A stretch of 64,000 nt of DNA from a virus. How positions within the stretch are numbered: position 1 is the stretch's first letter; each line of letters starts with the position of its first letter. Positions 1 to 64,000 of the stretch are shown here, piece by piece. The notes beneath the pieces were generated by a model. The model saw only the letters and a list, made by a program, of their open reading frames with translations, was not told where the DNA came from and did not search any database. The DNA lies in the UHGV virus genome UHGV-0113858; one strand, written 5' to 3'. The translations under genes were made by a program, and so were the position numbers.

Positions 1-5
1 ACATC

Positions 6-377
6 ATGCGCTTAACTAACTTTGACCGTTACTACATCCGCGACGAACAAGCCAGCGCTTTCGGGTATGATCGTTCTATGTGTATGCAGCAGCACAAAGA
101 AGGCGCACGTTTACACGTTGAAACCGTTGCTTTTGAAAATTATTTCATGGCTACTTTTACCGATGGTTTGCAAATGTCTATTGAGTTTAAAAATGGCGTT
201 ATGACCCTCGCAACCGAAGACAAATTTCGTAAAAAAGATCTCCGCGCTCATCCTTGTTTTGCAACTAATAAAGAATTATTGATCCGTGTTTATATCCGCC
301 ACGTTGTAGGCCGCATCGCTAACGAACAGCAGATCGCCGCCCTTGTTGATCTGGCCCTGAATCTCGATTTAAACTAA
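6..377 (+). CDS. hypothetical protein (123 aa)
   Basis: ORF in six-frame track; no recognisable motif. Confidence 0.35.
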   Translation: MRLTNFDRYYIRDEQASAFGYDRSMCMQQHKEGARLHVETVAFENYFMATFTDGLQMSIEFKNGVMTLATEDKFRKKDLRAHPCFATNKELLIRVYIRHVVGRIANEQQIAALVDLALNLDLN

Positions 378-407
378 TTGACAACGGGGCCGAAAGGCCC
401 CATAATA
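378..407 (+). promoter_or_regulatory. sigma70-like promoter; its 18-nt spacer is a GGGGCC-GAAA-GGCCCC hairpin
   Basis: TTGACA at 378-383, ATAATA at 402-407, hairpin 386-401 upstream of ORF 440. Confidence 0.3.
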
Positions 408-439
408 CAGACTCACTAAACAAAACGAGGTAAACGGAA

Positions 440-754
440 ATGACTAAATCTAAATTCTTTGAAATGCTGGATAAATATCTATCAAGCCATAACGAGTGGG
501 CCAAACTTGGAAACGGTGGCGATTCATACAACGCTCGCCAGCTTAAACCCTACGTTTTCCACGAAGATCCGGCAAAACTGAAAGCATATCAAGAAAAAGA
601 TCCGTCATATCCCTGGACCGCTCACGCATCAGGTTTTACCCTAGCTGATTGTTGGCATGTTGAAGTAATGCAACATAAAACCGCCGAGGCGGCAGAAAAG
701 CAAGCCAAGATTTTTACCCGCTGGATCGCTGAATATAAAGAGCTTAACAAATAA
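440..754 (+). CDS. hypothetical protein (104 aa)
   Basis: ORF with AGG-rich RBS; followed by GC hairpin. Confidence 0.45.
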   Translation: MTKSKFFEMLDKYLSSHNEWAKLGNGGDSYNARQLKPYVFHEDPAKLKAYQEKDPSYPWTAHASGFTLADCWHVEVMQHKTAEAAEKQAKIFTRWIAEYKELNK

Positions 755-761
755 TTAAACC

Positions 762-779
762 GGGGCGCTAGCCGCCCCG
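762..779 (+). terminator. possible intrinsic terminator hairpin (GGGGCG-CTAGC-CGCCCC)
   Basis: stem-loop directly after ORF 440-754; weak T tract. Confidence 0.3.
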
Positions 780-802
780 TTATCCTTTGAGGTAAAGCAA
801 TT

Positions 803-1033
803 ATGATTAATATTAGTGTTGACAAGTTAGCCGAAATCATCCAGAAAGCAGGCGATGAAAAATATGGCGTAAACGATTGTTATTTCATTGGGCAGTATGA
901 GGACGGGCGCTATTATGGTGTGTTGTCTAACAAGGTGAAAAGCCGTAGCAGCGCCGCACAATTGCGCCGCCCGGAGTTTTTAGAACAAAAGGGCCTTAAA
1001 GTAATAAAAGTAATTAAACGCAAAAAAGGTTAA
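803..1033 (+). CDS. hypothetical protein (76 aa)
   Basis: ORF, GAGG RBS. Confidence 0.4.
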   Translation: MINISVDKLAEIIQKAGDEKYGVNDCYFIGQYEDGRYYGVLSNKVKSRSSAAQLRRPEFLEQKGLKVIKVIKRKKG

Positions 1034-1245
1034 TGATCATGAGAACTGTAAAAGCGAAGGAATTAAAAGGCGGAATGGTCATTGAGTTACCGGACATTGC
1101 ACCAGGCTTTAAGCCGGGTAGCGTCCTCATCACACAAATAGAAATCGAAGCGCCCCACATTGTGGAAGTATCTTTCTATTACAAAAAGCGCTATATGGCC
1201 GACCTTTATCACCCTGAGGCGGAATTTAAACTAATCGGTGAATGA
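1033..1245 (+). CDS. hypothetical protein (70 aa)
   Basis: ORF, start overlaps previous stop (ATGA). Confidence 0.4.
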   Translation: MIMRTVKAKELKGGMVIELPDIAPGFKPGSVLITQIEIEAPHIVEVSFYYKKRYMADLYHPEAEFKLIGE

Positions 1246-1358
1246 GGCTGTAAAGAAAAGGCAACTAATTAAAAAGCGCTTGCCTGGCCAGATGTTTTCG
1301 ACTATTATTTATTTCAGGGCGGGAAGATAATCAACCCGCAAAACCGAAGGTAAATAAA

Positions 1359-1529
1359 ATGTCAAATATCCGCTACAATATCAAAAGCACTTCAAAAACC
1401 GGTTATGTGTCTTATGTTCGCCAGGGGTCTACAACTGCTTGGACCTTTGAAGAATGTATGAAAATTGTTACTACGCTTTCAGGTGATGATCGCTATATGG
1501 GCGTTTTATTTGAGATTGAATTAGCTTAA
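1359..1529 (+). CDS. small hypothetical protein (56 aa, below ORF-track cutoff)
   Basis: ATG with GAAGG RBS; ends just before terminator. Confidence 0.3.
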   Translation: MSNIRYNIKSTSKTGYVSYVRQGSTTAWTFEECMKIVTTLSGDDRYMGVLFEIELA

Positions 1530-1546
1530 TTAGCAAAATAACACCG

Positions 1547-1570
1547 GGGCGCTATTGCAGCGCCCTTTTT
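1547..1570 (+). terminator. rho-independent terminator
   Basis: GGGCGCT-ATTGC-AGCGCCC stem followed by TTTTT. Confidence 0.7.
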
Positions 1571-1614
1571 CGTCTGTTATTCTTCTATCTCCTTCATTAA
1601 ACGAGTAACACCAA

Positions 1615-1878
1615 ATGACAAACATGATTTACACTGTAAGCAAAACAAGCCTTTTACGCGCTACCCTGCTGGCTTGCCTTATTGCTTTAGTGTCTAATAC
1701 GTGTTTTAACTCGCTGGCTTGCCTGGTAACGACTGAGACAATGGCGCAAGGTTTTAACACCATGATCGACGTTTTACAATTGACGTTTTACACTCTGATT
1801 AAACTTAATCGCTTTAATCGTTTAGACCGTTATGATCTCCCTTTCTTGATCGCTGGCCTGCTGGCTATCGCGCTGTAA
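1615..1878 (+). CDS. hypothetical hydrophobic protein (87 aa)
   Basis: ORF, hydrophobic segments. Confidence 0.35.
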   Translation: MTNMIYTVSKTSLLRATLLACLIALVSNTCFNSLACLVTTETMAQGFNTMIDVLQLTFYTLIKLNRFNRLDRYDLPFLIAGLLAIAL

Positions 1879-2252
1879 GTCTCCACTACTCCCCAAAAAT
1901 AATGCCGGGCAACTCCCGCTTTTGTGTTTTTATACTTTAGGTTTTATCAATCAATAATCAAAAAGTGATAGATGACTAAAACCTGCATAATCGAGATCTC
2001 CAGACGGTAACCCACTAACCAGGGTAAGAGATAAAGCCCCTCAAAATGGCACATATTGCGCTTAAAATGGTATGGCCCTACCTAACAACCCCAACAATTA
2101 ATAACGCATGTTATTAACTGAATAAAACATGCATTTTTAAGCATTATGTATGCATAGTGTGAGAATCGCTATCAAATGACAACTTTTATCATCTAGCCTA
2201 TTGTGTGAACTGGTTTTATTGAGCATAAAAATAAAATCTTGTCAAATAAAAA

Positions 2253-2270
2253 TCGTTCGCGTAATCGTGG
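2253..2270. repeat. direct repeat copy 1 (TCGTTCGCGTAATCGTGG)
   Basis: 18-mer repeated at 2392-2409 with one mismatch. Confidence 0.8.
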
Positions 2271-2292
2271 GGAGTGGCGCGAGCGTAGCGAG

Positions 2293-2311
2293 CGACACAA
2301 TAACACGGGAG
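2293..2311. repeat. left arm of a perfect 19-bp inverted repeat (CGACACAATAACACGGGAG)
   Basis: exact reverse complement at 2529-2547. Confidence 0.9.
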
Positions 2312-2391
2312 TAACTCAAATGATAATCTCCCCGTCGCTAAAGCGATTAGCAACTAAAGTTGCTAACCCGTGGAACGGGCTATTATCATTT

Positions 2392-2409
2392 TCGTTCGCG
2401 TTATCGTGG
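2392..2409. repeat. direct repeat copy 2 (TCGTTCGCGTTATCGTGG)
   Basis: matches 2253-2270 at 17/18. Confidence 0.8.
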
Positions 2410-2528
2410 CTCGTAGACGCCTAAGAGCGAATGAAAATTGTTATCATTAAGATGATTACATACGTAATCATTAACAGCCTAATTTTATCACATCGCCACG
2501 ATAACACCGATCACGCCCTGCGTGATCG

Positions 2529-2547
2529 CTCCCGTGTTATTGTGTCG
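2529..2547. repeat. right arm of the perfect 19-bp inverted repeat
   Basis: CTCCCGTGTTATTGTGTCG is the exact reverse complement of 2293-2311. Confidence 0.9.
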
Positions 2548-2959
2548 ATAGATATCGATTAGCGTAAACGCTAACCCGTTTCGGGCATTGATTGTGTCGG
2601 TATGTGATGATAACACATGGTTACTATATGCGATCAAATCGCATTAAATCGTGAATAATGGTTGACAAACCAGAATTATTGATAATGAAAACATGTTGTT
2701 TTTGAGCATAGTTTGCCTGAAGTGTCAATATAAATTTATCATAGGGAATAGCTATCAATCCCTTGCGTAGCAATAAAGAAAATAGTTACCTATTGTAACT
2801 ATTTCAATGCTTTAGCATTGCCGGGTATCCGGTCCGTAACGGTGTTGATGGGAATGATTATCATTGCGGAAATGCTCAAAGTATAGCTGTGTGTTAAACA
2901 CAATTCTCTCTCCTTGTCAAGCTTTTATTTATAAATTTACAAAATATTTATATTTGCGG

Positions 2960-2972
2960 AATGATTCTCATT
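2960..2972. repeat. AATGATTCTCATT motif copy 1
   Basis: 13-mer repeated at 3001-3013 and as a palindromic doublet at 3609-3627. Confidence 0.8.
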
Positions 2973-3000
2973 TCGAAATTGAATTCGAAATCGAAATAAT

Positions 3001-3013
3001 AATGATTCTCATT
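3001..3013. repeat. AATGATTCTCATT motif copy 2
   Basis: identical 13-mer. Confidence 0.8.
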
Positions 3014-3505
3014 CGTCGTCTCATTCACAAAACAACCCTAAAACATGAATAATCACACATGAAACTATCACCACAGTAACAGTCACACCATGTAATGACC
3101 TGAAGCGGCTGGCCTATGCGTCGCACTGGTAACATTGGGGCATTATTAGCTTGCTATGTGTTGTTATCTAGTGCGTATAACGTGTTTTATGTTAAATGGC
3201 GTAATTCATATAAATATAAACAAGTCAATAGCAAATCGTGCTCTAAGCTGGCAAACCATATGCTTGCTATGTATCACACACAATTATTATTAGTTTCGGC
3301 AAGTAACTATCATGTCTGAGGAGGCCCCGAGGAACCGGGAACCGGATCGACCTTGCCCATGATATTTTGTAAAGATCCGTAAAAATAGTTGACGCCCGGA
3401 GCTGTCCGTCTAGCACCTCAGACAGTGCGAATGCTCCAAAACACCCAGACAGATATTTTTCGGCAAGTGATATTTTCGGCAGGGGGCATGTTTTGATTTC
3501 CCCAC

Positions 3506-3539
3506 GGGGGAAGGGGTGGTTATACGGGGAAAACAGGGG
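3506..3539 (+). other. G-quadruplex-type motif GGGGG-AA-GGGG-N9-GGGG-N6-GGGG inside a G-tract island (3482-3566)
   Basis: four G4+ tracts within 34 nt in an otherwise AT-rich non-coding region. Confidence 0.5.
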
Positions 3540-3608
3540 CCTGTTTACGGTATCGACATATCGGGGAGTCCCTTCAGATTGTGTGTTAATGAAATGAGTA
3601 CGTAGTAC

Positions 3609-3627
3609 AATGAGAATCATTCTCATT
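3609..3627. repeat. near-palindrome AATGAGAATCATTCTCATT (both orientations of the motif fused)
   Basis: contains the reverse complement and the forward copy of the 13-mer. Confidence 0.75.
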
Positions 3628-3731
3628 TACAGACAACCGGGCAGGTCCGGTGATTGTTTCGTGCAGCCTCAGCACCTGTTGCTGTGTGCAGGATAACAGG
3701 GTTGCCTATTCAGGTCAACCCCTTCGTGCGG

Positions 3732-4019
3732 TCACCACTGATGAAATCTTTTGTGCTCCCATCTCGCCCGGCTGATGATACACCACATAGCCTGTTCATC
3801 ATAGAAACCAAGCGCTTTAAGCTCTTGCTTCACATCGCTCAACTGTGCGTATAAATAAAGCTTTTTACTACCTTGACGCAGGAGGATAGCTGGTACAAGT
3901 GTCTTTGCATAGTCCAACAACACCTCTATTCTCTGCCTTTTCCCTTCAGATTTCTTGCGTGGGCAATTCCTGATGTGTGCCAGTTTTGCTGGCGCTTTTA
4001 CTACTTTGTTGAAAGCCAT
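3732..4019 (-). CDS. hypothetical basic protein (95 aa)
   Basis: ORF with AAGGAA RBS; last gene of the leftward block. Confidence 0.4.
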   Translation of the reverse strand: MAFNKVVKAPAKLAHIRNCPRKKSEGKRQRIEVLLDYAKTLVPAILLRQGSKKLYLYAQLSDVKQELKALGFYDEQAMWCIISRARWEHKRFHQW

Positions 4020-4028
4020 AGAGGTTCC

Positions 4029-4196
4029 TTAAAGAATGGTTGTGATGATCAGACATTGTTGTGTGGTTCTCATCATTGCATGGGTGGCCTGGCCCGTTGG
4101 AGGGTCGTTATTGTCATCATCGTCATCTACGAATAAGGTAAGGACCACCACCACGATGGCAACAATCCCCAACACCCAAAGAACTATAAGTCCCAT
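4029..4196 (-). CDS. small membrane peptide (55 aa, poly-Asp tail)
   Basis: hydrophobic helix; start coupled to upstream stop (TGATG). Confidence 0.3.
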   Translation of the reverse strand: MGLIVLWVLGIVAIVVVVLTLFVDDDDDNNDPPTGQATHAMMRTTQQCLIITTIL

Positions 4197-4312
4197 CATT
4201 CATCCTTCTTAGCCACTGGCCCAATAGATACGTACAACATCATCCCATAAGGGATAAGGATCAGGAGCACTGTAATCAGCATCCCTAGTAATAAGAAACC
4301 CATGTCGTCCAT
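4196..4312 (-). CDS. small membrane peptide (38 aa)
   Basis: GAGGAG RBS, single TM helix. Confidence 0.3.
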   Translation of the reverse strand: MDDMGFLLLGMLITVLLILIPYGMMLYVSIGPVAKKDE

Positions 4313-4435
4313 AAAATTCTCCTCGTGTAATTGATAGAGGGAGTATAATCGCCGAGCCTGTTTACGTCAAGGTAAATTGATGCTCCACTTTAGATAAAAG
4401 AAAAGGAGCCTCTTCAGACTCCCTTGTGGTGTGGG

Positions 4436-4864
4436 TCAGATATTCTTGACTGCGATCAGGTTTGGGACATACGTACATGTTGGGGAGTAAGGGGTGTCCT
4501 TCCTGCGAAGCTGTGTCTTGCACAGAGAAGCATGTGATTGTGTGTCCACAGGCTCTCGGTCATAGAACGGATATCCGCTGCACATGTACGGGCGATCCTC
4601 GTAAATTGAGCACTTGTTGTCTTTCAGCTTTGTGCAGGTAAAGTAGCTGGTGAAGTGATTTGTTCCTTTACCAACTTCCTCACGACCTGTAACAACAAGA
4701 GGATTCCGTTTGTAGGCCTCATCCCTGGAGATTGGTTTCATCATCTCCCCGTGGATAGCAGATATTCTTCCGGCCCTGATTTTTTCGTGGAAGTCTTCGT
4801 GGGTGATGTTGTCTATGGCGATAACTTCACAACAGGCACTGCAATTATGGCAATGTTTTATCAT
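4436..4864 (-). CDS. YkgJ-family CxxCxxCC zinc/iron-chelating domain protein
   Basis: N-terminal CHNCSACC motif (C-x2-C-x2-CC) plus extra Cys. Confidence 0.45.
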   Translation of the reverse strand: MIKHCHNCSACCEVIAIDNITHEDFHEKIRAGRISAIHGEMMKPISRDEAYKRNPLVVTGREEVGKGTNHFTSYFTCTKLKDNKCSIYEDRPYMCSGYPFYDREPVDTQSHASLCKTQLRRKDTPYSPTCTYVPNLIAVKNI

Positions 4865-5182
4865 TTATAACCTCATCCAGGTTTGATAGTCAGCTTCTGT
4901 GTGGTGCTCATCCCGTGCAACCTTTTGTGGTGGAGCAGGGTTCTTTGCAGCAGCTTCCATGATTCCCCGTGGGTCGGGGTCTTCAATCAGGTGTTTGTGT
5001 TCATCACAGGCGTAATGCTTGTACCAGTCACGCAGTCCCCACGGTGGTTGGTATTTCGTCATAACTGTGCAGCGCCTGCGGATGCCAATGGCTTTGCAGA
5101 ATTTGCAGTAGGTTATAGGTTTGCACTTCTTCAGCGGGATAGCTTTCATTATCACCCCGCAAATGGATGGTGCAGAATACAC
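4865..5182 (-). CDS. hypothetical Cys-containing protein
   Basis: ORF; true start may be an internal Met. Confidence 0.35.
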   Translation of the reverse strand: MYSAPSICGVIMKAIPLKKCKPITYCKFCKAIGIRRRCTVMTKYQPPWGLRDWYKHYACDEHKHLIEDPDPRGIMEAAAKNPAPPQKVARDEHHTEADYQTWMRL

Positions 5183-5346
5183 ACAGCGAAGTTAAATAGT
5201 GTCAGCAACTGAAGTGGCAGCATCCACCACCGACGTCCTTCGGGAAAGAATTGCACCATACTTCTCCAACCAACACATTCGAAAACCGCTGCGACGGAGA
5301 TGAATAACCAAAGAAACCAGAGTATTGCCAATAGTGCTGTCATCAA
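5152..5346 (-). CDS. small membrane protein (64 aa)
   Basis: hydrophobic ORF. Confidence 0.3.
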   Translation of the reverse strand: MMTALLAILWFLWLFISVAAVFECVGWRSMVQFFPEGRRWWMLPLQLLTLFNFAVCILHHPFAG

Positions 5347-5546
5347 TAATATTCCCCCTCATCACCCATATACCACGAGTCCGGGCTATCGTCTAAAGCA
5401 GCCTCTCCCCAGTCACGGCTCTTTTTCCCTTTGGTCTGTTCCTTTCCAAAAAGAGCAGTCCCGTCAAGAAGATGGCCCATAGCTTTCTCGCCCTTTTTGA
5501 CGATCCTCCCACGGGCATTCCATTCTTCAAATGTTCTGTAGGCCAT
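5343..5546 (-). CDS. hypothetical protein (67 aa)
   Basis: ORF in leftward block. Confidence 0.35.
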   Translation of the reverse strand: MAYRTFEEWNARGRIVKKGEKAMGHLLDGTALFGKEQTKGKKSRDWGEAALDDSPDSWYMGDEGEYY

Positions 5547-5555
5547 AATTTTCCA

Positions 5556-5834
5556 TCACCAAAGAATTACATAGTTATGCTTCAAGCATCTCTTCATACC
5601 ATAAAGGTCGGCCTGAATGCACATGATGACCAACTCACGATCGAAAGATGTCATGCCGTCTTCATGGCAACTCTTTACATAGTTTTCGATCCAAACTTCA
5701 TCTGTTAACAGCGCCTCTGTGGTAGCAATTTCTTGCTTTATCCACTCACGCTCTTCAGGTGTTATTGGGGTCCCCATCCTTGCATCCGTAAAGATATTCA
5801 TGGTGTCATCTCCCACCAAACATTGAACATCCAT
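5556..5834 (-). CDS. hypothetical protein (92 aa)
   Basis: ORF. Confidence 0.4.
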   Translation of the reverse strand: MDVQCLVGDDTMNIFTDARMGTPITPEEREWIKQEIATTEALLTDEVWIENYVKSCHEDGMTSFDRELVIMCIQADLYGMKRCLKHNYVILW

Positions 5835-6031
5835 GCTGAAAGAAATGCATGGGCAATCATCATGAGACCAGGGAAAACAAACGGATCTTCTTTTTTACGA
5901 AGCAGGAGTGTTAATCCCTGCAACCCACAGCAAACCGTGTTCAAAATGAACAAGAAAAACGTAAATACTAAGACAAACATATCCTTACTCCCAAAGACCA
6001 AAGTGATTAAGTACCGCGATGATGAGAACAA
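5798..6031 (-). CDS. small membrane protein (77 aa)
   Basis: two hydrophobic helices. Confidence 0.3.
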   Translation of the reverse strand: MFSSSRYLITLVFGSKDMFVLVFTFFLFILNTVCCGLQGLTLLLRKKEDPFVFPGLMMIAHAFLSAWMFNVWWEMTP

Positions 6032-6192
6032 TGGCTACGACTTTCAGGATAAAAGGCAGACATCCGAGGTTCTCATAAACACCGCTTCTTTCCGCATTGA
6101 AGTGATCGCGGACGATCGCCCTCATTATCCAGAAATTCATAGCTCCTCCTCTTGATTAGATACCCTGAGGATATATTACTATCCATGAGGTG

Positions 6193-6438
6193 TCAAGGCT
6201 CTTTTCCAAAAAGAATACGATCATGACCAACAATAGCCTTCGTCTTTTCCTTCAGAGCGAACCGCTTTGTCCAGTCAGCCATGTCCTGAATGTACCAACA
6301 AGCCTCTGCCGCTGCACGAATATTCGCTACATATTCGAGTGCGCCCTGATACCCACGAGAAACACCCTCCGCCCACCGGATACCGGGGCGCGTTGTATCA
6401 AGATGCTCTAATGCCTTCTTAACATTTTCCATCATCAA
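6193..6438 (-). CDS. hypothetical protein (81 aa)
   Basis: ORF. Confidence 0.4.
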   Translation of the reverse strand: MMMENVKKALEHLDTTRPGIRWAEGVSRGYQGALEYVANIRAAAEACWYIQDMADWTKRFALKEKTKAIVGHDRILFGKEP

Positions 6439-6733
6439 CCTCCAGGAGATATTTTTGTCTACGTCGCACTCTCACATCATGCATACCTGTACTGCCGAGA
6501 AGATTTGCGATCTTCCATGATTTTACTTCAGGAAATTCCTTTTTTACCACACCCTGAAGATGTTTGTTTATTTTTCTACGGGTCTCCACTGCACGTTTAT
6601 AACCTTTAGTTTTGAACAGGTTACACCAGGTGTCTCTGGTATTTGCATCGATGCTGAAACTTCTCATCACTAATTGAAAGATCCGTTTACGGTGACCCGT
6701 ACATGTCTCATCGAGGACATAATAATTTTTCAC
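6419..6733 (-). CDS. hypothetical protein (104 aa)
   Basis: ORF. Confidence 0.4.
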   Translation of the reverse strand: MKNYYVLDETCTGHRKRIFQLVMRSFSIDANTRDTWCNLFKTKGYKRAVETRRKINKHLQGVVKKEFPEVKSWKIANLLGSTGMHDVRVRRRQKYLLEVDDGKC

Positions 6734-6820
6734 AAGAACTCCTTCACAAAAAGATCGACGGCAAAATCCAGGCCCCGGCGTAGCGGGGGTACTGGATTTG
6801 GACGGCGCGGCGCTTCGCGC

Positions 6821-7369
6821 CTATACACGATCACCAAACAGTTTTTCAAAGCTAGCCATTCTTTCTTTCACCCGTTCAGGGTCTGCGGACAAGAAGTGGC
6901 GACTATCGCCCCTGATAAGTGTTCCCGTGTAGCCGATACTTTTATTAAAGGCTGTGGCGATATCTTCCACAGCATATCCTCTCTTGTGCAGTTCCCTTAT
7001 GACCGCGACATCCTCGTCACTGAGTGCTTGATTTCCCGCCTTGATGTTCTTAGCAGTACCTTCGGGACCATTTTTACCCTTCACCATCCCCGTAACCTCA
7101 TAAAAGTATTCCGGGATTCTTGAAGGAACCAGCACAGGGTCTCTTAATCGGACGGCCTTTATAACCTTGTGGTATGAGATTCCCATCATTTCGGCTACTT
7201 TCGTCAAAGGCCATTTGGTGTACTTCTTGATGGCTTTCAGAAAGATAACCTCCTCGTTTGAGAGCGATCTCCCATTGGGGGTCCCACTCGGGTCCCACCA
7301 TTGGTAATCTCTTGCCATCTGCTGTAAAGACTGCGTTCCCATAGCCATATTTTTGCTTTCTATCTTCAT
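6821..7369 (-). CDS. hypothetical protein with two HTH-like segments (possible DNA-binding)
   Basis: LTKVAEMMGISYHKVIKA and YAVEDIATAFNKSIGYTGTLIRG helix-turn-helix-like patterns. Confidence 0.4.
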   Translation of the reverse strand: MKIESKNMAMGTQSLQQMARDYQWWDPSGTPNGRSLSNEEVIFLKAIKKYTKWPLTKVAEMMGISYHKVIKAVRLRDPVLVPSRIPEYFYEVTGMVKGKNGPEGTAKNIKAGNQALSDEDVAVIRELHKRGYAVEDIATAFNKSIGYTGTLIRGDSRHFLSADPERVKERMASFEKLFGDRV

Positions 7370-7528
7370 TCACCGCCACTCCATCTTTACGCAACCGTAG
7401 CCTTTGTCCTTACATTTTACCATCTGCCGAATGGCCTCGTCAAAGCTTTCGCCCTGCCAGAATACATAATATTTATACTCACCTTCGTAGGCGTTTGTCC
7501 AGTATTGGACAGTAAAAGTGCTTCCCAT
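7370..7528 (-). CDS. small hypothetical protein (52 aa)
   Basis: GGAGG RBS, stop adjacent to next ATG. Confidence 0.3.
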   Translation of the reverse strand: MGSTFTVQYWTNAYEGEYKYYVFWQGESFDEAIRQMVKCKDKGYGCVKMEWR

Positions 7529-7536
7529 TTAGCCTC

Positions 7537-7713
7537 CTAATGATTTTCTAATAGCCGCCAAAAACGATCCAGGAAAAGGTTAGCCCAGAATGCGAATGCT
7601 ATTCCAAACAACAACATCCCCAAGAACTCGCGAAATTCTGTTGTCAGCACCAGGCCAGTCCCCATGATAATGGTCATGATAACACAGCCCAAGGTTTTCC
7701 AGATCTCAATCAT
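7537..7713 (-). CDS. small membrane protein (58 aa)
   Basis: ATGA overlap with upstream ORF, two TM helices. Confidence 0.3.
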   Translation of the reverse strand: MIEIWKTLGCVIMTIIMGTGLVLTTEFREFLGMLLFGIAFAFWANLFLDRFWRLLENH

Positions 7714-7958
7714 AAAGCGCCATCCCAGATCTCAAAAGATTCACCACCAAGCCTGAGGAGATCATGCTCATGAATCGGACAACAACGAAATCCTTCCAGC
7801 AGGCACATTTTGTCTAAATTGTAAACAAGATATAAACTGCCTCCCTTAGACATGTAAATGTAAATGCCCTGTAACCACTTAGGGTCCCTGAAGTAAATTC
7901 CATTGCTCCGAGATTTCTTCAGAGCAGACTTTATCAAAACCAAATCATCGTAAATCAT
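7710..7958 (-). CDS. hypothetical protein (82 aa)
   Basis: ORF. Confidence 0.35.
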   Translation of the reverse strand: MIYDDLVLIKSALKKSRSNGIYFRDPKWLQGIYIYMSKGGSLYLVYNLDKMCLLEGFRCCPIHEHDLLRLGGESFEIWDGAL

Positions 7959-7970
7959 ATTTTATCCTCA

Positions 7971-8330
7971 TTAAGGCTTGGAAGGAGGGGCTGGTGGTGG
8001 ACCTGGTCGCAACATCTTAGCAGAGACTGCGGCGATAATCTCTTCCCGTGTGGGATAGTAAATGCACTCATCCTCTTTTTCCTGGACGTGCTCTGCAATC
8101 TTTGCCATTGCACTTTCTTTCGTCAAAGAGGAATTCCAAATGGTTAGCCACAGGAATCCAAAGAATTTTTCCTGCACCCACCAACGTCCACCTTGACATT
8201 TTAGCCTAAATTTATTCATCGTAAGAAATCCCCTTAACATAACGCCAAGTTTTACGGCAATAGGCGAGCCACTTGGCAAGTTCGTCTTCACCAACACCAG
8301 ATTTGCACAAATACCAGCCGTTGTCAACAC
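7971..8330 (-). CDS. hypothetical protein; probable true start at 8219 (MNKFRL, GGGGA RBS)
   Basis: ORF; N-terminal extension lacks an RBS. Confidence 0.35.
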   Translation of the reverse strand: MLTTAGICANLVLVKTNLPSGSPIAVKLGVMLRGFLTMNKFRLKCQGGRWWVQEKFFGFLWLTIWNSSLTKESAMAKIAEHVQEKEDECIYYPTREEIIAAVSAKMLRPGPPPAPPSKP

Positions 8331-8444
8331 TCACCCGCCCATAGATGCAGAAGTTTTTCATACGCCTCCCCATGATTTCTCCTTTGAAATTGTTTATCTT
8401 GGCATTATGACAGAAAAAGAGGTCGTGTCAACAGTTGATTGATA

Positions 8445-8473
8445 CCAAATTTGTTGGTATACTCCCCATACAG
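8445..8473 (+). promoter_or_regulatory. near-consensus sigma70 promoter (TTGATT-17-TATACT)
   Basis: drives the antisense plus-strand cassette. Confidence 0.5.
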
Positions 8474-8486
8474 ATTTTAGAGGAGA

Positions 8487-9983
8487 TTGATTTTGAACTA
8501 CAGTGATTTTGGGGTTACTTGTGCAGAAGAGCTTGAACAGGATGAGTGGTCACTGAGCAGACCAACATTCGAAACACCGAAGGGTGGGGTGTTGACAGTG
8601 ATTGGTCACAACGGAAAAAAGAGTAATATGAAAAGGTATATAGTCTACTGTAATAACTGCGCGTCAGATCCCCTCCTCTTTGGAGAGGCAGTATTTTCAT
8701 GCGGCAAAGAGTCATTAACTGGCGGGTCCTTTCCATGTGGGTGCTCTAAGAGACCCAAGTGGAATCAGAGACAACAGGTAGTAAGGGTGGAAAGGTTACT
8801 TGAAGGAACCAAGTTATCATTCATCGGATTTGCCGAAAAATACTCTAATGCCTCCACAAGATTACTCGTCTCATGTGGAAAGTGTTCACATGACCGTTTT
8901 GTAAAAGAGGGTTTTTGCAAAGGAGTTTTCATAACAACTTATGATGGGATAAAGGCGGGGACGTTACCCTGCCGATGCTCTCCCTGTTACAAATGGAGTC
9001 ATCAACAACAGGATGCAAGAATGAAATTTCTTGCAGAGGAGAATGGGCTAACCATTATTAAAAAGCTCGGTAGCGCACGTAATTACAACGATACCAAGTT
9101 TCTTCTTTCAGATAAGGATGGAAATCAGTGGTCTTGTTCCATACAATCCGCATTTTTCAGGAAAACACCTTTAGCATATCCGGGAAAAAATATAAAAATG
9201 AGGTCAGAAAACTCACGGGCCACGGAAAGGGATTGGGAAGAGAGGTTCCTCTCGACAGGTAAATTTGTTAAAGGAACAACTTTTAAAAGATTGGCAAAGA
9301 GGAATCATCAAGGGGTCTTTTCTTTTTGGGAGGTGTTTTGCCCTGTCTGCGCCGATGATGATTATTCACGCGCTGGCCTGTGCAATGGAACATTTATAAG
9401 CAACTCTACAAACCTGTCCAAAGGGCAGGTTCCGTGTAGGTGCAATACCAAAAAACACAACTGGACAGAGGAACAACAGATTTTCCGCATATCTCCTGAG
9501 CTAAAGGCCAGGGGGTGGGAATTTTTAGGGTGGGTAGATGGTTACAGAGGTAGTAAATCAAAATTTTATTACAAGTGCCCTCATCATCCACACCACAAAT
9601 GTGAGACTAACATCTCCTCATTCCTGTCATTGGGCAGGGGTTGCCCATTGTGCTCTGGGAAATCACAAAAACAGGCCTATCTCCATGCTGTGCAGGATGG
9701 AGAGATTATATGGGCGGTTAAGTTCGGAATCTCCAATGATTGGGAAAAGAGATTGTATATGCAGAATTATCTAAACGCGATTAAATTGGAGAACTTGGGG
9801 GTGTGGGAGTTCTCTTCAGTTAAAACTTGCAAATTAGCAGAGAAGGAGTGTAAAATGTCTTTACAAACAGGGGTTGTGTCTAAGAACGTGATGCCTGACG
9901 GGTGGAGTGAGACAACTCTCAGCCTTAATATTGAAAAAGTCATCGCCATTTATGAAAAACATGGTGGAAAAAGAATCAAATAG
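8487..9983 (+). CDS. T5orf172 (GIY-YIG-like) domain protein with three N-terminal Cys-rich zinc-ribbon-like repeats
   Basis: C-terminal VKFGISNDWEKRL resembles the T5orf172 K-I-G-x-T...R-L core; three repeated C-x2-C...C-x-C...W-x-QQ modules; TTG start, alternative TTG at 8493 after AGGAGA. Confidence 0.5.
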   Translation: MILNYSDFGVTCAEELEQDEWSLSRPTFETPKGGVLTVIGHNGKKSNMKRYIVYCNNCASDPLLFGEAVFSCGKESLTGGSFPCGCSKRPKWNQRQQVVRVERLLEGTKLSFIGFAEKYSNASTRLLVSCGKCSHDRFVKEGFCKGVFITTYDGIKAGTLPCRCSPCYKWSHQQQDARMKFLAEENGLTIIKKLGSARNYNDTKFLLSDKDGNQWSCSIQSAFFRKTPLAYPGKNIKMRSENSRATERDWEERFLSTGKFVKGTTFKRLAKRNHQGVFSFWEVFCPVCADDDYSRAGLCNGTFISNSTNLSKGQVPCRCNTKKHNWTEEQQIFRISPELKARGWEFLGWVDGYRGSKSKFYYKCPHHPHHKCETNISSFLSLGRGCPLCSGKSQKQAYLHAVQDGEIIWAVKFGISNDWEKRLYMQNYLNAIKLENLGVWEFSSVKTCKLAEKECKMSLQTGVVSKNVMPDGWSETTLSLNIEKVIAIYEKHGGKRIK

Positions 9984-9991
9984 GAGATAAA

Positions 9992-10231
9992 ATGTCAGAA
10001 CAAGTTCTTGAACAAGATAAGTACAAAATTTACGAAGTCGTCCTCATCGATGGTCAATACGAGGCAACGATTCGGGATATCTTTACCCGGACTGTCCGCA
10101 AGGACGAGGATACCGTTGAGGTTTATGTGTCTTATCGTCTTCACGAGAAGGATTGGTGGTGGCAGGAAATTCTCCCTCACCGTGTACAAAAGTTGAATGG
10201 CGAACTTAACTTTGGAGATAAAAAATGCTGA
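9992..10231 (+). CDS. hypothetical protein (79 aa)
   Basis: GGAG RBS; second gene of the antisense cassette. Confidence 0.45.
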   Translation: MSEQVLEQDKYKIYEVVLIDGQYEATIRDIFTRTVRKDEDTVEVYVSYRLHEKDWWWQEILPHRVQKLNGELNFGDKKC

Positions 10232-10521
10232 AATTAGAAGATAGTGGTATGCCTGATCGTAACGAGCCAGACCATAAGGTTTGTGTTGATTCCATCTGCC
10301 TGCTGTATGGATTCTCGGAGGATAATATCCTTAATGGAAAACGCTGTCTTGTGCTGGAGAAGACCATCCTCGGTGTAAATGGATATTACCCTCGTAACGA
10401 ATCCTGGTTTCTTTGTCACGTTGATGGACTCCCATATCTGCATGATATCCGATCTGATCACTTGATGCACCTGGACGATTCAGATCATCTCGTGATAGAA
10501 AAGCTATCCAAAGGTCAATAA
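10225..10521 (+). CDS. hypothetical protein (98 aa)
   Basis: GGAG RBS; third gene of the cassette. Confidence 0.45.
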   Translation: MLKLEDSGMPDRNEPDHKVCVDSICLLYGFSEDNILNGKRCLVLEKTILGVNGYYPRNESWFLCHVDGLPYLHDIRSDHLMHLDDSDHLVIEKLSKGQ

Positions 10522-10552
10522 AAAAAACCCGGCGATTGCCGGGTTTTTTTTT
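10520..10552. terminator. bidirectional rho-independent terminator
   Basis: A8-CCCGGC-GATT-GCCGGG-T9. Confidence 0.85.
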
Positions 10553-10925
10553 ATACATCTTTCAACCATTCATTCCTTTCGGTATAAATCATACGGTTTT
10601 TCTTCTTTCTGTTGAGGGTAGCAGGTATCACTTGGATATTATCACCACAGTTAAGGCCGGACACTTTAGTTGCCCTGAGCGGAAGCATATGGTCTGGTTC
10701 CCACTTTATTCCAGTATCTTCACAGCGAACAGAACACAAGTGGTCAGCCTCATCTCTGACAAACTCATCCCACTCACTATGGAGGGTAGCACGTTTCTCT
10801 GCTTCAATACGAGCAAGACGGATACGAAGTTGTTCTGCTTTACCTTCCGGTGTGGAACGCCGCTGACGATCAATCTCACGACGACGGGCGGCATACTGAC
10901 GATAATACTCCTGACGATCTCTCAT
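10551..10925 (-). CDS. HNH endonuclease
   Basis: C-x-x-C ... DH ... N ... N HNH core (CSVRCEDTG...EPDHMLPL...GLNCGDNIQVIPATLNRKK). Confidence 0.55.
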   Translation of the reverse strand: MRDRQEYYRQYAARRREIDRQRRSTPEGKAEQLRIRLARIEAEKRATLHSEWDEFVRDEADHLCSVRCEDTGIKWEPDHMLPLRATKVSGLNCGDNIQVIPATLNRKKKNRMIYTERNEWLKDV

Positions 10926-10937
10926 AAGAATCTCCTC

Positions 10938-11417
10938 TTAATGCAAGGTCAGAAATACCGTTAACAGGCCGTAGAGAACTGCCGCCAGAAGAAACCAGCG
11001 GTTATTGGAATTTCTGAACCAGTCTTTTACTCGGTATTTTACACCTAGCGTTTTCTTGTGTTCACTGATAATCCTATCCAACGATCTATAGAGATCACGA
11101 ATAGAGGCTTCGAACCCTTCATAACTATCAAAGGCCTCTTCCAGATGTTCTGGATCTAGCTTCCCCATGTCTCCAACACGAAAAGTGTAAGTTGTTGGTC
11201 TTATGGTATTTGAACCTCTAGTGACGTCCAGACGACCAACTTTGATAGAAAAAAGGATGCCGTTTTTGGCATCCCTTATGACGAGAACTCGTTCTTCTGT
11301 CACAGGCTCCCTTACGAGAGCGATGCAACCTTTTGAGTTTTCTATAAAACCCTTTTCCAGCAGAGTATGCCAGTGCTCTCGAAGGATAGGGTGTTCACGT
11401 ACAATCTTTTGAAACAT
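10938..11417 (-). CDS. hypothetical protein with C-terminal TM helix
   Basis: ORF. Confidence 0.4.
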   Translation of the reverse strand: MFQKIVREHPILREHWHTLLEKGFIENSKGCIALVREPVTEERVLVIRDAKNGILFSIKVGRLDVTRGSNTIRPTTYTFRVGDMGKLDPEHLEEAFDSYEGFEASIRDLYRSLDRIISEHKKTLGVKYRVKDWFRNSNNRWFLLAAVLYGLLTVFLTLH

Positions 11418-11489
11418 ACTAACCTCCTATCTTAATGATAGATCCATTTTATCATGAAAAACAGGGTTATCATATAAGATAGGGACGAT

Positions 11490-11720
11490 TCAGCACTTAA
11501 AACTGCACTTGGGACAAGGACAAGATATGCCGTGGAAGCATAAACCAGTGCCATCTTTTCTAACACCAGTGCCACCACAATTCGGACAAGAGTCATGCAA
11601 GCACTTCATAGTCCCGGTATCACCTGAAGAATGCCATACAACTTTCTCGATGCCTTGCTGGGCATAGTATCTTTCTCTCATAATCTTTGCCTGTTCTGGA
11701 GTGAGAAGACCATAACTCAT
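11490..11720 (-). CDS. small Cys-rich protein (76 aa)
   Basis: multiple CxxC pairs. Confidence 0.35.
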   Translation of the reverse strand: MSYGLLTPEQAKIMRERYYAQQGIEKVVWHSSGDTGTMKCLHDSCPNCGGTGVRKDGTGLCFHGISCPCPKCSFKC

Positions 11721-11879
11721 ACTGTATACCCCTTACATTGTAGCCAAACAAAGAAATCCTCCATCCAATCTTCCTGATCTCTGGTGTCGGGCCAGTTCTC
11801 AGGTTCTTCGGAGAGATTCCTGTGCATTTTATATTCTGATTGCCATTCTGAAATCAGTTCTACCATTCTACCCATAAAC

Positions 11880-12092
11880 TCAAGCTGTCGCATTTCTTCT
11901 CCTCATAACATAGTGGATTAAGGCCCCGAAGGGCCATGCAAAACCGATGGCAAAACAAATTTCAGACCAATCCCGATCCGTCTTGGCCTTATAGATTTGC
12001 TTCAGGACTGTATCCTTTTCCATCCTGATTGAGTATACCACGGCTATGATTGAATATGCAACACCAAATATCCCTACCAGCGCTTCAATCAT
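11880..12092 (-). CDS. small membrane protein (70 aa)
   Basis: hydrophobic. Confidence 0.3.
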   Translation of the reverse strand: MIEALVGIFGVAYSIIAVVYSIRMEKDTVLKQIYKAKTDRDWSEICFAIGFAWPFGALIHYVMRRRNATA

Positions 12093-13162
12093 ACCATTTT
12101 ACTCCAGCACATATCCTGAGCCGTCATGAGAACCCTGGCAAACAGGTCAAGATCCGCCATTTTAGGAAGCTGTGTCTTTTTGTACAAATCTTCCCGGATA
12201 TAATGGTCCTTCTCGTCAGCCCATGAGAGCAGTTCGTCAAGAGTCCACTTACCAGCCCGGATATCGAGAAGTTCCTGAGCATCAGGACGCTTCACAAGCA
12301 CCTTCCCATCAGAAAGAATCTCTTCTGCCATACGCATCAGGCGTACAAGGTGCATCGCGTGTTTGGTATCATAACCAAAGTCAACTTCGAGCTGATGACG
12401 AACTTCGTTTCGGTTCTGTTTCCATGTCCAATAGTTACGATGCTTCTCTTTCGCCTGCTTGTGGTCTTCTGCTAGGTACTTGACAATGAACACAGGCTTT
12501 CTTCTTTTATCAGCATCCGATAACTGCTGGTAGTCCACACGACGGATCGAACCATCGGTATTAAACATCCCTGAGCTGCTGAAGTTTTCCATCACCCCGT
12601 AGATATCATTCCCATAAGGCACAAGGATACACATATCGTTGAGGTTGTTCATTGCTTCCATGAAACGATCATGTTTAATTGCCCCGGCAAGGAATTCGTT
12701 CTCACTATAGTTGTGAACTAATCGGAAGAATTCCTTTTGCGTAGGCTTTGCCTCAGGCTGCGGGTTGCTGATCCATTTATCGTGACCACGAATACGCTTC
12801 AACTGAGCCATCGCATACCCAGAAAAGGAGAACGCTACCTTACTGGTCAGTAGCGCCGGGGCCATTGTGCGAAGATATTCATAAACTTCAGAGGTTTGCA
12901 GAATATCCATATCGTCGACAAACATCAGTTCGATAATGTTGGGGTTCATCTCTGCAAACAATTTCATGAAGTTTGTCAGCTCATAAATCTTCCCATCTTC
13001 TTCATCTTCCAGTGTCTGCTCTTTAATGTTAAAGAACGGTGTGCGAATGAATTTAGGAGGGGCGCAGAACAGACCCCGGATATCCACATCACTAGTTGGC
13101 AGATTTGTGCCATAAGCCAAACTTCCTGAGTGACATCGCATCACTTCGAAATTTTCCATCAT
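12089..13162 (-). CDS. Pol-beta superfamily nucleotidyltransferase-fold protein (357 aa)
   Basis: GSLAYGTNLPTSDVDIRG = G-S-x9-D-x-D motif; downstream acidic residues; helical C-terminal domain. Confidence 0.5.
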   Translation of the reverse strand: MMENFEVMRCHSGSLAYGTNLPTSDVDIRGLFCAPPKFIRTPFFNIKEQTLEDEEDGKIYELTNFMKLFAEMNPNIIELMFVDDMDILQTSEVYEYLRTMAPALLTSKVAFSFSGYAMAQLKRIRGHDKWISNPQPEAKPTQKEFFRLVHNYSENEFLAGAIKHDRFMEAMNNLNDMCILVPYGNDIYGVMENFSSSGMFNTDGSIRRVDYQQLSDADKRRKPVFIVKYLAEDHKQAKEKHRNYWTWKQNRNEVRHQLEVDFGYDTKHAMHLVRLMRMAEEILSDGKVLVKRPDAQELLDIRAGKWTLDELLSWADEKDHYIREDLYKKTQLPKMADLDLFARVLMTAQDMCWSKMV

Positions 13163-13168
13163 CTCTCC

Positions 13169-13543
13169 TTAGGAGGTTACCAGTTTCATCGGGCGTTTCA
13201 TATCCCAAAAGTTCAGGAGGCCCTGACACAGTTGCTTTGTGGGCAGACCATCTTTATTCATCGGGGCTTCGTCACGCAGACGGCGGATCTCTTCAAGCAG
13301 AAGGATCACCTCATCTGGATAATAACCAGTAGGCTCTTCCGCCTTGATCATGCAGATACCAGGTTTCCACTTAGACAAAGAGTAACGACTCTCGTCTTCT
13401 TCCCGGTTAGGGTATGCATCAACCAACACCTTAGCCAGCTTACCACGGATCTGCTTTACAATACCGGGTTTTAGTTCATTGTACCCGAAATAAATATAAA
13501 CAGAGTCGCCAACCTTGAGAGTATCGCCACGAACATCATTCAT
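13169..13543 (-). CDS. hypothetical protein (124 aa)
   Basis: ORF. Confidence 0.4.
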   Translation of the reverse strand: MNDVRGDTLKVGDSVYIYFGYNELKPGIVKQIRGKLAKVLVDAYPNREEDESRYSLSKWKPGICMIKAEEPTGYYPDEVILLLEEIRRLRDEAPMNKDGLPTKQLCQGLLNFWDMKRPMKLVTS

Positions 13544-13544
13544 G

Positions 13545-14036
13545 CTATTCTCCTTTCAGTCGGAAAGATTTGATCATGGTAATCAGGTCTTTCTCCACTT
13601 GGGTATAGTTGTGGATAACATTTCCCATCTCATCACGATACTGATTCGCAATTTGTGGACCTGACAGTTGACCTGGTCGGTATACTAGATCCGCAACTTC
13701 CATGTATTGTGGATTGTACATATACTCTGGTAGCACAACAGCAACCGCCGTCATTGCCCCGTTAAGAGCATCCTTTTCCTCACAGAACGAGGCCCACGGA
13801 TACGTGGCCGAAACAGGGATCAGCTTTTCACACAAGGATTGAAGGCTTGACTGATAACCGCCATTAAGAACAATGATAGTCTTATCTTCATCCGCCCATT
13901 CCAATACTAACTTACCTGCCTTTGTCTTGGCAGGGGTGTAGTCACGGAATACCTCCGCGATCGCATGAGCGGACTGAATTCCGGCATGGATACCTGCAAT
14001 ATATTGATTTACTACGCAATACATACGTGTCTTCAT
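13545..14036 (-). CDS. hypothetical protein (163 aa)
   Basis: ORF; weak resemblance to PTH2-like fold only. Confidence 0.4.
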   Translation of the reverse strand: MKTRMYCVVNQYIAGIHAGIQSAHAIAEVFRDYTPAKTKAGKLVLEWADEDKTIIVLNGGYQSSLQSLCEKLIPVSATYPWASFCEEKDALNGAMTAVAVVLPEYMYNPQYMEVADLVYRPGQLSGPQIANQYRDEMGNVIHNYTQVEKDLITMIKSFRLKGE

Positions 14037-14251
14037 TATTTCTTTCTCCTGTACACAACTGTCCTACTATTCAGATGCTTCCCTACCCAACCACAAATGG
14101 CGCATAAAATGGCTAGCCACCAAAAAACACCACAGATCAGGGAAATTAAAATATCTTCGACCCTCAGTAAATCTTGTTCACGAAGGATGTGATAAATTAT
14201 AGCCACTGCTGTGATGATACCGAGAACAATATAAATAATGGCAAAAATCAT
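14036..14251 (-). CDS. small membrane protein (71 aa)
   Basis: hydrophobic. Confidence 0.3.
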   Translation of the reverse strand: MIFAIIYIVLGIITAVAIIYHILREQDLLRVEDILISLICGVFWWLAILCAICGWVGKHLNSRTVVYRRKK

Positions 14252-14604
14252 TTTTCTTTCCTTTCTTTCAAAAACTTACCAAGAAGGAATGCCCCTAATG
14301 CCAAGATAGCAACCCCCGCAGCAAGCACAAGAATAGGGAGCAGTAGCACACCCATTGCAATAATTACTGGAAGGAATAATCCACACATGACCGCAAGGCA
14401 AGCTGGCAGGCCATACTTGTACCAGATAGTATCATCTTCTGCCCGGTAACTGATACCAATCCCCAGCCCAGCCAGGAGGCTGAACACGAACATAAGCAAG
14501 AATGCGTTATTAAAGATAAATCTCCATACAGGAAGTACAACATCATCGATATAATTCATTTTCCTATCCTTTTTTGAAGAACTCTGTGTATTTAAACATA
14601 GCAC
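14248..14604 (-). CDS. membrane protein (118 aa)
   Basis: three predicted TM helices. Confidence 0.35.
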   Translation of the reverse strand: MLCLNTQSSSKKDRKMNYIDDVVLPVWRFIFNNAFLLMFVFSLLAGLGIGISYRAEDDTIWYKYGLPACLAVMCGLFLPVIIAMGVLLLPILVLAAGVAILALGAFLLGKFLKERKEK

Positions 14605-14771
14605 CCTTGTAGCTTGGATGCAAGCGATAATTACAACCTTTTTCGATACACCAGTCTGTGGCCTTGTTACGCAGGGCTACTAAACCGCACCATGCACAAA
14701 CTTGCTTCCCTGCATGTTTGTCCAGAAAGAAATGATGTTTCTCGTAGGTGTACTCTTCTTTGTCCTTAGAC
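14564..14771 (-). CDS. small zinc-ribbon protein (69 aa; start MSKDKEEY)
   Basis: GGAGG RBS; CxxC...CxxxxC. Confidence 0.3.
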
Positions 14772-15224
14772 ATTGTTCTTCGCCTCCAGCCAATTCCCAA
14801 GTTCATCTCTGGCCTGTTTGAAAGATTCAAGTTCAAGCAGTTTTTCATCTTTTTCCGTGAGCCTATCTGCCAGGTTGAAAAGTCTTGCCAACGCATGGTT
14901 GAGCAGCGTTCTCTCAAACAGAGTAGCCCAAGAAATTCCTTTGAAGCTGATTGCGTGATCAGTCCCATACTCAGTTATATCGAAGATTTCCACCTTCTCT
15001 ATGCGGAAAGGAAGCTCTCCATTTTTCCACACAAGAAATTTCCTTTTCCCTTCATTTCTGGTCCTAAAGTTGTTCGCCTCTTTTTCCAAGAACTTAAGGA
15101 ATTCCCAAGCCGGGTAATCACATCTCGCCACAAGTCGAGCATACTCTGCCTTCGCGTCTATAGTATTCTTTGGAGAGCGTCTTATCCACCACAAGTTGAA
15201 ATCTTCGTGACTTACAAGTTTCAT
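14766..15224 (-). CDS. hypothetical protein (152 aa)
   Basis: ORF. Confidence 0.4.
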   Translation of the reverse strand: MKLVSHEDFNLWWIRRSPKNTIDAKAEYARLVARCDYPAWEFLKFLEKEANNFRTRNEGKRKFLVWKNGELPFRIEKVEIFDITEYGTDHAISFKGISWATLFERTLLNHALARLFNLADRLTEKDEKLLELESFKQARDELGNWLEAKNNV

Positions 15225-16468
15225 GGTCTCTCCTTAAGAACATTACGGATTGCATCGATACGTGCAACACGGATCGCCTCACCGATCTCCTTACCGCTTT
15301 TGCCTTTCTCCAGCATTGCGGAAGATACCGCCTTGCTGTCCGTATTTACAACCGCCTCGAAAGCATCAAGGAGAATTTTTCCTTGCGGGTATTCCTTATC
15401 TGCGTGCGTGGCACCACGACCACGGGCATCGCAGAAACAAGCGTCTGCTAAGGCAAACACCTTGTCCTGTGTCTTCTGACTAGCCACGTTACCTGCGGCT
15501 TCGAAAAGCTTCATCATGGAACGTGGCTTGATTCCTTTATTATTCCCACGGCCCAAAATGCAATGCACACGAGTATGGTGCTCTGTCACGTACAGCGCAA
15601 TATCCCTGAATTCGTTAGGAACTCGAATCCGACTGCACAGCGTCCGCACAGGATCAAGACCAGCCTCTTCATGACCGAGGAGATTACCGTACTTACGGAA
15701 AGTGATCGCCTTTCCAAAGTCATGGCACAGCACCGCAAATTTCACCTGAGGAGAGCAAAAGGTTTTGTCTGCATGATGTAGACACATTAATGTATGAATG
15801 AAAGCGTCTCCCTCCGGGTGATGTTCTGGTGGCTGCTCTACTCCACGTAGGGCATCCAGTTCTGGAAGTTCACCCATAATCGACATGTGGTAGGCGTAAT
15901 TATGGAAGTTTTTGGAATTTAAGGCCTTTTCCATTTCTTTCCATTTCCGCTCAGGGCTAATCTCCGCAAGACGGTGACGATTATTAAACATAAGTGTGTA
16001 TGTTTTATGGTCAACAGACCAACTCTCACCCAACTGCGACTTAAGACGGAAAAGACGCAGAATACGCAGCGGGTCATCCATGAACGCCGACGTAGTATGA
16101 CGAAGAATCATATTCGACAGGTCATGCATACCATTGAACGGGTCAATGATAAATCCTGTCTCCATGTCTTTAGCCATCGCATTGATCGTCAGGTCACGAC
16201 GCGATAAATCCTCTTCCAGAGTTACATCCGGGCTGAAGAAGGTCTCAAAGCCAGTATGGCCCTCACCCGTTTTGCGCTCAGTACGGGCCAGTGCGTATTC
16301 TTCTTTGGTTTCAGGATGCAAGTACACCGGGAAAGCAGCGCCAACCTGGGTGAAACCTTTTTCAATCATCTCTTCGTGTGTTGCACCCACAACCACGTAA
16401 TCACGGTCATGAACTGGACGACCCAGCAGACCATCACGAACAGCGCCACCTACCAGATATACTTTCAT
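15221..16468 (-). CDS. cca: class II tRNA nucleotidyltransferase (CCA-adding enzyme) with HD domain
   Basis: N-terminal GGAVRDGLLGRPVHDRDYVV head motif; HD-domain His/Asp residues downstream. Confidence 0.7.
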   Translation of the reverse strand: MKVYLVGGAVRDGLLGRPVHDRDYVVVGATHEEMIEKGFTQVGAAFPVYLHPETKEEYALARTERKTGEGHTGFETFFSPDVTLEEDLSRRDLTINAMAKDMETGFIIDPFNGMHDLSNMILRHTTSAFMDDPLRILRLFRLKSQLGESWSVDHKTYTLMFNNRHRLAEISPERKWKEMEKALNSKNFHNYAYHMSIMGELPELDALRGVEQPPEHHPEGDAFIHTLMCLHHADKTFCSPQVKFAVLCHDFGKAITFRKYGNLLGHEEAGLDPVRTLCSRIRVPNEFRDIALYVTEHHTRVHCILGRGNNKGIKPRSMMKLFEAAGNVASQKTQDKVFALADACFCDARGRGATHADKEYPQGKILLDAFEAVVNTDSKAVSSAMLEKGKSGKEIGEAIRVARIDAIRNVLKERP

Positions 16469-16477
16469 CTTTTCTCC

Positions 16478-16744
16478 TTAGAAATTGTCTGTGTTGATGA
16501 AGTGTATACCGTTCTTCTTCAACAAGTCAACCTTTAATTTCCGTAAAAGAAGATCGTGGTCTTTTTTAATGGAAATAAGGGTATTCCTATGACCATCTAT
16601 CTCATGTGACGGCCTCACATGGAGGACCTTTTCGCGATTGTATGTGCCAGATGCCGTTTTCACATCAAAATTCTCTTGCAGGTCACCCAAAACAACAGTG
16701 TAATACGGATACAGATCATATTTCACAAATGCAGTTACTTTCAT
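16478..16744 (-). CDS. hypothetical protein (88 aa)
   Basis: ORF. Confidence 0.35.
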   Translation of the reverse strand: MKVTAFVKYDLYPYYTVVLGDLQENFDVKTASGTYNREKVLHVRPSHEIDGHRNTLISIKKDHDLLLRKLKVDLLKKNGIHFINTDNF

Positions 16745-16748
16745 AGTA

Positions 16749-17033
16749 TCACCATATCACGTAAGTTTTATAAATTTGGGGAAGATTGTTTTTATTCATG
16801 AAGATATCGTACTCTTCAAGACCATTTTCACCTTCAACGAAAAATGTAAACTGAACACTGTTCCAGCCGTTTCCGTGCTCATTGAGAGTTATGGCTGTGC
16901 TGCTACGACCAATAGCAACTTCAAGCACAGAGAGAATTTCTTCCTCATCATGAGTTTTCAAAAACTCTTTTGCTCGTTTCTCATCATAAGGCCAACCCGC
17001 ATTCGGGCTAGTAAGCTTTGCGTAAAGATTCAT
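16749..17033 (-). CDS. hypothetical protein (94 aa)
   Basis: ORF. Confidence 0.35.
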   Translation of the reverse strand: MNLYAKLTSPNAGWPYDEKRAKEFLKTHDEEEILSVLEVAIGRSSTAITLNEHGNGWNSVQFTFFVEGENGLEEYDIFMNKNNLPQIYKTYVIW

Positions 17034-17338
17034 TCAGTAATCTCCAGCTCTTCTGCGGTATACACATCGTTACCTTCGTACACTGTACCACCAATACGCA
17101 CGACGAATGTACGATCAACAACCTTACCAAAGTGTAAAGTTCTTGATCCTCCGCCCGTGGTTAAGTAGACATCCCGACTAGTGCGTGCAGTCCCGCACAA
17201 CTTATCCTCGGAATAAATAGCCATCTCTGTCCCAGCAGGTATTGCTACGACTGCTGTTACAATTTGTCCAACAGTAGAAGATGTTCCCACAACTTCACTG
17301 CACAGATCTCTAACAACGGTATAGATTTTATTAATCAT
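17030..17338 (-). CDS. hypothetical protein (102 aa)
   Basis: ORF. Confidence 0.35.
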   Translation of the reverse strand: MINKIYTVVRDLCSEVVGTSSTVGQIVTAVVAIPAGTEMAIYSEDKLCGTARTSRDVYLTTGGGSRTLHFGKVVDRTFVVRIGGTVYEGNDVYTAEELEITE

Positions 17339-17666
17339 TGTGTCTCCCCCAAGTATTCATATAAGAAACCAGATCCTTAAGTGAGCGTTTGTCGGATAGT
17401 GGATAAATACCATCTGAAGGGACGCCACCAGAAGCTAGCATTTTGTTCAATCGATTATACACGGCCTCAGGACGATTGCAACGTTTAATTTTCCATTGCT
17501 CCCCATCCGGGCTAAAATCTTTCTCTTCACAAGAAACATGGATCAGATCGCCCATGTACTCTTTGAATTTGATGGTGTGCATAGGACGGTGATAAATGTA
17601 GAATTTCATAGCAATCTCCTCTGATACGAGAAGCATAATTGAAGCTGTGCAGGGAGTCAAGCACAA
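17331..17666 (-). CDS. hypothetical protein (111 aa)
   Basis: ORF. Confidence 0.4.
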   Translation of the reverse strand: MCLTPCTASIMLLVSEEIAMKFYIYHRPMHTIKFKEYMGDLIHVSCEEKDFSPDGEQWKIKRCNRPEAVYNRLNKMLASGGVPSDGIYPLSDKRSLKDLVSYMNTWGRHND

Positions 17667-17671
17667 AAACT

Positions 17672-17695
17672 AAAAAACCCGCCGAAGCGGGTTTA
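17672..17695 (-). terminator. rho-independent terminator with UUCG tetraloop on the minus-strand transcript
   Basis: CCCGC-CGAA-GCGGG flanked by A6 (plus strand). Confidence 0.7.
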
Positions 17696-17971
17696 CCATG
17701 TAATATACAATCGTGCTCTAATGCCTTGCATAGAGGGTTCAACTTCTACGACATCAACCTCGAAACCTCCACCACGAAGATCAGCAATAATATGAGGCAA
17801 ATAATCAAGCAGGTGATCCGGCAGGTCTATCACCATCCCCATCCCCAAAAGTCCCTTCTTGGCACATTGGTGAATCCCCTCCACCATGTTGTCGTACAAC
17901 TGGTTCATCTCGGGCGGGATTGCTGCGTTTGCGATTTCTGCGATCCCTCGCATCTTGCTTGCGGCACTCAT
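17693..17971 (-). CDS. hypothetical protein (92 aa); overlaps the 3' end of the MTase ORF
   Basis: ORF; frame conflict with 17805-18488. Confidence 0.3.
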   Translation of the reverse strand: MSAASKMRGIAEIANAAIPPEMNQLYDNMVEGIHQCAKKGLLGMGMVIDLPDHLLDYLPHIIADLRGGGFEVDVVEVEPSMQGIRARLYITW

Positions 17972-18488
17972 CGTCTTGTCCCTCCAAAAAATAAAATGGC
18001 TTAAGATTCAGCCTGTTCTTTCGATCCCAGACAAAGTAAGCATACCCACTTCCGTCTGTTTTACCATCTTCAGTAAATGATGGTCTTTGAGACAACACCA
18101 TCAGACTGGTGATAGGATTCTCTTGCCACCATTCCCATCGCTTCATACTCTCAAGGAACCCTAACCGCAAAAGCATAATCACGACATCGGCATCGTCAAG
18201 TGCTTTTGTCACAAACTCTTGGGCCAATGAATATGGCGGGTTGGTGATGATGCAATCCACATGATTTGGATAATAGGTGTTGAGATAATCCACACCTTCA
18301 CGAATTTCCCCCCAAGCTGAACCGAGAGGCATGTGATTATAGAACCTCCCAGACGCTCTACAAGGTTCTAGGTATGTCCATGAGGGGTTAATAGGGATAA
18401 CATCCAAAAGGGCCTGTACGGCCCATTCAGGAGTCTCATATACGTCCATAGGCTTGCGTTCAGATTTCTTTTTCAAAGGGACCATCAT
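17805..18488 (-). CDS. DNA N6-adenine methyltransferase (small phage Dam-like); C-terminal 50 aa dubious
   Basis: DCIITNPPYS motif IV; low-complexity tail overlapping next ORF. Confidence 0.5.
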   Translation of the reverse strand: MMVPLKKKSERKPMDVYETPEWAVQALLDVIPINPSWTYLEPCRASGRFYNHMPLGSAWGEIREGVDYLNTYYPNHVDCIITNPPYSLAQEFVTKALDDADVVIMLLRLGFLESMKRWEWWQENPITSLMVLSQRPSFTEDGKTDGSGYAYFVWDRKNRLNLKPFYFLEGQDDECRKQDARDRRNRKRSNPARDEPVVRQHGGGDSPMCQEGTFGDGDGDRPAGSPA

Positions 18489-19159
18489 TTCCTCAACGTC
18501 TTATGTGTCAAATTACCCTCTGCCAGATCTTGCAAAATGTTTTTGCAGATAGTCTTTATAGCTGCTCCCACCCTTTCATCTTGATAAGGTGACAACAGAT
18601 ACTTCTTCCTTGCCAGCATCAGTATTTCAACTTTTCTTTTTTGCCAAGAACGATGCGCCTCGTAGGCATTATCGAAATATCCCAAGAATTCTCTTTCGCC
18701 ACGGTTTGAAATCTGGGCCTTGTATTTACCAATCGCCTTATTAAAGTATACACCAAGTGGAAGATGTGAATCCCCCTGCCTATCGTTCAACAAACTATTT
18801 AACCATGATGGTATAAATACGCATTCCTCAGGGCCGTAGGTTTTCCCATCTCCCAAAAAGTCCTTGTCCAACTCTAGGGTCTTGTCAAGAAATCCCATCT
18901 TATTTCGGTTTTCCTGCACCCATGATTTAAAATTTTCGAAAGTGTGCCATACCTCCGCCACAACACAACCTCTGTAGCTGGGATTTTTCAAGAGATATAC
19001 TTCGGAGTAACAACGTCTTAAGATAGATGTCCAGAGAACGTAATAAGGGCATTTCCAGAGCATAACTTTGTTTTCGAAAGCATACACCTTTGTTGAAGGG
19101 GCCTTGTGGCCCACTCCAAACACCCTACGTTCCCCCTTTTTCTTTAGGGGAGCACTCAT
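18485..19159 (-). CDS. HNH_3/AP2-domain homing endonuclease-like protein
   Basis: YRGCVVAEVWHTFENF N-terminal module; AP2-like GVYFNKAIGKYKAQISNRGEREFLGYFDNAYEAHRSW. Confidence 0.5.
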   Translation of the reverse strand: MSAPLKKKGERRVFGVGHKAPSTKVYAFENKVMLWKCPYYVLWTSILRRCYSEVYLLKNPSYRGCVVAEVWHTFENFKSWVQENRNKMGFLDKTLELDKDFLGDGKTYGPEECVFIPSWLNSLLNDRQGDSHLPLGVYFNKAIGKYKAQISNRGEREFLGYFDNAYEAHRSWQKRKVEILMLARKKYLLSPYQDERVGAAIKTICKNILQDLAEGNLTHKTLRK

Positions 19160-20085
19160 TACTCGGCATTCCCAAAGGTGTCGATGATAACTTCACCTGC
19201 GGTCAGGAGAGCTTCGATTAGTGCTTGGCGATCACGAGAAGTGATCTCCAGAGCATTCTCTTCCCCTTGTGCAATAGCCCCGACCTGTGACAGGATGCTT
19301 TGCAGCTCATCAATGTTGAAGATATCAAAATCAGAGGCCTTCAGGTTTCTCACATCCAACGAGAAAGTCTCGCCATCGACATGTACCTTCAGGACAACAC
19401 TGCGGTCAGGATCTCCAGTAACAGTGTCCTCTTTCTGGGTATCTTTCACACCAACAGGGGTTACGATCGGATTTTTACCGGATTTCATCCTTTCGATATT
19501 TTTATCATCCAAAATCACTGCGCGGGTTCGTTTCGTGATCTCAACTTCATCCAGCCACACCTGCCCGCCACCTTTGATTGTGTTGATCTCCCCATCCGTC
19601 AATACACCTTTGTAGAAATAATCGATTAAGCGATCGAAGTGTTGTTTATAGAACAGCACCTGGGTATAAATATTAGCCCCATCACCAAATGCCCCGCCCT
19701 GATAGTTATGGAACATAAATTCCGTCATCGGGGCGACAGTTCGCTCTTTAGAAGCCAGCCATAAGATTGTTCCAGCAGAACACACCTGCCCCTCTGCATG
19801 GGTAACTACAGTTGCTTGACTCTCGCGCATCGCACTAACATAAGCCATTGCGATATCTACACGTCCACCGTAAGTGTTGATGATAACACGCACCATATCG
19901 TCTGGGTTGGCTTGACGTATTTGTTGCAATTTATTGAAATGATCTTCCATATAATCCAAATCATGAATATAGATCACATGCTCATGAGAGGGCATTGGAT
20001 AGCAGAAAGAACCTTCCCCACCAAAACCACCGCCAAAGCCAAAGTAATTCTTTTTGTCGTTATTCTGCATCTTGTGTCTCCCCAT
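19159..20085 (-). CDS. ClpP/S14-like serine peptidase domain protein with Gly-rich N-terminus
   Basis: VIINTYGGRVDIAMAYVSAMRE...GQVCSAGTILWLAS resembles ClpP core. Confidence 0.45.
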   Translation of the reverse strand: MGRHKMQNNDKKNYFGFGGGFGGEGSFCYPMPSHEHVIYIHDLDYMEDHFNKLQQIRQANPDDMVRVIINTYGGRVDIAMAYVSAMRESQATVVTHAEGQVCSAGTILWLASKERTVAPMTEFMFHNYQGGAFGDGANIYTQVLFYKQHFDRLIDYFYKGVLTDGEINTIKGGGQVWLDEVEITKRTRAVILDDKNIERMKSGKNPIVTPVGVKDTQKEDTVTGDPDRSVVLKVHVDGETFSLDVRNLKASDFDIFNIDELQSILSQVGAIAQGEENALEITSRDRQALIEALLTAGEVIIDTFGNAE

Positions 20086-20554
20086 TCGCGTCTACAATCA
20101 GTTGTCGTAATGTGTATGCATTCCGTAACAACCAGTCTATATTGAACCCTGAATCATCATCCACAAGGACTTGGTCGCTGTACTTAAAGCACAGGAGTAC
20201 CCTCTTGGCGCGTTCTGAGGCTACTGCCGCTTGATGCAACAGCGTAAAGTGGTTAAGCTCTTCTTTGGTCAAACTCACGTACTGAGATTTTCCATCTAGG
20301 TAAATCAAATGTTCCAACAGGTCACGACGATCCGGGAACATCCAAGAGGCATCCCGCTCGGCAGCGGAACGACTATAAATCATCCGGGTAAAGAACCCGT
20401 CATTCATTCTATAAAGTGATTCAGCCACAACCTTTAGATAGAGATTGTAATACTTTGTCACCTCGGACTCGAAAAATTCAGGCTCGACGACTCCACAATT
20501 CTTCAGTTCCATCAGTCTCCGATGGGAAAGAATCCCATGAATACTAACTGTCAT
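20060..20554 (-). CDS. hypothetical protein (164 aa)
   Basis: ORF. Confidence 0.4.
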   Translation of the reverse strand: MTVSIHGILSHRRLMELKNCGVVEPEFFESEVTKYYNLYLKVVAESLYRMNDGFFTRMIYSRSAAERDASWMFPDRRDLLEHLIYLDGKSQYVSLTKEELNHFTLLHQAAVASERAKRVLLCFKYSDQVLVDDDSGFNIDWLLRNAYTLRQLIVDANGETQDAE

Positions 20555-20561
20555 ACTCCTC

Positions 20562-20873
20562 CTATCGAGCTATAAGGTACTTAATACTTCCGTCTTTCTC
20601 ACGGTGACCGATATCTACCACATAGTATGGTCCAAACTTGTCAACGTTCACCTTGTCACCAACGAATAACTCTCTCTTACTTTGGTACTCAATGGATTCC
20701 AGGAAGTATCTGAATAAATCAGTATCGTCTGTGTTACAGATGTTTTTCATCCCGCCATCCTTGTAAGTAATGAAAATCACTTTGTTACCGATTTTACCAA
20801 CTGACCAGCCCTGCCCATCAACTTTAACGAGACAATAAGAATTATTAAGCTTATCGCGAAATCTGGATGCCAC
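20562..20873 (-). CDS. hypothetical protein (103 aa)
   Basis: ORF. Confidence 0.4.
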   Translation of the reverse strand: MASRFRDKLNNSYCLVKVDGQGWSVGKIGNKVIFITYKDGGMKNICNTDDTDLFRYFLESIEYQSKRELFVGDKVNVDKFGPYYVVDIGHREKDGSIKYLIAR

Positions 20874-21492
20874 GTTTTTCCTCCAAGGATCTTAAGAACC
20901 TCTCCAACAAGGCTAGTTTATCAGGTGTGTTCAGGTTAAGAACCCGAACTCCGTACTTTCTGGCTAAATTAACTGCGGTTGCAGTACCTCCCTTAGGATT
21001 TCCGTTCCTATCTTCTTTGGCATAGTACAAACAAAATGCAGAGGGACGTGGATCGAGGATATTGGCCCCCAAGACTTGATGCACATTACGAGAATGGAGC
21101 GCAAAAGCTCCTCTTTTTCTTTTAAGAGCTTCAAAATTAGGATGAATCTCCTCAACCAGTTCCTCACGTACAACCTTTTGGTCGGGAATCAGATAATCAA
21201 GATAATCTAAAGGATAATCCCAGAAATCCCAGAGATTGTCATTGTCAGATGCAAATCCATCCCAGGGTATATAGATCTCCGCCAAATGTGTACGATACTC
21301 TTCTTGCTTCCCATTGTCAAGAGATTCGTAATATTTTTGCATTCCGACCTGGAATGCTTCATCTGCGCCACCTGCTTTTCCACTTCTCAAGGTGAATCCG
21401 CACCTTGCAAGGCGGAAACCAGCATCTTCCATGATGCTGATAACCTCAGGAGGGGTCTCCCTGCTTCCTATGCCGCTGTAGTACGCTCTCAC
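20851..21492 (-). CDS. DprA/SLOG-like Rossmann-fold protein
   Basis: GIGSRETP...RSGKAGGADEAF resembles the DprA GSR...SGxAxGxD motif. Confidence 0.4.
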   Translation of the reverse strand: MRAYYSGIGSRETPPEVISIMEDAGFRLARCGFTLRSGKAGGADEAFQVGMQKYYESLDNGKQEEYRTHLAEIYIPWDGFASDNDNLWDFWDYPLDYLDYLIPDQKVVREELVEEIHPNFEALKRKRGAFALHSRNVHQVLGANILDPRPSAFCLYYAKEDRNGNPKGGTATAVNLARKYGVRVLNLNTPDKLALLERFLRSLEEKRGIQISR

Positions 21493-22094
21493 ATTCCCTC
21501 CCTTTTTGTTATATTACGGCAGAAGTCTAAAAATTCCTCTTCCGTAAGGTCGTTTTTCATCCTGTTTACCGCATAGGTTACCCATTCAACATTCCCTAAT
21601 GTATAGCCCTTGCTTGGTATTTTCCTATCTATAGATGGAAAATCCCTATGAGGTTGTCCCTTCTCTGAACACCGAAGGGTAAAATCCAGTTTCTTTCCTG
21701 TATATCGACATAACCCGCCCTGAGCATCAAACTCATGAATAAGATCTTCGGCAGTGAGATTGAACGGCAGGTTTTCACTCTTTGCTCTTGCCTTGAGCTG
21801 GGATAACAGTTTTTTGCAGTACCATTTATAATCTTCCTTTATTCTGGCGTTGTGCAAAGCTCTTTTTCTTACCATGCACAACTTACATGCTCCATCGTAA
21901 CCTACAGAAACAATCTTGCCGTTTTCATCCCTGTAGTATCTATGTACACCGAAGTTTTCTTTATTCAAGTCTTTTATTTCCTGACATGAACTGCAACAAC
22001 GTTTGCCTTGTGGATGAAATACATATCTATTCATCTTTCTTAATGTTTGCCCAGAGTAGGGTGGGCTTTCGCCCACGCCTGTATAATAAGCCAT
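21489..22094 (-). CDS. HNH_3-type homing endonuclease-like protein
   Basis: PSIDRKIPSKGYTLGNVEWV C-terminal motif; Cys pairs upstream. Confidence 0.45.
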   Translation of the reverse strand: MAYYTGVGESPPYSGQTLRKMNRYVFHPQGKRCCSSCQEIKDLNKENFGVHRYYRDENGKIVSVGYDGACKLCMVRKRALHNARIKEDYKWYCKKLLSQLKARAKSENLPFNLTAEDLIHEFDAQGGLCRYTGKKLDFTLRCSEKGQPHRDFPSIDRKIPSKGYTLGNVEWVTYAVNRMKNDLTEEEFLDFCRNITKREGM

Positions 22095-22103
22095 AATCCT
22101 CCG

Positions 22104-22892
22104 TTACGAAGCCAGTGGAGTATAGCGTCCTTCTGCACGGTCGGCGATTAACGCCTTGGCAATGTCACGAACCATACCACCACGGACGATGTCATCATCT
22201 GGGTTGTCGAAGTTTACAATACCCACACCCGCGATCCCGTTCCGGCTCAGGAAATCTTCCACCCACTCCAGACCGGATATTCCGTGGATATCTTTCTGAG
22301 AGGCATCCCCCATGACCACGAGTGTACAGTTGTCAGAGATACGTGTGATGATACTCAACATTTCCTCTGGGGTACTCTGCTGGGCTTCGTCGATCAGGAG
22401 ATAGCTTCTTTCATCGAATGAACGACCACGGATGCTTTCCAATTCCTGAACTTCAATACGCCCATTCAGACCATCTTTAAGCGCATTGTAATAGGCACCG
22501 TCGCCCATACGTTTACGGATGGTGTCTAACATGTTACGAACATACGGGAAGAGTTTTTCCAACGATGTTCCCGGTTTGAAGCCGGAGGTTTTACCCGTCT
22601 GCACATAAGGGCGAGCGACAATGATCTTGTCGAGTTCATTCTTACGGAGCAGATCAGCAGCGTAGGCCGATGCCAGGTAAGTTTTACCTGTACCGAAGAT
22701 ACCTTTTGCGATAACAATATTGCAAGTTTGCAACTTGTGAAGGTAATCTTGCTGCTTGTCATTCAGAGGAGTCAGCGGTTGAGCGCTATTCCTTTCCTCA
22801 TCGAATTTAGGGTGGTGCTTGGCTTGTCTCTCAGCACGTTGTTGCTGGCGAACGCTGAGTTTGGTTGCACGAGCCTCTTTGCTTCTTCCCAT
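22104..22892 (-). CDS. phoH: PhoH-like ATPase
   Basis: Walker A GIFGTGKTYLA and PhoH core. Confidence 0.8.
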   Translation of the reverse strand: MGRSKEARATKLSVRQQQRAERQAKHHPKFDEERNSAQPLTPLNDKQQDYLHKLQTCNIVIAKGIFGTGKTYLASAYAADLLRKNELDKIIVARPYVQTGKTSGFKPGTSLEKLFPYVRNMLDTIRKRMGDGAYYNALKDGLNGRIEVQELESIRGRSFDERSYLLIDEAQQSTPEEMLSIITRISDNCTLVVMGDASQKDIHGISGLEWVEDFLSRNGIAGVGIVNFDNPDDDIVRGGMVRDIAKALIADRAEGRYTPLAS

Positions 22893-22902
22893 GTGGTTCT
22901 CC

Positions 22903-23457
22903 TTAAGAGGTTAGAACAGATTTTGCCTTTTTGTAGTATGCGGTTCTTTCTGCGAGGTGGTTAGTCCCGCCATTTACCAGCTTGGTGATTTTGGTGATAT
23001 CATCAGCATCGCAAGCGGCGTTGATGTTTCTCATGTTCCAGTACCAACCAGCGCTGGCAACTGCATATTTCGGCTGTTCAAGTAATTCAGGGTGATTGAC
23101 GAGATCCAACCCTAAGGCTTTACCACAAGCTTTGTAGTTTGCAAGCCCGGTGACTTGGATCAGACCACGTCCCTTGTACTTAGCTCCGTCACCATCCTTT
23201 TCTGGTGTATTGCCAAGTCGCTTTGCAATTGGTCCGGTATCATACTTATTAAAGTAGGCATTGTTTCCAAGCTCTCTGGTATACAGGAACTCTGCGGACT
23301 CCACACCGATTTGGGAAAGGAATCCGGCAATGCGGTTGACAGTATTAATACCACCCTTCTCAAACAAATCATTCAAAGGACCAATAAACTTGGCATTTCT
23401 GCCAGCCTTCGCGCCATTCGGAAATATTTTGTTGAGTTGTTCCAGCGTAAGTTTCAA
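22903..23457 (-). CDS. endolysin, glycoside hydrolase family 19 (chitinase-like)
   Basis: KYKGRGLIQVTGLANY GH19 signature. Confidence 0.65.
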   Translation of the reverse strand: MKLTLEQLNKIFPNGAKAGRNAKFIGPLNDLFEKGGINTVNRIAGFLSQIGVESAEFLYTRELGNNAYFNKYDTGPIAKRLGNTPEKDGDGAKYKGRGLIQVTGLANYKACGKALGLDLVNHPELLEQPKYAVASAGWYWNMRNINAACDADDITKITKLVNGGTNHLAERTAYYKKAKSVLTS

Positions 23458-23475
23458 AAGACCTCCTTTTTCAGG

Positions 23476-23856
23476 TTAGGCCTCTCCCACCGCCTCTTCA
23501 AAAGCCGCTTCGAGCTGGGAGGCTACCCCATGAATCTTGATCGTAATCTTCTCTTGGAAGATCGCGTATCTCAGCTCTTCTTCTGTCAAAGCCTCTGCCA
23601 ACTGGCAGACCAATTTATCAAACACTTTCTGTTGAACCCCTGTAGAGAGAGTTTTACGAAGGCGTTCTTTTTTCTCCTTTATTTCCTTGGCAAAATATAC
23701 GTCTTTCTCTCCCTTTACCATGTTCTGGAGACTTTCAACCTGCACCTGCAATCCAGTAGCAAAATCTCCGATCAGTCGGTCCCACACCAGAGAAACAAAC
23801 TCCTTTGCCAGAGAAGGTCGTAAGTCAGTGGTTACAACTGCGGCCTTTTTTGACAT
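23476..23856 (-). CDS. hypothetical protein (126 aa)
   Basis: ORF. Confidence 0.4.
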   Translation of the reverse strand: MSKKAAVVTTDLRPSLAKEFVSLVWDRLIGDFATGLQVQVESLQNMVKGEKDVYFAKEIKEKKERLRKTLSTGVQQKVFDKLVCQLAEALTEEELRYAIFQEKITIKIHGVASQLEAAFEEAVGEA

Positions 23857-23857
23857 T

Positions 23858-23995
23858 AGTAACCCCCGCGAGCGGCAGCGTCTGCTGCAAGTTGCTGAAG
23901 TTCTTCATCAGAAGAGCGTTTATTCTTCGGCTTTTTGCCACGCAGTTCCAGAGCCAGTTCCTTGGTATATGCCTTACGCAGTGCTTTCTTACTCA
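23858..23995 (-). CDS. small basic protein (45 aa, below ORF-track cutoff)
   Basis: ATG; MSKKALRKAYTKEL... Confidence 0.25.
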
Positions 23996-24075
23996 TTCGA
24001 ATTCTCCTCTAAATTTCCTGCCGGACAGATTTCTCGGCAGGATTACATAAATCATACAGACAGAAGGTTGCTATG

Positions 24076-24348
24076 TCAACAGGATTTCATATGTTTTTGC
24101 ACAAAAGCAATGAAGTCATCAGCGCCACCAATGTACTCCGTTGAGGAGTCCGTCTCACGGAAAATCTGCGGGACGGTGCGAGGGATAACCGGGGCGCACT
24201 GCTCCACCAGCTCTTCCTTGGTGTAATTCTTCCCGAGTGTCAGATAGATATACTCGATCCCGTTTGCAATGGCGAACTCCTTCGCGCGGGTGCAGTGCTG
24301 GCAGTTCTCCTTACCATAAATGGTAAAGGTGGAATTCTTCAGATTCAT
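24076..24348 (-). CDS. glutaredoxin/NrdH-like redoxin
   Basis: CQHC active site in the N-terminal third; sits next to nrdAB. Confidence 0.65.
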   Translation of the reverse strand: MNLKNSTFTIYGKENCQHCTRAKEFAIANGIEYIYLTLGKNYTKEELVEQCAPVIPRTVPQIFRETDSSTEYIGGADDFIAFVQKHMKSC

Positions 24349-24357
24349 TGTTACTCC

Positions 24358-25446
24358 TTAAAAATCCCAGACTTCGTCTTCAGCGTCATTGACTGTCGCA
24401 TTAAGACGATAATCGGTGTTTGTTTGTTCCTGATTCGCATTCTGTTGCTTGGAAGGATTCATCCAAACATCCATGAACGGGAGAGGATCACGTTTTGGTG
24501 CTACGAAATCTTTTTCAATGCCGTAGTAATCGTAGATCGGAGCACAGTTCCAGTCAGTCCAATCTTTCAGCAATGGAGCGTTCAACCCGATGATCGCACG
24601 GCCTTCACTGAAGAGATAATCGCCCCAACCATATTCATTGGTACGAACTTCATCCAGAATTGCTTTCAGCTCGTGCTTGATTGCGATAAAACTGGCCTTC
24701 CATACCGGGTCTTTCAGAAGGATATCGATAACTCCGAAATCCATCTTGGTATGCAGCATCTCATCCAACATAATTTTCTGCACTAGCTGCCCCACCTGGA
24801 CAAACACACCCTGTTCTGCAAGAGCGAACGTACAGGCAAAGCTAGAGATGAATTCAATACCTTCCAGCCCCAACAGGGAGAACATAGCTCTCAGGATTCC
24901 TCGACGGATTTCCTCTTTGTCGACAGAGTCCGGGTCAATACGGTATCGAGCACCGAGGATCTCTAATTCACGCATGAATTTGACAATGACTCCAGAGCGT
25001 TCAAGGACTGCTTGGTTGTTCTGAATATCTTCAATGATCTGGCGAGAATTAGGCAGACATTGACGAACGATATCAGAATACGTCAGAGCATGTAGGACTT
25101 CAATCTCTGATTGCTTCATCATCATGGCGAACAGTTCACTATTCGTGATGAACGGTGCAAACAGACAGATGATAGACTGTGCTGCAACACTATCAGCTTC
25201 CCATTGCCACATCAGGGTCTGCACCATGACGTCGTAAGTCGATTTGCTGCAAGTAGCAAAGTCAGTGATAGACTGGCTTAGTTCAACTTCATCTTCTGAC
25301 CAGTCCTGTTCTTTCTGCTTTTTATACAGGTCAAACAGTTGCGGATACTTTTTATTGATGGAGTCATACATCCCCATCTGTTGACCAAGGAACAGGGGGT
25401 AGTCCCCGGTCTTATGCGCGGTGTTTTCTACGTTAAAAACTGCCAT
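24358..25446 (-). CDS. nrdB: ribonucleotide reductase class Ia beta subunit
   Basis: ferritin-like diiron fold, conserved Tyr radical region, acidic C-terminal tail. Confidence 0.85.
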   Translation of the reverse strand: MAVFNVENTAHKTGDYPLFLGQQMGMYDSINKKYPQLFDLYKKQKEQDWSEDEVELSQSITDFATCSKSTYDVMVQTLMWQWEADSVAAQSIICLFAPFITNSELFAMMMKQSEIEVLHALTYSDIVRQCLPNSRQIIEDIQNNQAVLERSGVIVKFMRELEILGARYRIDPDSVDKEEIRRGILRAMFSLLGLEGIEFISSFACTFALAEQGVFVQVGQLVQKIMLDEMLHTKMDFGVIDILLKDPVWKASFIAIKHELKAILDEVRTNEYGWGDYLFSEGRAIIGLNAPLLKDWTDWNCAPIYDYYGIEKDFVAPKRDPLPFMDVWMNPSKQQNANQEQTNTDYRLNATVNDAEDEVWDF

Positions 25447-25483
25447 TTTCTCTCCTCAAAAACGGGGCCGAAGCCCCTACAAC

Positions 25484-27796
25484 TTATAAAGAACAACTTT
25501 CGCAATAAGGATCTTCAGTATCCCCGGCGATAAGTGGTGCAACAGCCCTTGTCTCTTCCTCAGCTTTTGCTTTAGCATGAAGTTCCTCAGTGAGGGAGTC
25601 TCCCGCCCCAACCTTGGAGTTCAGGTAATACCATGTCTTCATTCCCATCTTCGTGGCGCGAATCAGATACCCAAGTTGTTGTTTCATGGAAATCTTACCA
25701 TCCGGCAACTGGGTATAGTCGATGTAAAGATCCGCACTAATTGCTTGCCCTGCGAACTTCTGAATGATTGCATAGGTATCAATCAAGTCATTCGTATCGA
25801 TATCCCAAGCCGATGTGTAATATTCCTTCAGCTCTTCATACTCAGGCACGATAAACAGCACAGAGCCTTGAGGGGATTTCTTGAAGATCACATGGTCACG
25901 TACTGGATACAGGCCATTTGTTGTGTTGGTAGCCAATGATGAACTTTCGTTCGGCATATAAGCTTCCAGAACACTGTTACGGATACCACCATTTTCGATG
26001 ATTTCCTGGCGCAAAGTTTCCCAGTCCTGCTTCAGGCTCGGATTCTTCACGACACTATCAACTGCCTTATTATAGGTATCGATAGGCAACCAACCCTGCG
26101 GATACTTAGTCTTATTCATCCACGGAGCAACACCACGCTCTTTAGCCAGTCGCAGACTTGCCTTATGCAGACTGAAGCTATGCAGTTCTGCCAGATCGTG
26201 AACCAACTGCTTGCTCTCAGGAGAACCATACGCGACTTTGTGTTTCGCGATGTAGTGTGCAAGGTTGGTCAGGCCAACACCAATCGAACGACGAGATTCG
26301 GCTGTGTACTTCATGTTCTCATACGGATAATCCATGATATCCATAACGTTGTCGATCATCAGGACGGTGTAGTAAGCAACATCCTCGTATTCTTCTTCGG
26401 AAACACGACCAGCAACCAGAGAGGCGATAAAGCACAATGCAACTTCACCATCATCGATGGTCGGGTTGAAAATATTGCGCATATCTGTATACCCTTTTGT
26501 TGGCAGACAGATTTCTTGACACAAGTTAGATGAGTAAATTGTCTCAAGGAATGGCGTATGACGGTTCATTTCGTCAGGCCAGTAAACATAAAGACGACCA
26601 GTTTCAGCACGTTGAGTGATCAGTTCCATTGCCAGATCACGAGCCTTCACCCAAGTCTTTGGAATCTTAGTATCTGCTGCTACACGGGCAACCTCAGCAT
26701 CAAACTCCTGCATTGTCATTCGGAACATACCCTCATGCAGCTGAGGGGCATCCTTATACGACACCAACATCCAGTCCAGATTCTTAGCCACTCGATTCAT
26801 GAACGAGTGGTTGACACCGATCGAATAGTCCATCGTATTTATACGCTTTGAGGTAACCGTCATCGGGTTACGCAGGCGCATCAGTTCTTCAACTTGCGGG
26901 TCTAGCGCAAGGAAAGATACCGTTGCAGAACCACCACGGGATTGTTGGCGATTTTCCTTAACACCTACATCAATTCCACGGTAATAAGGGAGTTTACCCA
27001 TATGCTTGATCGTATTGTCACGAACACCATCGCCGATAGAACGAGAAGACAGATAATATCCAATCCCCGCTTGTGCTACTGTCATAGTGTACGCCACTTC
27101 ACGGGCAACACCAATACTTTTAGCTGTATCGTCTGCTTTGATAATGCAACAGGATGCATATCCAGTTTTACCAGTACGCAACCCATTCAGGTACGGCGTT
27201 GGTGCATTGATTTTAAGATCAGAAAGATACGTATACAGTCTGATGACGTCATTCTTCCTGCGGGATAGTGGCATATTCTTCATAACAGCCATAGCAATAC
27301 CCATGAACATCATCTGTGGGGATTCGAACAGGATATCATTGATGTTATCTTTGATACCATACTTATCCCGGAACTGTTTCAGAACCGCATACCCATAACT
27401 CAGGTCCTTACTGTGGTCAATGACTTGATCAAAGTTTAACAGCTCAGGTCCAGTATAGCCCATTTCTTCCCAGTACCCACGCATCACCATGTCCTGGTAA
27501 AACTCGGTAAGGCTTGGGATTTTCTTAAATCCGCCAAAAGCTTCCTTGTAGATTTGTCCAATCAGGACGCGCCCAGCCATCCGTGAATGGGCTTCGTCTT
27601 TACGACTCACACAGGCGTCGATCAATGCCTGGTTAACTTCACGAGTGGTGCAGCCGTCATACAGTCGCTTATATGCATCCATTGAGATATACGACCAGTT
27701 ACCATTACCGTCATCACCAAAGATAGCGGCCTTGTTTAGACGTTCTGGTTCAAATGGAACCACACTGCCATCACTCTTCACAACTGTATTGATCAA
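25484..27796 (-). CDS. nrdA: ribonucleotide reductase class Ia alpha subunit
   Basis: 770 aa, ATP-cone N-terminus, C-terminal CESCSL redox cysteines. Confidence 0.9.
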   Translation of the reverse strand: MINTVVKSDGSVVPFEPERLNKAAIFGDDGNGNWSYISMDAYKRLYDGCTTREVNQALIDACVSRKDEAHSRMAGRVLIGQIYKEAFGGFKKIPSLTEFYQDMVMRGYWEEMGYTGPELLNFDQVIDHSKDLSYGYAVLKQFRDKYGIKDNINDILFESPQMMFMGIAMAVMKNMPLSRRKNDVIRLYTYLSDLKINAPTPYLNGLRTGKTGYASCCIIKADDTAKSIGVAREVAYTMTVAQAGIGYYLSSRSIGDGVRDNTIKHMGKLPYYRGIDVGVKENRQQSRGGSATVSFLALDPQVEELMRLRNPMTVTSKRINTMDYSIGVNHSFMNRVAKNLDWMLVSYKDAPQLHEGMFRMTMQEFDAEVARVAADTKIPKTWVKARDLAMELITQRAETGRLYVYWPDEMNRHTPFLETIYSSNLCQEICLPTKGYTDMRNIFNPTIDDGEVALCFIASLVAGRVSEEEYEDVAYYTVLMIDNVMDIMDYPYENMKYTAESRRSIGVGLTNLAHYIAKHKVAYGSPESKQLVHDLAELHSFSLHKASLRLAKERGVAPWMNKTKYPQGWLPIDTYNKAVDSVVKNPSLKQDWETLRQEIIENGGIRNSVLEAYMPNESSSLATNTTNGLYPVRDHVIFKKSPQGSVLFIVPEYEELKEYYTSAWDIDTNDLIDTYAIIQKFAGQAISADLYIDYTQLPDGKISMKQQLGYLIRATKMGMKTWYYLNSKVGAGDSLTEELHAKAKAEEETRAVAPLIAGDTEDPYCESCSL

Positions 27797-27805
27797 ACTT
27801 TCCCC

Positions 27806-28036
27806 TTATTCTTCTTCAAATTGAGACAAAAACTTATCTGCCTCGTCAACATCCTGATCGTCTTTCTCGTTTTGATCTGGCGCAACGATGTTAACTATTT
27901 TACCAGAAAACTCATCATAGTAAACATCGTCGTACATTTTACTGTCATCGGTTAAATCGTTGAAGTAGAGCCACCCGGCATAATGATGCTTATCATCGAA
28001 GCCACGGTCTTTCCATTTCGTTTTTTCTTTACTCAT
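27806..28036 (-). CDS. small acidic protein (76 aa)
   Basis: ORF. Confidence 0.35.
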   Translation of the reverse strand: MSKEKTKWKDRGFDDKHHYAGWLYFNDLTDDSKMYDDVYYDEFSGKIVNIVAPDQNEKDDQDVDEADKFLSQFEEE

Positions 28037-28542
28037 TCGTCCTCCAGGCCAAATACATCGCCCAGACGAGCTTCGTCTTCAATATCGAAAGTGATTTCAA
28101 ATGTCTCTGGCCGATCCCCTCGCTTGGTATACTTGCGGGTGTTAACTTTTTCAGTTACAGGGATGTCGTAAGGAAGATCTAAAACAAATTCCATATCACT
28201 GCCTGAATAAACCCCTACATCAAGGATTTCAACACCGTTGTATATCTTCGCGTATTTATAATCAGGTCGCATTTCTCCGACAAAAATCATTGTCTTACGA
28301 TACGTCGATGGCATATTGGCACATCTTACATTTTTGTTTTGGAACACAGTTACGTGTTTAGGATTCCCATCTTTATCGGTAACCTGAAAACCGAGTGCGT
28401 ATAAGGCAGCGCGGAGGTCATTATCTTTCTGAACATCAAATCCTGGGACCGTTCTCAGGAAGTCAATGGTGACCGAAATATGTTGTGGTGGCTTGCGTTT
28501 CTCTTTACTCATGTAATCTCCATTCTGCCTGACAAGGGGCAA
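28033..28542 (-). CDS. hypothetical protein (169 aa)
   Basis: ORF between nrdA and thyX. Confidence 0.4.
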   Translation of the reverse strand: MPLVRQNGDYMSKEKRKPPQHISVTIDFLRTVPGFDVQKDNDLRAALYALGFQVTDKDGNPKHVTVFQNKNVRCANMPSTYRKTMIFVGEMRPDYKYAKIYNGVEILDVGVYSGSDMEFVLDLPYDIPVTEKVNTRKYTKRGDRPETFEITFDIEDEARLGDVFGLEDE

Positions 28543-28592
28543 AATCGCCCCTAATTAATATGCTTCTAAGATACGAATTAACGATATCTTTG

Positions 28593-29591
28593 TCAACCTG
28601 AAATTGCATTGTCAGGCACTAACTGGCGATGTTGTCGCCAACCACGCAGGTTACCGGACCAGAGTTGCCCTTGACGATCTGCGTGTGTGATACCTTCTTC
28701 CCAAGAGCTTGGATCACGGGGAAAGTTAATATGCCCGATAGTTAAATAATCAGAGTTCTCAATTTCCCTGTATTCTGCCATAGGTGTAGCCTGATGTTCG
28801 AATGGAGAGGCATGAACCTTGTTACCACTCACCAACTTCTCATAGATATCCAGAGCCTTTTCTTTGCTCGTATTCAGAACACGATAAGACACCTGAGCAC
28901 AACAAGATGCGGAAATAGCCAAAGCCTCTTCTAGGGTCAGCATTACAGGCTTGTTCTCTTCGTCAAGAACGCAATAGCCTTCAAATACTGCACACTCTTT
29001 GTCATCGATATCTTCAAAGCCATAAACGTGATCAACGTATGGTGTATGCCACTGTCCCGGTTCAAGAGGGTCTGGGATAGAATTATCGCTAGCCTCTTTC
29101 ATTTCCTTAGCTAGTTCATAGATCGTCGGGTCAGCATCCGGGTCAACCCGCAGCCAGAAGAAATTATTCCAGTCTGTAGCGGTGACAACTGTCTTCATTC
29201 TTTGGTATGGTTCCAGAAGGCGGTTTGCAATCTGCTTGTGATAACCAGCATCTGCAAATTCTGCTGCAAACCGGGCTGCACTAAGTCCTGCGAGTTTCCA
29301 CCATTCTTCTGCCGAGTACCCATCACCAAGCTGTGCTGAGTGCTCCCCGGCATCCTGCATTCCAGGTTGGTTCTTACCAAACTTCACAGGCATTGCAGGA
29401 TTTTGCTGAACCTGCTCGATCATTTTCTTAATCGGAATAGCACGACTGCTCATCGCATTCCGACTTAACAGTCGGTGAGTCATCAACTCACTGTGAATAA
29501 TGCGTGGATATTCAAGCTCGAAAGTTGTGATCCGAGAACCAGAAGGTGAAATGCTGTCAGCTACAATTTTTACGGAAATCAAATTACTCAC
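28593..29591 (-). CDS. thyX: flavin-dependent thymidylate synthase
   Basis: ThyX motif RHRxxS...R (ELMTHRLLSRNAMSSRAIP). Confidence 0.8.
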   Translation of the reverse strand: MSNLISVKIVADSISPSGSRITTFELEYPRIIHSELMTHRLLSRNAMSSRAIPIKKMIEQVQQNPAMPVKFGKNQPGMQDAGEHSAQLGDGYSAEEWWKLAGLSAARFAAEFADAGYHKQIANRLLEPYQRMKTVVTATDWNNFFWLRVDPDADPTIYELAKEMKEASDNSIPDPLEPGQWHTPYVDHVYGFEDIDDKECAVFEGYCVLDEENKPVMLTLEEALAISASCCAQVSYRVLNTSKEKALDIYEKLVSGNKVHASPFEHQATPMAEYREIENSDYLTIGHINFPRDPSSWEEGITHADRQGQLWSGNLRGWRQHRQLVPDNAISG

Positions 29592-29901
29592 TCATTGCTC
29601 CTAATTTCTCAATAATCTTGTCTTGGTTTTCAGCCATACGAGCGGCGATGGCAGTTTCAACTAACAGGTCAAGTTCAGCAAGACGGTCTTTGTATTTGAT
29701 CTGGGGGGTAATAATCTCTTCCAGCTCGCGGAGAGAGAATAAGTTCAGATAGACGTCATAAAAAAGACCTTTATTAAAATCCGCATCAATCCCCATGATA
29801 TCCGCAGTCAGTCCTGTACCTGGGAACATACCTTCAATAACACGATTCACACGAGCCGTTGCTTGTGTACGGATGTGTTCCGCCATTTCATCCTTTGTCA
29901 T
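29584..29901 (-). CDS. hypothetical protein (105 aa)
   Basis: ORF. Confidence 0.4.
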   Translation of the reverse strand: MTKDEMAEHIRTQATARVNRVIEGMFPGTGLTADIMGIDADFNKGLFYDVYLNLFSLRELEEIITPQIKYKDRLAELDLLVETAIAARMAENQDKIIEKLGAMSE

Positions 29902-30098
29902 TTTCCAACCCTCTTAATTTTGTAGTTAACATTTGGATCAAGTTCTGCCTTGAACACCAAGTAGCGGTTAAGCACATTCTTACACATGTCGCTTGTCGCT
30001 TTGAATGAGTACACGAAATTATCCTTCTCATCGAATACTTCGTACCACTTACCCTGACGGGCGATGAAATCACCGCCCTCGCATCTATTCCTTTTCAT
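29898..30098 (-). CDS. hypothetical protein (66 aa)
   Basis: ORF. Confidence 0.35.
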   Translation of the reverse strand: MKRNRCEGGDFIARQGKWYEVFDEKDNFVYSFKATSDMCKNVLNRYLVFKAELDPNVNYKIKRVGK

Positions 30099-30751
30099 CA
30101 GGAGAGGTCCAGAATAAAGTCCTGAATATGACTCCAGTCGGATGTCTCAAGGTCAATCGAGACTTTCAACTCCTCAGATTGGTCATACGGAGTCCAGAAC
30201 TTAATCTTAAGTACGTCATCTCCGAACTGATTCAGGAATTCATTGCGATCATCAATAATGACGTCAAGCTTAAGACCTGCTTTGTTCTTCGTCGCATAAA
30301 AACCATGACCAGAACCCGGCTCAAGACTGAAGAACTCTTCTGTCTCACGTTTCAAGAAGCGTACCTTAGACGAAAAGTGTCCCTTTTTGCAGTATGATAC
30401 AAATTGGTTGAAGTGACCAGCTTCAGCAAATGCGGCCACTGCTTCAACAGCGCCAGGGCGTGGTTTCAGCCTATCGTACAAATAAGGATCTTCCCAGAAC
30501 TCATACGGAGGTAATTGATTCACCTTCGCGGGTGGAAAATATTTAGAAAGATTATAGTAAGTCTTCCCCTGTGGGTTCGGGGGTGGCAAACTACAGTCCG
30601 CCTTAACGCCATACATCAGTTCCAACCAATGAAGCCAAGGAGTACCAGAATCTACAAAAGTTAGATCGACATCAATACCTATATTCATCGGTTTACGCAT
30701 CATCTTCTCCATAGCTAATTGACCTAGCCCACTCAAGGATCTCTTCTGCAC
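30098..30751 (-). CDS. HAD-family 5'(3')-deoxyribonucleotidase-like protein
   Basis: HAD motif I IGIDVDLTF; size and context fit dNMP phosphatases. Confidence 0.45.
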   Translation of the reverse strand: MQKRSLSGLGQLAMEKMMRKPMNIGIDVDLTFVDSGTPWLHWLELMYGVKADCSLPPPNPQGKTYYNLSKYFPPAKVNQLPPYEFWEDPYLYDRLKPRPGAVEAVAAFAEAGHFNQFVSYCKKGHFSSKVRFLKRETEEFFSLEPGSGHGFYATKNKAGLKLDVIIDDRNEFLNQFGDDVLKIKFWTPYDQSEELKVSIDLETSDWSHIQDFILDLS

Positions 30752-31298
30752 AATCGATCATAGCGCCCTCTTTGTTATCAAAGTCACGTTCATGACCTCG
30801 GATACCATCAAGGTATAACCAGTTACGACTGTCATTCCCCCAATCATAACCTTTTCGGTGGATACGTGCAAGGAAGAATTCACCACCAGTCGAGTATGCA
30901 TAATCTGACAACTCTTTGATTTCCTCAGCAAAGCCACCATCTGAGAATACAATCACCTCGTCGTTGGCATAGGTCTGCTTCAGCTTTTCCACAGCAGCTT
31001 TACCGAATGCTGACTTTCCGAACAACGGCTTGATTACCTTCTCAGAGCAATGGATCATCCATTCGCGGGGAGAAACAAAGAAGCCGTCTATCATCAGGTA
31101 AGGTGTTGGTTTCTCTTTGTAGCGGCGCGTGTACAGAGAGTCCCATAGCTCGCGAGAGATACCTGCACTTCGAATAGCGACCTCAAAAAGGAGTTCCTTC
31201 ACCTCTTCGTGGTTGATGTTTGGGTTACCTTTACAAAGGTACGCAGAAATCTCATCTTTACCGCTCTGTGGTGGAGCATTCAGAACAATAATATCCAT
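30693..31298 (-). CDS. deoxynucleoside monophosphate kinase
   Basis: MDIIVLNAPPQSGKD P-loop resembling T4 gp1 MKLIFLSGVKRSGKD. Confidence 0.5.
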   Translation of the reverse strand: MDIIVLNAPPQSGKDEISAYLCKGNPNINHEEVKELLFEVAIRSAGISRELWDSLYTRRYKEKPTPYLMIDGFFVSPREWMIHCSEKVIKPLFGKSAFGKAAVEKLKQTYANDEVIVFSDGGFAEEIKELSDYAYSTGGEFFLARIHRKGYDWGNDSRNWLYLDGIRGHERDFDNKEGAMIDCAEEILEWARSISYGEDDA

Positions 31299-31482
31299 TA
31301 GTACCCCGTATACTGTTGGAGTGCATCAATGATGTCAAGACAAGCACCTAACTTATCAAAGCTTTCTTCGTTATCCTCAACCTCTACAACAGCCTCGATC
31401 CTTACACGTAAGGATTCGATCTGCTCTCGCAGCCAATCATCATCTGCGGCATCAGGAACTTTAACAACAATTTCTCTTCCCA
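31298..31482 (-). CDS. small hypothetical protein (61 aa, start MGREIVV)
   Basis: AAAGGAGA RBS; ORF-track version is N-terminally extended into the upstream gene. Confidence 0.3.
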
Positions 31483-31518
31483 TAGGATCTCCTTTGCAAA
31501 GGGCCGAAGCCCTTAAAG

Positions 31519-32460
31519 TTAAACCAAAATATTTGACAGAAGTTGCGCTCGTTTCTCTTTCGAGAGAAGGTTTGTTCTCCCACGGCGCTGTTGCCCGGTG
31601 ACCTTGTGACGGTAACGTTGGTACTTGCCAAGATTGGTGTAATGGAAACCATCCTCTATCCACTCGCTCATATCCAGAACACCATCAACATACAGATCGA
31701 AGTTAGGCAGACGAGAATCCCAAGGCATGAAGATTTCGTACAACTCTTGGTTCGATAAAACGTCGAACTTGTTATACTCTTCCATCTCATCCCAAGCCTC
31801 GGGGTTACCTTTCAAGCACTCATCCCACAGTAGGTGTCCTGGGAATTTGGTGTGCTTAGACTTCTTGTATTTCGTACACAGGCGATCGGTCAGATATTCC
31901 AGCTTGTTGGAGGTGAATCCAAACAGGGCTTTGGCGATAAGCATGGTATCGATAATACGGAAGGTTGATGGCTTATCCATTCCATTCAATAGGAAACGAG
32001 CATTGACCTTCTTAATGTCGAACTTACGGACATTATGCCCAACAACAAAATCCGCTTCATCAAGCAAGTCCCACAGGTCTTGAAGGATAGATGCATCACT
32101 TTCCTTATCGTAGTTATCACGGATATCGCGATAAATGACCTCGTCCTGGTCAGCCCATTTGGCTACGAAAGATAGCATGTACCAGTCAGAAACCATCTGG
32201 TTAAGCCCAATTCCATTCTGCCATAGACTCCAGAGATGCCCCTTCAGCGGTGCAGTCTCGATATCTAAGAACAGGATCTTGGCTTTCTTATAGTCCGATA
32301 CTAAGGCCTTTGTTAAAGGCGTAGACTCTGCGCTATGACGCTTAAGAACCAAACGGATGTATGACTCTCTCGACTCTTTTCCAAGAAATGTGCGAGCAAT
32401 TTCACGGTTACTCATTCCGCTTTCATGAAGTTCTATAATCTTTTTATCTACAGGTAGCAT
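31519..32460 (-). CDS. DEDD-family 3'-5' exonuclease with N-terminal HTH
   Basis: ILFLDIETAP (Exo I), VVGHNVRKFD (Exo II), YNKFDV (Exo III). Confidence 0.55.
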   Translation of the reverse strand: MLPVDKKIIELHESGMSNREIARTFLGKESRESYIRLVLKRHSAESTPLTKALVSDYKKAKILFLDIETAPLKGHLWSLWQNGIGLNQMVSDWYMLSFVAKWADQDEVIYRDIRDNYDKESDASILQDLWDLLDEADFVVGHNVRKFDIKKVNARFLLNGMDKPSTFRIIDTMLIAKALFGFTSNKLEYLTDRLCTKYKKSKHTKFPGHLLWDECLKGNPEAWDEMEEYNKFDVLSNQELYEIFMPWDSRLPNFDLYVDGVLDMSEWIEDGFHYTNLGKYQRYRHKVTGQQRRGRTNLLSKEKRAQLLSNILV

Positions 32461-32663
32461 TACACCTCTCGGACGAATTCAATGATATCATTCACAGCGA
32501 AATCTCTAAAGTCTTGTTTATCTAGATCATAACCTCTAATAAACCATTGAGAGTTCTTGTGATACTGGGTAGACCCATACCACATGACGGGTTCTTCTAC
32601 AGTACGATATCCGCACTTACCTCGCCAATTTCTGTAAAAGAATTTAAGTGGTTTCTTTGGCAT
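32460..32663 (-). CDS. hypothetical protein (67 aa)
   Basis: ORF. Confidence 0.35.
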   Translation of the reverse strand: MPKKPLKFFYRNWRGKCGYRTVEEPVMWYGSTQYHKNSQWFIRGYDLDKQDFRDFAVNDIIEFVREV

Positions 32664-33138
32664 GTTTTTCCTCCGTCTGCTTGACGAACTCTGTAAGGTA
32701 TAGCAAGAGGCTGTCTTGTTTCTGAGTACCTTCGGGGATAATTATGCCAAGGTCCGCCTTAGCTCTTTCAATTATCTTCTCGTTGGTGCATCTTCTCAAA
32801 AACTTCAACATATCGTTCTTAAACCCGCCGTGAAGCGGATAGCCACTGAAGTCTTGCTCTAAGTAATCTGCCAAATTTCTAAGAGCGGTGGATAACGACG
32901 TCTGAGTATTCTCTGAAACGTACTTCATCCAAGCCTTCAGGACATATCCCTCAAAAGTATTCACGCACTGACTAAGGACACCTCTGCATTTACCTTCGAA
33001 GTGGTCATGATCCAAGCACGGTTTGCGAAGTGGCTCGCCGAGTATAGGATCTAACCCTTGCTGCTCCAGAATCAATTTGTTTCTGAAAGCAGCAATCTGC
33101 TTTGCATCTTTCACCCAAAGTTCCGGTGTTAATGGCAC
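32644..33138 (-). CDS. endonuclease VII-type Holliday junction resolvase
   Basis: CLDHDHFEGKCRGVLSQCVN matches the Endo VII C...DHDH...RG.LC..CN core. Confidence 0.6.
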   Translation of the reverse strand: MPLTPELWVKDAKQIAAFRNKLILEQQGLDPILGEPLRKPCLDHDHFEGKCRGVLSQCVNTFEGYVLKAWMKYVSENTQTSLSTALRNLADYLEQDFSGYPLHGGFKNDMLKFLRRCTNEKIIERAKADLGIIIPEGTQKQDSLLLYLTEFVKQTEEKHAKETT

Positions 33139-33182
33139 AACTACTGGCTTCTTCCTTGCTTTTGGTTTGGATGCTCGACTCT

Positions 33183-33797
33183 TTATTCTTTTCCTACGGA
33201 TATATCCTCCAAGAACTTCTTCCCTATCAAATATGCATCTGCGTAGTCAGCCTTTCCGGCGGCAAGAGTCATTCCATCAAGCCAACCTGGAAAATCACAA
33301 TCTACTGCTCTCACCATGTGCGATTTTTCCATTTTAACCTGACCTGTTGAGTATACCTTTTTCCCGGTCTTTTTGTCAACCTTTTCTTTAACAACTGTGC
33401 GTTCTGATTCAGGCAAAAGTGCTCTGGCATAAGCCTTCACAGAGGTAGGGGCTACAGTATGGATCGCTTGATACCCCAAAATTGCTGACTGATACAACCC
33501 GTACACAATACAGTAGAACAGACCAGCCAAATCCCGAGTGGCGCTGCCGATAGAACTAAGGCTAAGGGCCTCCATAACATATTTGTCAATCCGATGTTCT
33601 TCAGCCAAAGTAAGGATTCTGCCAACAATGAACCTAATCTGTTCATGAACATTGTCAAAATAAATAACATCCTTGTTTTTCTTGCTCTTGCTATTGTTTG
33701 AGCCTGTTCTGATCATTTCCCGGTAAACAGGCACTCCATCATCGAATATGACAACAGCACAATGGCTAAGACTCTGATCAACCGACATCAGCTTCAT
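33183..33797 (-). CDS. RuvC-like / RNase H-fold nuclease
   Basis: N-terminal MSVDQSLSHCAVVIFDDG and C-terminal DYADAYLIG catalytic-Asp motifs. Confidence 0.4.
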   Translation of the reverse strand: MKLMSVDQSLSHCAVVIFDDGVPVYREMIRTGSNNSKSKKNKDVIYFDNVHEQIRFIVGRILTLAEEHRIDKYVMEALSLSSIGSATRDLAGLFYCIVYGLYQSAILGYQAIHTVAPTSVKAYARALLPESERTVVKEKVDKKTGKKVYSTGQVKMEKSHMVRAVDCDFPGWLDGMTLAAGKADYADAYLIGKKFLEDISVGKE

Positions 33798-34098
33798 CGG
33801 TTACCTCCGAGTCATTTTGGTCCTTGAAGACAACAAGCGAGAATTCTTGAGTGTCTAGCAAAACGCTTGTTAACATCAACAGCTTCTCACCTTCTACCAG
33901 CTCGCAATCATCCAGAAGCAATACGGTGAATGCAACATTCGGATCAGTATAGTCATCAGTGAAAATCACATAGCAATCATCACCAGACTCAACCATGCGC
34001 CACAATCCTGTGGCGACTAAGAATTTACCCTTGACGCTGGGAACAGCCAGCGCCTCAGCATCCCTCATAACTGCCTGCATGATTAAGTTATCAATCAT
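33778..34098 (-). CDS. hypothetical acidic protein (106 aa)
   Basis: ORF. Confidence 0.35.
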   Translation of the reverse strand: MIDNLIMQAVMRDAEALAVPSVKGKFLVATGLWRMVESGDDCYVIFTDDYTDPNVAFTVLLLDDCELVEGEKLLMLTSVLLDTQEFSLVVFKDQNDSEVTDEADVG

Positions 34099-35228
34099 AT
34101 AACCCCCACACGGCGTAACTCGCTTGAAAGGGTTGTCTTATCATTTGCAGAACGTTTCATGTAGACCATCTGGAAGATGATAGATGCCCACTGGCCTGCA
34201 CTCATTTTCCGTTGTGTGCCGTCCCACGAAGTAAACTCAACACCGTTCGGGAACCAGGTTTTATACTGGTTAATGATCGCTTGCCACATGGATTTCTCAT
34301 CCTGAAGGTGTCCGATCAGATTGAATGCCGCCGTATCACCGAAACGTCCAGCGATATCGAAACACTGGTAAGGCTTGATGTTATCTGAACTGTCACCGCA
34401 AAGCATCTGGTAACCGAAGAACTTACGCCCCCATCCCTTGACCTTACTACCTTCCATCCAGATCTCTCCCATCGAATCGTCGATCAACATAGGGATCGGG
34501 TGCTTCCATGTCTTCTCTTCTGAATCGCGCATAGTATCGAAGATAAGCCCAGGGTTTCCTTTCTGGTCTTTATCAAACGATGCCACGATGTAGTTGAACT
34601 TCCCGGTCTTCTGGTAATTCTCCCACCCCATATAAGCAAGAACAGACAGATAGTCATCTGCTTCAACACCATTGATCACCTTAGCGTTATACTTCCGGGT
34701 AACATAATCCCTTGTTTCCTGAAGAAGGAGTGGGCGTAATGTATCCTCACGATTACCCTTGTAACGCTCTGGAGCTGGGAGCATAAGGCGGAAGTTACCC
34801 TCACCACCAAGTACACCCATCCCTGTATTGCTTTCCATCTCAAGGTGTTCAAAGATAGCATTGATCTTTGTCTTCAGGATATGAAGGCAGTTTTCTACAG
34901 GTTCCGGTTCCTGAATGTCTTTAATCGTGAAGTCATCCCTACCCCACGGTACAAACACTCGGCCTTCGGCCTTTGCCTTCGCCTCCATGTTCATGTTTTG
35001 GTCTTTGATCCATCCACCGACAACTTTCTTTGTCGATCCCCAAAACTCAGTCCTGTTTTTGAAAATCTTTGTTCTTCCAGACTCAATGTGAGTGACCTCA
35101 ATTGTACGCTTTTCAGCACCAGCGGCTGATACAAAGCATGTCTGGTCGAGATCCAAAGCTAATACGCAGTCTTTTGTGACTTTATTTTTCCAATCTTTAT
35201 CATACGGATATCCCACTAGCCCTCTCAA
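34095..35228 (-). CDS. 5'-3' exonuclease / flap endonuclease (T4 RNase H / T5 D15 type)
   Basis: GVEADD motif and FEN-like acidic clusters. Confidence 0.65.
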   Translation of the reverse strand: MRGLVGYPYDKDWKNKVTKDCVLALDLDQTCFVSAAGAEKRTIEVTHIESGRTKIFKNRTEFWGSTKKVVGGWIKDQNMNMEAKAKAEGRVFVPWGRDDFTIKDIQEPEPVENCLHILKTKINAIFEHLEMESNTGMGVLGGEGNFRLMLPAPERYKGNREDTLRPLLLQETRDYVTRKYNAKVINGVEADDYLSVLAYMGWENYQKTGKFNYIVASFDKDQKGNPGLIFDTMRDSEEKTWKHPIPMLIDDSMGEIWMEGSKVKGWGRKFFGYQMLCGDSSDNIKPYQCFDIAGRFGDTAAFNLIGHLQDEKSMWQAIINQYKTWFPNGVEFTSWDGTQRKMSAGQWASIIFQMVYMKRSANDKTTLSSELRRVGVI

Positions 35229-35716
35229 TCTTTACTCAAATACTCGTCCAAATACCGGACATCCAATTCCCACTTTTCGCGCTTGCTTCGTTCATGATAC
35301 AAATCAAACGCTTCCTTAACATATTTCTCTGCCACAGGGCGACTAACTTCATTCACTCTCATAAAGTGACGAAGGGCAATTTCACCACGCCCACGGATCC
35401 CTGCCAAACCAATATGCTTGACTTCATGACAGGAAGGACATAGCGCGATTAGACCTATCAGAGTTATCTTACCGTCTCCGAAATTCCACTTCTCATGGCA
35501 TTCAACAGGGTGTTTTGTTCCTTTGCCCCCGCAGATTTCACATCGATAATTGGCCTTCGCATAACACTTCTTTCTGACAACATCCCACTGGGCTTTGGGG
35601 AGACGAGATCGGAGATTAGTAAACCACGCGGTCTTTGGAACTAGTTCAATCTCTAATTTCAAATCACCTCCACGTTGCAGCAACAACAATATCAATAGCT
35701 CGTTCCCAGCACTCAC
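35225..35716 (-). CDS. HNH endonuclease
   Basis: CEICGGKG...HPVECHEKWNF...CPSCHEVKH. Confidence 0.45.
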   Translation of the reverse strand: MSAGNELLILLLLQRGGDLKLEIELVPKTAWFTNLRSRLPKAQWDVVRKKCYAKANYRCEICGGKGTKHPVECHEKWNFGDGKITLIGLIALCPSCHEVKHIGLAGIRGRGEIALRHFMRVNEVSRPVAEKYVKEAFDLYHERSKREKWELDVRYLDEYLSKD

Positions 35717-36218
35717 CGAGAAGATTCAAACCACGCCAGTTGGTTGGGTCATCGATACGTGTGTCATATTCGTTTAATTTAACACCCCAGATGGCATCAT
35801 AAGGGGAGGCTTCCACAAACTTACGCCCAGCATCTCGATGCCCAAGAGCAGCTTCGAGAACAGATCTGTTGGCCTTCATTTTCAATACAAGACCTGAAGT
35901 CACTATATCCATTCTATTTTCTTCCCAGACGCTGTTGTCGAAACCTTTTACCTGACGACCAAGAGCTTTGGCCTCATTAGGGTTATCAACCGTAGCGATA
36001 CGGGAAGCAATTTCTTTGTCATCGAAGAGCATTGCCTTCTGGAACATCATGTAATGTTCTACAGTGAAAAACTCGTAACCACCACAACGAATAGGAATAA
36101 CTTGGCGGTAGTGATTACTGAACATATCCCGGTAAGTGAAGAAAAAGACGTATTTATCAGTTACTCGCATTATTCCCTCAATGAAATGTTTTCTTACTTG
36201 GACAAGAACCAGCGCCAT
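35664..36218 (-). CDS. NADAR (YbiA/DUF1768) domain protein
   Basis: FFFTYRDMFSN...EHYMMFQKA...EAKALGRQV...SPYDAIWGV...WRGLNLLGECW matches NADAR signature; likely start MRVTDKY. Confidence 0.55.
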   Translation of the reverse strand: MALVLVQVRKHFIEGIMRVTDKYVFFFTYRDMFSNHYRQVIPIRCGGYEFFTVEHYMMFQKAMLFDDKEIASRIATVDNPNEAKALGRQVKGFDNSVWEENRMDIVTSGLVLKMKANRSVLEAALGHRDAGRKFVEASPYDAIWGVKLNEYDTRIDDPTNWRGLNLLGECWERAIDIVVAATWR

Positions 36219-36372
36219 CTTTTGTTACAGTCTCTGTTCGATGACCGTCGCTGTAAACGCAGACCTTAGAGCTGCCGTTGGTATATTCATCAACCAAATC
36301 GAGAGTGTTTACAGTTGCGAATACCGGAGAAGAGAGCAGCAATGCTGCGATAAGAATTTTTGTGCGGATCAT
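36178..36372 (-). CDS. small secreted protein (64 aa)
   Basis: N-terminal signal peptide. Confidence 0.3.
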   Translation of the reverse strand: MIRTKILIAALLLSSPVFATVNTLDLVDEYTNGSSKVCVYSDGHRTETVTKDGAGSCPSKKTFH

Positions 36373-36434
36373 TGTGTATCTCCTTTTGTAAGTAGAGACC
36401 CGATGATACTAATCACCGGGCCTTTTGTCAACCT

Positions 36435-37325
36435 TTACTTACCTGCTGGCAGATTTACGAAAGGTACTGCACCGTTGCCACCCATAATGGTCGGGGTTTT
36501 ACCGTCCCACTTGTTGATCGCTTCCAGTTGCATGATTTCAGGGTTCTTACGGAGAGCATCACCACGCAGTTGGATGGATTCTGCTTCACCTTTTGCCAGA
36601 GCTACTTTAGCATCTGCCTGGCCCTGAGCTTGCAGTCGCTGGGATTCTGCTTCACCGCGAGCTGCTTCAATTTGTTTCTGAGCTTCAGCTTTAGTCTGCT
36701 GGATTTCGTTTTCACGCAGCAGCGCTTTCTGAGTCGCTTCGATCTTAGCGTTGATGGACGCAGTTACCTGAGGAGGATAACCAAGGTCATCAGTGTAAGA
36801 CAGTTTCACAATAATGATACCTACCGGATCAAGTTTCTGCTTCAGCGTCTTGGTCACTCGGTCCAGAAGCTGAGATTTACCATCACCAGCAAGTGTACCA
36901 ATATCCATCGTACCAGCTTCTTTGATCAGCGCATCAGAGATGTTCTGACGGATGTTGACATCGGTAATCTCTTGGACGCCTTTACGGTAGGTCTGGAAGA
37001 TCTTGGTAACCTTGGAGCGGTCAACGTAATACTCAACACCGATCTTTGCAGTAACCGTCATAGAATCTTTGGTCTGGAAGTTAAACGGTTGTTCGTAGTT
37101 GTTCAACTGGTTAAACGTCGGGAACTGATAGATCTCTTCGTTCCAGGTTAACCAATACTTACCAACGCCCACTTCTTGCTGCTGAACGCCTTTCTCATCA
37201 CCATACAGGTCAACCTTAACACCCACATAACCCGCCGGAACAGTTGCACGTTCACAACCAGTCAGACCAATTGCACCCAGGGCGATCAGTCCAGCAAATA
37301 CTACGCGTTTGATATTCTTAAGCAT
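36435..37325 (-). CDS. SPFH/band-7 (HflK/HflC-like) lipoprotein
   Basis: lipobox LTGC, SPFH core and Ala/Glu/Gln-rich coiled-coil tail. Confidence 0.7.
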   Translation of the reverse strand: MLKNIKRVVFAGLIALGAIGLTGCERATVPAGYVGVKVDLYGDEKGVQQQEVGVGKYWLTWNEEIYQFPTFNQLNNYEQPFNFQTKDSMTVTAKIGVEYYVDRSKVTKIFQTYRKGVQEITDVNIRQNISDALIKEAGTMDIGTLAGDGKSQLLDRVTKTLKQKLDPVGIIIVKLSYTDDLGYPPQVTASINAKIEATQKALLRENEIQQTKAEAQKQIEAARGEAESQRLQAQGQADAKVALAKGEAESIQLRGDALRKNPEIMQLEAINKWDGKTPTIMGGNGAVPFVNLPAGK

Positions 37326-37486
37326 CAGTTTGTTTCTCCTCTTTGATTTTATACTCAGTCTTTACGTTTTCATCAACGTGGTCATCTACGATTTTTGCAA
37401 CATAAGATGCCGCAGACTTACCTTTGGACTTTGCCAAGTGCTGCAACTTTTCCCAAGTTGCCGCCTTCAAATTTAGCAACATTATC
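37322..37486 (-). CDS. small ribbon-helix-helix-like protein (54 aa, below ORF-track cutoff)
   Basis: GGAGGAG RBS; MLLNLKAATWEKLQHLAKSKGKSAASYVAKIV fits the RHH strand-helix pattern. Confidence 0.3.
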
Positions 37487-37682
37487 GATCTCCTCCAGCG
37501 CTTGTCTTCGGAATGAAGACCTTACGCAACCAGTACCACACGACAACCGGGGCGGTGAAGACTAAGGCAAACCCGCCAATAACACTGATTGTATCTTTGG
37601 CAGAAACCAGAGTTGGGACACCAAACCCGAATACGACGCAGATGAAGACAAATAGGCCAACACCATTAAGGTAGTATTTCAT
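37482..37682 (-). CDS. small membrane protein (66 aa)
   Basis: two TM helices. Confidence 0.35.
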   Translation of the reverse strand: MKYYLNGVGLFVFICVVFGFGVPTLVSAKDTISVIGGFALVFTAPVVVWYWLRKVFIPKTSAGGDR

Positions 37683-38041
37683 TATTCAGTGTCCTCAGCT
37701 CCATCATCGGCTTCAGTCTGTGCAACATTGGGTGTTCCACGACCAAACAGAATATCTGCCTCGGTGAAGACTTCTTTTTCAGCCTCTAATGCAGCAGTTT
37801 TCTTTTCGGCTTCGAAGCGAACATCATACTCGCGCTTCACCAAACTATTGAAGAATTTTGGAGAGATATTATGCGTTTCTTTCTCCACAGAGCGAATATC
37901 TTTGATCTGGTCTTTCAGATCAGCGATTTGACGCTGGAGATCAACCACTTCAGTTACGCTATCTTTCAGGCGTTTACGTTGAACCGGGTCAGACGGCAGA
38001 GAGGTGATCAGTTCGATTTTGATTTTTGGCATACGTGGCAT
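37682..38041 (-). CDS. hypothetical coiled-coil protein (119 aa)
   Basis: ORF. Confidence 0.4.
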   Translation of the reverse strand: MPRMPKIKIELITSLPSDPVQRKRLKDSVTEVVDLQRQIADLKDQIKDIRSVEKETHNISPKFFNSLVKREYDVRFEAEKKTAALEAEKEVFTEADILFGRGTPNVAQTEADDGAEDTE

Positions 38042-38103
38042 ATATTGCTCCTTTGTTTGGTTTAGTGTGGTCAGTATAACCGTTCAGTTTTATTTGTCAA
38101 GCT

Positions 38104-38388
38104 TCAATTGTCAATGCCGACAATTTTTCCGCCCATTCTCTCGATCTGGTTGACATGAGATACCAGTGTGCCGAGTGTGCATTCATAAGCGTATTTCTTT
38201 ACGCCACCCCAACGACGCTTCATCGTGAAGCGGATAACATGACGGGAAGATGCCCCGCGATTCATGATGGTCATTTTAAGGCGTTTAGCCAAGGCACCAA
38301 TTTCAGAATAATCAATATTTTCTTCCACTTCGTTCTCCTTTTGTCTTGATGGGGTAATTATACAGACCCCGATACGATTGTCAAACAA
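38104..38388 (-). CDS. hypothetical protein (94 aa)
   Basis: ORF. Confidence 0.35.
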   Translation of the reverse strand: MFDNRIGVCIITPSRQKENEVEENIDYSEIGALAKRLKMTIMNRGASSRHVIRFTMKRRWGGVKKYAYECTLGTLVSHVNQIERMGGKIVGIDN

Positions 38389-39052
38389 TAATGTTTGGTT
38401 TTTTGAAAGTCCCTGGCTTCATGATTTTACCGCCTTTGTCGAAGAATACTACGCGGTCTTCCTGGCCCAAAACACCTTTAACAATACTGAAGTGAACACC
38501 TTCATAACGACCCTTGTTACGCTCCTCAATACAAGCACATTCTGCCTCAAGTGCCTCTACCAAGTCAAGATCTTTATGCAAAGACCGGACTTCGATCACA
38601 GTTGGGTATTTAGAATCGTTAGACTCAAGAACGCTACTCATGTTCTTATCCAATTGCATATCAAGACTAAACAGAAGAGCCGTGCTCAGTTTGAGCATTT
38701 CTTCATAATCTTCATTCGCAAAAGCATCAAAAGCTTTACCAGGAGAAAACTTAAGATCAGGATTATAGGTTAAGGATAGCGAATAGTTATTACTCATACT
38801 CAACCAATAAGCATACGACGCCACAACAAACAAGTCACACGCTCCATCAACAACTTCCTTACGGTCATTTTCGATTAATGCTGTAACGGTTTCTTGTAAC
38901 TCCTCTCCTACAAACTCCCACTGCTTTTCCAATGGGGTAAATTCACCCTTTGCAGAGGCTGCGATAGAATTCCAATCTACAACATGTTTCGCATACTTAA
39001 CAAGAGAGGTTGGGCGCAGCATAGCATTCAGAGTATCATAAGCTTCTTTCAT
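38381..39052 (-). CDS. possible MazG-like all-alpha NTP pyrophosphohydrolase
   Basis: WEFVGEELQETVTAL...EVVDGACDLFVV resembles the MazG EExxE/D motif; weak. Confidence 0.3.
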   Translation of the reverse strand: MKEAYDTLNAMLRPTSLVKYAKHVVDWNSIAASAKGEFTPLEKQWEFVGEELQETVTALIENDRKEVVDGACDLFVVASYAYWLSMSNNYSLSLTYNPDLKFSPGKAFDAFANEDYEEMLKLSTALLFSLDMQLDKNMSSVLESNDSKYPTVIEVRSLHKDLDLVEALEAECACIEERNKGRYEGVHFSIVKGVLGQEDRVVFFDKGGKIMKPGTFKKPNIIV

Positions 39053-39060
39053 TAAGTCTC

Positions 39061-39339
39061 CTAAATTGTTTTTTCAAAAACACCATCGATGGCGTATTTA
39101 ATTTTTTCCCAAGTTTCTTTGTCGAAACCTACCATACCACGCTGCTCATAGCCTTGGCGAGAACGGTTGTCATAATGAGCTAACTCATTATAAGAAAGAT
39201 TAACTGAACCGGGTAGGTCAGGATCTGGACGAATTGACCATCTATAGTTGTCGTTCATCGCAGAATCGTAGATATGCGCTTCAAAATCTACAGTATTTTC
39301 TTTAATTTGATGCATCACTATCTCCTTGCGGTTGATCAC
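39061..39339 (-). CDS. hypothetical protein (92 aa)
   Basis: ORF. Confidence 0.35.
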   Translation of the reverse strand: MINRKEIVMHQIKENTVDFEAHIYDSAMNDNYRWSIRPDPDLPGSVNLSYNELAHYDNRSRQGYEQRGMVGFDKETWEKIKYAIDGVFEKTI

Positions 39340-39652
39340 GACTGATACCTAAAGGTAGCCATGCCCCTGTCTTGCTTTTATACAGGCAGGTTGATTTGTA
39401 CCATGAATAACTGGTCTCTGTATTCGCGGCCCAGCCGTCGAACTGACAAGTCATAGTATGCCATAATGGGACAGTAAGGGCCAGCGTAACAAGGCCCATA
39501 ACAAATACCCAGATGATCAGCAGACGTTTAACCTTTCCAGCAACCCAGTCAAAGAAATCATCCAGCTTATCTTTTCGGAATCTGTAAGCGGCATAAATGC
39601 CGCCTCCTGTTACAAATGATGCGCCTAGTAGCGCTAGCCAATACCAGATCAT
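39302..39652 (-). CDS. membrane protein (116 aa)
   Basis: TM helices. Confidence 0.35.
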   Translation of the reverse strand: MIWYWLALLGASFVTGGGIYAAYRFRKDKLDDFFDWVAGKVKRLLIIWVFVMGLVTLALTVPLWHTMTCQFDGWAANTETSYSWYKSTCLYKSKTGAWLPLGISRDQPQGDSDASN

Positions 39653-39653
39653 T

Positions 39654-40133
39654 TTACTGTGCCTTTGTTACGATAATTTGAGTATCAGGGCGCACAGGGA
39701 TTTGGGAACCATCACCGAGAGTCAGGATAACATCCTCCCCCATCGCACCAGTATTCGTTACGGTATAAACCTTTCCGCAAAACATGATCTCATCACCCTT
39801 ACGGATTGCTTTAGCTGGGTAGTTCCCAGGTTCCCGATCAGTGTCTTCCAGCGGGTCATATGTTGCATGGAAAATTTCTGATTTGCAAGGATAGAATTCT
39901 CCAGCCACCCCTTTAATTACATAATCCCCAGCAGAGGCTACAACCACACCCTCTGGGGTTTTTATCTCTACAGTACGACCACAATCACGCGTGTGGATTT
40001 CGGAATCCTTCCACACACCAGTTTCCATCCAATTATGGATCTGCCCTGCGCTGGTTGACGACCCGTCAAACTTATGTGCTTCAACCTCTACAGGTTTTTT
40101 ACGATAAAATCCCATTAGTATACAGGCTCCCAT
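39654..40133 (-). CDS. hypothetical protein (159 aa)
   Basis: ORF. Confidence 0.4.
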   Translation of the reverse strand: MGACILMGFYRKKPVEVEAHKFDGSSTSAGQIHNWMETGVWKDSEIHTRDCGRTVEIKTPEGVVVASAGDYVIKGVAGEFYPCKSEIFHATYDPLEDTDREPGNYPAKAIRKGDEIMFCGKVYTVTNTGAMGEDVILTLGDGSQIPVRPDTQIIVTKAQ

Positions 40134-41419
40134 GTTAATGTATCGAGTTCACGAACGCTTTGGCCCACAGGGAACTGAGGAACACCATCATCAGTTCTAG
40201 CCTGGAACGTGAAGTTAATAAACTTATCCACCAGCAGGAGCATTCTTTCCTGAGATCGCTCTGCGTGGGTTCCCTTCATTTTACAGTTGAAACGTGTACC
40301 ATCTTTCTCTTCACAAAGAAGGACACCCTCACCGTTCTTATCTTCCACAGAATCAAGGACTTTAGCCTCACCATCTTGGAACAATTTCCATTTTAGAAGG
40401 TCTGATGAACGCTGTCCAAATTCATACAGGCCTTTGTAGTTTCGAATGATAATACCCTCGAAACCACTCTGCATGTAATGTCCAATAAAACTCTTGACCA
40501 GAAGCTCGTTGTTCACAAACTCGCCAGTAAGAGTTTTTACCAGGGGGATGTCCAGTTCACACTCAACAGCTTCCTGCACAGTGTACAGATCTGCAAGGCG
40601 ACACTGTTCTGGTTCATCTGGATCGTGCCACGGGCGTCCTGCGTTTACAGGGATATCGAAGATATGATATTCAAGATCAAGGCTTGAATAACCACCATAA
40701 CGATCAACATCTTTAACGGGTTCAATTGCGACGGAATAAACCTCACCATCATGATCTTTCCAGCTTTCTTCTCCGTTGTCAACAGCTTTCTGATGACGCT
40801 TCAGGTCTGACTGATAATCCTTTTCAATCTCTTCTTGAATCTGCTCTGGTGTACGCCACTTCTTAGCAAGAGCGACAATCTTTTGCAGACTCAGGCCATG
40901 AATGTACAGCTCCCCATCGAATTTGTCAAACCCTGAATGCTCAGAAAGGGATTTAACCTGTTCAGACAACTCAGAATCAAGCGGTACAGGATACAGTTTG
41001 TTACCACGGCTATTGAATTGTGGGAAGCCATCTGCATCAAGAGTAACCAGAGCACGTACACCATCGAGCTTTGGCTGCACGTATGCAGGATAAACTATTG
41101 ATTTTGAACGTTTAGTTGCATCATGGGCCAGCATTGGGGAGAAGTTCTCTTCCTGCTCAAGCTTGCTTGTATCGTCACGATATCCAAGGCGAACCTGTTT
41201 CTCCCATTTGGAAACCGCCTCAGCCAATGCCTGCTGTTCTGCGGTGGTTTCGTTAGAACGTCCAACGTTCTTCGGTTCACAGGTGGTAACCTTTTGTTGC
41301 TTCTTACCACCAACCTTGCCAAACTCTACAACTACCTGATTACCAGAAATAAACACCTTCCAACACTGGAAAGAACCATCTTTATTAAGGGCGTACAGTG
41401 TACTGTTTACTTGTTGCAT
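40115..41419 (-). CDS. ATP-dependent DNA ligase
   Basis: motif I KLDGVRAL and downstream NTase/OB motifs. Confidence 0.8.
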   Translation of the reverse strand: MQQVNSTLYALNKDGSFQCWKVFISGNQVVVEFGKVGGKKQQKVTTCEPKNVGRSNETTAEQQALAEAVSKWEKQVRLGYRDDTSKLEQEENFSPMLAHDATKRSKSIVYPAYVQPKLDGVRALVTLDADGFPQFNSRGNKLYPVPLDSELSEQVKSLSEHSGFDKFDGELYIHGLSLQKIVALAKKWRTPEQIQEEIEKDYQSDLKRHQKAVDNGEESWKDHDGEVYSVAIEPVKDVDRYGGYSSLDLEYHIFDIPVNAGRPWHDPDEPEQCRLADLYTVQEAVECELDIPLVKTLTGEFVNNELLVKSFIGHYMQSGFEGIIIRNYKGLYEFGQRSSDLLKWKLFQDGEAKVLDSVEDKNGEGVLLCEEKDGTRFNCKMKGTHAERSQERMLLLVDKFINFTFQARTDDGVPQFPVGQSVRELDTLTWEPVY

Positions 41420-42195
41420 TATTTCTCCTTGCTTTGCAATGGTGTCTTACCTTCAAGGTGATTCTCAACTATCTTGATAAGGCCGGGATTATTAAAGGCA
41501 TCAACAGCTCCGGTACGATATACAAGAACACCCGCATTCTCATACATCATTTGTTCATCATACCTAATAGCAGGATTAACAACAACAACTTTTGTCCCCC
41601 GCATAACCGCAGGGAACAACTCCCAGTTGAAGTTAATAACTGTATTTGAACAGCCTACAACAATTACAAGATCCTGATTTGTCAATGACTCCAAGGTATC
41701 ATTCATAGGGCCATAGGCCGGAGCATTCTCACCAAAGAAAACTACGTTTGGTTTACACCAATGAAATTGGTCGGGGTCTACCTCATCGTAACCGATGTCA
41801 ACCAACTGCTCTTCAGAATCTTCATGGAGCTTGTATCGAATTTCTTTCAGATACCCGTGGATGTAAAGAGTATCTTCTTTAGGGACACCCGCACGTTCCA
41901 GAAGGTCATCAACGTTAGTTGTCATGTTAACAACCTGCCCAGGATAACGTCTGTACCACTCAGCCACGCGAAGATGCGCCGCATTCGGATGTACCGTTGG
42001 TAACTCTGCACGACGCTTGTTATAAAACATGTGCGTTTTATGGTAGAAGTTACCACGGAAGGCGTGTATGTTACAAACCTCCTCAAGGTCGTATTCATCC
42101 CACAGGGCTTTACCAGATTCAGTATCTGTGCGGAATGTACGTACACCACTCTCCGCAGAGAAGCCAGCACCACTTATAACGATAAGACGTCTCAT
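41419..42195 (-). CDS. Sir2-family NAD-dependent deacylase / ADP-ribosyltransferase homologue
   Basis: GAGFSAESGVRTFR, VVFFGE, VVGCS Sir2 motifs. Confidence 0.65.
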   Translation of the reverse strand: MRRLIVISGAGFSAESGVRTFRTDTESGKALWDEYDLEEVCNIHAFRGNFYHKTHMFYNKRRAELPTVHPNAAHLRVAEWYRRYPGQVVNMTTNVDDLLERAGVPKEDTLYIHGYLKEIRYKLHEDSEEQLVDIGYDEVDPDQFHWCKPNVVFFGENAPAYGPMNDTLESLTNQDLVIVVGCSNTVINFNWELFPAVMRGTKVVVVNPAIRYDEQMMYENAGVLVYRTGAVDAFNNPGLIKIVENHLEGKTPLQSKEK

Positions 42196-42416
42196 GGATT
42201 TTCCCCTATAACATTATTTATCTCATTCATAGCCTCATTATAACCATTGCACCGCTCGGTAATACCTTTCATATAACGAATTTTATTAAGAACTCGTAAA
42301 TTTGAAAACTTCCAGGCTTCCCATGCAGCAGATTTTGCTTCTGGTGTTGACCAAGGATCGCTAAGAGAGTCCCACCAATTTTCGAACGATTCCCGTAGGT
42401 TATTTCCTTTATACAT
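42192..42416 (-). CDS. hypothetical protein (74 aa)
   Basis: ORF. Confidence 0.35.
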   Translation of the reverse strand: MYKGNNLRESFENWWDSLSDPWSTPEAKSAAWEAWKFSNLRVLNKIRYMKGITERCNGYNEAMNEINNVIGENP

Positions 42417-42424
42417 ATCTTTCC

Positions 42425-42829
42425 TTACTGTAATTTCAATGAGTTACGCAGACGAAGCTCTTGAGCATCACGAGTTTCCTGCGGAACATTGTGAATAGAA
42501 TCATTACCATGCCTATTCTCGACCACCAAGCTAATAACTTGGTATCCGTGCTCATCAGCAAGGGCAATGTAGGGTTTTAGTTCCTTCTCTGTTGTCGAAG
42601 TGTTGGATACGATAATTTTTGCAATACGGCACACCATAGCCTCACGTACCTGTTCTTGACACCACTTATGAGCAACAGCCATGTTTTCAGGCTTCCAGTC
42701 GTAAACCCCGTCCCGATAATGGTATTTATCGGCCTCAAATACAGGCCATGCTTTACCAGCGATTGTTTCAGCAACTGTAGACTTACCAGCACCAGACACG
42801 CCGCGTAAGATAATCAGAATCTTTTCCAT
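42425..42829 (-). CDS. P-loop polynucleotide 5'-kinase-like protein (Pnk kinase-domain type)
   Basis: GVSGAGKST Walker A then ADKYHYRDG, paralleling T4 Pnk GCPGSGKST...RDDYRQS. Confidence 0.45.
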   Translation of the reverse strand: MEKILIILRGVSGAGKSTVAETIAGKAWPVFEADKYHYRDGVYDWKPENMAVAHKWCQEQVREAMVCRIAKIIVSNTSTTEKELKPYIALADEHGYQVISLVVENRHGNDSIHNVPQETRDAQELRLRNSLKLQ

Positions 42830-42838
42830 CTCTTCTCC

Positions 42839-43183
42839 TCAGTAATTGTTTCTTAAGATCGTAATACGATACTTCGAGAAGCTCTCTTTTGCAAGCATGA
42901 ACTTTTGTGCCGCAGAAGGGTTAGACGTATGGACATAGAGTTTAGCATCATGCACAGGAAGTTTTCCATACACAAGCTTCTCTTCCAAGGCCAACAGGCA
43001 GTCATAGCCCTCCATTTCTGACCCTTCCCCAAGGTCATTATCGAAATGCCACTCTGTGACATAACGATAGAACTTTGACCTGTTGTCCAGAAAGTCCATA
43101 AATTTCTGAGAGGTCTTGAACCACAAGGCATCAGGATACCCGTAGTCTTTTGGATCTCTCAGGTCATCAAGCCAGATAATCAT
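42839..43183 (-). CDS. hypothetical protein with receiver(CheY)-like acidic pocket pattern
   Basis: MIIWLDDLRDP ... HFDNDLG ... VHTS ... K. Confidence 0.25.
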   Translation of the reverse strand: MIIWLDDLRDPKDYGYPDALWFKTSQKFMDFLDNRSKFYRYVTEWHFDNDLGEGSEMEGYDCLLALEEKLVYGKLPVHDAKLYVHTSNPSAAQKFMLAKESFSKYRITILRNNY

Positions 43184-44142
43184 TTTGGAACCCCAACATA
43201 AAAACGACTACCACGATCAAACATGTCTTCGATAGCGAAGTAATCTTCAACAACCTGACGTCGTTTTTGAGAATCCATCGCGGACCAAACATCTTTAGAG
43301 TAATACTCACGAATATGGTCTAGCAACTCGTAATACTCTTCGTCAATACGCTTCTTGGCCTCTTTCGGGTTATCCCAGATCATATCCCACTTGTTATCAC
43401 CTCCACGCATCAGGAATTTCTTCGCCAGGTAATGTGGGGACTTGATTTTCAAAAGTAGTTCGCTATTTTCGTCATCTGTCCCGATATTTCGGACAACAAA
43501 ACCTTCGTGGCTAACAGCATGACTGGCTGCAACGACATCGCCAAATGCACGGACATCCCATTGAGGACGTTTTGCACCGATCACTTCAGCGATGCGATCA
43601 AGTTTGTGCTCTTCAACCATAACACCGTTTAAAGCGAGGTCACGGACACCAATCAGATAAGCACCTTCTTTCTCTTCCACAATATGTGGGTCGCTGCTAT
43701 CGCATATTTCGAAAATGAAAGTGTAATCTTCACGGAAAGAAATCAGATCAAAATTCATTTTTTCGAGGTACTTACGAGCCAATTCTGAAAACTCAGAATC
43801 CAATGTCCCTGTTGTTGAAACGAGAAGCTTGTCTTTGTGTATTGCCGCTGTAGCCATAAAACCATTGACCTTGCGGGAACAAATAACCGGTTTGTCAAGA
43901 GGAAGGTCAGTTCCATTCTCGAAGCGGTTGAAAATCTTAGTGAAAGGCCAGATAATCACGTTGTCTTCTGAATCAACAACCATGCCACGGCACTCAAGCA
44001 GGCGTGGATCAGTATGCCACAGGTTATCCCAGAACACATTGTTCTTATACTTCAGCACAGACAGACCTGCGAACGGGCCTTCGGTGTAAGTCTTTTTGGT
44101 TACCAGTTTTTTAGCGACCAAATCGTCTACGTTGAATTTCAT
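43180..44142 (-). CDS. ATP-dependent nucleic acid ligase-like nucleotidyltransferase, probable RNA ligase
   Basis: motif I SRKVNGF (K-x-N-G) followed by LLVSTTG, reminiscent of T4 Rnl1 KEDGSLVST. Confidence 0.4.
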   Translation of the reverse strand: MKFNVDDLVAKKLVTKKTYTEGPFAGLSVLKYKNNVFWDNLWHTDPRLLECRGMVVDSEDNVIIWPFTKIFNRFENGTDLPLDKPVICSRKVNGFMATAAIHKDKLLVSTTGTLDSEFSELARKYLEKMNFDLISFREDYTFIFEICDSSDPHIVEEKEGAYLIGVRDLALNGVMVEEHKLDRIAEVIGAKRPQWDVRAFGDVVAASHAVSHEGFVVRNIGTDDENSELLLKIKSPHYLAKKFLMRGGDNKWDMIWDNPKEAKKRIDEEYYELLDHIREYYSKDVWSAMDSQKRRQVVEDYFAIEDMFDRGSRFYVGVPK

Positions 44143-44308
44143 GTTCTCTCCTTCGTCTGAGATTTTTCAATAGTTTGAGCACTTCTTTTTGTGCTGATTT
44201 CATTTCACTGTAGTCATCATAGATGCTCAGGTCTAGTTCGTCAACATATTCTTCAAGCTCGCTAATCAAAAAGGCCACGTTATGGATAAGATCAAGATCT
44301 TTTTTCAT
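44111..44308 (-). CDS. hypothetical protein (65 aa)
   Basis: ORF. Confidence 0.3.
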   Translation of the reverse strand: MKKDLDLIHNVAFLISELEEYVDELDLSIYDDYSEMKSAQKEVLKLLKNLRRRREHEIQRRRFGR

Positions 44309-44648
44309 AACCTTCCGCCTGATAATATGTTGTATTATAAGGGGTTTCGATACTGAAGCTTATCTGGCACATCTCCTGAGCAAGATATTTTCCAAGTTCG
44401 ACAGCCATTGATAATATCTCATGCTCCTGACGCTGAAAACGTGGATACTGCATCAACCGCACAGTCATACCATCTTCGACACCACCTGTGTAAACATAGA
44501 TGCATGGAGCAATCTGCACACAAGCACCTTGCATAACCCAATGGCGACACAAATTCTTGGCCTGAGCATAATCCCCGGCAATGTGAATAGTAGCGAAGAA
44601 AGACTTCGCCGTGTTACGTGCTATGAAATTTCGTTCTTTGTTATGCAT
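44292..44648 (-). CDS. hypothetical protein (118 aa)
   Basis: ORF. Confidence 0.35.
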   Translation of the reverse strand: MHNKERNFIARNTAKSFFATIHIAGDYAQAKNLCRHWVMQGACVQIAPCIYVYTGGVEDGMTVRLMQYPRFQRQEHEILSMAVELGKYLAQEMCQISFSIETPYNTTYYQAEGYEKRS

Positions 44649-44649
44649 C

Positions 44650-45246
44650 TTATTCTCCGTGGTCAGCAGTGTAGATTGGTTTTTTGAGGCACATCAGGAC
44701 GGCCTCACGCATCGTCAGAGGACGACCATGAACATCCCAACCTACATCGAGAATACGTCCACCGGGGGCTGTATAGGAGCCGTGGCTATGCCCGTGCAAC
44801 ATAACTGACCCGTGGTGCGCTTTGTTCCACGATGCGAACGGATAGTGAGACATACACACATGCACCTTATCTTTTCCAGTGCTGAAGTTAATCTCTTTAT
44901 AATCAACGACTTCATGACCGAATTCACGGAAGATACGTTTCGTATCTCTGTTGTCATGGTTACCACCAACCAGAATGATCTTTCCGTTGATCTTTTCAAG
45001 GATGTCACGAACGCGAGGCTCCATGTAACGTCCGTAAGCAATCACGAAGTCACCAAGGTGCGCTACGACATCATCTGGTTTAACGTGCTTATTCCAGATT
45101 TCAATCATACCTTCATTCATTGCATACAGACTTTCACGGTCTTCTTTTGGACCGTACAGGTTCTTACGGAATTTATCACACGATGGGAAACCAAGGATGT
45201 TGGTATGATGCCACCAATGCGTGTCTGACGTGACGTGGTCGATCAT
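44650..45246 (-). CDS. calcineurin-like metallophosphoesterase (Ser/Thr phosphatase or 2',3' phosphoesterase type)
   Basis: GD...GNHD...GHSH metallophosphatase motifs. Confidence 0.65.
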   Translation of the reverse strand: MIDHVTSDTHWWHHTNILGFPSCDKFRKNLYGPKEDRESLYAMNEGMIEIWNKHVKPDDVVAHLGDFVIAYGRYMEPRVRDILEKINGKIILVGGNHDNRDTKRIFREFGHEVVDYKEINFSTGKDKVHVCMSHYPFASWNKAHHGSVMLHGHSHGSYTAPGGRILDVGWDVHGRPLTMREAVLMCLKKPIYTADHGE

Positions 45247-45482
45247 GTATCCTCCTGATATCTTTTTACAAGTTCCTCTTGAATATGAAGTGTAACATCA
45301 CGAACTTCACCTTCAAGGTCGTGGAGCACAGGACGAAGAATATCACGGATCAACTGTCTCTGCGAAGGTGTTATCAGATTTGCCTTCATAGCCTCTCGGC
45401 ATACTTGGAAAGTAGCCGTGATGTTTTTCTGCTTTTCTTTCAACATTTTCTTTCTTCTGTTTAGTTTTGCAAGTCTGCTCAT
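45243..45482 (-). CDS. hypothetical protein (79 aa)
   Basis: ORF. Confidence 0.35.
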   Translation of the reverse strand: MSRLAKLNRRKKMLKEKQKNITATFQVCREAMKANLITPSQRQLIRDILRPVLHDLEGEVRDVTLHIQEELVKRYQEDT

Positions 45483-45763
45483 TTTTTCTTCCTCTTCGTA
45501 GTTTTCTTATACAGACCCAGTGCAGCATTTTCCTGAGCACATGTCAATACACGTGTTAATCCGCGACGATCAACCTCCGGCATGTTAAGCTCCCACCAAC
45601 CCATCCAATAGATCTGATCCTTTGTCAGTGGTTCCGCTTCAGGATCTGCCTCCTGTTCATTCAGTCGCTGTAGAGCATCTTTAATCACACCCACATCGGT
45701 TGTGAACACAAATGCAGAGGTATCAAACTTTTCCTTGACAGGTTTCCTGATATCTTTCTTCAT
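45479..45763 (-). CDS. hypothetical protein (94 aa)
   Basis: ORF. Confidence 0.35.
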   Translation of the reverse strand: MKKDIRKPVKEKFDTSAFVFTTDVGVIKDALQRLNEQEADPEAEPLTKDQIYWMGWWELNMPEVDRRGLTRVLTCAQENAALGLYKKTTKRKKK

Positions 45764-46050
45764 TTCATATCCTCAGCCGGGTAGGCGAACAGAATCCCAT
45801 CCCTGATTTTCTGGTAATGTTGCCACACAATAAGTTTCATGCACACCAAGTTAACGATATGCCTATCACCATGAATGTAAACTGAAGCATCCATCCATGT
45901 CTTTCCCCAGTCTACCCGGCTATCTAAGTACAGTTTCACACCATACTTTTTCTCCATAGACTTCATGATGTCTCTCAGAGCTAGATAAGCACCTTTATAG
46001 ATGGAGTCATCACGGGTAATGCTCTTCATATCCAAAATAATCCTCCACAA
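45760..46050 (-). CDS. hypothetical protein (96 aa)
   Basis: ORF. Confidence 0.35.
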   Translation of the reverse strand: MWRIILDMKSITRDDSIYKGAYLALRDIMKSMEKKYGVKLYLDSRVDWGKTWMDASVYIHGDRHIVNLVCMKLIVWQHYQKIRDGILFAYPAEDMK

Positions 46051-46146
46051 TACCTCTCAGAGCCTCTGGGAGGCCCTGTATTTAATTTAATATGGGTTGG
46101 TAACCCAAGTGTACTACCACACCATTAAAACGCCTTATAACACGTT

Positions 46147-46470
46147 CTAGAGCGTTACATGGATTTCACTTAGATCCACCACAACATTGTTGTTCTCGAT
46201 GTGTTCCACAGTCAAGTCCTTTGAATATGTTACACACACATTACGTCGAGCTAGTCTCGACTTTATTGAAGCATAGAAGTTATCGAAGACCTTGTCAACA
46301 GGTATACCATCCGGTAATACCACGCACACATTTTGATCTTCACCACATTCATGATACACTTCACGTATCATCATCAACTTGGTCTTCTCTTCATCGGTCT
46401 GCTCCGGTTTACGTCGTGGCTTACCACAGACCATTTCACCGATAATTTTTGTTTCTTTACTTGAAAACAT
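46147..46470 (-). CDS. hypothetical protein; first gene of the leftward early block (start MFSSKETK)
   Basis: AAGGAG RBS 7 nt upstream of the second Met. Confidence 0.4.
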   Translation of the reverse strand: MFSSKETKIIGEMVCGKPRRKPEQTDEEKTKLMMIREVYHECGEDQNVCVVLPDGIPVDKVFDNFYASIKSRLARRNVCVTYSKDLTVEHIENNNVVVDLSEIHVTL

Positions 46471-46495
46471 AACAATCTCCTTTAACATTCCCTAG

Positions 46496-46523
46496 ATTCT
46501 ACACGTTAAAAAGTTCATGTCAA
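46496..46523 (-). promoter_or_regulatory. leftward sigma70-like promoter (TTGACA ... TAGAAT on minus strand)
   Basis: -35 is one arm of the ATGTCAA-CAC-TTGACAT palindrome. Confidence 0.45.
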
Positions 46524-46526
46524 CAC

Positions 46527-46555
46527 TTGACATCATCTTTTCTTCATACGATAAT
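46527..46555 (+). promoter_or_regulatory. rightward sigma70-like promoter (TTGACA-17-GATAAT)
   Basis: -35 is the other palindrome arm. Confidence 0.5.
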
Positions 46556-46586
46556 CCAACGCATCGAGTCACCGATTCTATGATAT

Positions 46587-46602
46587 AGAGTATTTATACT
46601 CT
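46587..46602. promoter_or_regulatory. operator-like palindrome AGAGTAT-TT-ATACTCT
   Basis: perfect 7-bp arms inside the divergent promoter region. Confidence 0.4.
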
Positions 46603-46793
46603 GTAGTAAAAGATCTTGTTTTAGATCTTATGTTTTATTGTTTTTAAAGATCATAAGTTAGTTTAAATGATAAGTTAGTATTGTATTCCTGTTCGGGAAT
46701 AATTAGATATTCCTAATCGGGTATAATTAGAGTTGACAGTGTTGGTTTAGTAGTGTAGCTTCTAGTTATATCTGCTTAGGAATAATTAGGAGA

Positions 46794-47168
46794 TTGGTGG
46801 TGGAGATAAAGATTGGTGAGCACTCGGTTAAAGTACGTGACGGTTCATATGTCACAATACCTACCATGTGGCTTTTCGATGAAAACCTCTCCCCTCAAGA
46901 TTTGCAAAGGCTCGTAAAGTTGTGGTGGAGGTATGATTACTTCAGAAACCTTAACCCAGAGGGTGGTGAAGAAGTCTTCTTTCCCTCGCAGAAGTCTTTG
47001 TGCCATCTGTTTGGGTTGAGTGAAAAATCACAACCGAAGGTTTCTGAGTTCCTCTCTAAAATGGAGAAGCTCGGCTACATTCGAAGAATACGTTCTGGAT
47101 TTAAGGATTCCTCTGGGAATGCGAAGCCAAGACATTACATCATTGTTAACAGAGGTACAAATGCTTGA
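46794..47168 (+). CDS. winged-helix DNA-binding protein (124 aa)
   Basis: KSLCHLFGLSEKSQPKVSEFLSKMEKLGYIRR wHTH-like; first gene after the promoter hub. Confidence 0.4.
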   Translation: MVVEIKIGEHSVKVRDGSYVTIPTMWLFDENLSPQDLQRLVKLWWRYDYFRNLNPEGGEEVFFPSQKSLCHLFGLSEKSQPKVSEFLSKMEKLGYIRRIRSGFKDSSGNAKPRHYIIVNRGTNA

Positions 47169-47724
47169 AATTCTAAAATCAAAAGAACTAGGGGCATCTG
47201 AAAAGGTTATCGTCATGTTCATGGGTCTGAATGGTAATGGTGTATATACCTATCAAGATTTTATGGACTCCACAGGGTTGAGTAGGGCAACTGTTGGCAG
47301 GTCTCTTTCAAAACTATATGATGATGGTTGGATCGATAAGAAAACTACCATCTCCCCGTCAGGTGCAGAAAGTATAGAGTACGTATTGCTACTGCAAAAG
47401 GCTTCTGTTGCTGAGAGACTGAACAGACCGTGCTTCGTATACGTGCAACGACTGACAGGCCCAGGCCTTACAGTAGGTAAGGTGGGAATCGCGTTTAATG
47501 TTTTTGAGAGAATGCGTCAACAAGGGAAAAGTAGTCTTTTCCGTCATGAGCTTGTTTACTCAAGGTTGTTTGAGTGCTATGCTGATGCTTCAAACGTTGA
47601 GAAACAAGTTCTACGAGAACTTCCACAATTTATTTGTGAAAAGGATTGGTTACCAGATGGTTACACCGAAACAATACATGTAGATGATATATTACGCGCT
47701 ATAAAAATTATTGAGGAGAAATGA
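47160..47724 (+). CDS. winged-helix DNA-binding protein (188 aa)
   Basis: ATG overlaps upstream stop (ATGCTTGA); TYQDFMDSTGLSRATVGRSLSKLYDDGWI wHTH-like. Confidence 0.4.
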
Positions 47725-47725
47725 A

Positions 47726-48526
47726 ATGAGTTTAGAACTTCGTCTGAACAAACTGGTAGTTCCTGTCGATCACTTTACGTTCAAAGGTGGTGAAGAACAG
47801 GTTAGAATCGATATGGCGCATACTCCGAAAGGTGGTATTGGTTTCGTTGATATCACTGCTAAAATCAAGAATTCCACCGATGTCATGGCGTTAGCTATGT
47901 TGGTGGATGCATGTTCTCGTCTGGAAGGACTGCATAACCATGCTGAGTTTACCCTGCATCTGCCATACATCCCGTATGCACGTCAGGACCGTGTGATGAA
48001 TCCGGGTGAAGCGTTATCCATCAAAGTTTTCGCAAATATCGTCAACTCTCTTGGGTTTGACAAGATCATTGTCGATGATCCGCACAGCGATGTCTCCGCC
48101 GCGTTGCTTAACAACGTTAAAATCCGTGGTCAGGACGCTCTTATTGCGGAATTCCATGAAGGTCTTGCCGGAAAAGATGTTGTTATCGTTGCCCCTGACG
48201 CCGGAGCACGTAAAAAAGCTCAGAAAGTTTCCGATCGACTTCGCCTTCCTCTGGTGGAAGCTGGAAAAGTGCGCGACCTGAAGACAAATGAAATTACCGG
48301 GACTGCTGTTTTCGGTGATGTTGAAGGACGTGAGTGTGTTATTGTCGATGATATCTGCGATGGTGGTCGCACATTCATCGCCCTGGCACAAGCATTGAAG
48401 GCAAAAGGAGCAAAACGTGTTATTCTTTACGTAACTCACGGTATCTTTTCCTTCGGTAAAGAAGTTATCTACGAAGGCGGCGTTGATGAAATCTACGCGT
48501 ACCACGACTGGACCGAAAACTTTTAA
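47726..48526 (+). CDS. prs: ribose-phosphate pyrophosphokinase (PRPP synthetase)
   Basis: PYIPYARQDR and VDDICDGGRT PRPP-binding motifs; GAGGAG RBS before ATG 47726 (ORF track starts at TTG 47711). Confidence 0.8.
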   Translation: MSLELRLNKLVVPVDHFTFKGGEEQVRIDMAHTPKGGIGFVDITAKIKNSTDVMALAMLVDACSRLEGLHNHAEFTLHLPYIPYARQDRVMNPGEALSIKVFANIVNSLGFDKIIVDDPHSDVSAALLNNVKIRGQDALIAEFHEGLAGKDVVIVAPDAGARKKAQKVSDRLRLPLVEAGKVRDLKTNEITGTAVFGDVEGRECVIVDDICDGGRTFIALAQALKAKGAKRVILYVTHGIFSFGKEVIYEGGVDEIYAYHDWTENF

Positions 48527-48587
48527 TTGACAAATAAATAAGTGGGCGTACAATCGCCCTATTAAACAAACAAAGGAGAAACAAAAC

Positions 48588-50273
48588 ATGCTTAATCAAG
48601 AAAGTCCTATCCTGTTCGCTGACTTTTACAAACCTTCACACATCTCCATGTATGATAAACGTTCTGAAATTGTTCAGGATAACATGACCCCTCGTAATGC
48701 GAAGCACTTCATCCACTTCGCTGATAACGACCAGCGTGTCATGTTTGCTGGCCTTCAGGGATTTATTAAGTGGTTCCTTATCGACATGTTCAACAATAAC
48801 TTCTTCAACCTCCCGAAAGAAGAAGCGGTTGCTGATTATCGTGAGGTTTGCGACTCCAGCATTGGCATTGGCATGGTAGAAACCTGGGGCTTTGAGGCTC
48901 TTCATGATCTCGGTTATCTTCCTCTGGAAATCCGTGCTCTTCCAGAAGGAACGCTTTCTCCGGTTCAGGTCCCAATGTTTACAATCCAGAATACGCACCC
49001 GGATTTTTACTGGTTGCCTAACTTCCTGGAAAGTGTGATCTCCGCAGAAACCTGGAAAACTATCACAACTGCAACGACGTTCTGGCAGTATCGCAAGCTG
49101 TCTGAAAAATGGGCTGCTGAGACCTGTGATAACAACGACCATGTTGCATTCCAGAACCACTGCTTCGCCTATCGCGGTGAAGCTGGTACTCACGACGCAG
49201 CACAGAGCGAATTTGGTCAACTGATCAACTCTATGGGTACAGACACTATCCCAGCGATTCTGTATGCTCGCCGTTATTACAACATGAAAGGTAAGTTCGT
49301 TGCTGGTTCTATTCCTGCATCTGAACACTCTGTTGCAACCACGAACATCGGTTTCATTGTTGGTCGTTTACAAGGTGAAAACCCGGACCTGACTCTGGAC
49401 GAAGCACGTTTCTTGGCTGAAGTTGAATTCATGAAACGCTACATTACGGAAATTTTCCCTAAAGGTTTTGTTTCCTACGTGGCAGACAGTTATGACTTCT
49501 GGGCGATTATCACCAAAGCAGCAGCGATCCTGAAACAGGACATCATGGCCCGTGATGGTCGTGTTGTTTTCCGTCCTGACTCCGGCATTCCTGAACATAT
49601 CATTGCAGGCTATCGTAGCCTCGGTGAGTTTGATGACTGGTCTGATGCACACTCAGCACTACAGGAAGATTCAAATTCAGAAGTTGCCAAGATTGAAGGT
49701 AAATACTACCGGATTCTTGTTGACGATGAAGATAATGCCTACTTCGACTTCCAACCTTCAGGTCTTGAAGAGCATGAAGTTAAGGGTGCAATTCAGTGTA
49801 TGTGGGAAATCTTTGGTGGTGAAGTTAACTCCAAGGGTTACAAAGTTCTGGACAGTCATGTAGGTCTGATCTATGGTGATTCCATCACTGTTGCTCGTGC
49901 AAAAGACATCTTTGAACGTCTGAAAGATAAAGGCTTTGCATCCAGCAATATCGTGTACGGTGTTGGTTCCTTTACCACCCAGTACACAACCCGTGATTCA
50001 CTGGGTATGGCTGTGAAAGCAACTGGCGCTGTGATTGATGGTCAGCAGATCATGGTTGTCAAAGAGCCTAAGACTGACCTCGGTAAGAAATCTGCGAAAG
50101 GTTTCCTCAAAGTTGTTCGCAACATGTTCGGTCAGTTAGAACTGATTGACAATTGTCAGCTTGAAGATGTACAGTCTGACGATAACGAACTGCGTCGTGT
50201 GTTCTACAACGGTAAACTTATTGTCGATGAAGATCTTACAACGATTCGTGAACGCGCAGCCGCTCAACTGTAA
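48588..50273 (+). CDS. nadV: nicotinamide phosphoribosyltransferase (NadV-type NAMPT)
   Basis: 561-aa NAPRTase/NAMPT-family protein; AAGGAG RBS. Confidence 0.75.
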   Translation: MLNQESPILFADFYKPSHISMYDKRSEIVQDNMTPRNAKHFIHFADNDQRVMFAGLQGFIKWFLIDMFNNNFFNLPKEEAVADYREVCDSSIGIGMVETWGFEALHDLGYLPLEIRALPEGTLSPVQVPMFTIQNTHPDFYWLPNFLESVISAETWKTITTATTFWQYRKLSEKWAAETCDNNDHVAFQNHCFAYRGEAGTHDAAQSEFGQLINSMGTDTIPAILYARRYYNMKGKFVAGSIPASEHSVATTNIGFIVGRLQGENPDLTLDEARFLAEVEFMKRYITEIFPKGFVSYVADSYDFWAIITKAAAILKQDIMARDGRVVFRPDSGIPEHIIAGYRSLGEFDDWSDAHSALQEDSNSEVAKIEGKYYRILVDDEDNAYFDFQPSGLEEHEVKGAIQCMWEIFGGEVNSKGYKVLDSHVGLIYGDSITVARAKDIFERLKDKGFASSNIVYGVGSFTTQYTTRDSLGMAVKATGAVIDGQQIMVVKEPKTDLGKKSAKGFLKVVRNMFGQLELIDNCQLEDVQSDDNELRRVFYNGKLIVDEDLTTIRERAAAQL

Positions 50274-50312
50274 TCAATAAGCCCCTTCTGGGGCTTTTCT
50301 GATAGGTACACT

Positions 50313-50624
50313 ATGGAAAATCCATGCAAGTGGCATGAAGTCCCGGTACATGATTGCCTGACATGTAATAATACACCGACAAACCCGTATTATATTAAGG
50401 AGCCTAAAATGTTTGGACCCGTAATGATGGAATGTAAAGTCTGTAAACAGGAGTTTGAAGCCGATCTTGAGGCTCATGGACCAGGTGTTTGCATCATTTC
50501 CTTTGGTTGTGGACATACAATGCACGCAACAAAGACCGAAACCCGCTGGGTAAATACGAAAACGGGAAATGTAGATCTCGTTGAAACCGCAAAACAGATT
50601 AAGGGGTCTGATTTCAGTGCGTAA
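50313..50624 (+). CDS. small Cys-rich protein (103 aa)
   Basis: CxxC ... CxxC pairs. Confidence 0.4.
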   Translation: MENPCKWHEVPVHDCLTCNNTPTNPYYIKEPKMFGPVMMECKVCKQEFEADLEAHGPGVCIISFGCGHTMHATKTETRWVNTKTGNVDLVETAKQIKGSDFSA

Positions 50625-50829
50625 TTTAGTCGCTAAACACGATTTCAATAGGGCATCTGTTCATGAAGATCAGAAGAAGTCTTGGGTTCCTGAGATTGAA
50701 GATGGTCTTGATGAATATTACGATGATGACTGTGAATGGGAAACTGATGATGAGTTCATAGAACGTATCAGAGCACTTTCTATAGCAGAATACCGGCGTG
50801 GTGTCAACGACTCAGGTATCATGGATTGA
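50616..50829 (+). CDS. small acidic protein (71 aa, GTG start)
   Basis: AAGGGG RBS; overlaps upstream stop. Confidence 0.3.
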
Positions 50830-50903
50830 CAAAAAAGGTGTCCGCTGGTAAGATTAAGTTATCAAAATAACTTGACTCTTAACAACTTACACGGTAGGAC
50901 ACT

Positions 50904-51149
50904 ATGTTTAAACTAAAACTCGTTTACAAAACTGACAACGGAGAGTATATTGAACACGAATCGAATCATAGGGAACTGGATGAAGCCACTGATGAAGCGG
51001 ATGAGATCGCTTTTTCTACAACTGGTTTTGGAATTGAAGCCTGGAAATACGTTGCCTCCTTCGGTGAAGAAGGTGGATTATACTATTTCTACCCCAATGA
51101 TGAAGATCTCACAATCAAATACGCTCTCCGAATCTTCCGAACAATTTAA
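50904..51149 (+). CDS. hypothetical protein (81 aa)
   Basis: ORF. Confidence 0.35.
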   Translation: MFKLKLVYKTDNGEYIEHESNHRELDEATDEADEIAFSTTGFGIEAWKYVASFGEEGGLYYFYPNDEDLTIKYALRIFRTI

Positions 51150-51212
51150 GAATCGAAAACAACGTCGTGCTGAAGCGGCGATCATTCGTTCAAAACGAAA
51201 AGGAGCAAAACG

Positions 51213-51332
51213 ATGAAAGATGAATTTGACGGCTTTATTGGTTACGGCGAAGGGATTCGTCAGTCTGAAGACGTAGATGTTTTCGTTGGTTTCGGAGAGG
51301 GGATTTCTTCTGACGAGCACCCAGACTTCTGA
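51213..51332 (+). CDS. micro-ORF (39 aa)
   Basis: AGGAG RBS. Confidence 0.25.
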   Translation: MKDEFDGFIGYGEGIRQSEDVDVFVGFGEGISSDEHPDF

Positions 51333-51342
51333 GAGGCATTAT

Positions 51343-51465
51343 ATGGAAACTTTAGAAAGAATGCATAGCCTCAGTCTTAGACTGAATGACATCATTGTTG
51401 AAATGAAGGCTAGGGCAAGACAATTGTTCCCAGAGGTATACACTGATGAACGACCTGACCTCTAA
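51343..51465 (+). CDS. micro-ORF (40 aa)
   Basis: GAGAGG RBS. Confidence 0.3.
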   Translation: METLERMHSLSLRLNDIIVEMKARARQLFPEVYTDERPDL

Positions 51466-51640
51466 TCACTGCATCGCATTCTCTGAAAGAGACTGGCCTA
51501 GTGAAAGTCTGCGGGGTATGTATTATCATTCAGCCTGTACTAACTGCGGGAAGGAGTACATAGGTCCTAAAAGAGAAATTTTCTGTTTTATTTGCAGTAA
51601 TAGTAAAAAAGACGTTGACAATGAAACAGGTGATCTATAA
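51446..51640 (+). CDS. small zinc-ribbon protein (64 aa)
   Basis: CTNCG ... CFIC. Confidence 0.35.
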   Translation: MNDLTSNHCIAFSERDWPSESLRGMYYHSACTNCGKEYIGPKREIFCFICSNSKKDVDNETGDL

Positions 51641-51656
51641 TATCTACCACATCAAG

Positions 51657-51729
51657 CGTTCAGTAGCTCAGTTGGTAGAGCAGGTTCTTCATACGGACAA
51701 GGTCAGTGGTTCAATTCCACTCTGAACGA
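51657..51729 (+). tRNA. tRNA with CAT anticodon (Met or lysidine-Ile); G27-A43 mismatch
   Basis: hand-folded cloverleaf: acceptor CGTTCAG/CTGAACG, D GCTC/GAGC, loop TTCATAC, T AGTGG-TTCAATT-CCACT. Confidence 0.55.
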
Positions 51730-51732
51730 TAA

Positions 51733-51810
51733 GGCCCTCAAGCTCATTAGGTATGAGCAATCGACTCATAATCGAGAGGTAGGCAGGTTCGAATCCTCCG
51801 GGGGCCACCA
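51733..51810 (+). tRNA. tRNA with CAT anticodon (second copy), encoded CCA
   Basis: acceptor GGCCCTC/GGGGGCC, anticodon loop CTCATAA, T loop TTCGAAT. Confidence 0.6.
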
Positions 51811-51820
51811 ATTAAAAATG

Positions 51821-51849
51821 TTGACGAGGATATCTGATTGAGTTAGTAT
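51821..51849 (+). promoter_or_regulatory. sigma70-like promoter TTGACG-17-TAGTAT overlapped by inverted repeat GAGGATA/TATCCTC
   Basis: upstream of a basic-protein gene with strong RBS. Confidence 0.5.
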
Positions 51850-51902
51850 CCTCATGAACATAAACGGGACAAATTCCCAAATAAAATGCAAAGGAGAAAA
51901 TT

Positions 51903-52214
51903 ATGACTAAGAAAAATACTGCTAAGAAAGTATCCGCCATCGATGCTATCAAACAGCCTTTCCAGTTTGAGTCGAAGTCTACTCAGACTCATTCTGCGCC
52001 GCACGATGTGCGTCTCGGTGGTGTAGAGAAAACCGTATCAGTTTTCGATCGCCGTAAAGGCGAGTATAAATCCGAAACCCGGATTGAAGGTGGTCAGATT
52101 ATCTCTGCTTCTTACCGCATCCGCACAGGCAAGACCAAGCGTGAACGTGCTGGTAAGGTAAAGGAAACTAAGGTTGTTGAAACCGTAGCCCCGAAGAGTA
52201 AAAAGAAAAAATAA
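51903..52214 (+). CDS. small lysine-rich basic protein (103 aa), possibly nucleic-acid binding
   Basis: AAAGGAGA RBS; K/R-rich termini. Confidence 0.45.
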   Translation: MTKKNTAKKVSAIDAIKQPFQFESKSTQTHSAPHDVRLGGVEKTVSVFDRRKGEYKSETRIEGGQIISASYRIRTGKTKRERAGKVKETKVVETVAPKSKKKK

Positions 52215-52275
52215 TTTCTCCGGCATGGAGAATGACGATTCCGTGAAACGTCTTTAAAAACACGGGTATGTTTTC

Positions 52276-52351
52276 GGGGTATTAACACAGCGGTTAGTGT
52301 AGCGGCCTCTTAAGCCGAAGGTCGAAGGTTCGAATCCTTCATGCCCCACCA
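52276..52351 (+). tRNA. tRNA-Lys (CTT), encoded CCA
   Basis: acceptor GGGGTAT/ATGCCCC, anticodon loop CTCTTAA, T GAAGG-TTCGAAT-CCTTC. Confidence 0.65.
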
Positions 52352-52479
52352 AGTTTGAAATGAGGGAGATACGGGTTCGACTCCCGTTCTTGCTGGCCCG
52401 GCTCGCGTAGTGGCACAGGGCGATAGCTTAAATGGACGAAAGTGCTCTCGTTTCAAATCTAAACCAAAAGGAGAACGAA

Positions 52480-52668
52480 ATGTTCGGATCCCTGTTACGT
52501 ATGGCTGGCGATATTGTTGGTACTGCTGTTGTTGTCACGGCAACTGTTGCAGAACCTTTTGTAGATGTAGCCGCAGAAGTTCTTGACGCCGCTGATGAGA
52601 TTATCGTATCACCTACCGCAGACGTCGTTGGTGAAGTTTGTGACTCCATTAAGGACGTTGTACGATGA
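52480..52668 (+). CDS. hypothetical protein (62 aa)
   Basis: AAAGGAGA RBS before internal ATG of ORF 52432. Confidence 0.35.
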   Translation: MFGSLLRMAGDIVGTAVVVTATVAEPFVDVAAEVLDAADEIIVSPTADVVGEVCDSIKDVVR

Positions 52669-52802
52669 GTGGCGGTGTTATCTTTATCATCATGTCAGTG
52701 ATCTCTTTCCTGCTTGTTCTTTGGTATTATTGGTCATGGTTTGAAAACAACCCTACCACCGAAGAAATAATCAAAGATTCGCTTGACAAACACAATCTGT
52801 AA
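52665..52802 (+). CDS. small membrane peptide (45 aa)
   Basis: ATGA overlap, single TM helix. Confidence 0.3.
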   Translation: MSGGVIFIIMSVISFLLVLWYYWSWFENNPTTEEIIKDSLDKHNL

Positions 52803-52842
52803 GTGTAGTATTTAAACCTAATTTAACGCAAAGGAGAACTTA

Positions 52843-53454
52843 ATGACTGATTCTAAAACTGTAATTTCCGTAACTGAACGTGCCACTAAAGCAGTAACCA
52901 CTGCCGCTACTGGTCTGACTAAAGTAGTCGCTGAACTGCAATCTCTGGCAGAAGGGTCTGAAAAGATCAGTCAGGAAATTCAGTTTAAGCAGCAGGAACT
53001 GGGACAAATTGAAGTTCAGTTCAACGAAAAACTGGCAGAAGAAAAATCCAAGCTGAAGATTAAAGTTCTGGAAAACGAAGATTCCGTTCTGAACTCTATC
53101 CTGAAAGCTCGCGGCCTTGTAGCTGTAGAACCGGGTGTTGTTGAAGACCTTCGTGCAGAGCTGGCGATCTCTCAGCAGAACAATGCTGAAGCTGTAGAAA
53201 GCGCAGTTGCCGACGTTAAACGTAGCGCTGCAATCGAACTGAATGCGGTTAAGGCAAATCTGGAATCTGCTCACAAGGTTGCAATTGCAGAACTTACTGC
53301 GAATAGCAAGGCTAAGGATGACCGTATTGCAATGCTGACAGAACAGCTTGAAGCAGCGCGTGGTGATCTGAAGGCTGAACGCGAAACCCGTCTGGAAATC
53401 GCAAAAGCTGATGCTAACCGCCAGGGCGTTGTTGTCAACACTGGCAAAAACTAA
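52843..53454 (+). CDS. coiled-coil protein (203 aa), probably abundant
   Basis: AAAGGAGA RBS; Ala/Glu/Lys heptad-rich. Confidence 0.45.
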   Translation: MTDSKTVISVTERATKAVTTAATGLTKVVAELQSLAEGSEKISQEIQFKQQELGQIEVQFNEKLAEEKSKLKIKVLENEDSVLNSILKARGLVAVEPGVVEDLRAELAISQQNNAEAVESAVADVKRSAAIELNAVKANLESAHKVAIAELTANSKAKDDRIAMLTEQLEAARGDLKAERETRLEIAKADANRQGVVVNTGKN

Positions 53455-53462
53455 TGCGTAGT

Positions 53463-53490
53463 GCCGACACGGATGTCGGCAAATATTTGA
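53463..53490 (+). terminator. possible terminator/attenuator hairpin GCCGACA-CGGA-TGTCGGC
   Basis: 7-bp stem then AAATATTT. Confidence 0.35.
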
Positions 53491-53528
53491 AGTAACTCAA
53501 ATTTTAAATTTCATGAGAGGAGAATTCT

Positions 53529-54176
53529 ATGTCTACTAAGATGTCTGTAACCCGCGCTCTGGCTACCCTGACCAAGGTTGAGGAAAAGATTCAGAAGCGT
53601 ATCGAAGCGCTGAACACGATTCACATCGCGAAAGGCACTGACGCAAACCGTCAGATCCCAGGCTCTATCCAGAGCGTTGAGGACTTCGAGAAATCTGCTC
53701 AGGCAGACTTCCAGGGTGTTCAGGATCTTCTGGCTGTTCGCGACGACCTGAAGGCGAAAGTTGTTCAGTCAAACGCTGTAACAAAAGTTGAGATCGCTGG
53801 CGAGTCTATGACCGTAGCTCAGGCGATTGAACGTAAACGCACCATCGTTTTCAAAGAGCTTCTGCTTGGAAAACTGAAGTCTCAGTATAATCATGCTCAG
53901 GTTCGCCTGAACCGTGATACACAGGAATTCGAAGCGAAGCTTGAAGCTGCTCGTGCTCCATATGTCCAACGTGATAAAGCGCCAGACGCTGCACAGTTGG
54001 CTGTAGTAGAAGCGCCAGTTCGTAGCATGGGAACTCCTTCCATTGTCGACCCACTGGGTCTGGCAGATCGCATTCGTTCTCTGGAAGCAGAGATTGAAGA
54101 CTTCAAGTCTAACGTTGACTTTGTTCTTTCCGAGTCAAATGCACGGACTGAAGTAGAGATTGAAGGATCAATCTAA
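53529..54176 (+). CDS. coiled-coil protein (215 aa), probably abundant
   Basis: GAGAGGAGA RBS; heptad-rich. Confidence 0.45.
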   Translation: MSTKMSVTRALATLTKVEEKIQKRIEALNTIHIAKGTDANRQIPGSIQSVEDFEKSAQADFQGVQDLLAVRDDLKAKVVQSNAVTKVEIAGESMTVAQAIERKRTIVFKELLLGKLKSQYNHAQVRLNRDTQEFEAKLEAARAPYVQRDKAPDAAQLAVVEAPVRSMGTPSIVDPLGLADRIRSLEAEIEDFKSNVDFVLSESNARTEVEIEGSI

Positions 54177-54454
54177 AATATTTGCAGGAATTCTTGATTA
54201 ACATCTTGTAATTCCTGTGAATAGCTGGTAAAGTTTTTAAATGCTGTTTTTGGTTAGCGAAGTCAGAAACATCTTGCCTCTACCGGGGCCGGAGGTTAAA
54301 CTGCTCCGAACATAATCATATAGGATGATACTTAAACGTATGTTTCCGTCAGTCCGCACAATGATGCGGTTTGATCGAAATTGTCGAATCGCGAATTCGA
54401 AAGACTTCAACATTCAGCATTCAAAGATTATCGTTCAAAGCTTAATGTTTAAAC

Positions 54455-54483
54455 TTGAAACTTCTAAACCATAAAGCTAAAAT
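54455..54483 (+). promoter_or_regulatory. sigma70-like promoter TTGAAA-17-TAAAAT
   Basis: upstream of the tRNA run starting at 54578. Confidence 0.4.
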
Positions 54484-54577
54484 TTCTTTGATTACTTAAA
54501 TCCTGGGTATAGGATCTTAGCTCCCAAGATATGGCTAACTGACTCCTCCAGGCTGTTAATCGGAAACAGCATTTCTT

Positions 54578-54653
54578 GCTCGTATAGCTCAGTTGGTAGA
54601 GCAACTCCCTTGTAAGGAGAAGGTCGTGGGTTCAAGTCCTACTGCGAGCACCA
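54578..54653 (+). tRNA. tRNA-Thr (TGT), encoded CCA
   Basis: acceptor GCTCGTA/TGCGAGC, anticodon loop CTTGTAA, T GTGGG-TTCAAGT-CCTAC. Confidence 0.7.
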
Positions 54654-54659
54654 AACAAT

Positions 54660-54734
54660 TTCTCGATAGCTTACTTTGGTTAGAGCGGTCCCACGATAGG
54701 GACGGTACAGGTTCGATTCCTGTTCGAGAAGCCA
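54660..54734 (+). tRNA. tRNA of uncertain identity with atypical anticodon arm (perfect GTCCC/GGGAC stem around a 6-nt loop ACGATA, or a 7-nt loop with mispairs)
   Basis: good acceptor TTCTCGA/TCGAGAA, D and T arms, encoded CCA. Confidence 0.4.
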
Positions 54735-54736
54735 AT

Positions 54737-54845
54737 GCAGGGTAGGCGGTTTGTCAACCGCGAGGTCCATCCAGACCTGAAAAATATGCCAGAACTAACA
54801 GTACGGCTAAATACATAGGTGGTTAGATTCCACCACCCTGCTCCA
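54737..54845 (+). tRNA. 109-nt tRNA-like RNA: canonical acceptor, D and T arms plus CCA, but ~40 extra nt between anticodon region and T arm
   Basis: acceptor GCAGGGT/ACCCTGC, D GCGG/CCGC, T GGTGG-TTAGATT-CCACC. Confidence 0.35.
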
Positions 54846-55027
54846 AATCTATTCTGCGAGGTTCTGAAACACTTAAAATCTCCTGCATCTAGTGGGGTGT
54901 GATCTCTGTGTCGGCTTTGATATCAAGTTGATGAAAGGGATGGCGTAGGCTCTTCTTCGCAAGTAGAGGCGCTTCGGAGAGGCAACGGCGGTTGTCAGGA
55001 CATCGGGACTTCACAAAATAGATTTCT

Positions 55028-55113
55028 GCGGGATTGGTGGTATTGGCAGTACACACGAGGCTTAAGACTTCGTAGGCCTCTGGGCCTTGAGGGTTCGAAT
55101 CCCTCATCCCGCA
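55028..55113 (+). tRNA. tRNA-Leu (TAA), long variable arm
   Basis: acceptor GCGGGAT/ATCCCGC, loop CTTAAGA, variable GGCC-TCTG-GGCC, T GAGGG-TTCGAAT-CCCTC. Confidence 0.65.
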
Positions 55114-55122
55114 TCAGTTTAA

Positions 55123-55204
55123 GAGGGCGTATCTCAACGGGCTTCTAACCCGTCGTTAATCGAGTAATTGGAGTATGCGGGTTCGAATCCTGCCGCCTTC
55201 GCCA
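55123..55204 (+). tRNA. aberrant tRNA-like gene with Arg (TCT) anticodon arm; no normal D arm and 23 nt before T arm
   Basis: acceptor GAGGGCG/CGCCTTC (G-U), perfect ACGGG-CTTCTAA-CCCGT, T GCGGG-TTCGAAT-CCTGC, CCA. Confidence 0.35.
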
Positions 55205-55320
55205 AATTCACAGGACAGCCGGGACGGGTTTACTCCGAGCTGTGGAAGCGTCGAAAGACTATAGGACACGTCTTGACCCGAATGTGTGGGAGCGAATTGA
55301 AATAATCGGGTCCCCCAAAA

Positions 55321-55394
55321 GCACGGTTGCTGGAGTGGCAACAGCTTCGGCTGCAAACCGAATGTCAGGTGTTCGATTCACCTACCGTGCTCCA
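55321..55394 (+). tRNA. tRNA-Cys (GCA), encoded CCA
   Basis: acceptor GCACGGT/ACCGTGC, TTCGG-CTGCAAA-CCGAA, T AGGTG-TTCGATT-CACCT. Confidence 0.65.
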
Positions 55395-55433
55395 AGTTGT
55401 TGAATATTTTTATAAAAAATGATAAAATGGCCC

Positions 55434-55462
55434 TTGACAGATAAATTTAAATCTGATAACAT
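55434..55462 (+). promoter_or_regulatory. sigma70-like promoter TTGACA-17-TAACAT
   Basis: upstream of ORF 55480. Confidence 0.4.
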
Positions 55463-55479
55463 TAATAAGTGGGGTTATT

Positions 55480-55830
55480 ATGGCAGTAAAACAACAACTT
55501 ACAAAGCGTCGTAGAGGAAAAGGTAGACCCCTTAAAGAAGAGTCTAATGCTATTCAGCTTGAGAAGAATATCCTTGACCTTAAGACCAATATGATTGCTA
55601 TGATTCCTGATGCTCATAAGGTATTGAAAGATCTTATGACAAGTGCCACAACAAAGGACAATATCAGGGAAAATATTGCTCGATTTGTAATTGAGAAAGG
55701 TGAACAAATGCTTTCTGATTACTTCGATGAAGAGAATGAAGAAGCTGAAACAACTAATGTTGATGATAAGAAATCTACTCCTATGAGTAAGCCATTCACA
55801 ACAGATATTGTTCAGTTCAAACAAGGTTAA
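55480..55830 (+). CDS. hypothetical protein (116 aa) with basic N-terminus and acidic C-terminus
   Basis: ORF with GGGG RBS inside the tRNA island. Confidence 0.4.
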   Translation: MAVKQQLTKRRRGKGRPLKEESNAIQLEKNILDLKTNMIAMIPDAHKVLKDLMTSATTKDNIRENIARFVIEKGEQMLSDYFDEENEEAETTNVDDKKSTPMSKPFTTDIVQFKQG

Positions 55831-55832
55831 TT

Positions 55833-55916
55833 GGCTCGTTGGCAGAATGGCTATTGCAGCGGATTGTAAATCCGTGCCCTTCGGGGTTCCTGGTTCGAGT
55901 CCAGGGTGGGCCACCA
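55833..55916 (+). tRNA. tRNA-Tyr (GTA), long variable arm, CCA
   Basis: GCGGA-TTGTAAA-TCCGT, variable GCCC-TTC-GGGG, T CCTGG-TTCGAGT-CCAGG. Confidence 0.6.
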
Positions 55917-55922
55917 ATTAAT

Positions 55923-55998
55923 GGGAGTATAGCTCAGTCAGTAGAGCGCTCGACCGATAATCGAGAGGTCGCAGGAGCAAAGCCTGCTACTCCCACCA
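55923..55998 (+). tRNA. tRNA-Ile (GAT) with non-canonical T loop AGCAAAG and C33
   Basis: acceptor GGGAGTA/TACTCCC, CTCGA-CCGATAA-TCGAG, CCA. Confidence 0.45.
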
Positions 55999-56087
55999 TT
56001 CTCCGTCATAGTACCGCATCCTGACGTTTCGGATTGCATAATCAAGGTACTGGGAACTAGTAAGATACTATGACGGGATCGATTTAA

Positions 56088-56164
56088 AGCGTTATTAGTG
56101 TTAGCGGTCCAGCACTCCGTCCTTCCAAGTCGGAAGCATCGGTTCGAATCCGATATAACGCTCC
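56088..56164 (+). tRNA. tRNA-Gly (TCC), U-U mismatch in anticodon stem, CCA
   Basis: acceptor GCGTTAT/ATAACGC, CCGTC-CTTCCAA-GTCGG, T ATCGG-TTCGAAT-CCGAT. Confidence 0.6.
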
Positions 56165-56247
56165 AAATACGCCCCTAAACTGATGAACGTCTGCGCGGCT
56201 GGAAACACCCACTCAATAGTTCAGATACCCAGGGGCAATAAACAAAT

Positions 56248-56323
56248 GCTCCTATCGGCTAAATGGACAGGCCGTCAGACTTTCAATCTGGAAATCCGAG
56301 TTCGATCCTCGGTGGGAGTACCA
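56248..56323 (+). tRNA. tRNA-Glu (TTC), CCA
   Basis: acceptor GCTCCTA/TGGGAGT (G-U pairs), TCAGA-CTTTCAA-TCTGG, T CCGAG-TTCGATC-CTCGG. Confidence 0.6.
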
Positions 56324-56328
56324 AATAA

Positions 56329-56440
56329 TGGGTATCTAAGGCGAATTGGAAAACGCCCGGTGAAGTGGGTGCGCACCTTGTAGCTCACTGGCATACTTGC
56401 TGAGGTTCGTTCGAATCGGACTGATGCCCACCAAACAATG
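56329..56440 (+). tRNA. 112-nt tRNA-like RNA (second long element): acceptor, D and T arms plus CCA with ~37 extra nt centrally
   Basis: acceptor GGGTATC/GATGCCC, D GGCG/CGCC, T GTTCG-TTCGAAT-CGGAC. Confidence 0.35.
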
Positions 56441-56444
56441 TGCG

Positions 56445-56520
56445 GGTAACTTAATTGCTCCGGGAGCAAGCTGGTCTCCAAAGCCAGTCGTAAGGGGTTC
56501 GACTCCTCACCTTCATGCCA
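56445..56520 (+). tRNA. tRNA-like/pseudo-tRNA with Trp (CCA) anticodon arm and T arm but no acceptor pairing
   Basis: CTGGT-CTCCAAA-GCCAG; preceded by hairpin TTGCTC-CGG-GAGCAA; T-like AGGGG-TTCGACT-CCTCA; ends ...GCCA. Confidence 0.3.
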
Positions 56521-56675
56521 GATAATGGGGGCGACCGGATGTTGAAAATGACTATGATCTACCGCTGCAACGGGAAATCTTGTCGGTCATAAGTAAGCAT
56601 GGCGGCAACAAAATAAGCTGAGGATTGCAGTCCGATACTTAGCCTGGCTCGGTTTCAGGCGCCCTCACCGATTGT

Positions 56676-56751
56676 AGGGAGATGGTGTAATAGGTTAGCA
56701 CACGGGTCTTTGAAATCCGTAGTTCAGGTTCAAGTCCTGATCTCCCTGCCA
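56676..56751 (+). tRNA. tRNA-Gln (TTG), CCA
   Basis: acceptor AGGGAGA/TCTCCCT, CGGGT-CTTTGAA-ATCCG, T TCAGG-TTCAAGT-CCTGA. Confidence 0.7.
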
Positions 56752-56945
56752 AGTTTGAGTGTTTTCTTTTGAGAATACTCATGCGTGGCCTAAGCATTTA
56801 TCAGATGATGTTCAACCTGTGACGTTGAGGAAGTGGGAGCGATACCCACAGGTCACCCCAATTTGCAGATACGTGATTATCTCTATCTTCCCACGTCATG
56901 TGTTCTAGTCGAGATTTTCGTTTGTACGATATCTGCCGCGAATTT

Positions 56946-57036
56946 GGTGGAATGGTCGAGAGGTTTAAGACAGCACCTTGGAAAGGTGTAGGCCCCCAAA
57001 AGGGGTCCGTAGGTTCGAATCCTACTTCCACCGCCA
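56946..57036 (+). tRNA. tRNA-Ser (GGA), long variable arm, CCA
   Basis: acceptor GGTGGAA/TTCCACC, GCACC-TTGGAAA-GGTGT, variable GGCCCC-CAAAA-GGGGTC, T GTAGG-TTCGAAT-CCTAC. Confidence 0.65.
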
Positions 57037-57197
57037 CTTTATGGAGGATTTATGCAGAAACTTTTGCGTTGCAAGAAAGTGTTTGGACGCTGTAGGCTCC
57101 ACGGTAGTAACTGTGGTGTTGCAGAAGAAATTCAATCCGTCCCTATTACTCGTGCGAAAGAAAAAGCAGATCTTCGTAAAGAAATTAAAGAACAATT

Positions 57198-57291
57198 GGA
57201 AGATTAACCCTAATCAGGTAAGGGATCTCTTTGCTAAAGAGACAGTAGCTCCGAAAGGGGTGTGCGAGTTCAAGTCTTGCATCTTCCACCA
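57198..57291 (+). tRNA. tRNA-Ser (GCT), long variable arm, CCA
   Basis: acceptor GGAAGAT/ATCTTCC, TCTCT-TTGCTAA-AGAGA, T GCGAG-TTCAAGT-CTTGC. Confidence 0.65.
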
Positions 57292-57315
57292 AAACAACAA
57301 GGAGGAACAAATCGA

Positions 57316-57762
57316 ATGGCGACGAAAACTGTTTTGAAAACAGCCGAGCATGATGAGTGCCTTGGGAGTTCAACTCTCCCTTCCTCCGCCAAATATTGCA
57401 ATGGGTGCGCAACAACGTATCCAATAAGCGAGTTCTACACGATAGGTAAGTACAAAGACAAAATGAAATATAAACCTTTGTGCAAACGTTGTGAGAATAA
57501 ACGCAGAAAAGAAAGGAATCTTGAGATAATCAAGGAAGTGTTTGGAGAAAATCTCTGCTGCTCATCTTGTGGATATGACAAGTGCTTTGCTGCTCTTGAC
57601 TTCCATCATGTAGATGCAGAATCGAAAGACTTCAATATCGCTAAGATGCTACTTGGGACGCCAGCAAAAGAGAAGCTGGCAGCAGAATTGAAGAAGTGTA
57701 TGATTCTTTGTGCGAATTGTCACAGGGAGCACCACGCAGAAGAAAGATTATCGGGTAGGTAG
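57316..57762 (+). CDS. HNH homing endonuclease inside the tRNA island
   Basis: AAGGAGG RBS before MATKTVLK; DFHHVD...N...CANCHREHH HNH core. Confidence 0.55.
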   Translation: MATKTVLKTAEHDECLGSSTLPSSAKYCNGCATTYPISEFYTIGKYKDKMKYKPLCKRCENKRRKERNLEIIKEVFGENLCCSSCGYDKCFAALDFHHVDAESKDFNIAKMLLGTPAKEKLAAELKKCMILCANCHREHHAEERLSGR

Positions 57763-57828
57763 CCGAGCGGTCAGGCATTCGCCTTTTAAGCGAAGAGACG
57801 ATGGGTTCAAATCCCTCCCTTCCCACCA
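57753..57828 (+). tRNA. tRNA-Lys (TTT)-like, weak T stem, CCA
   Basis: acceptor GGGTAGG/CCTTCCC (one mismatch), D GCC-GAGCGGTCA-GGC, TTCGC-CTTTTAA-GCGAA. Confidence 0.45.
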
Positions 57829-57888
57829 AATTGAATCGGTTAAAATAATTCTTGCAAAAGGTTGTTTTCACTGGTAAAGTATTAAAAT

Positions 57889-57973
57889 GACGAGCTGGTT
57901 CATTGGTAGAACGGCGGACTGTTAATCCGCGAGCATTAGCTCTATGTAGGTTCAATTCCTACGCTCGTCGCCA
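57889..57973 (+). tRNA. tRNA with Asn (GTT) anticodon and an unusual 15-nt variable arm, CCA
   Basis: acceptor GACGAGC/GCTCGTC, GCGGA-CTGTTAA-TCCGC, variable GAGC-ATTA-GCTC-TAT, T GTAGG-TTCAATT-CCTAC. Confidence 0.5.
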
Positions 57974-57980
57974 AATTTAT

Positions 57981-58057
57981 GGGGGCGTGGCAGACTTGGT
58001 AATTGTACCGCACTGTCTATGCGGAATATGAGGGTTCGAATCCCTTCGCTCTCGCCA
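57981..58057 (+). tRNA. tRNA-Asp (GTC), CCA
   Basis: acceptor GGGGGCG/CGCTCTC (G-U), CCGCA-CTGTCTA-TGCGG, T GAGGG-TTCGAAT-CCCTT. Confidence 0.6.
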
Positions 58058-58236
58058 ATTTGATATGTTGATGTAAATTGCCGGAAGGCACTCAAAATGA
58101 GTTCGACGTATCAAACCAAAGTAAACTGTGGAACAATCTTCAGGACATCCATTAACGGACCCTGCAACCCACAGTAATGAATTAGCTAGCCAGCAATACC
58201 AGTTGTAAGATCTGGGACAATTAAAACTTTCACCCT

Positions 58237-58314
58237 CTCTCCTTAGCGCAGTCTGGTCAGCGTGGGTGCTTTGGATGCATCGGGTCCCAGGTTCGAATCC
58301 TGGAGGGGAGACCA
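58237..58314 (+). tRNA. tRNA-Pro (TGG), CCA
   Basis: acceptor CTCTCCT/AGGGGAG, GGTGC-TTTGGAT-GCATC, T CCAGG-TTCGAAT-CCTGG. Confidence 0.65.
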
Positions 58315-58361
58315 ATTTTTAGTGTTAGCAAGCCAGAGATGGCAAACCACAGGAGAAGCTA

Positions 58362-58556
58362 ATGTTAACAGTTAAAATAATGTCACCAAACGGTGGTGAA
58401 GAGATCCATGATGGTATGAGTGTTGGTTTTAATCCAGCCCAGAAAAGTATTTCCATCTCTGGTCTTGATAAGAATATCTTCCTCAAAGAGGATGAGGTAG
58501 CATACGTGATGAATCAGAATGGTAAAACTGTCTCGGTTTATTACGGTAAAAATTAA
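58362..58556 (+). CDS. small hypothetical protein (64 aa)
   Basis: CAGGAGAAG RBS; between tRNA-Pro and tRNA-Arg. Confidence 0.4.
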   Translation: MLTVKIMSPNGGEEIHDGMSVGFNPAQKSISISGLDKNIFLKEDEVAYVMNQNGKTVSVYYGKN

Positions 58557-58557
58557 T

Positions 58558-58630
58558 GTGGGTGTCCTGACGGACAGGCAACGGTCTACGAAGCCGTTTG
58601 ATGTAGGTTCGAGTCCTTCCATCCACACCA
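58558..58630 (+). tRNA. tRNA-Arg (ACG), compact D arm, CCA
   Basis: acceptor GTGGGTG/CATCCAC, ACGGT-CTACGAA-GCCGT, T GTAGG-TTCGAGT-CCTTC. Confidence 0.55.
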
Positions 58631-58877
58631 TATTTGCTCTCCTGTAGAGACCTTAGGGCTTGCAGGATTTACGTGTGGCGTAACAGAGCAAACTAATAAA
58701 GAGGAAGCCCGACTCGGTGTACAACGATACGGCAAAGTCTTCGGCTGTTGATAGGTTCGCAATGCGTCCTCGGACGGTAACGATTATCAGAACGGAGCAA
58801 GGATTGATGAATATATTGCCTATAACTGTTCATCATGGTAACTGTCCGAGGGTGGCATTCTCCCGAAGGATCGATTA

Positions 58878-58962
58878 GGGCAAGTGGCGGAATTGGTAGA
58901 CGCACCAGATTTAGGTTCTGGCGTCCTATGGCGTGAGAGTTCGAGTCTCTCCTTGCCCACCA
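58878..58962 (+). tRNA. tRNA-Leu (TAG), long variable arm, CCA
   Basis: acceptor GGGCAAG/CTTGCCC, CCAGA-TTTAGGT-TCTGG, T GAGAG-TTCGAGT-CTCTC. Confidence 0.65.
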
Positions 58963-58968
58963 CATATT

Positions 58969-59045
58969 GGGTCGGTAGCTCAGTTTGGTAGAGCACTTGA
59001 TTGAAGATCATGGTGTCGGTGGTTCGAATCCACCCCGTCCCGCCA
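58969..59045 (+). tRNA. tRNA-Phe (GAA), U-U mismatch in anticodon stem, CCA
   Basis: acceptor GGGTCGG/CCGTCCC, CTTGA-TTGAAGA-TCATG, T GGTGG-TTCGAAT-CCACC. Confidence 0.65.
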
Positions 59046-59051
59046 AACAAT

Positions 59052-59130
59052 TGCGTGTTAGTGAAACGGATATATAGATCACGTTGGCCTCATAAGCCGA
59101 AAATTGTGGGTTCGACTCCCATCCACGCAT
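59052..59130 (+). tRNA. third CAT-anticodon tRNA (Met/initiator/Ile2 candidate) with long D loop, no encoded CCA
   Basis: acceptor TGCGTGT/CCACGCA (7-66 mismatch), TTGGC-CTCATAA-GCCGA, T GTGGG-TTCGACT-CCCAT. Confidence 0.45.
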
Positions 59131-59262
59131 CTAAAATTCAAAGTGGACACTAAGGAAGGTTTCGGCTGTGGAAACGGTTAGACACCCTCGACGAGTAAAA
59201 TCCCTTCGCCACTTTTCTTATTCTAATAACAATAAATTCTTATATCTCCTCTCCTTTGCCTC

Positions 59263-59290
59263 GCCCCGCTCTTGCGGGGCTTTTCTTTTT
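59263..59290 (+). terminator. rho-independent terminator closing the tRNA island
   Basis: GCCCCGC-TCTT-GCGGGGC then TTTTCTTTTT. Confidence 0.8.
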
Positions 59291-59329
59291 CTGGTACACT
59301 CTAAAAGTAACTTACTAAAGGAGACCAGA

Positions 59330-60787
59330 ATGATCCACACTTACGAGAAGAATGAGCATCTTCGAGAATACCGTTTACTAAAAAGTTTTTTCTCTGAGGA
59401 TATTTACCATATCCTTCGTAGCCTCGATGTTATAATCGCAGGTGGCGCTATCACGGCTCTCTTTACCAACCGGGAAGTTAATGATCTCGACCTGTACTTC
59501 CGTTCATGGGATGACTTGGAGATCTTCATTACTTACATGATGGATATAGACCTACGAAAAGGTGAACATGACCTGTCACCTAAAACGATGGGATACAATG
59601 AAGAGAAACGTGTTTATCGTGATTTCTTCATTTTAGACAATGGGAAAGAGGTATGGGAATCCCGTGCGCCAAGATTCAAGGTTCTTTCTCAGAAAGTGTC
59701 TAAGCAAGAGATCTTGGAGATGGAAGATAAGTTTGCCAGTGACTGCCCTTTTGATCTGTCTGATATCTCTGAATCAACTTGGGATGGTATTGAAAAACTG
59801 CTCGAAAGTAGAAAGAAGAAAGTCTCATATGTTCGTAATATCGGCATGACAGACAAAAGCATTATGTTTTCAGATGGTTCTAATCCGGTGATGCAATGCA
59901 TTGCATTCTCGGTATTTGAGAACGCTGGGCAGATCTTTGATAAGTTTGACTATACCATCAACATGGGTGCCTTCTCATTTGGTGATGAAACATGGGTGTT
60001 TGATAGTCGTTTCCTTAAACATGCTGCACAAAAAGTGTTGGTGCTTAATCCGGCTACAGATTACCCAATTATCAGTATGCTCCGAGCATCCAAGTATGAG
60101 GCCCGTGGGTATACAATCTCCCGTCGGGAAACAATGAAGTTGGGTGTTGCCGTCGCAAGTCTCAAAATGGAAAGCTGGGAAGATGCCAAAAAGCATCTTA
60201 GCGGTATGTACGGGACAAACGTTGAAGAACTCTTCGATACAAAAGAGCCGTTTTCATTTGAGGGATTATTTGATAAACTGGATAATGCAGGTGATATTGC
60301 TATCAGCACGATTGCCACTATCACCGACAAGCGTAAAGGCCAACGGCGTTTTAATCTCGAAGCTAAAGATATCTTCAATGTTTTCCAACGCCTGCGTAAA
60401 AACACCGATCGCCTGTATTTCAAGGAATTCTGGGCTGTATCTAGTGCTGTGCATTTTTACATGATGCAGGCGCATACCGAAAAACACGTATTCGGTCTTA
60501 ACAGCAATAGCATCGACAATCCAGAGATGCTAGATAAGATCAGGATTTATTTTGATCTTGATGCTGCACAAGAGAGGTACAAGCTCTTATGCAAGAATGG
60601 GGTTCAGGGCAGTTGGCACGCAGGAGCGATAGAACCTGGAGCTTGCCTCTTTAAAGTTGACGTGGAAGACCCACTTGCCCTTGAATACGAGGGTGATGGT
60701 AGAGTATCTGTAAACCGAGAAGATAAAGCGCCTCGAAATAAAGTGACCATTGTTGAATTATTAGATTGTGATGGGGATCTCTCATGA
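59330..60787 (+). CDS. nucleotidyltransferase-fold protein (485 aa) with CCA/poly(A)-polymerase-like head motif
   Basis: AAAGGAGA RBS; IIAGGAITALFTNREVNDLDLYF parallels GGAVRDxLLGxxxxDxDxx; ORF-track N-terminal extension crosses the terminator so start set at 59330. Confidence 0.45.
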   Translation: MIHTYEKNEHLREYRLLKSFFSEDIYHILRSLDVIIAGGAITALFTNREVNDLDLYFRSWDDLEIFITYMMDIDLRKGEHDLSPKTMGYNEEKRVYRDFFILDNGKEVWESRAPRFKVLSQKVSKQEILEMEDKFASDCPFDLSDISESTWDGIEKLLESRKKKVSYVRNIGMTDKSIMFSDGSNPVMQCIAFSVFENAGQIFDKFDYTINMGAFSFGDETWVFDSRFLKHAAQKVLVLNPATDYPIISMLRASKYEARGYTISRRETMKLGVAVASLKMESWEDAKKHLSGMYGTNVEELFDTKEPFSFEGLFDKLDNAGDIAISTIATITDKRKGQRRFNLEAKDIFNVFQRLRKNTDRLYFKEFWAVSSAVHFYMMQAHTEKHVFGLNSNSIDNPEMLDKIRIYFDLDAAQERYKLLCKNGVQGSWHAGAIEPGACLFKVDVEDPLALEYEGDGRVSVNREDKAPRNKVTIVELLDCDGDLS

Positions 60788-61188
60788 TGGATTTTATCAG
60801 TATGGTTTTGACCTTTATCAAGGGACATACCAAACTGGTTATCATTGCTGTCCTTTCTCTGGCGCTCCTGTGGGGCGCTTTTGAAGTTAAGGGGTGGTAT
60901 GATTACCAAATACAGCAGGCCTATAGCCGTGGAGTTAATGATACGGATAACAAATGGGATCTGCAAATGAGAAACAACAAAGATGCAAATCAAGATTTTA
61001 AAAATGGGCAGCAAGACTTTTCGGATGAACTAAGTCGTCAGCTTGCAGAAGAGAAAGCTAAGAATGAACTGCTTAGGTCTCGCCTCGATGAAAAACAAGA
61101 GGCATATAACAAATCTGAAGCAGGTAAAAAGTTTGGGCTGGATAACGATTTTGTTGATATCTATAATGAAAGCTTGGGGGTTAAATGA
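60784..61188 (+). CDS. i-spanin (Rz-like; N-terminal TM anchor plus coiled coil)
   Basis: type II membrane topology, Q/E/K-rich periplasmic coiled coil; start overlaps upstream stop. Confidence 0.5.
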   Translation: MMDFISMVLTFIKGHTKLVIIAVLSLALLWGAFEVKGWYDYQIQQAYSRGVNDTDNKWDLQMRNNKDANQDFKNGQQDFSDELSRQLAEEKAKNELLRSRLDEKQEAYNKSEAGKKFGLDNDFVDIYNESLGVK

Positions 61189-61475
61189 GAAAGAGTTTGC
61201 TTGCCATATTCCTCTCTGTAATCATGCTGGTTGGATGCGAATCACCACAGAAGGTAGTTCCCGTGGTTGAAAAGTTTAATCCCTCTGAAGTGCTTTCTAA
61301 GCCTCCTGCTCACGCAATGATTCCCCCTTCAGACCCAACACCACTCCCCTACGGTGCTGATAACGCTAAAAACATTGCGATTGTTAAGAAAAATAATCTC
61401 GAAGCAGCAGATACACGTAGCAAGTTGCTTATCCTTCAGGCATACATTCGTAACATATTTACACCTCAAAAGTAA
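61185..61475 (+). CDS. o-spanin (Rz1-like outer-membrane lipoprotein)
   Basis: lipobox LVGC, Pro-rich; overlaps i-spanin stop by 4 nt. Confidence 0.55.
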   Translation: MRKSLLAIFLSVIMLVGCESPQKVVPVVEKFNPSEVLSKPPAHAMIPPSDPTPLPYGADNAKNIAIVKKNNLEAADTRSKLLILQAYIRNIFTPQK

Positions 61476-61483
61476 TTGACAAG

Positions 61484-61514
61484 GCCCTTATTTCGTGATA
61501 AGGGCTTTATTTTT
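61484..61514 (+). terminator. rho-independent terminator
   Basis: GCCCTTAT-TTCGTG-ATAAGGGC then TTTATTTTT. Confidence 0.75.
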
Positions 61515-61564
61515 ATGATCTTTCGTGGTAAAATCCTCCTATAGCATATAATAATGGAGGTCCT

Positions 61565-63064
61565 TTGAGTAAGACTTTTGGACCCGCCAGCCCTAAGCAG
61601 AAAATGATCCTGGAAAATAAGGCGCAAATCCTGATCATTGGGGGCGCTGCGGGATCAGGTAAATCTTACCTGTTGCAACTTATGCCCTTAGCCTTAATAG
61701 ATGACCCTCGATCAAACTGTATCATGTTCCGAAGACTTACACCGCAGATTGTCGGTGCGGGTGGTTTGTATGAAACAGCTCGTGGTATCTATAGTGAATT
61801 GTCGCCTGAGTGGAAGCCGCGATTCCGAGAAAAAGACCTGAAGGCTATCTTTCCTTCTGGTGCAAAAGTTAAATGGTCGCACATGGAATATGAGAAAGAC
61901 AAGCTTTCTCATCAAGGTCTTCAGTATACTTTTGTAGGGTTTGACGAAGGTACACAGTTTGAATGGACGCAGATTGAGTATCTGATGTCTCGTTTACGTT
62001 CTGAATCGAAATACCCCAGTCGTATGGTCATTTCTTGTAACCCGGACCCAGATCATAAGATTAAAGAGTTGATCGATTGGTATCTCGATGAGGATGGTTA
62101 TCCTATTCCAGAACGTGACGGGGTTATCCGTTGGTTCATCCGCCGTGATGGTGATTTCGTTTGGGGTGACAGTGCAGAAGAATTGATTGAACGATACTGG
62201 GATGGTGAAGATATTCACAAGAAGCCTAAACCGCTCTCCTTCTCATTCATCAGTGCAACAATTTTCGATAATCCGCCAATGCTGGAAAACAACCCTGATT
62301 ATCTTGCATTCCTTGAAGGTCTTCCTGAAGTTGAAAAAGCACAGCTGTTGTATGGTAACTGGAAGGTTCGCCCAGAAGGTGCAAACTATTTCCAAAGGTC
62401 TTTCTTGAAAGAAGTCGCGACGCTACCTTTAGGCTGTACTTCTGTAAGACCATACGACAAGGCGGGAACTGAACGCTCAACAGGCAACAAGTTCCCTGAT
62501 TTTACTGCATCGGTCAAGGTAAGTAAAGATACCGAGGGATTCTATTATCTTTCTGGTGACTATCACCCAGATTTTGTTGATGATGGTCCTTATTCTACCG
62601 GGACGCAGGGCCGCTTCTGTAAGAAAGCTGGCGAACGTGATGCAATTATCAAAAAACAAGCAGAACATGATGGCGATGATGTAACGATTATTTTCTCAGT
62701 TGACCCAGGCCAAGCCGGTATAAGCGAATTCCTCACCAGCTCAAGAGCATTGCTCGCGGATGGTTATGTGGTTGAGAAAGACCCTACGCCAGGCAACAAG
62801 TCGAAACTTACTCGTTTTGCACCATTTGCCCAGCTTGCACAGCAAGGCTTTGTCCGTATTGTACGTAGTAGTTTTGATGCAAAGACATATGAAGCCCTCA
62901 TGAATGAACTTGAGAAATTTAATGGCGAGCGAAGCACCGTGTCCCGTAAGGACGATTGGGTTGACGCCATCTCTTCAGGTATTAACTTCCTGGAGAAAAC
63001 GGAGATCATCAGACCTGTCGTAATCCCAAGGATTGTTGCTCCGACTATGTATACACGATTATAA
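61565..63064 (+). CDS. terL: terminase large subunit
   Basis: Walker A ILIIGGAAGSGKSY near N-terminus; 499 aa; GGAGG RBS with TTG start. Confidence 0.8.
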   Translation: MSKTFGPASPKQKMILENKAQILIIGGAAGSGKSYLLQLMPLALIDDPRSNCIMFRRLTPQIVGAGGLYETARGIYSELSPEWKPRFREKDLKAIFPSGAKVKWSHMEYEKDKLSHQGLQYTFVGFDEGTQFEWTQIEYLMSRLRSESKYPSRMVISCNPDPDHKIKELIDWYLDEDGYPIPERDGVIRWFIRRDGDFVWGDSAEELIERYWDGEDIHKKPKPLSFSFISATIFDNPPMLENNPDYLAFLEGLPEVEKAQLLYGNWKVRPEGANYFQRSFLKEVATLPLGCTSVRPYDKAGTERSTGNKFPDFTASVKVSKDTEGFYYLSGDYHPDFVDDGPYSTGTQGRFCKKAGERDAIIKKQAEHDGDDVTIIFSVDPGQAGISEFLTSSRALLADGYVVEKDPTPGNKSKLTRFAPFAQLAQQGFVRIVRSSFDAKTYEALMNELEKFNGERSTVSRKDDWVDAISSGINFLEKTEIIRPVVIPRIVAPTMYTRL

Positions 63065-63079
63065 TAGAGGGGATGACTC

Positions 63080-64000
63080 GTGTCAAATCGCAGAAACAGA
63101 AAAAGAAAGAATGCGGTGGCAAAAGCAGGGAATGAAAACCTTGCTGTGAGTCGTGTCCGTACTGGAGAACTTGGTAGTGGAGCATTGTCTCAGATTCGTG
63201 CTGAATCTGAGATTATGAAGGTTGAAGAACTCCGCTGGCCTATGTTCCTCGCAACAGTGGATTCCATGAAGCAAGACCATACTGTTGCCACAGCGCTGGA
63301 TACGAAATATGTTTTTGTCACCAAGGCTTTCAATGATTTTAAAATTCTTTTCAACCGAGATAGTGAAGAGTCTAAAAAAGCGGCAGATTTCGTCGAGTAT
63401 GCTCTGAAGAATCTTGCTAACCAACAGACGCTTCGCGATGTGGCGAGAAGTGCTGCGACATTTAACGAGTATGGTTTCTCTGTATTCGAAAAGGTCTACA
63501 GAACAGAATCCGCGCCATCTAAGTACGCAGGCTATATGACGATCGACAAAATTGCTTTCCGTCCTCAGTCAAGCCTCTCTCGTACAAAACCTTTTGTCTT
63601 CAGCGATGATGGAAGGACAATCACGGGTGTTTATCAAAGCGCACTGGCTTTTGCTAATTTTCGGAATGGGATGAACCAGATTGCTGGGGCGATGAGTCTC
63701 GTCACAAATCTGTCAGGAAGTGCTGATGAGAAATTCATTCCTGTGAATAAGTTGATGATAATGTCTCTTGGTGGGACAGAATCAAATCCTACAGGTGTAT
63801 CACCTCTTGTTGGCTGTTACCGTGCGTTCCGTGAAAAAATCCTGATCGAAAACCTTGAAGTTATAGGGGCATCTAAGGATCTCGGTGGTATCATTGAATT
63901 AAAGATCCCTTCTTCAATTCTGAATAAGGCGTCTATGGACCCGAGATCACCTGAAGCAGATATGGTTCGTGGTCTGATGGCTGACGCCGCAAACGCACAC
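63080..64000 (+). CDS. portal protein (5' partial; runs off window end)
   Basis: GTG start after AGAGGGGA RBS; open frame to end of window directly downstream of terL; MSNRRNRKRKN basic N-terminus. Confidence 0.45.
   Translation, partial: MSNRRNRKRKNAVAKAGNENLAVSRVRTGELGSGALSQIRAESEIMKVEELRWPMFLATVDSMKQDHTVATALDTKYVFVTKAFNDFKILFNRDSEESKKAADFVEYALKNLANQQTLRDVARSAATFNEYGFSVFEKVYRTESAPSKYAGYMTIDKIAFRPQSSLSRTKPFVFSDDGRTITGVYQSALAFANFRNGMNQIAGAMSLVTNLSGSADEKFIPVNKLMIMSLGGTESNPTGVSPLVGCYRAFREKILIENLEVIGASKDLGGIIELKIPSSILNKASMDPRSPEADMVRGLMADAANAH

What the first reader, a model, noticed from the sequence alone, without database searches (positions are those of the whole stretch)
51657..59130. tRNA island of ~26 genes containing several structurally aberrant tRNA-like RNAs
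Hand folding finds 19-20 conventional tRNAs, many with encoded CCA, plus several oddities. (i) Two ~110-nt elements (54737-54845, 56329-56440) have a perfect acceptor stem, D arm, T arm and CCA but 35-40 extra nt in the middle. (ii) One gene (55123-55204) has a flawless Arg(TCT) anticodon arm and T arm but essentially no D arm. (iii) One tRNA (54660-54734) has its best anticodon stem closing a 6-nt loop. (iv) One Ile(GAT) tRNA has T loop AGCAAAG. (v) One Asn(GTT) tRNA has a 15-nt variable arm. (vi) One Trp-anticodon element (56445-56520) has no acceptor pairing. Recurrent U-U or G-A mispairs occur at anticodon-stem positions 27-43/28-42. These could be intron-containing or processed precursors, decoys for host tRNA-targeting nucleases, or tRNA-derived regulatory RNAs, like the T4 species 1/2 stable RNAs.
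Basis: seen in the sequence. Interest (0 to 1): 0.6.

Follow-up and report, generated by a model that had tools for sequence, protein, structure and literature searches.

The report
Phage tRNA island with rewired tRNAs
This is the tRNA gene cluster of a Klebsiella-type phage, and several of its "malformed" tRNAs belong to conserved families, including an arginine tRNA with re-plumbed internal wiring found in hundreds of phages and a five-armed tRNA look-alike kept by a whole phage subfamily.

Summary
The window is a Mydovirus (Vequintavirinae) phage, about 98% identical to Klebsiella phage VIK251 and Proteus phage Mydo. The island (51657-59133, + strand) holds 27 tRNA-type genes, about 20 of them ordinary.

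Most oddities are real and most are not decay.
- 55123-55204 lacks a D hairpin. Its anticodon arm (UCU) is nested inside a covarying 3-4 bp helix, followed by a D-loop-like UAAUUGGAG. The family has 283 phage records and 58 IMG/VR loci: 98% of cells pair and 16 of 20 pairs covary. It is the only AGA/AGG decoder in those clusters.
- 54737-54845 (E1) is a five-helix tRNA-like RNA found across Vequintavirinae. All 580 cells pair, and a D-loop/T-loop tertiary pair covaries. Its anticodon arm is shortened and varies by genus.
- The Trp element does have an acceptor stem once it starts at 56440. It has 8 acceptor pairs, 4 T-stem pairs and a 6-bp D hairpin.
- The Ile T-loop variant and the long-armed Asn are also conserved variants.
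- 54660-54734 keeps its fold while its anticodon loop is 6, 7 or 8 nt.
- E2 (56330-56433) has no comparative support.

None matches an Rfam family other than tRNA. They are not homologous to T4 species 1/2 RNAs, and no intron signature was found. Function is inferred, not shown.

The parts
51615..51643 (+). sigma-70-like promoter (TTGACA, 17 nt, TAATAT) just upstream of the first tRNA. Further + strand promoter-like sites lie at 52783, 54455 and 55434.
   Evidence: consensus scan only
51657..51729 (+). tRNA(CAU) with a C1-A72 mismatch and no encoded CCA
51733..51810 (+). tRNA(CAU)
52276..52351 (+). tRNA-Lys(CUU)
54578..54653 (+). tRNA-Thr(UGU)
54660..54734 (+). X2: tRNA-shaped RNA with a 6-nt anticodon loop (ACGAUA). 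Relatives have 7-nt or 8-nt loops around a GAU core and none has U33. The acceptor stem covaries.
54737..54845 (+). E1: five-helix tRNA-like RNA. In order: 7-bp acceptor, A8, 4-bp D stem with loop UUUGUCAA, 5-bp hairpin with 6-nt loop CAUCCA, linker GAAAAAUAU, variable hairpin, linker UAAAUACAUA, T arm, U73, CCA.
55028..55115 (+). tRNA-Leu(UAA)
55123..55204 (+). rewired tRNA-Arg(UCU). Acceptor 55123-29/55194-200; U8 A9 U 55130-32; P2 helix 55133-35 with 55162-64 (plus 55136 opposite 55161); anticodon arm 55137-53 (UCU at 55144-46); bulge CGUUAAUC 55154-61; D-loop-like UAAUUGGAGUAU 55165-76; T arm 55177-93; G73 55201; CCA 55202-04.
55321..55394 (+). tRNA-Cys(GCA)
55833..55916 (+). tRNA-Tyr(GUA)
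55923..55998 (+). tRNA-Ile(GAU) with T loop AGCAAAG, D loop AGUCAGUA (no GG) and C33
56089..56165 (+). tRNA-Gly(UCC)
56248..56323 (+). tRNA-Glu(UUC)
56330..56433 (+). E2: 104-nt tRNA-like RNA with acceptor, D arm, T arm, A73 and CCA. It has no 7-nt anticodon loop and is found only in Mydovirus.
56440..56520 (+). tRNA-Trp(CCA)-like RNA with an 8-bp acceptor, a 4-bp T stem and a 6-bp D hairpin with a CGG triloop
56676..56751 (+). tRNA-Gln(UUG)
56946..57036 (+). tRNA-Ser(GGA)
57198..57291 (+). tRNA-Ser(GCU)
57301..57391 (+). diverged tRNA-Ser(UGA), missed by ARAGORN and below the Rfam tRNA threshold
57316..57762 (+). HNH endonuclease ORF whose first codons overlap tRNA-Ser(UGA)
57753..57828 (+). 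tRNA-Lys(UUU)
57889..57973 (+). tRNA-Asn(GUU) with a long variable arm whose 4-bp stem covaries
57981..58057 (+). tRNA-Asp(GUC)
58237..58314 (+). tRNA-Pro(UGG)
58558..58630 (+). tRNA-Arg(ACG) with a short D arm and a U-U mismatch in the T stem
58878..58962 (+). tRNA-Leu(UAG)
58969..59045 (+). tRNA-Phe(GAA)
59052..59133 (+). tRNA(CAU) with U1-A72 and a 14-nt D loop. The 3' end is UCUA here and UCCA in relatives.
59263..59290 (+). intrinsic-terminator-like hairpin plus T run at the end of the island

Best explanation
This is the tRNA gene island of a Mydovirus (Vequintavirinae) phage. It carries 27 tRNA-type genes on one strand, mixed with small ORFs, one HNH endonuclease gene and at least two other structured RNAs. 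It appears to be transcribed from sigma-70-like promoters and to end at an intrinsic terminator.

About 20 genes are ordinary tRNAs that supply phage translation. Most of the aberrant ones are conserved structural variants, not decayed genes.

(1) 55123-55204 is a tRNA-Arg(UCU) whose D domain is rewired. A 3-4 bp helix (P2) takes the place of the D stem but with swapped strand order, so the anticodon arm sits inside it. The D-loop-like stretch UAAUUGGAG (equivalents of G18, G19 and A20) comes after it. U8, C35, a purine at position 73, a normal T loop and CCA are kept. I infer that it still folds into an L shape, is charged by ArgRS and decodes AGA/AGG.

(2) E1 (54737-54845) is a tRNA-shaped RNA with a genuine D-loop/T-loop elbow. 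It has a shortened anticodon arm that varies by genus, and an extra hairpin held between invariant A-rich linkers. I infer that it is cut out and matured like a tRNA but does not decode. It most likely acts as a tRNA mimic that occupies a tRNA-binding host or phage factor.

(3) The Trp, Ile and Asn genes are conserved non-standard decoders.

(4) 54660-54734 and E2 are probably non-decoding tRNA mimics, or in the case of E2 possibly a relic.

Shown here: sequence, structures, covariation and distribution. Inferred: processing, charging, decoding and any anti-defence role.
For: Identity of the phage and the island.

Rewired Arg:
- 283 phage records across Felixounavirus, Asteriusvirus, Vequintavirinae, Bas93 and a Streptomyces phage, plus 58 IMG/VR loci.
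- 39 distinct sequences: 98.2% of 780 cells pair and 16 of 20 pairs change on both sides. P2 is 100% paired, with two of its three pairs covarying. 0 of 500 shuffles reach these values, and slid controls pair at 34-47%.
- A fourth P2 pair is A-C, C-G, A-U or U-G in 34 of 39 sequences. Position 73 is always G or A. CCA is encoded in 25 of 39.
- Family members score 89-104 bits with their own covariance model. Every ordinary tRNA, including the canonical Arg(UCU) of PVP-SE1, scores 36 bits or less.
- In 32 loci carrying it, many with 15-26 tRNAs including Arg(ACG), ARAGORN finds no separate Arg(UCU).
- It sits between Leu(UAA) and Cys, exactly where PVP-SE1 and GAP31 have a canonical Arg(UCU) with the same T arm.
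- AGA plus AGG make up 24% of Arg codons in the window's ORFs.

E1:
- Single copy in the window at 115.9 bits.
- 30 hits and 29 distinct sequences from the five named Vequintavirinae genera sampled (Mydovirus, Seunavirus, Henunavirus, Avunavirus, Vequintavirus) and from metagenomes.
- 580 of 580 cells pair and 11 of 20 pairs change on both sides. This includes the D-loop/T-loop pair (G-C in 20 sequences, U-A in 9).
- It is kept even in rV5-type phages that have only about six tRNAs.

Other variants: Trp; Ile D-loop/T-loop association; Asn variable stem GAGC/GCUC versus GAGU/ACUC.
Against: There are no expression, end-mapping, aminoacylation or decoding data, so every functional step is inferred. 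No 3D model was made, and the L-shape claim for the rewired Arg rests on mapping conserved nucleotides onto the canonical tRNA core by eye.

The Arg family was collected partly with a pattern that fixes the anticodon loop and both junctions, so their invariance is over-stated. The seven BLAST-derived members do show them independently.

About 10 of 50 Arg-family variants are closed by 18-20 bp stems and lack CCA, which is odd for a working tRNA.

E1's partner is unknown, and its strictly invariant linkers are not explained by a simple decoy role.

E2 has no covariation support. Only three sites vary among Mydovirus copies, so it could be a recent relic.
Confidence: 0.6

Rival explanations
1. 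The aberrant elements are decaying tRNA pseudogenes or gene-finder artefacts with no function.
For: ARAGORN and Rfam each miss some of them or score them near threshold (34.9 and 34.8 bits against a cut-off of 29). E2 is nearly invariant and confined to one genus. The loop length of 54660-54734 drifts between 6, 7 and 8 nt.
Against: Compensatory changes with 95-100% pairing across genera are seen for E1, the Arg family and the Trp element. Ile and Asn show coordinated changes. Even 54660-54734 has compensatory changes in its acceptor stem. Pseudogenes would not keep helices across hosts ranging from Escherichia to Streptomyces.
Confidence: 0.08
2. All the aberrant elements, including the Arg element, are non-translating tRNA mimics. 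They would act as decoys or inhibitors for host tRNA-targeting nucleases or toxins, not as decoders.
For: Host defences that cleave tRNAs, and phage tRNAs that escape or neutralise them, are documented (PMC10264068, PMC11555353, PMC11464382, PMC13056530). E1's anticodon-like loop changes by genus and resembles real anticodon loops: UUUUUAA in rV5-type phages, CAUCCA or CUUCCA here, CAUCAAA in Erwinia phages. rV5-type phages carry RNA ligase and polynucleotide kinase genes about 3.3-5.4 kb upstream in the same locus.
Against: The Arg element keeps a perfect 7-nt UCU loop, a 5-bp anticodon stem, an A20 equivalent, a purine at 73 and CCA. It is also the only AGA/AGG decoder in clusters that are otherwise near complete. 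That pattern fits a working tRNA better than a decoy. No target nuclease can be named.
Confidence: 0.2
3. The two ~105-nt elements are intron-containing or otherwise spliced tRNA precursors that mature into ordinary tRNAs.
For: ARAGORN-type annotation of the Hena1 copy as a 108-nt tRNA-sup(tca) implies an intron-style call. Relatives encode RNA ligase and polynucleotide kinase.
Against: No Rfam intron family matches. About 35 nt is far too short for a group I intron (general knowledge). In E1 the extra sequence is in the variable region, not the anticodon loop. It forms its own covarying hairpin and is flanked by the most conserved residues of the molecule. Removing it would still leave a 15-16 nt anticodon arm.
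Confidence: 0.04
4. E1 is a decoding tRNA with an oversized variable arm: Lys(UUU) in rV5-type phages, a UGA suppressor or Sec-like tRNA in Erwinia phages, and Gly-like here.
For: BASEL phage Bas48 annotates it as tRNA-Lys, and Hena1 as tRNA-sup(tca). The rV5 type has loop UUUUUAA and A73, and ARAGORN finds no other Lys tRNA in that locus. There is a weak tRNA-Sec match (23.2 bits).
Against: The anticodon arm is 15-16 nt instead of 17 in every type. The window type has a 6-nt loop. Position 33 is A in several types. The 'anticodon' differs between genera while the rest of the RNA is conserved. The tRNA-Sec score is far below its cut-off of 47.
Confidence: 0.08

Closest known systems
Canonical elongator tRNA-Arg(UCU), as in PVP-SE1, GAP31 and T4
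   Same: Same anticodon loop CUUCUAA, 5-bp anticodon stem, T arm (GCGGGUUCGAAUCCUGC is identical to PVP-SE1), 7-bp acceptor, purine 73 and CCA. Same genomic slot between Leu(UAA) and Cys.
   Different: There is no D hairpin. The D-stem equivalent (P2) is made from strands that lie before and after the anticodon arm, and the GG-containing D-loop equivalent follows the anticodon arm. The canonical Arg(UCU) scores only 21.5 bits with the family model.
Metazoan mitochondrial D-arm-lacking tRNAs, e.g. tRNA-Ser(AGY) (PMC4013460, PMC7609411)
   Same: Working tRNAs without a D hairpin, showing that the cloverleaf is not obligatory.
   Different: Those replace the D arm with a short loop, lose the G18/G19-T-loop contact and need adapted partners. 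The phage RNA keeps a D-stem-like helix, GG, an A20 equivalent and a normal T loop, and must work with ordinary bacterial machinery.
Permuted tRNA genes of Cyanidioschyzon merolae (reviewed in PMC4033280)
   Same: The order of tRNA segments along the gene is changed.
   Different: There the whole gene is circularly permuted and processing restores a normal tRNA. Here the ends are normal and only the internal D/anticodon domain is re-ordered, so the mature RNA itself would be non-canonical.
8/4 and 9/3 'allo-tRNA'-type tRNAs (Mukai et al., PMC5389517)
   Same: The Trp element has an 8-bp acceptor and a 4-bp T stem. Such tRNAs were reported in phages for Ser and His.
   Different: It has a Trp anticodon, no long variable arm, and a 6-bp D hairpin with a 3-nt loop.
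T4 species 1 and 2 stable RNAs (rnaC, rnaD)
   Same: Non-tRNA stable RNAs encoded inside a phage tRNA cluster. rnaC has a T-arm-like 3' domain.
   Different: There is no sequence or model similarity to E1. E1 has a complete acceptor, D, T and elbow framework.
Phage tRNAs that escape tRNA-targeting defences (PMC10264068, PMC11464382, PMC11555353)
   Same: Phage-encoded tRNAs that differ from host tRNAs at sites recognised by nucleases. This offers a plausible selective reason for the variants here.
   Different: The published cases are point changes in anticodon loops or stems. Here whole domains differ (D domain, elbow, variable arm), and no nuclease has been linked to them.

Membership tests
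tRNA (Rfam RF00005) | score at or above the gathering threshold of 29 bits | tested here: met
   22 loci pass, including 55123-55201 (34.9 bits) and 59052-59130 (45 bits). E1, E2, 54660-54734, the Trp element and Ser(UGA) 57301-57391 do not pass.
tRNA (canonical cloverleaf) | D arm formed as a local hairpin between positions 10 and 25 | tested here: not met
   For 55123-55204 only three nt (UAU) lie between the acceptor stem and P2, and only one nt between P2's 5' strand and the anticodon stem. Helix 55133-35 with 55162-64 encloses the anticodon arm.
tRNA (canonical cloverleaf) | 5-bp anticodon stem closing a 7-nt loop with U33 | tested here: not met
   E1 has 5 bp plus a 6-nt loop here, and 4 bp plus 7 nt in other genera. 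54660-54734 has a 6-nt loop. E2 has none. The feature is met by the rewired Arg (CUUCUAA) and by the Trp element.
tRNA-Arg (ArgRS substrate, E. coli identity rules from general knowledge: A20, C35, U/G36, A/G73) | A20, C35, U36 and a purine at 73 are present | tested here: inconclusive
   C35, U36 and purine 73 are present in all 39 sequences, and GGAG supplies an A after GG. Whether that A occupies the position of A20 in three dimensions, and whether ArgRS charges the RNA, cannot be tested with these tools.
tRNA-Sec (Rfam RF01852) | gathering score of 47 bits; 8-bp acceptor, 6-bp D stem, long variable arm, UCA anticodon | tested here: not met
   E1 scores 23.2 bits, the Trp element 27.3 and Ser(UGA) 30.5. 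E1 has a 7-bp acceptor and a 4-bp D stem. The Trp element has anticodon CCA and no long variable arm.
8/4 tRNAs (PMC5389517) | 8-bp acceptor stem plus 4-bp T stem | tested here: met
   In the Trp element the acceptor is 92.5% paired over 8 pairs, including an invariant U8-A pair. The T stem has 4 pairs, all paired.
T4 rnaC/rnaD stable RNAs | sequence or structure homology | tested here: not met
   The E1 model R1 gives no hit in the T4 locus L020, and the folds differ.
YrlA / Y RNA-like tRNA mimics (Rfam RF02553) | match to the family model | tested here: not met
   No match over E1 or E2 at E up to 10. The only hit is a 28.6-bit chance match at 58934-58994, against a cut-off of 69.
tmRNA | tRNA-like domain plus a conserved tag reading frame | tested here: not met
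   ARAGORN finds no tmRNA. The reading frame ending at the conserved UAG of E1 is not conserved in length or phase between types (read from the sequences).
Intron-containing tRNA | a recognisable intron (group I, or bulge-helix-bulge) in the anticodon loop | tested here: not met
   No intron family appears in the Rfam scan. The insert lies in the variable region.

The most novel reading that the evidence does not exclude
The 55123-55204 family is a fully functional, arginylated elongator tRNA whose D/anticodon domain is internally permuted. That would make it a natural tRNA that abandons cloverleaf connectivity yet works with standard bacterial ArgRS, EF-Tu and ribosomes. It would have spread among unrelated phages because the rewiring hides it from a host factor that attacks or depends on the normal D arm. 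E1 would be a second, subfamily-wide invention: a matured, CCA-ended tRNA mimic that neutralises a tRNA-directed host defence.
Probability: 0.35. Interest if true: 0.85.

Novelty: new variant of a known kind. Interest (0 to 1): 0.78.

Why it matters
tRNA connectivity is among the most conserved features in biology, and the known exceptions are almost all in animal mitochondria with co-adapted partners. A rewired tRNA-Arg(UCU) that is conserved in hundreds of phage genomes, from enterobacterial to Streptomyces phages, would show that the standard bacterial translation apparatus tolerates a different wiring of the tRNA core. It would also give a natural scaffold for tRNA engineering.

There is a practical point too. 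These genes are currently annotated inconsistently as tRNA-OTHER, Leu, Val, Lys, 'TERM', or not at all. As a result, phage tRNA repertoires and codon-usage analyses miss or mislabel them.

E1 is a subfamily-wide tRNA-like RNA of unknown function, kept even by phages with only about six tRNAs. It is a concrete, testable candidate in the current search for how phage tRNA clusters interact with tRNA-targeting immunity.

Tried and rejected
- **E1 as a mini-tmRNA.** A frame ending at the conserved UAG exists in the window (AUG CCA ... UAG). Its length and phase are not conserved in other types, and the region covaries as a hairpin, so I rejected this.
- **E1 linkers as a CsrA site or pairing with each other.** AUACAUAGG resembles part of the CsrA SELEX consensus (from memory), but GGA loops are not universal. 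AUGU/ACAU pairing exists only in some types. Dropped.
- **E1 or E2 as relatives of the rewired Arg.** Model R1 and model R2 each find only their own family.
- **E2 relatives.** Distant BLAST found only Mydovirus. An 18-nt D-arm pattern in IMG/VR found one unrelated sequence, at a frequency expected by chance. Short-word BLAST against all fetched loci found nothing.
- **A looser E1 pattern in IMG/VR** gave one new member and several chance hits.
- **T4 rnaC/rnaD homology** was rejected.
- **Rfam at E up to 10** over 51000-60000 gave only tRNA-clan hits and chance matches.
- **Pfam and PHROGs on the island's ORFs** gave no RNA-related function apart from the HNH endonuclease.
- **Literature searches** for phage D-armless, permuted or five-arm tRNA-like RNAs found nothing relevant. 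The library is incomplete, so prior description cannot be excluded.
- **A correction to my own notes.** The rV5 paper's 'Ser(TGA) by ARAGORN' is a different gene, not E1.

Full report
**What the window is.** The region 51600-59200 is 95-99% identical to the tRNA regions of Klebsiella phages VIK251, KpS11 and DP and of Proteus phage Mydo. These belong to genus Mydovirus, subfamily Vequintavirinae. The island is mosaic. Relatives differ by inserted or exchanged modules, and related islands exist in Seunavirus (PVP-SE1, GAP31), Henunavirus (Hena1), Avunavirus (Av-05) and Vequintavirus (rV5-type, Bas48).

**Checking the observation.**
- ARAGORN finds 21 tRNAs.
- Rfam's tRNA model finds 22. It adds 55123-55201 (34.9 bits) and 59052-59130 (45 bits), and it misses 54660-54734.
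- Adding E1 (54737-54845), E2 (56330-56433), the Trp element (56440-56520) and a diverged Ser(UGA) (57301-57391) gives 27 tRNA-type genes.
- 18 of the 20 ARAGORN tRNAs that I examined end in CCA.
The Trp element does have an acceptor stem once it is started at 56440.
- One non-standard anticodon-stem pair occurs in 6 of 20 tRNAs, four of them at 27-43. From general knowledge this is not unusual.
- A relaxed Rfam scan of 51000-60000 gave only tRNA-clan hits and chance matches.

**The "D-armless" Arg(UCU), 55123-55204.**

Distribution:
- In PVP-SE1, GAP31 and Hena1 the same slot, between Leu(UAA) and Cys, holds a normal 75-77 nt Arg(UCU) with an identical or near-identical T arm.
- The window's version is not private to Mydovirus. 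Distant BLAST finds it in 283 phage records. These include Felixounavirus, Asteriusvirus (121Q, CMSTMSU), other Vequintavirinae (UPEC06), the unclassified phages Nernie and Paula, Bas93 and Streptomyces phage Yaboi.
- A pattern scan of IMG/VR gave 58 loci and 50 distinct sequences that align without gaps.
- One-genome-per-species bacterial and archaeal contigs gave only three hits, all in metagenome-assembled genomes. The element therefore looks essentially phage-borne.

Architecture (alignment A9), in order:
- a 7-bp acceptor stem;
- U A U;
- the 5' strand of a helix I call P2 (C-N-N);
- one nucleotide;
- a 5-bp anticodon stem with loop CUUCUAA;
- CGUUAA plus two nucleotides;
- the 3' strand of P2 (N'-N'-G);
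- UAA(N)UGGAGUAU;
- a normal T arm (UUCGARU);
- the acceptor 3' strand, a purine, and usually CCA.

Covariation evidence:
- On 39 distinct sequences, 98.2% of 780 cells form standard pairs and 16 of 20 pairs change on both sides.
- P2 is 100% paired, as CUC/GAG, CGC/GCG, CAC/GUG, CAG/CUG, CAU/AUG and CUU/AAG.
- None of 500 shuffles reaches the observed values, and slid controls pair at only 34-47%.
- The next position inward forms A-C, C-G, A-U or U-G in 34 of 39 sequences, so P2 is effectively 4 bp, the length of a D stem.
- The stems were not constrained by the search pattern. The loop and the two junction motifs were, but the seven BLAST-derived members show those motifs independently.

Topological reading (my inference, not a model):
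- P2's 3' strand followed by UAAUUGGAG reads like the 5' strand of a D stem followed by a D loop (A14, G18, G19, A20).
- P2's 5' strand, which runs straight into the anticodon stem, plays the role of the D stem's 3' strand.
- Segment 10-21 of a normal tRNA has in effect been moved to the far side of the anticodon arm.
- The new joins (9 to 22, and 21 to 46-48) connect nucleotides that are neighbours in the canonical tRNA core, by general knowledge of tRNA structure.

Evidence that it is the working AGA/AGG tRNA:
- It keeps U8, C35, U36, a purine at 73 in 39 of 39 sequences, a canonical T loop, and CCA in 25 of 39.
- Its own covariance model separates it cleanly from other tRNAs. Members score 89-104 bits, while every ordinary tRNA scores 36 or less, including canonical Arg(UCU) at 21.5.
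- In 32 loci that carry it, ARAGORN finds no separate Arg(UCU). Many of those loci encode 15-26 tRNAs including Arg(ACG).
- AGA plus AGG make up 24% of Arg codons in the window's long ORFs. The rV5 paper reports the same bias for that phage against 5% in its host (PMC3606486).
- The Sf14 study lists an "Arg TCT" at the corresponding position without commenting on its structure (PMC12482277).

Caveat: about 10 of the 50 variants are closed by 18-20 bp stems and lack CCA.

**E1, 54737-54845.**

Distribution:
- Distant BLAST finds it in 67 records of the Mydovirus, Seunavirus and Henunavirus type.
- A divergent form is found in 167 records, 129 of them full-length matches, mostly of the rV5 and Av-05 type.
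- IMG/VR and metagenome scans added further divergent members.

Structure:
- A covariance model finds a single copy in the window (115.9 bits) and 30 hits in the fetched loci.
- On 29 distinct sequences all 580 cells pair and 11 of 20 pairs change on both sides.
- One of those pairs is tertiary. The fifth base of the D loop (UUUG[G/U]CAA) pairs with the third base of the T loop (UU[C/A]GAUU), as G-C in 20 sequences and U-A in 9. This is the signature of the 19-56 elbow pair, so E1 very probably has a tRNA-like elbow.
- Position 8 is A and the first D-loop base is U, the reverse of the usual U8-A14.
- After the anticodon-like hairpin come an invariant GAAAA, a hairpin of variable length and sequence that covaries within types (CCUCC/GGAGG, CCCCC/GGGGG, CUCUC/GAGAG, ACGA/UCGU, ACGG/CCGU), and an invariant AUACAUA leading into the T stem.

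Why it probably does not decode:
- The anticodon-like arm is always short, at 15-16 nt.
- It changes by genus: AGGUC-CAUCCA-GACCU here, GGGC-CAUCAAA-GCCC in Erwinia phages, AGGA-UUUUUAA-UCCU in rV5-type and UUUAUAA in Av-05-type phages.
- I therefore consider decoding unlikely.

Annotation and literature:
- rV5-type phages keep E1 although they have only about six tRNAs. RNA ligase and polynucleotide kinase genes lie about 3.3-5.4 kb upstream in the same locus.
- E1 is annotated inconsistently: tRNA-Lys in Bas48, tRNA-OTHER, "???(atcc)", tRNA-sup(tca) in Hena1, or not at all.
- It has no Rfam family and no similarity to T4 rnaC or rnaD.

**Other variants.**
- **Trp (56440-56520).** It has an 8-bp acceptor (92.5% paired, with an invariant U8-A pair), a 4-bp T stem and a 6-bp D hairpin with a YGG triloop. 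Four of the six D-hairpin pairs covary between the Mydovirus, PVP-SE1 and Av-05 types. GAP31, Hena1 and EspYZU08 have a normal Trp instead. tRNAs with 8/4 stems are known in phages for Ser and His (PMC5389517).
- **Ile(GAU).** The four sequence variants with T loop AGCAAAG, AGCGAAG or GGCAGAG all have a D loop lacking GG (UCAG or UUAG). The seven canonical variants have GG plus UUCRAxx. This looks like a coordinated change of the elbow. All have C33.
- **Asn(GUU).** The variable-arm stem changes from GAGC/GCUC to GAGU/ACUC between genera. Mydo itself has a 75-nt version.
- **X2 (54660-54734).** Acceptor pairs 2-71 and 7-66 covary, while the loop is ACGAUA (6 nt), ACGAUUC or AAGAUUC (7 nt), or ACAGAUCC (8 nt). 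It is confined to Mydovirus and Seunavirus.
- **E2.** A tRNA-like fold costs only 1.6 kcal/mol more than the minimum-free-energy fold. Only three sites vary among copies, one of them turning a G-U into an A-U in the acceptor stem. No relatives were found, so its status stays open.

**Setting.**
- Sigma-70-like promoters on the + strand lie at 51615, 52783, 54455 and 55434, and a strong terminator-like hairpin lies at 59263-59280.
- The ORFs in the island are of unknown function, apart from an HNH endonuclease (57316-57762; phrog_2255). Its first codons overlap tRNA-Ser(UGA).
- Two non-tRNA stretches look structured. 54846-55026 has 64 predicted pairs, 9 of them compensatory, conserved between Mydovirus and Erwinia phages. 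54241-54572 is closed by a conserved 18-bp long-range stem.

**Interpretation.** I commit to the following.
- The island is a translation-support module.
- The rewired Arg is a working tRNA-Arg(UCU) with a permuted D domain.
- E1 is a matured but non-decoding tRNA mimic.
- The selective reason is not shown. Published work shows that hosts attack tRNAs, and that phage tRNAs escape through sequence changes (PMC10264068, PMC11464382, PMC11555353, PMC13056530). That makes escape or decoy roles plausible by analogy only.
- I found no paper describing either family. The searchable library is incomplete, so novelty is probable rather than certain.

Noticed in passing
window 54846-55026: The 181-nt spacer after E1 folds into a multi-hairpin structure closed by an 8-bp terminal stem. 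It is conserved at 84-93% in Raoultella phage Ro1 and Erwinia phages (Henunavirus). RNAalifold predicts 64 pairs, 9 with compensatory changes. It has no Rfam match.
   Followed up: partly
window 54241-54572: The non-coding stretch upstream of tRNA-Thr is conserved at 72-93% across Mydovirus and Seunavirus. It is closed by an 18-bp long-range stem (54241-58 with 54552-72). Of 90 predicted pairs, 11 are compensatory. It may be a large structured RNA.
   Followed up: partly
window 57301-57762: An HNH endonuclease ORF (ATG at 57316) starts inside tRNA-Ser(UGA). The Shine-Dalgarno-like AAGGAGGA is the 5' strand of the tRNA acceptor stem. This Ser(UGA) allele is strongly diverged from that of relatives lacking the endonuclease at this site.
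   Followed up: partly
IMG/VR and phage loci L059, L062, L065, L066, L067, L075, L081, L090, L092: About 10 of 50 rewired-Arg variants are closed by an 18-20 bp stem formed by their flanks and have CUA, CAA or similar instead of CCA. They may be a distinct processing class or a non-tRNA use of the same core.
   Followed up: partly
L003:8268-8353, L018:8473-8558, L024:11607-11692, L004:7762-7848: PVP-SE1, EspYZU08, pEa_SNUABM_55 and GAP31 have an 86-87 nt tRNA-Lys(UUU) with a small extra hairpin inserted in the D loop. The window has an ordinary 76-nt version.
   Followed up: no
L002:3912-3989, L004:5808-5885: Mydo and GAP31 carry a 78-nt tRNA-Leu(UAA) with a much shorter variable arm than the 89-nt version in the window.
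   Followed up: no
window 55942-55948 and 58013-58019: The Ile(GAU) anticodon loop is CCGAUAA (C at position 33), and this holds in all relatives. The Asp(GUC) loop is CUGUCUA (U at position 37).
   Followed up: no
window 55999-56088, 56166-56247, 57829-57888, 58058-58236: Other inter-tRNA spacers fold with their ends paired and have z-scores of -2.8 to -4.0 against dinucleotide shuffles. Conservation outside Mydovirus is partial.
   Followed up: no
window 52352-52400: A T-arm-like hairpin (ACGGGUUCGACUCCCGU) follows tRNA-Lys(CUU) without the rest of a tRNA. It gives weak hits to tmRNA 3' ends and is conserved in Henunavirus.
   Followed up: no
L092:9-87: A 79-nt element in an IMG/VR contig has a Ser(UGA) anticodon arm, a long variable arm, a T arm and CCA, but apparently no D arm (36 bits with the rewired-Arg model).
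   Followed up: no
window 51657-51729: The first tRNA(CAU) has a C1-A72 mismatch and no encoded CCA (3' end ACGA). The mismatch is an initiator-like feature.
   Followed up: no
L026-L028 (IMG/VR): The 18-nt D arm of E2 (GGCGAAUUGGAAAACGCC) occurs identically in an unrelated viral contig, inside a region closed by a 9-bp stem. The frequency is compatible with chance.
   Followed up: no
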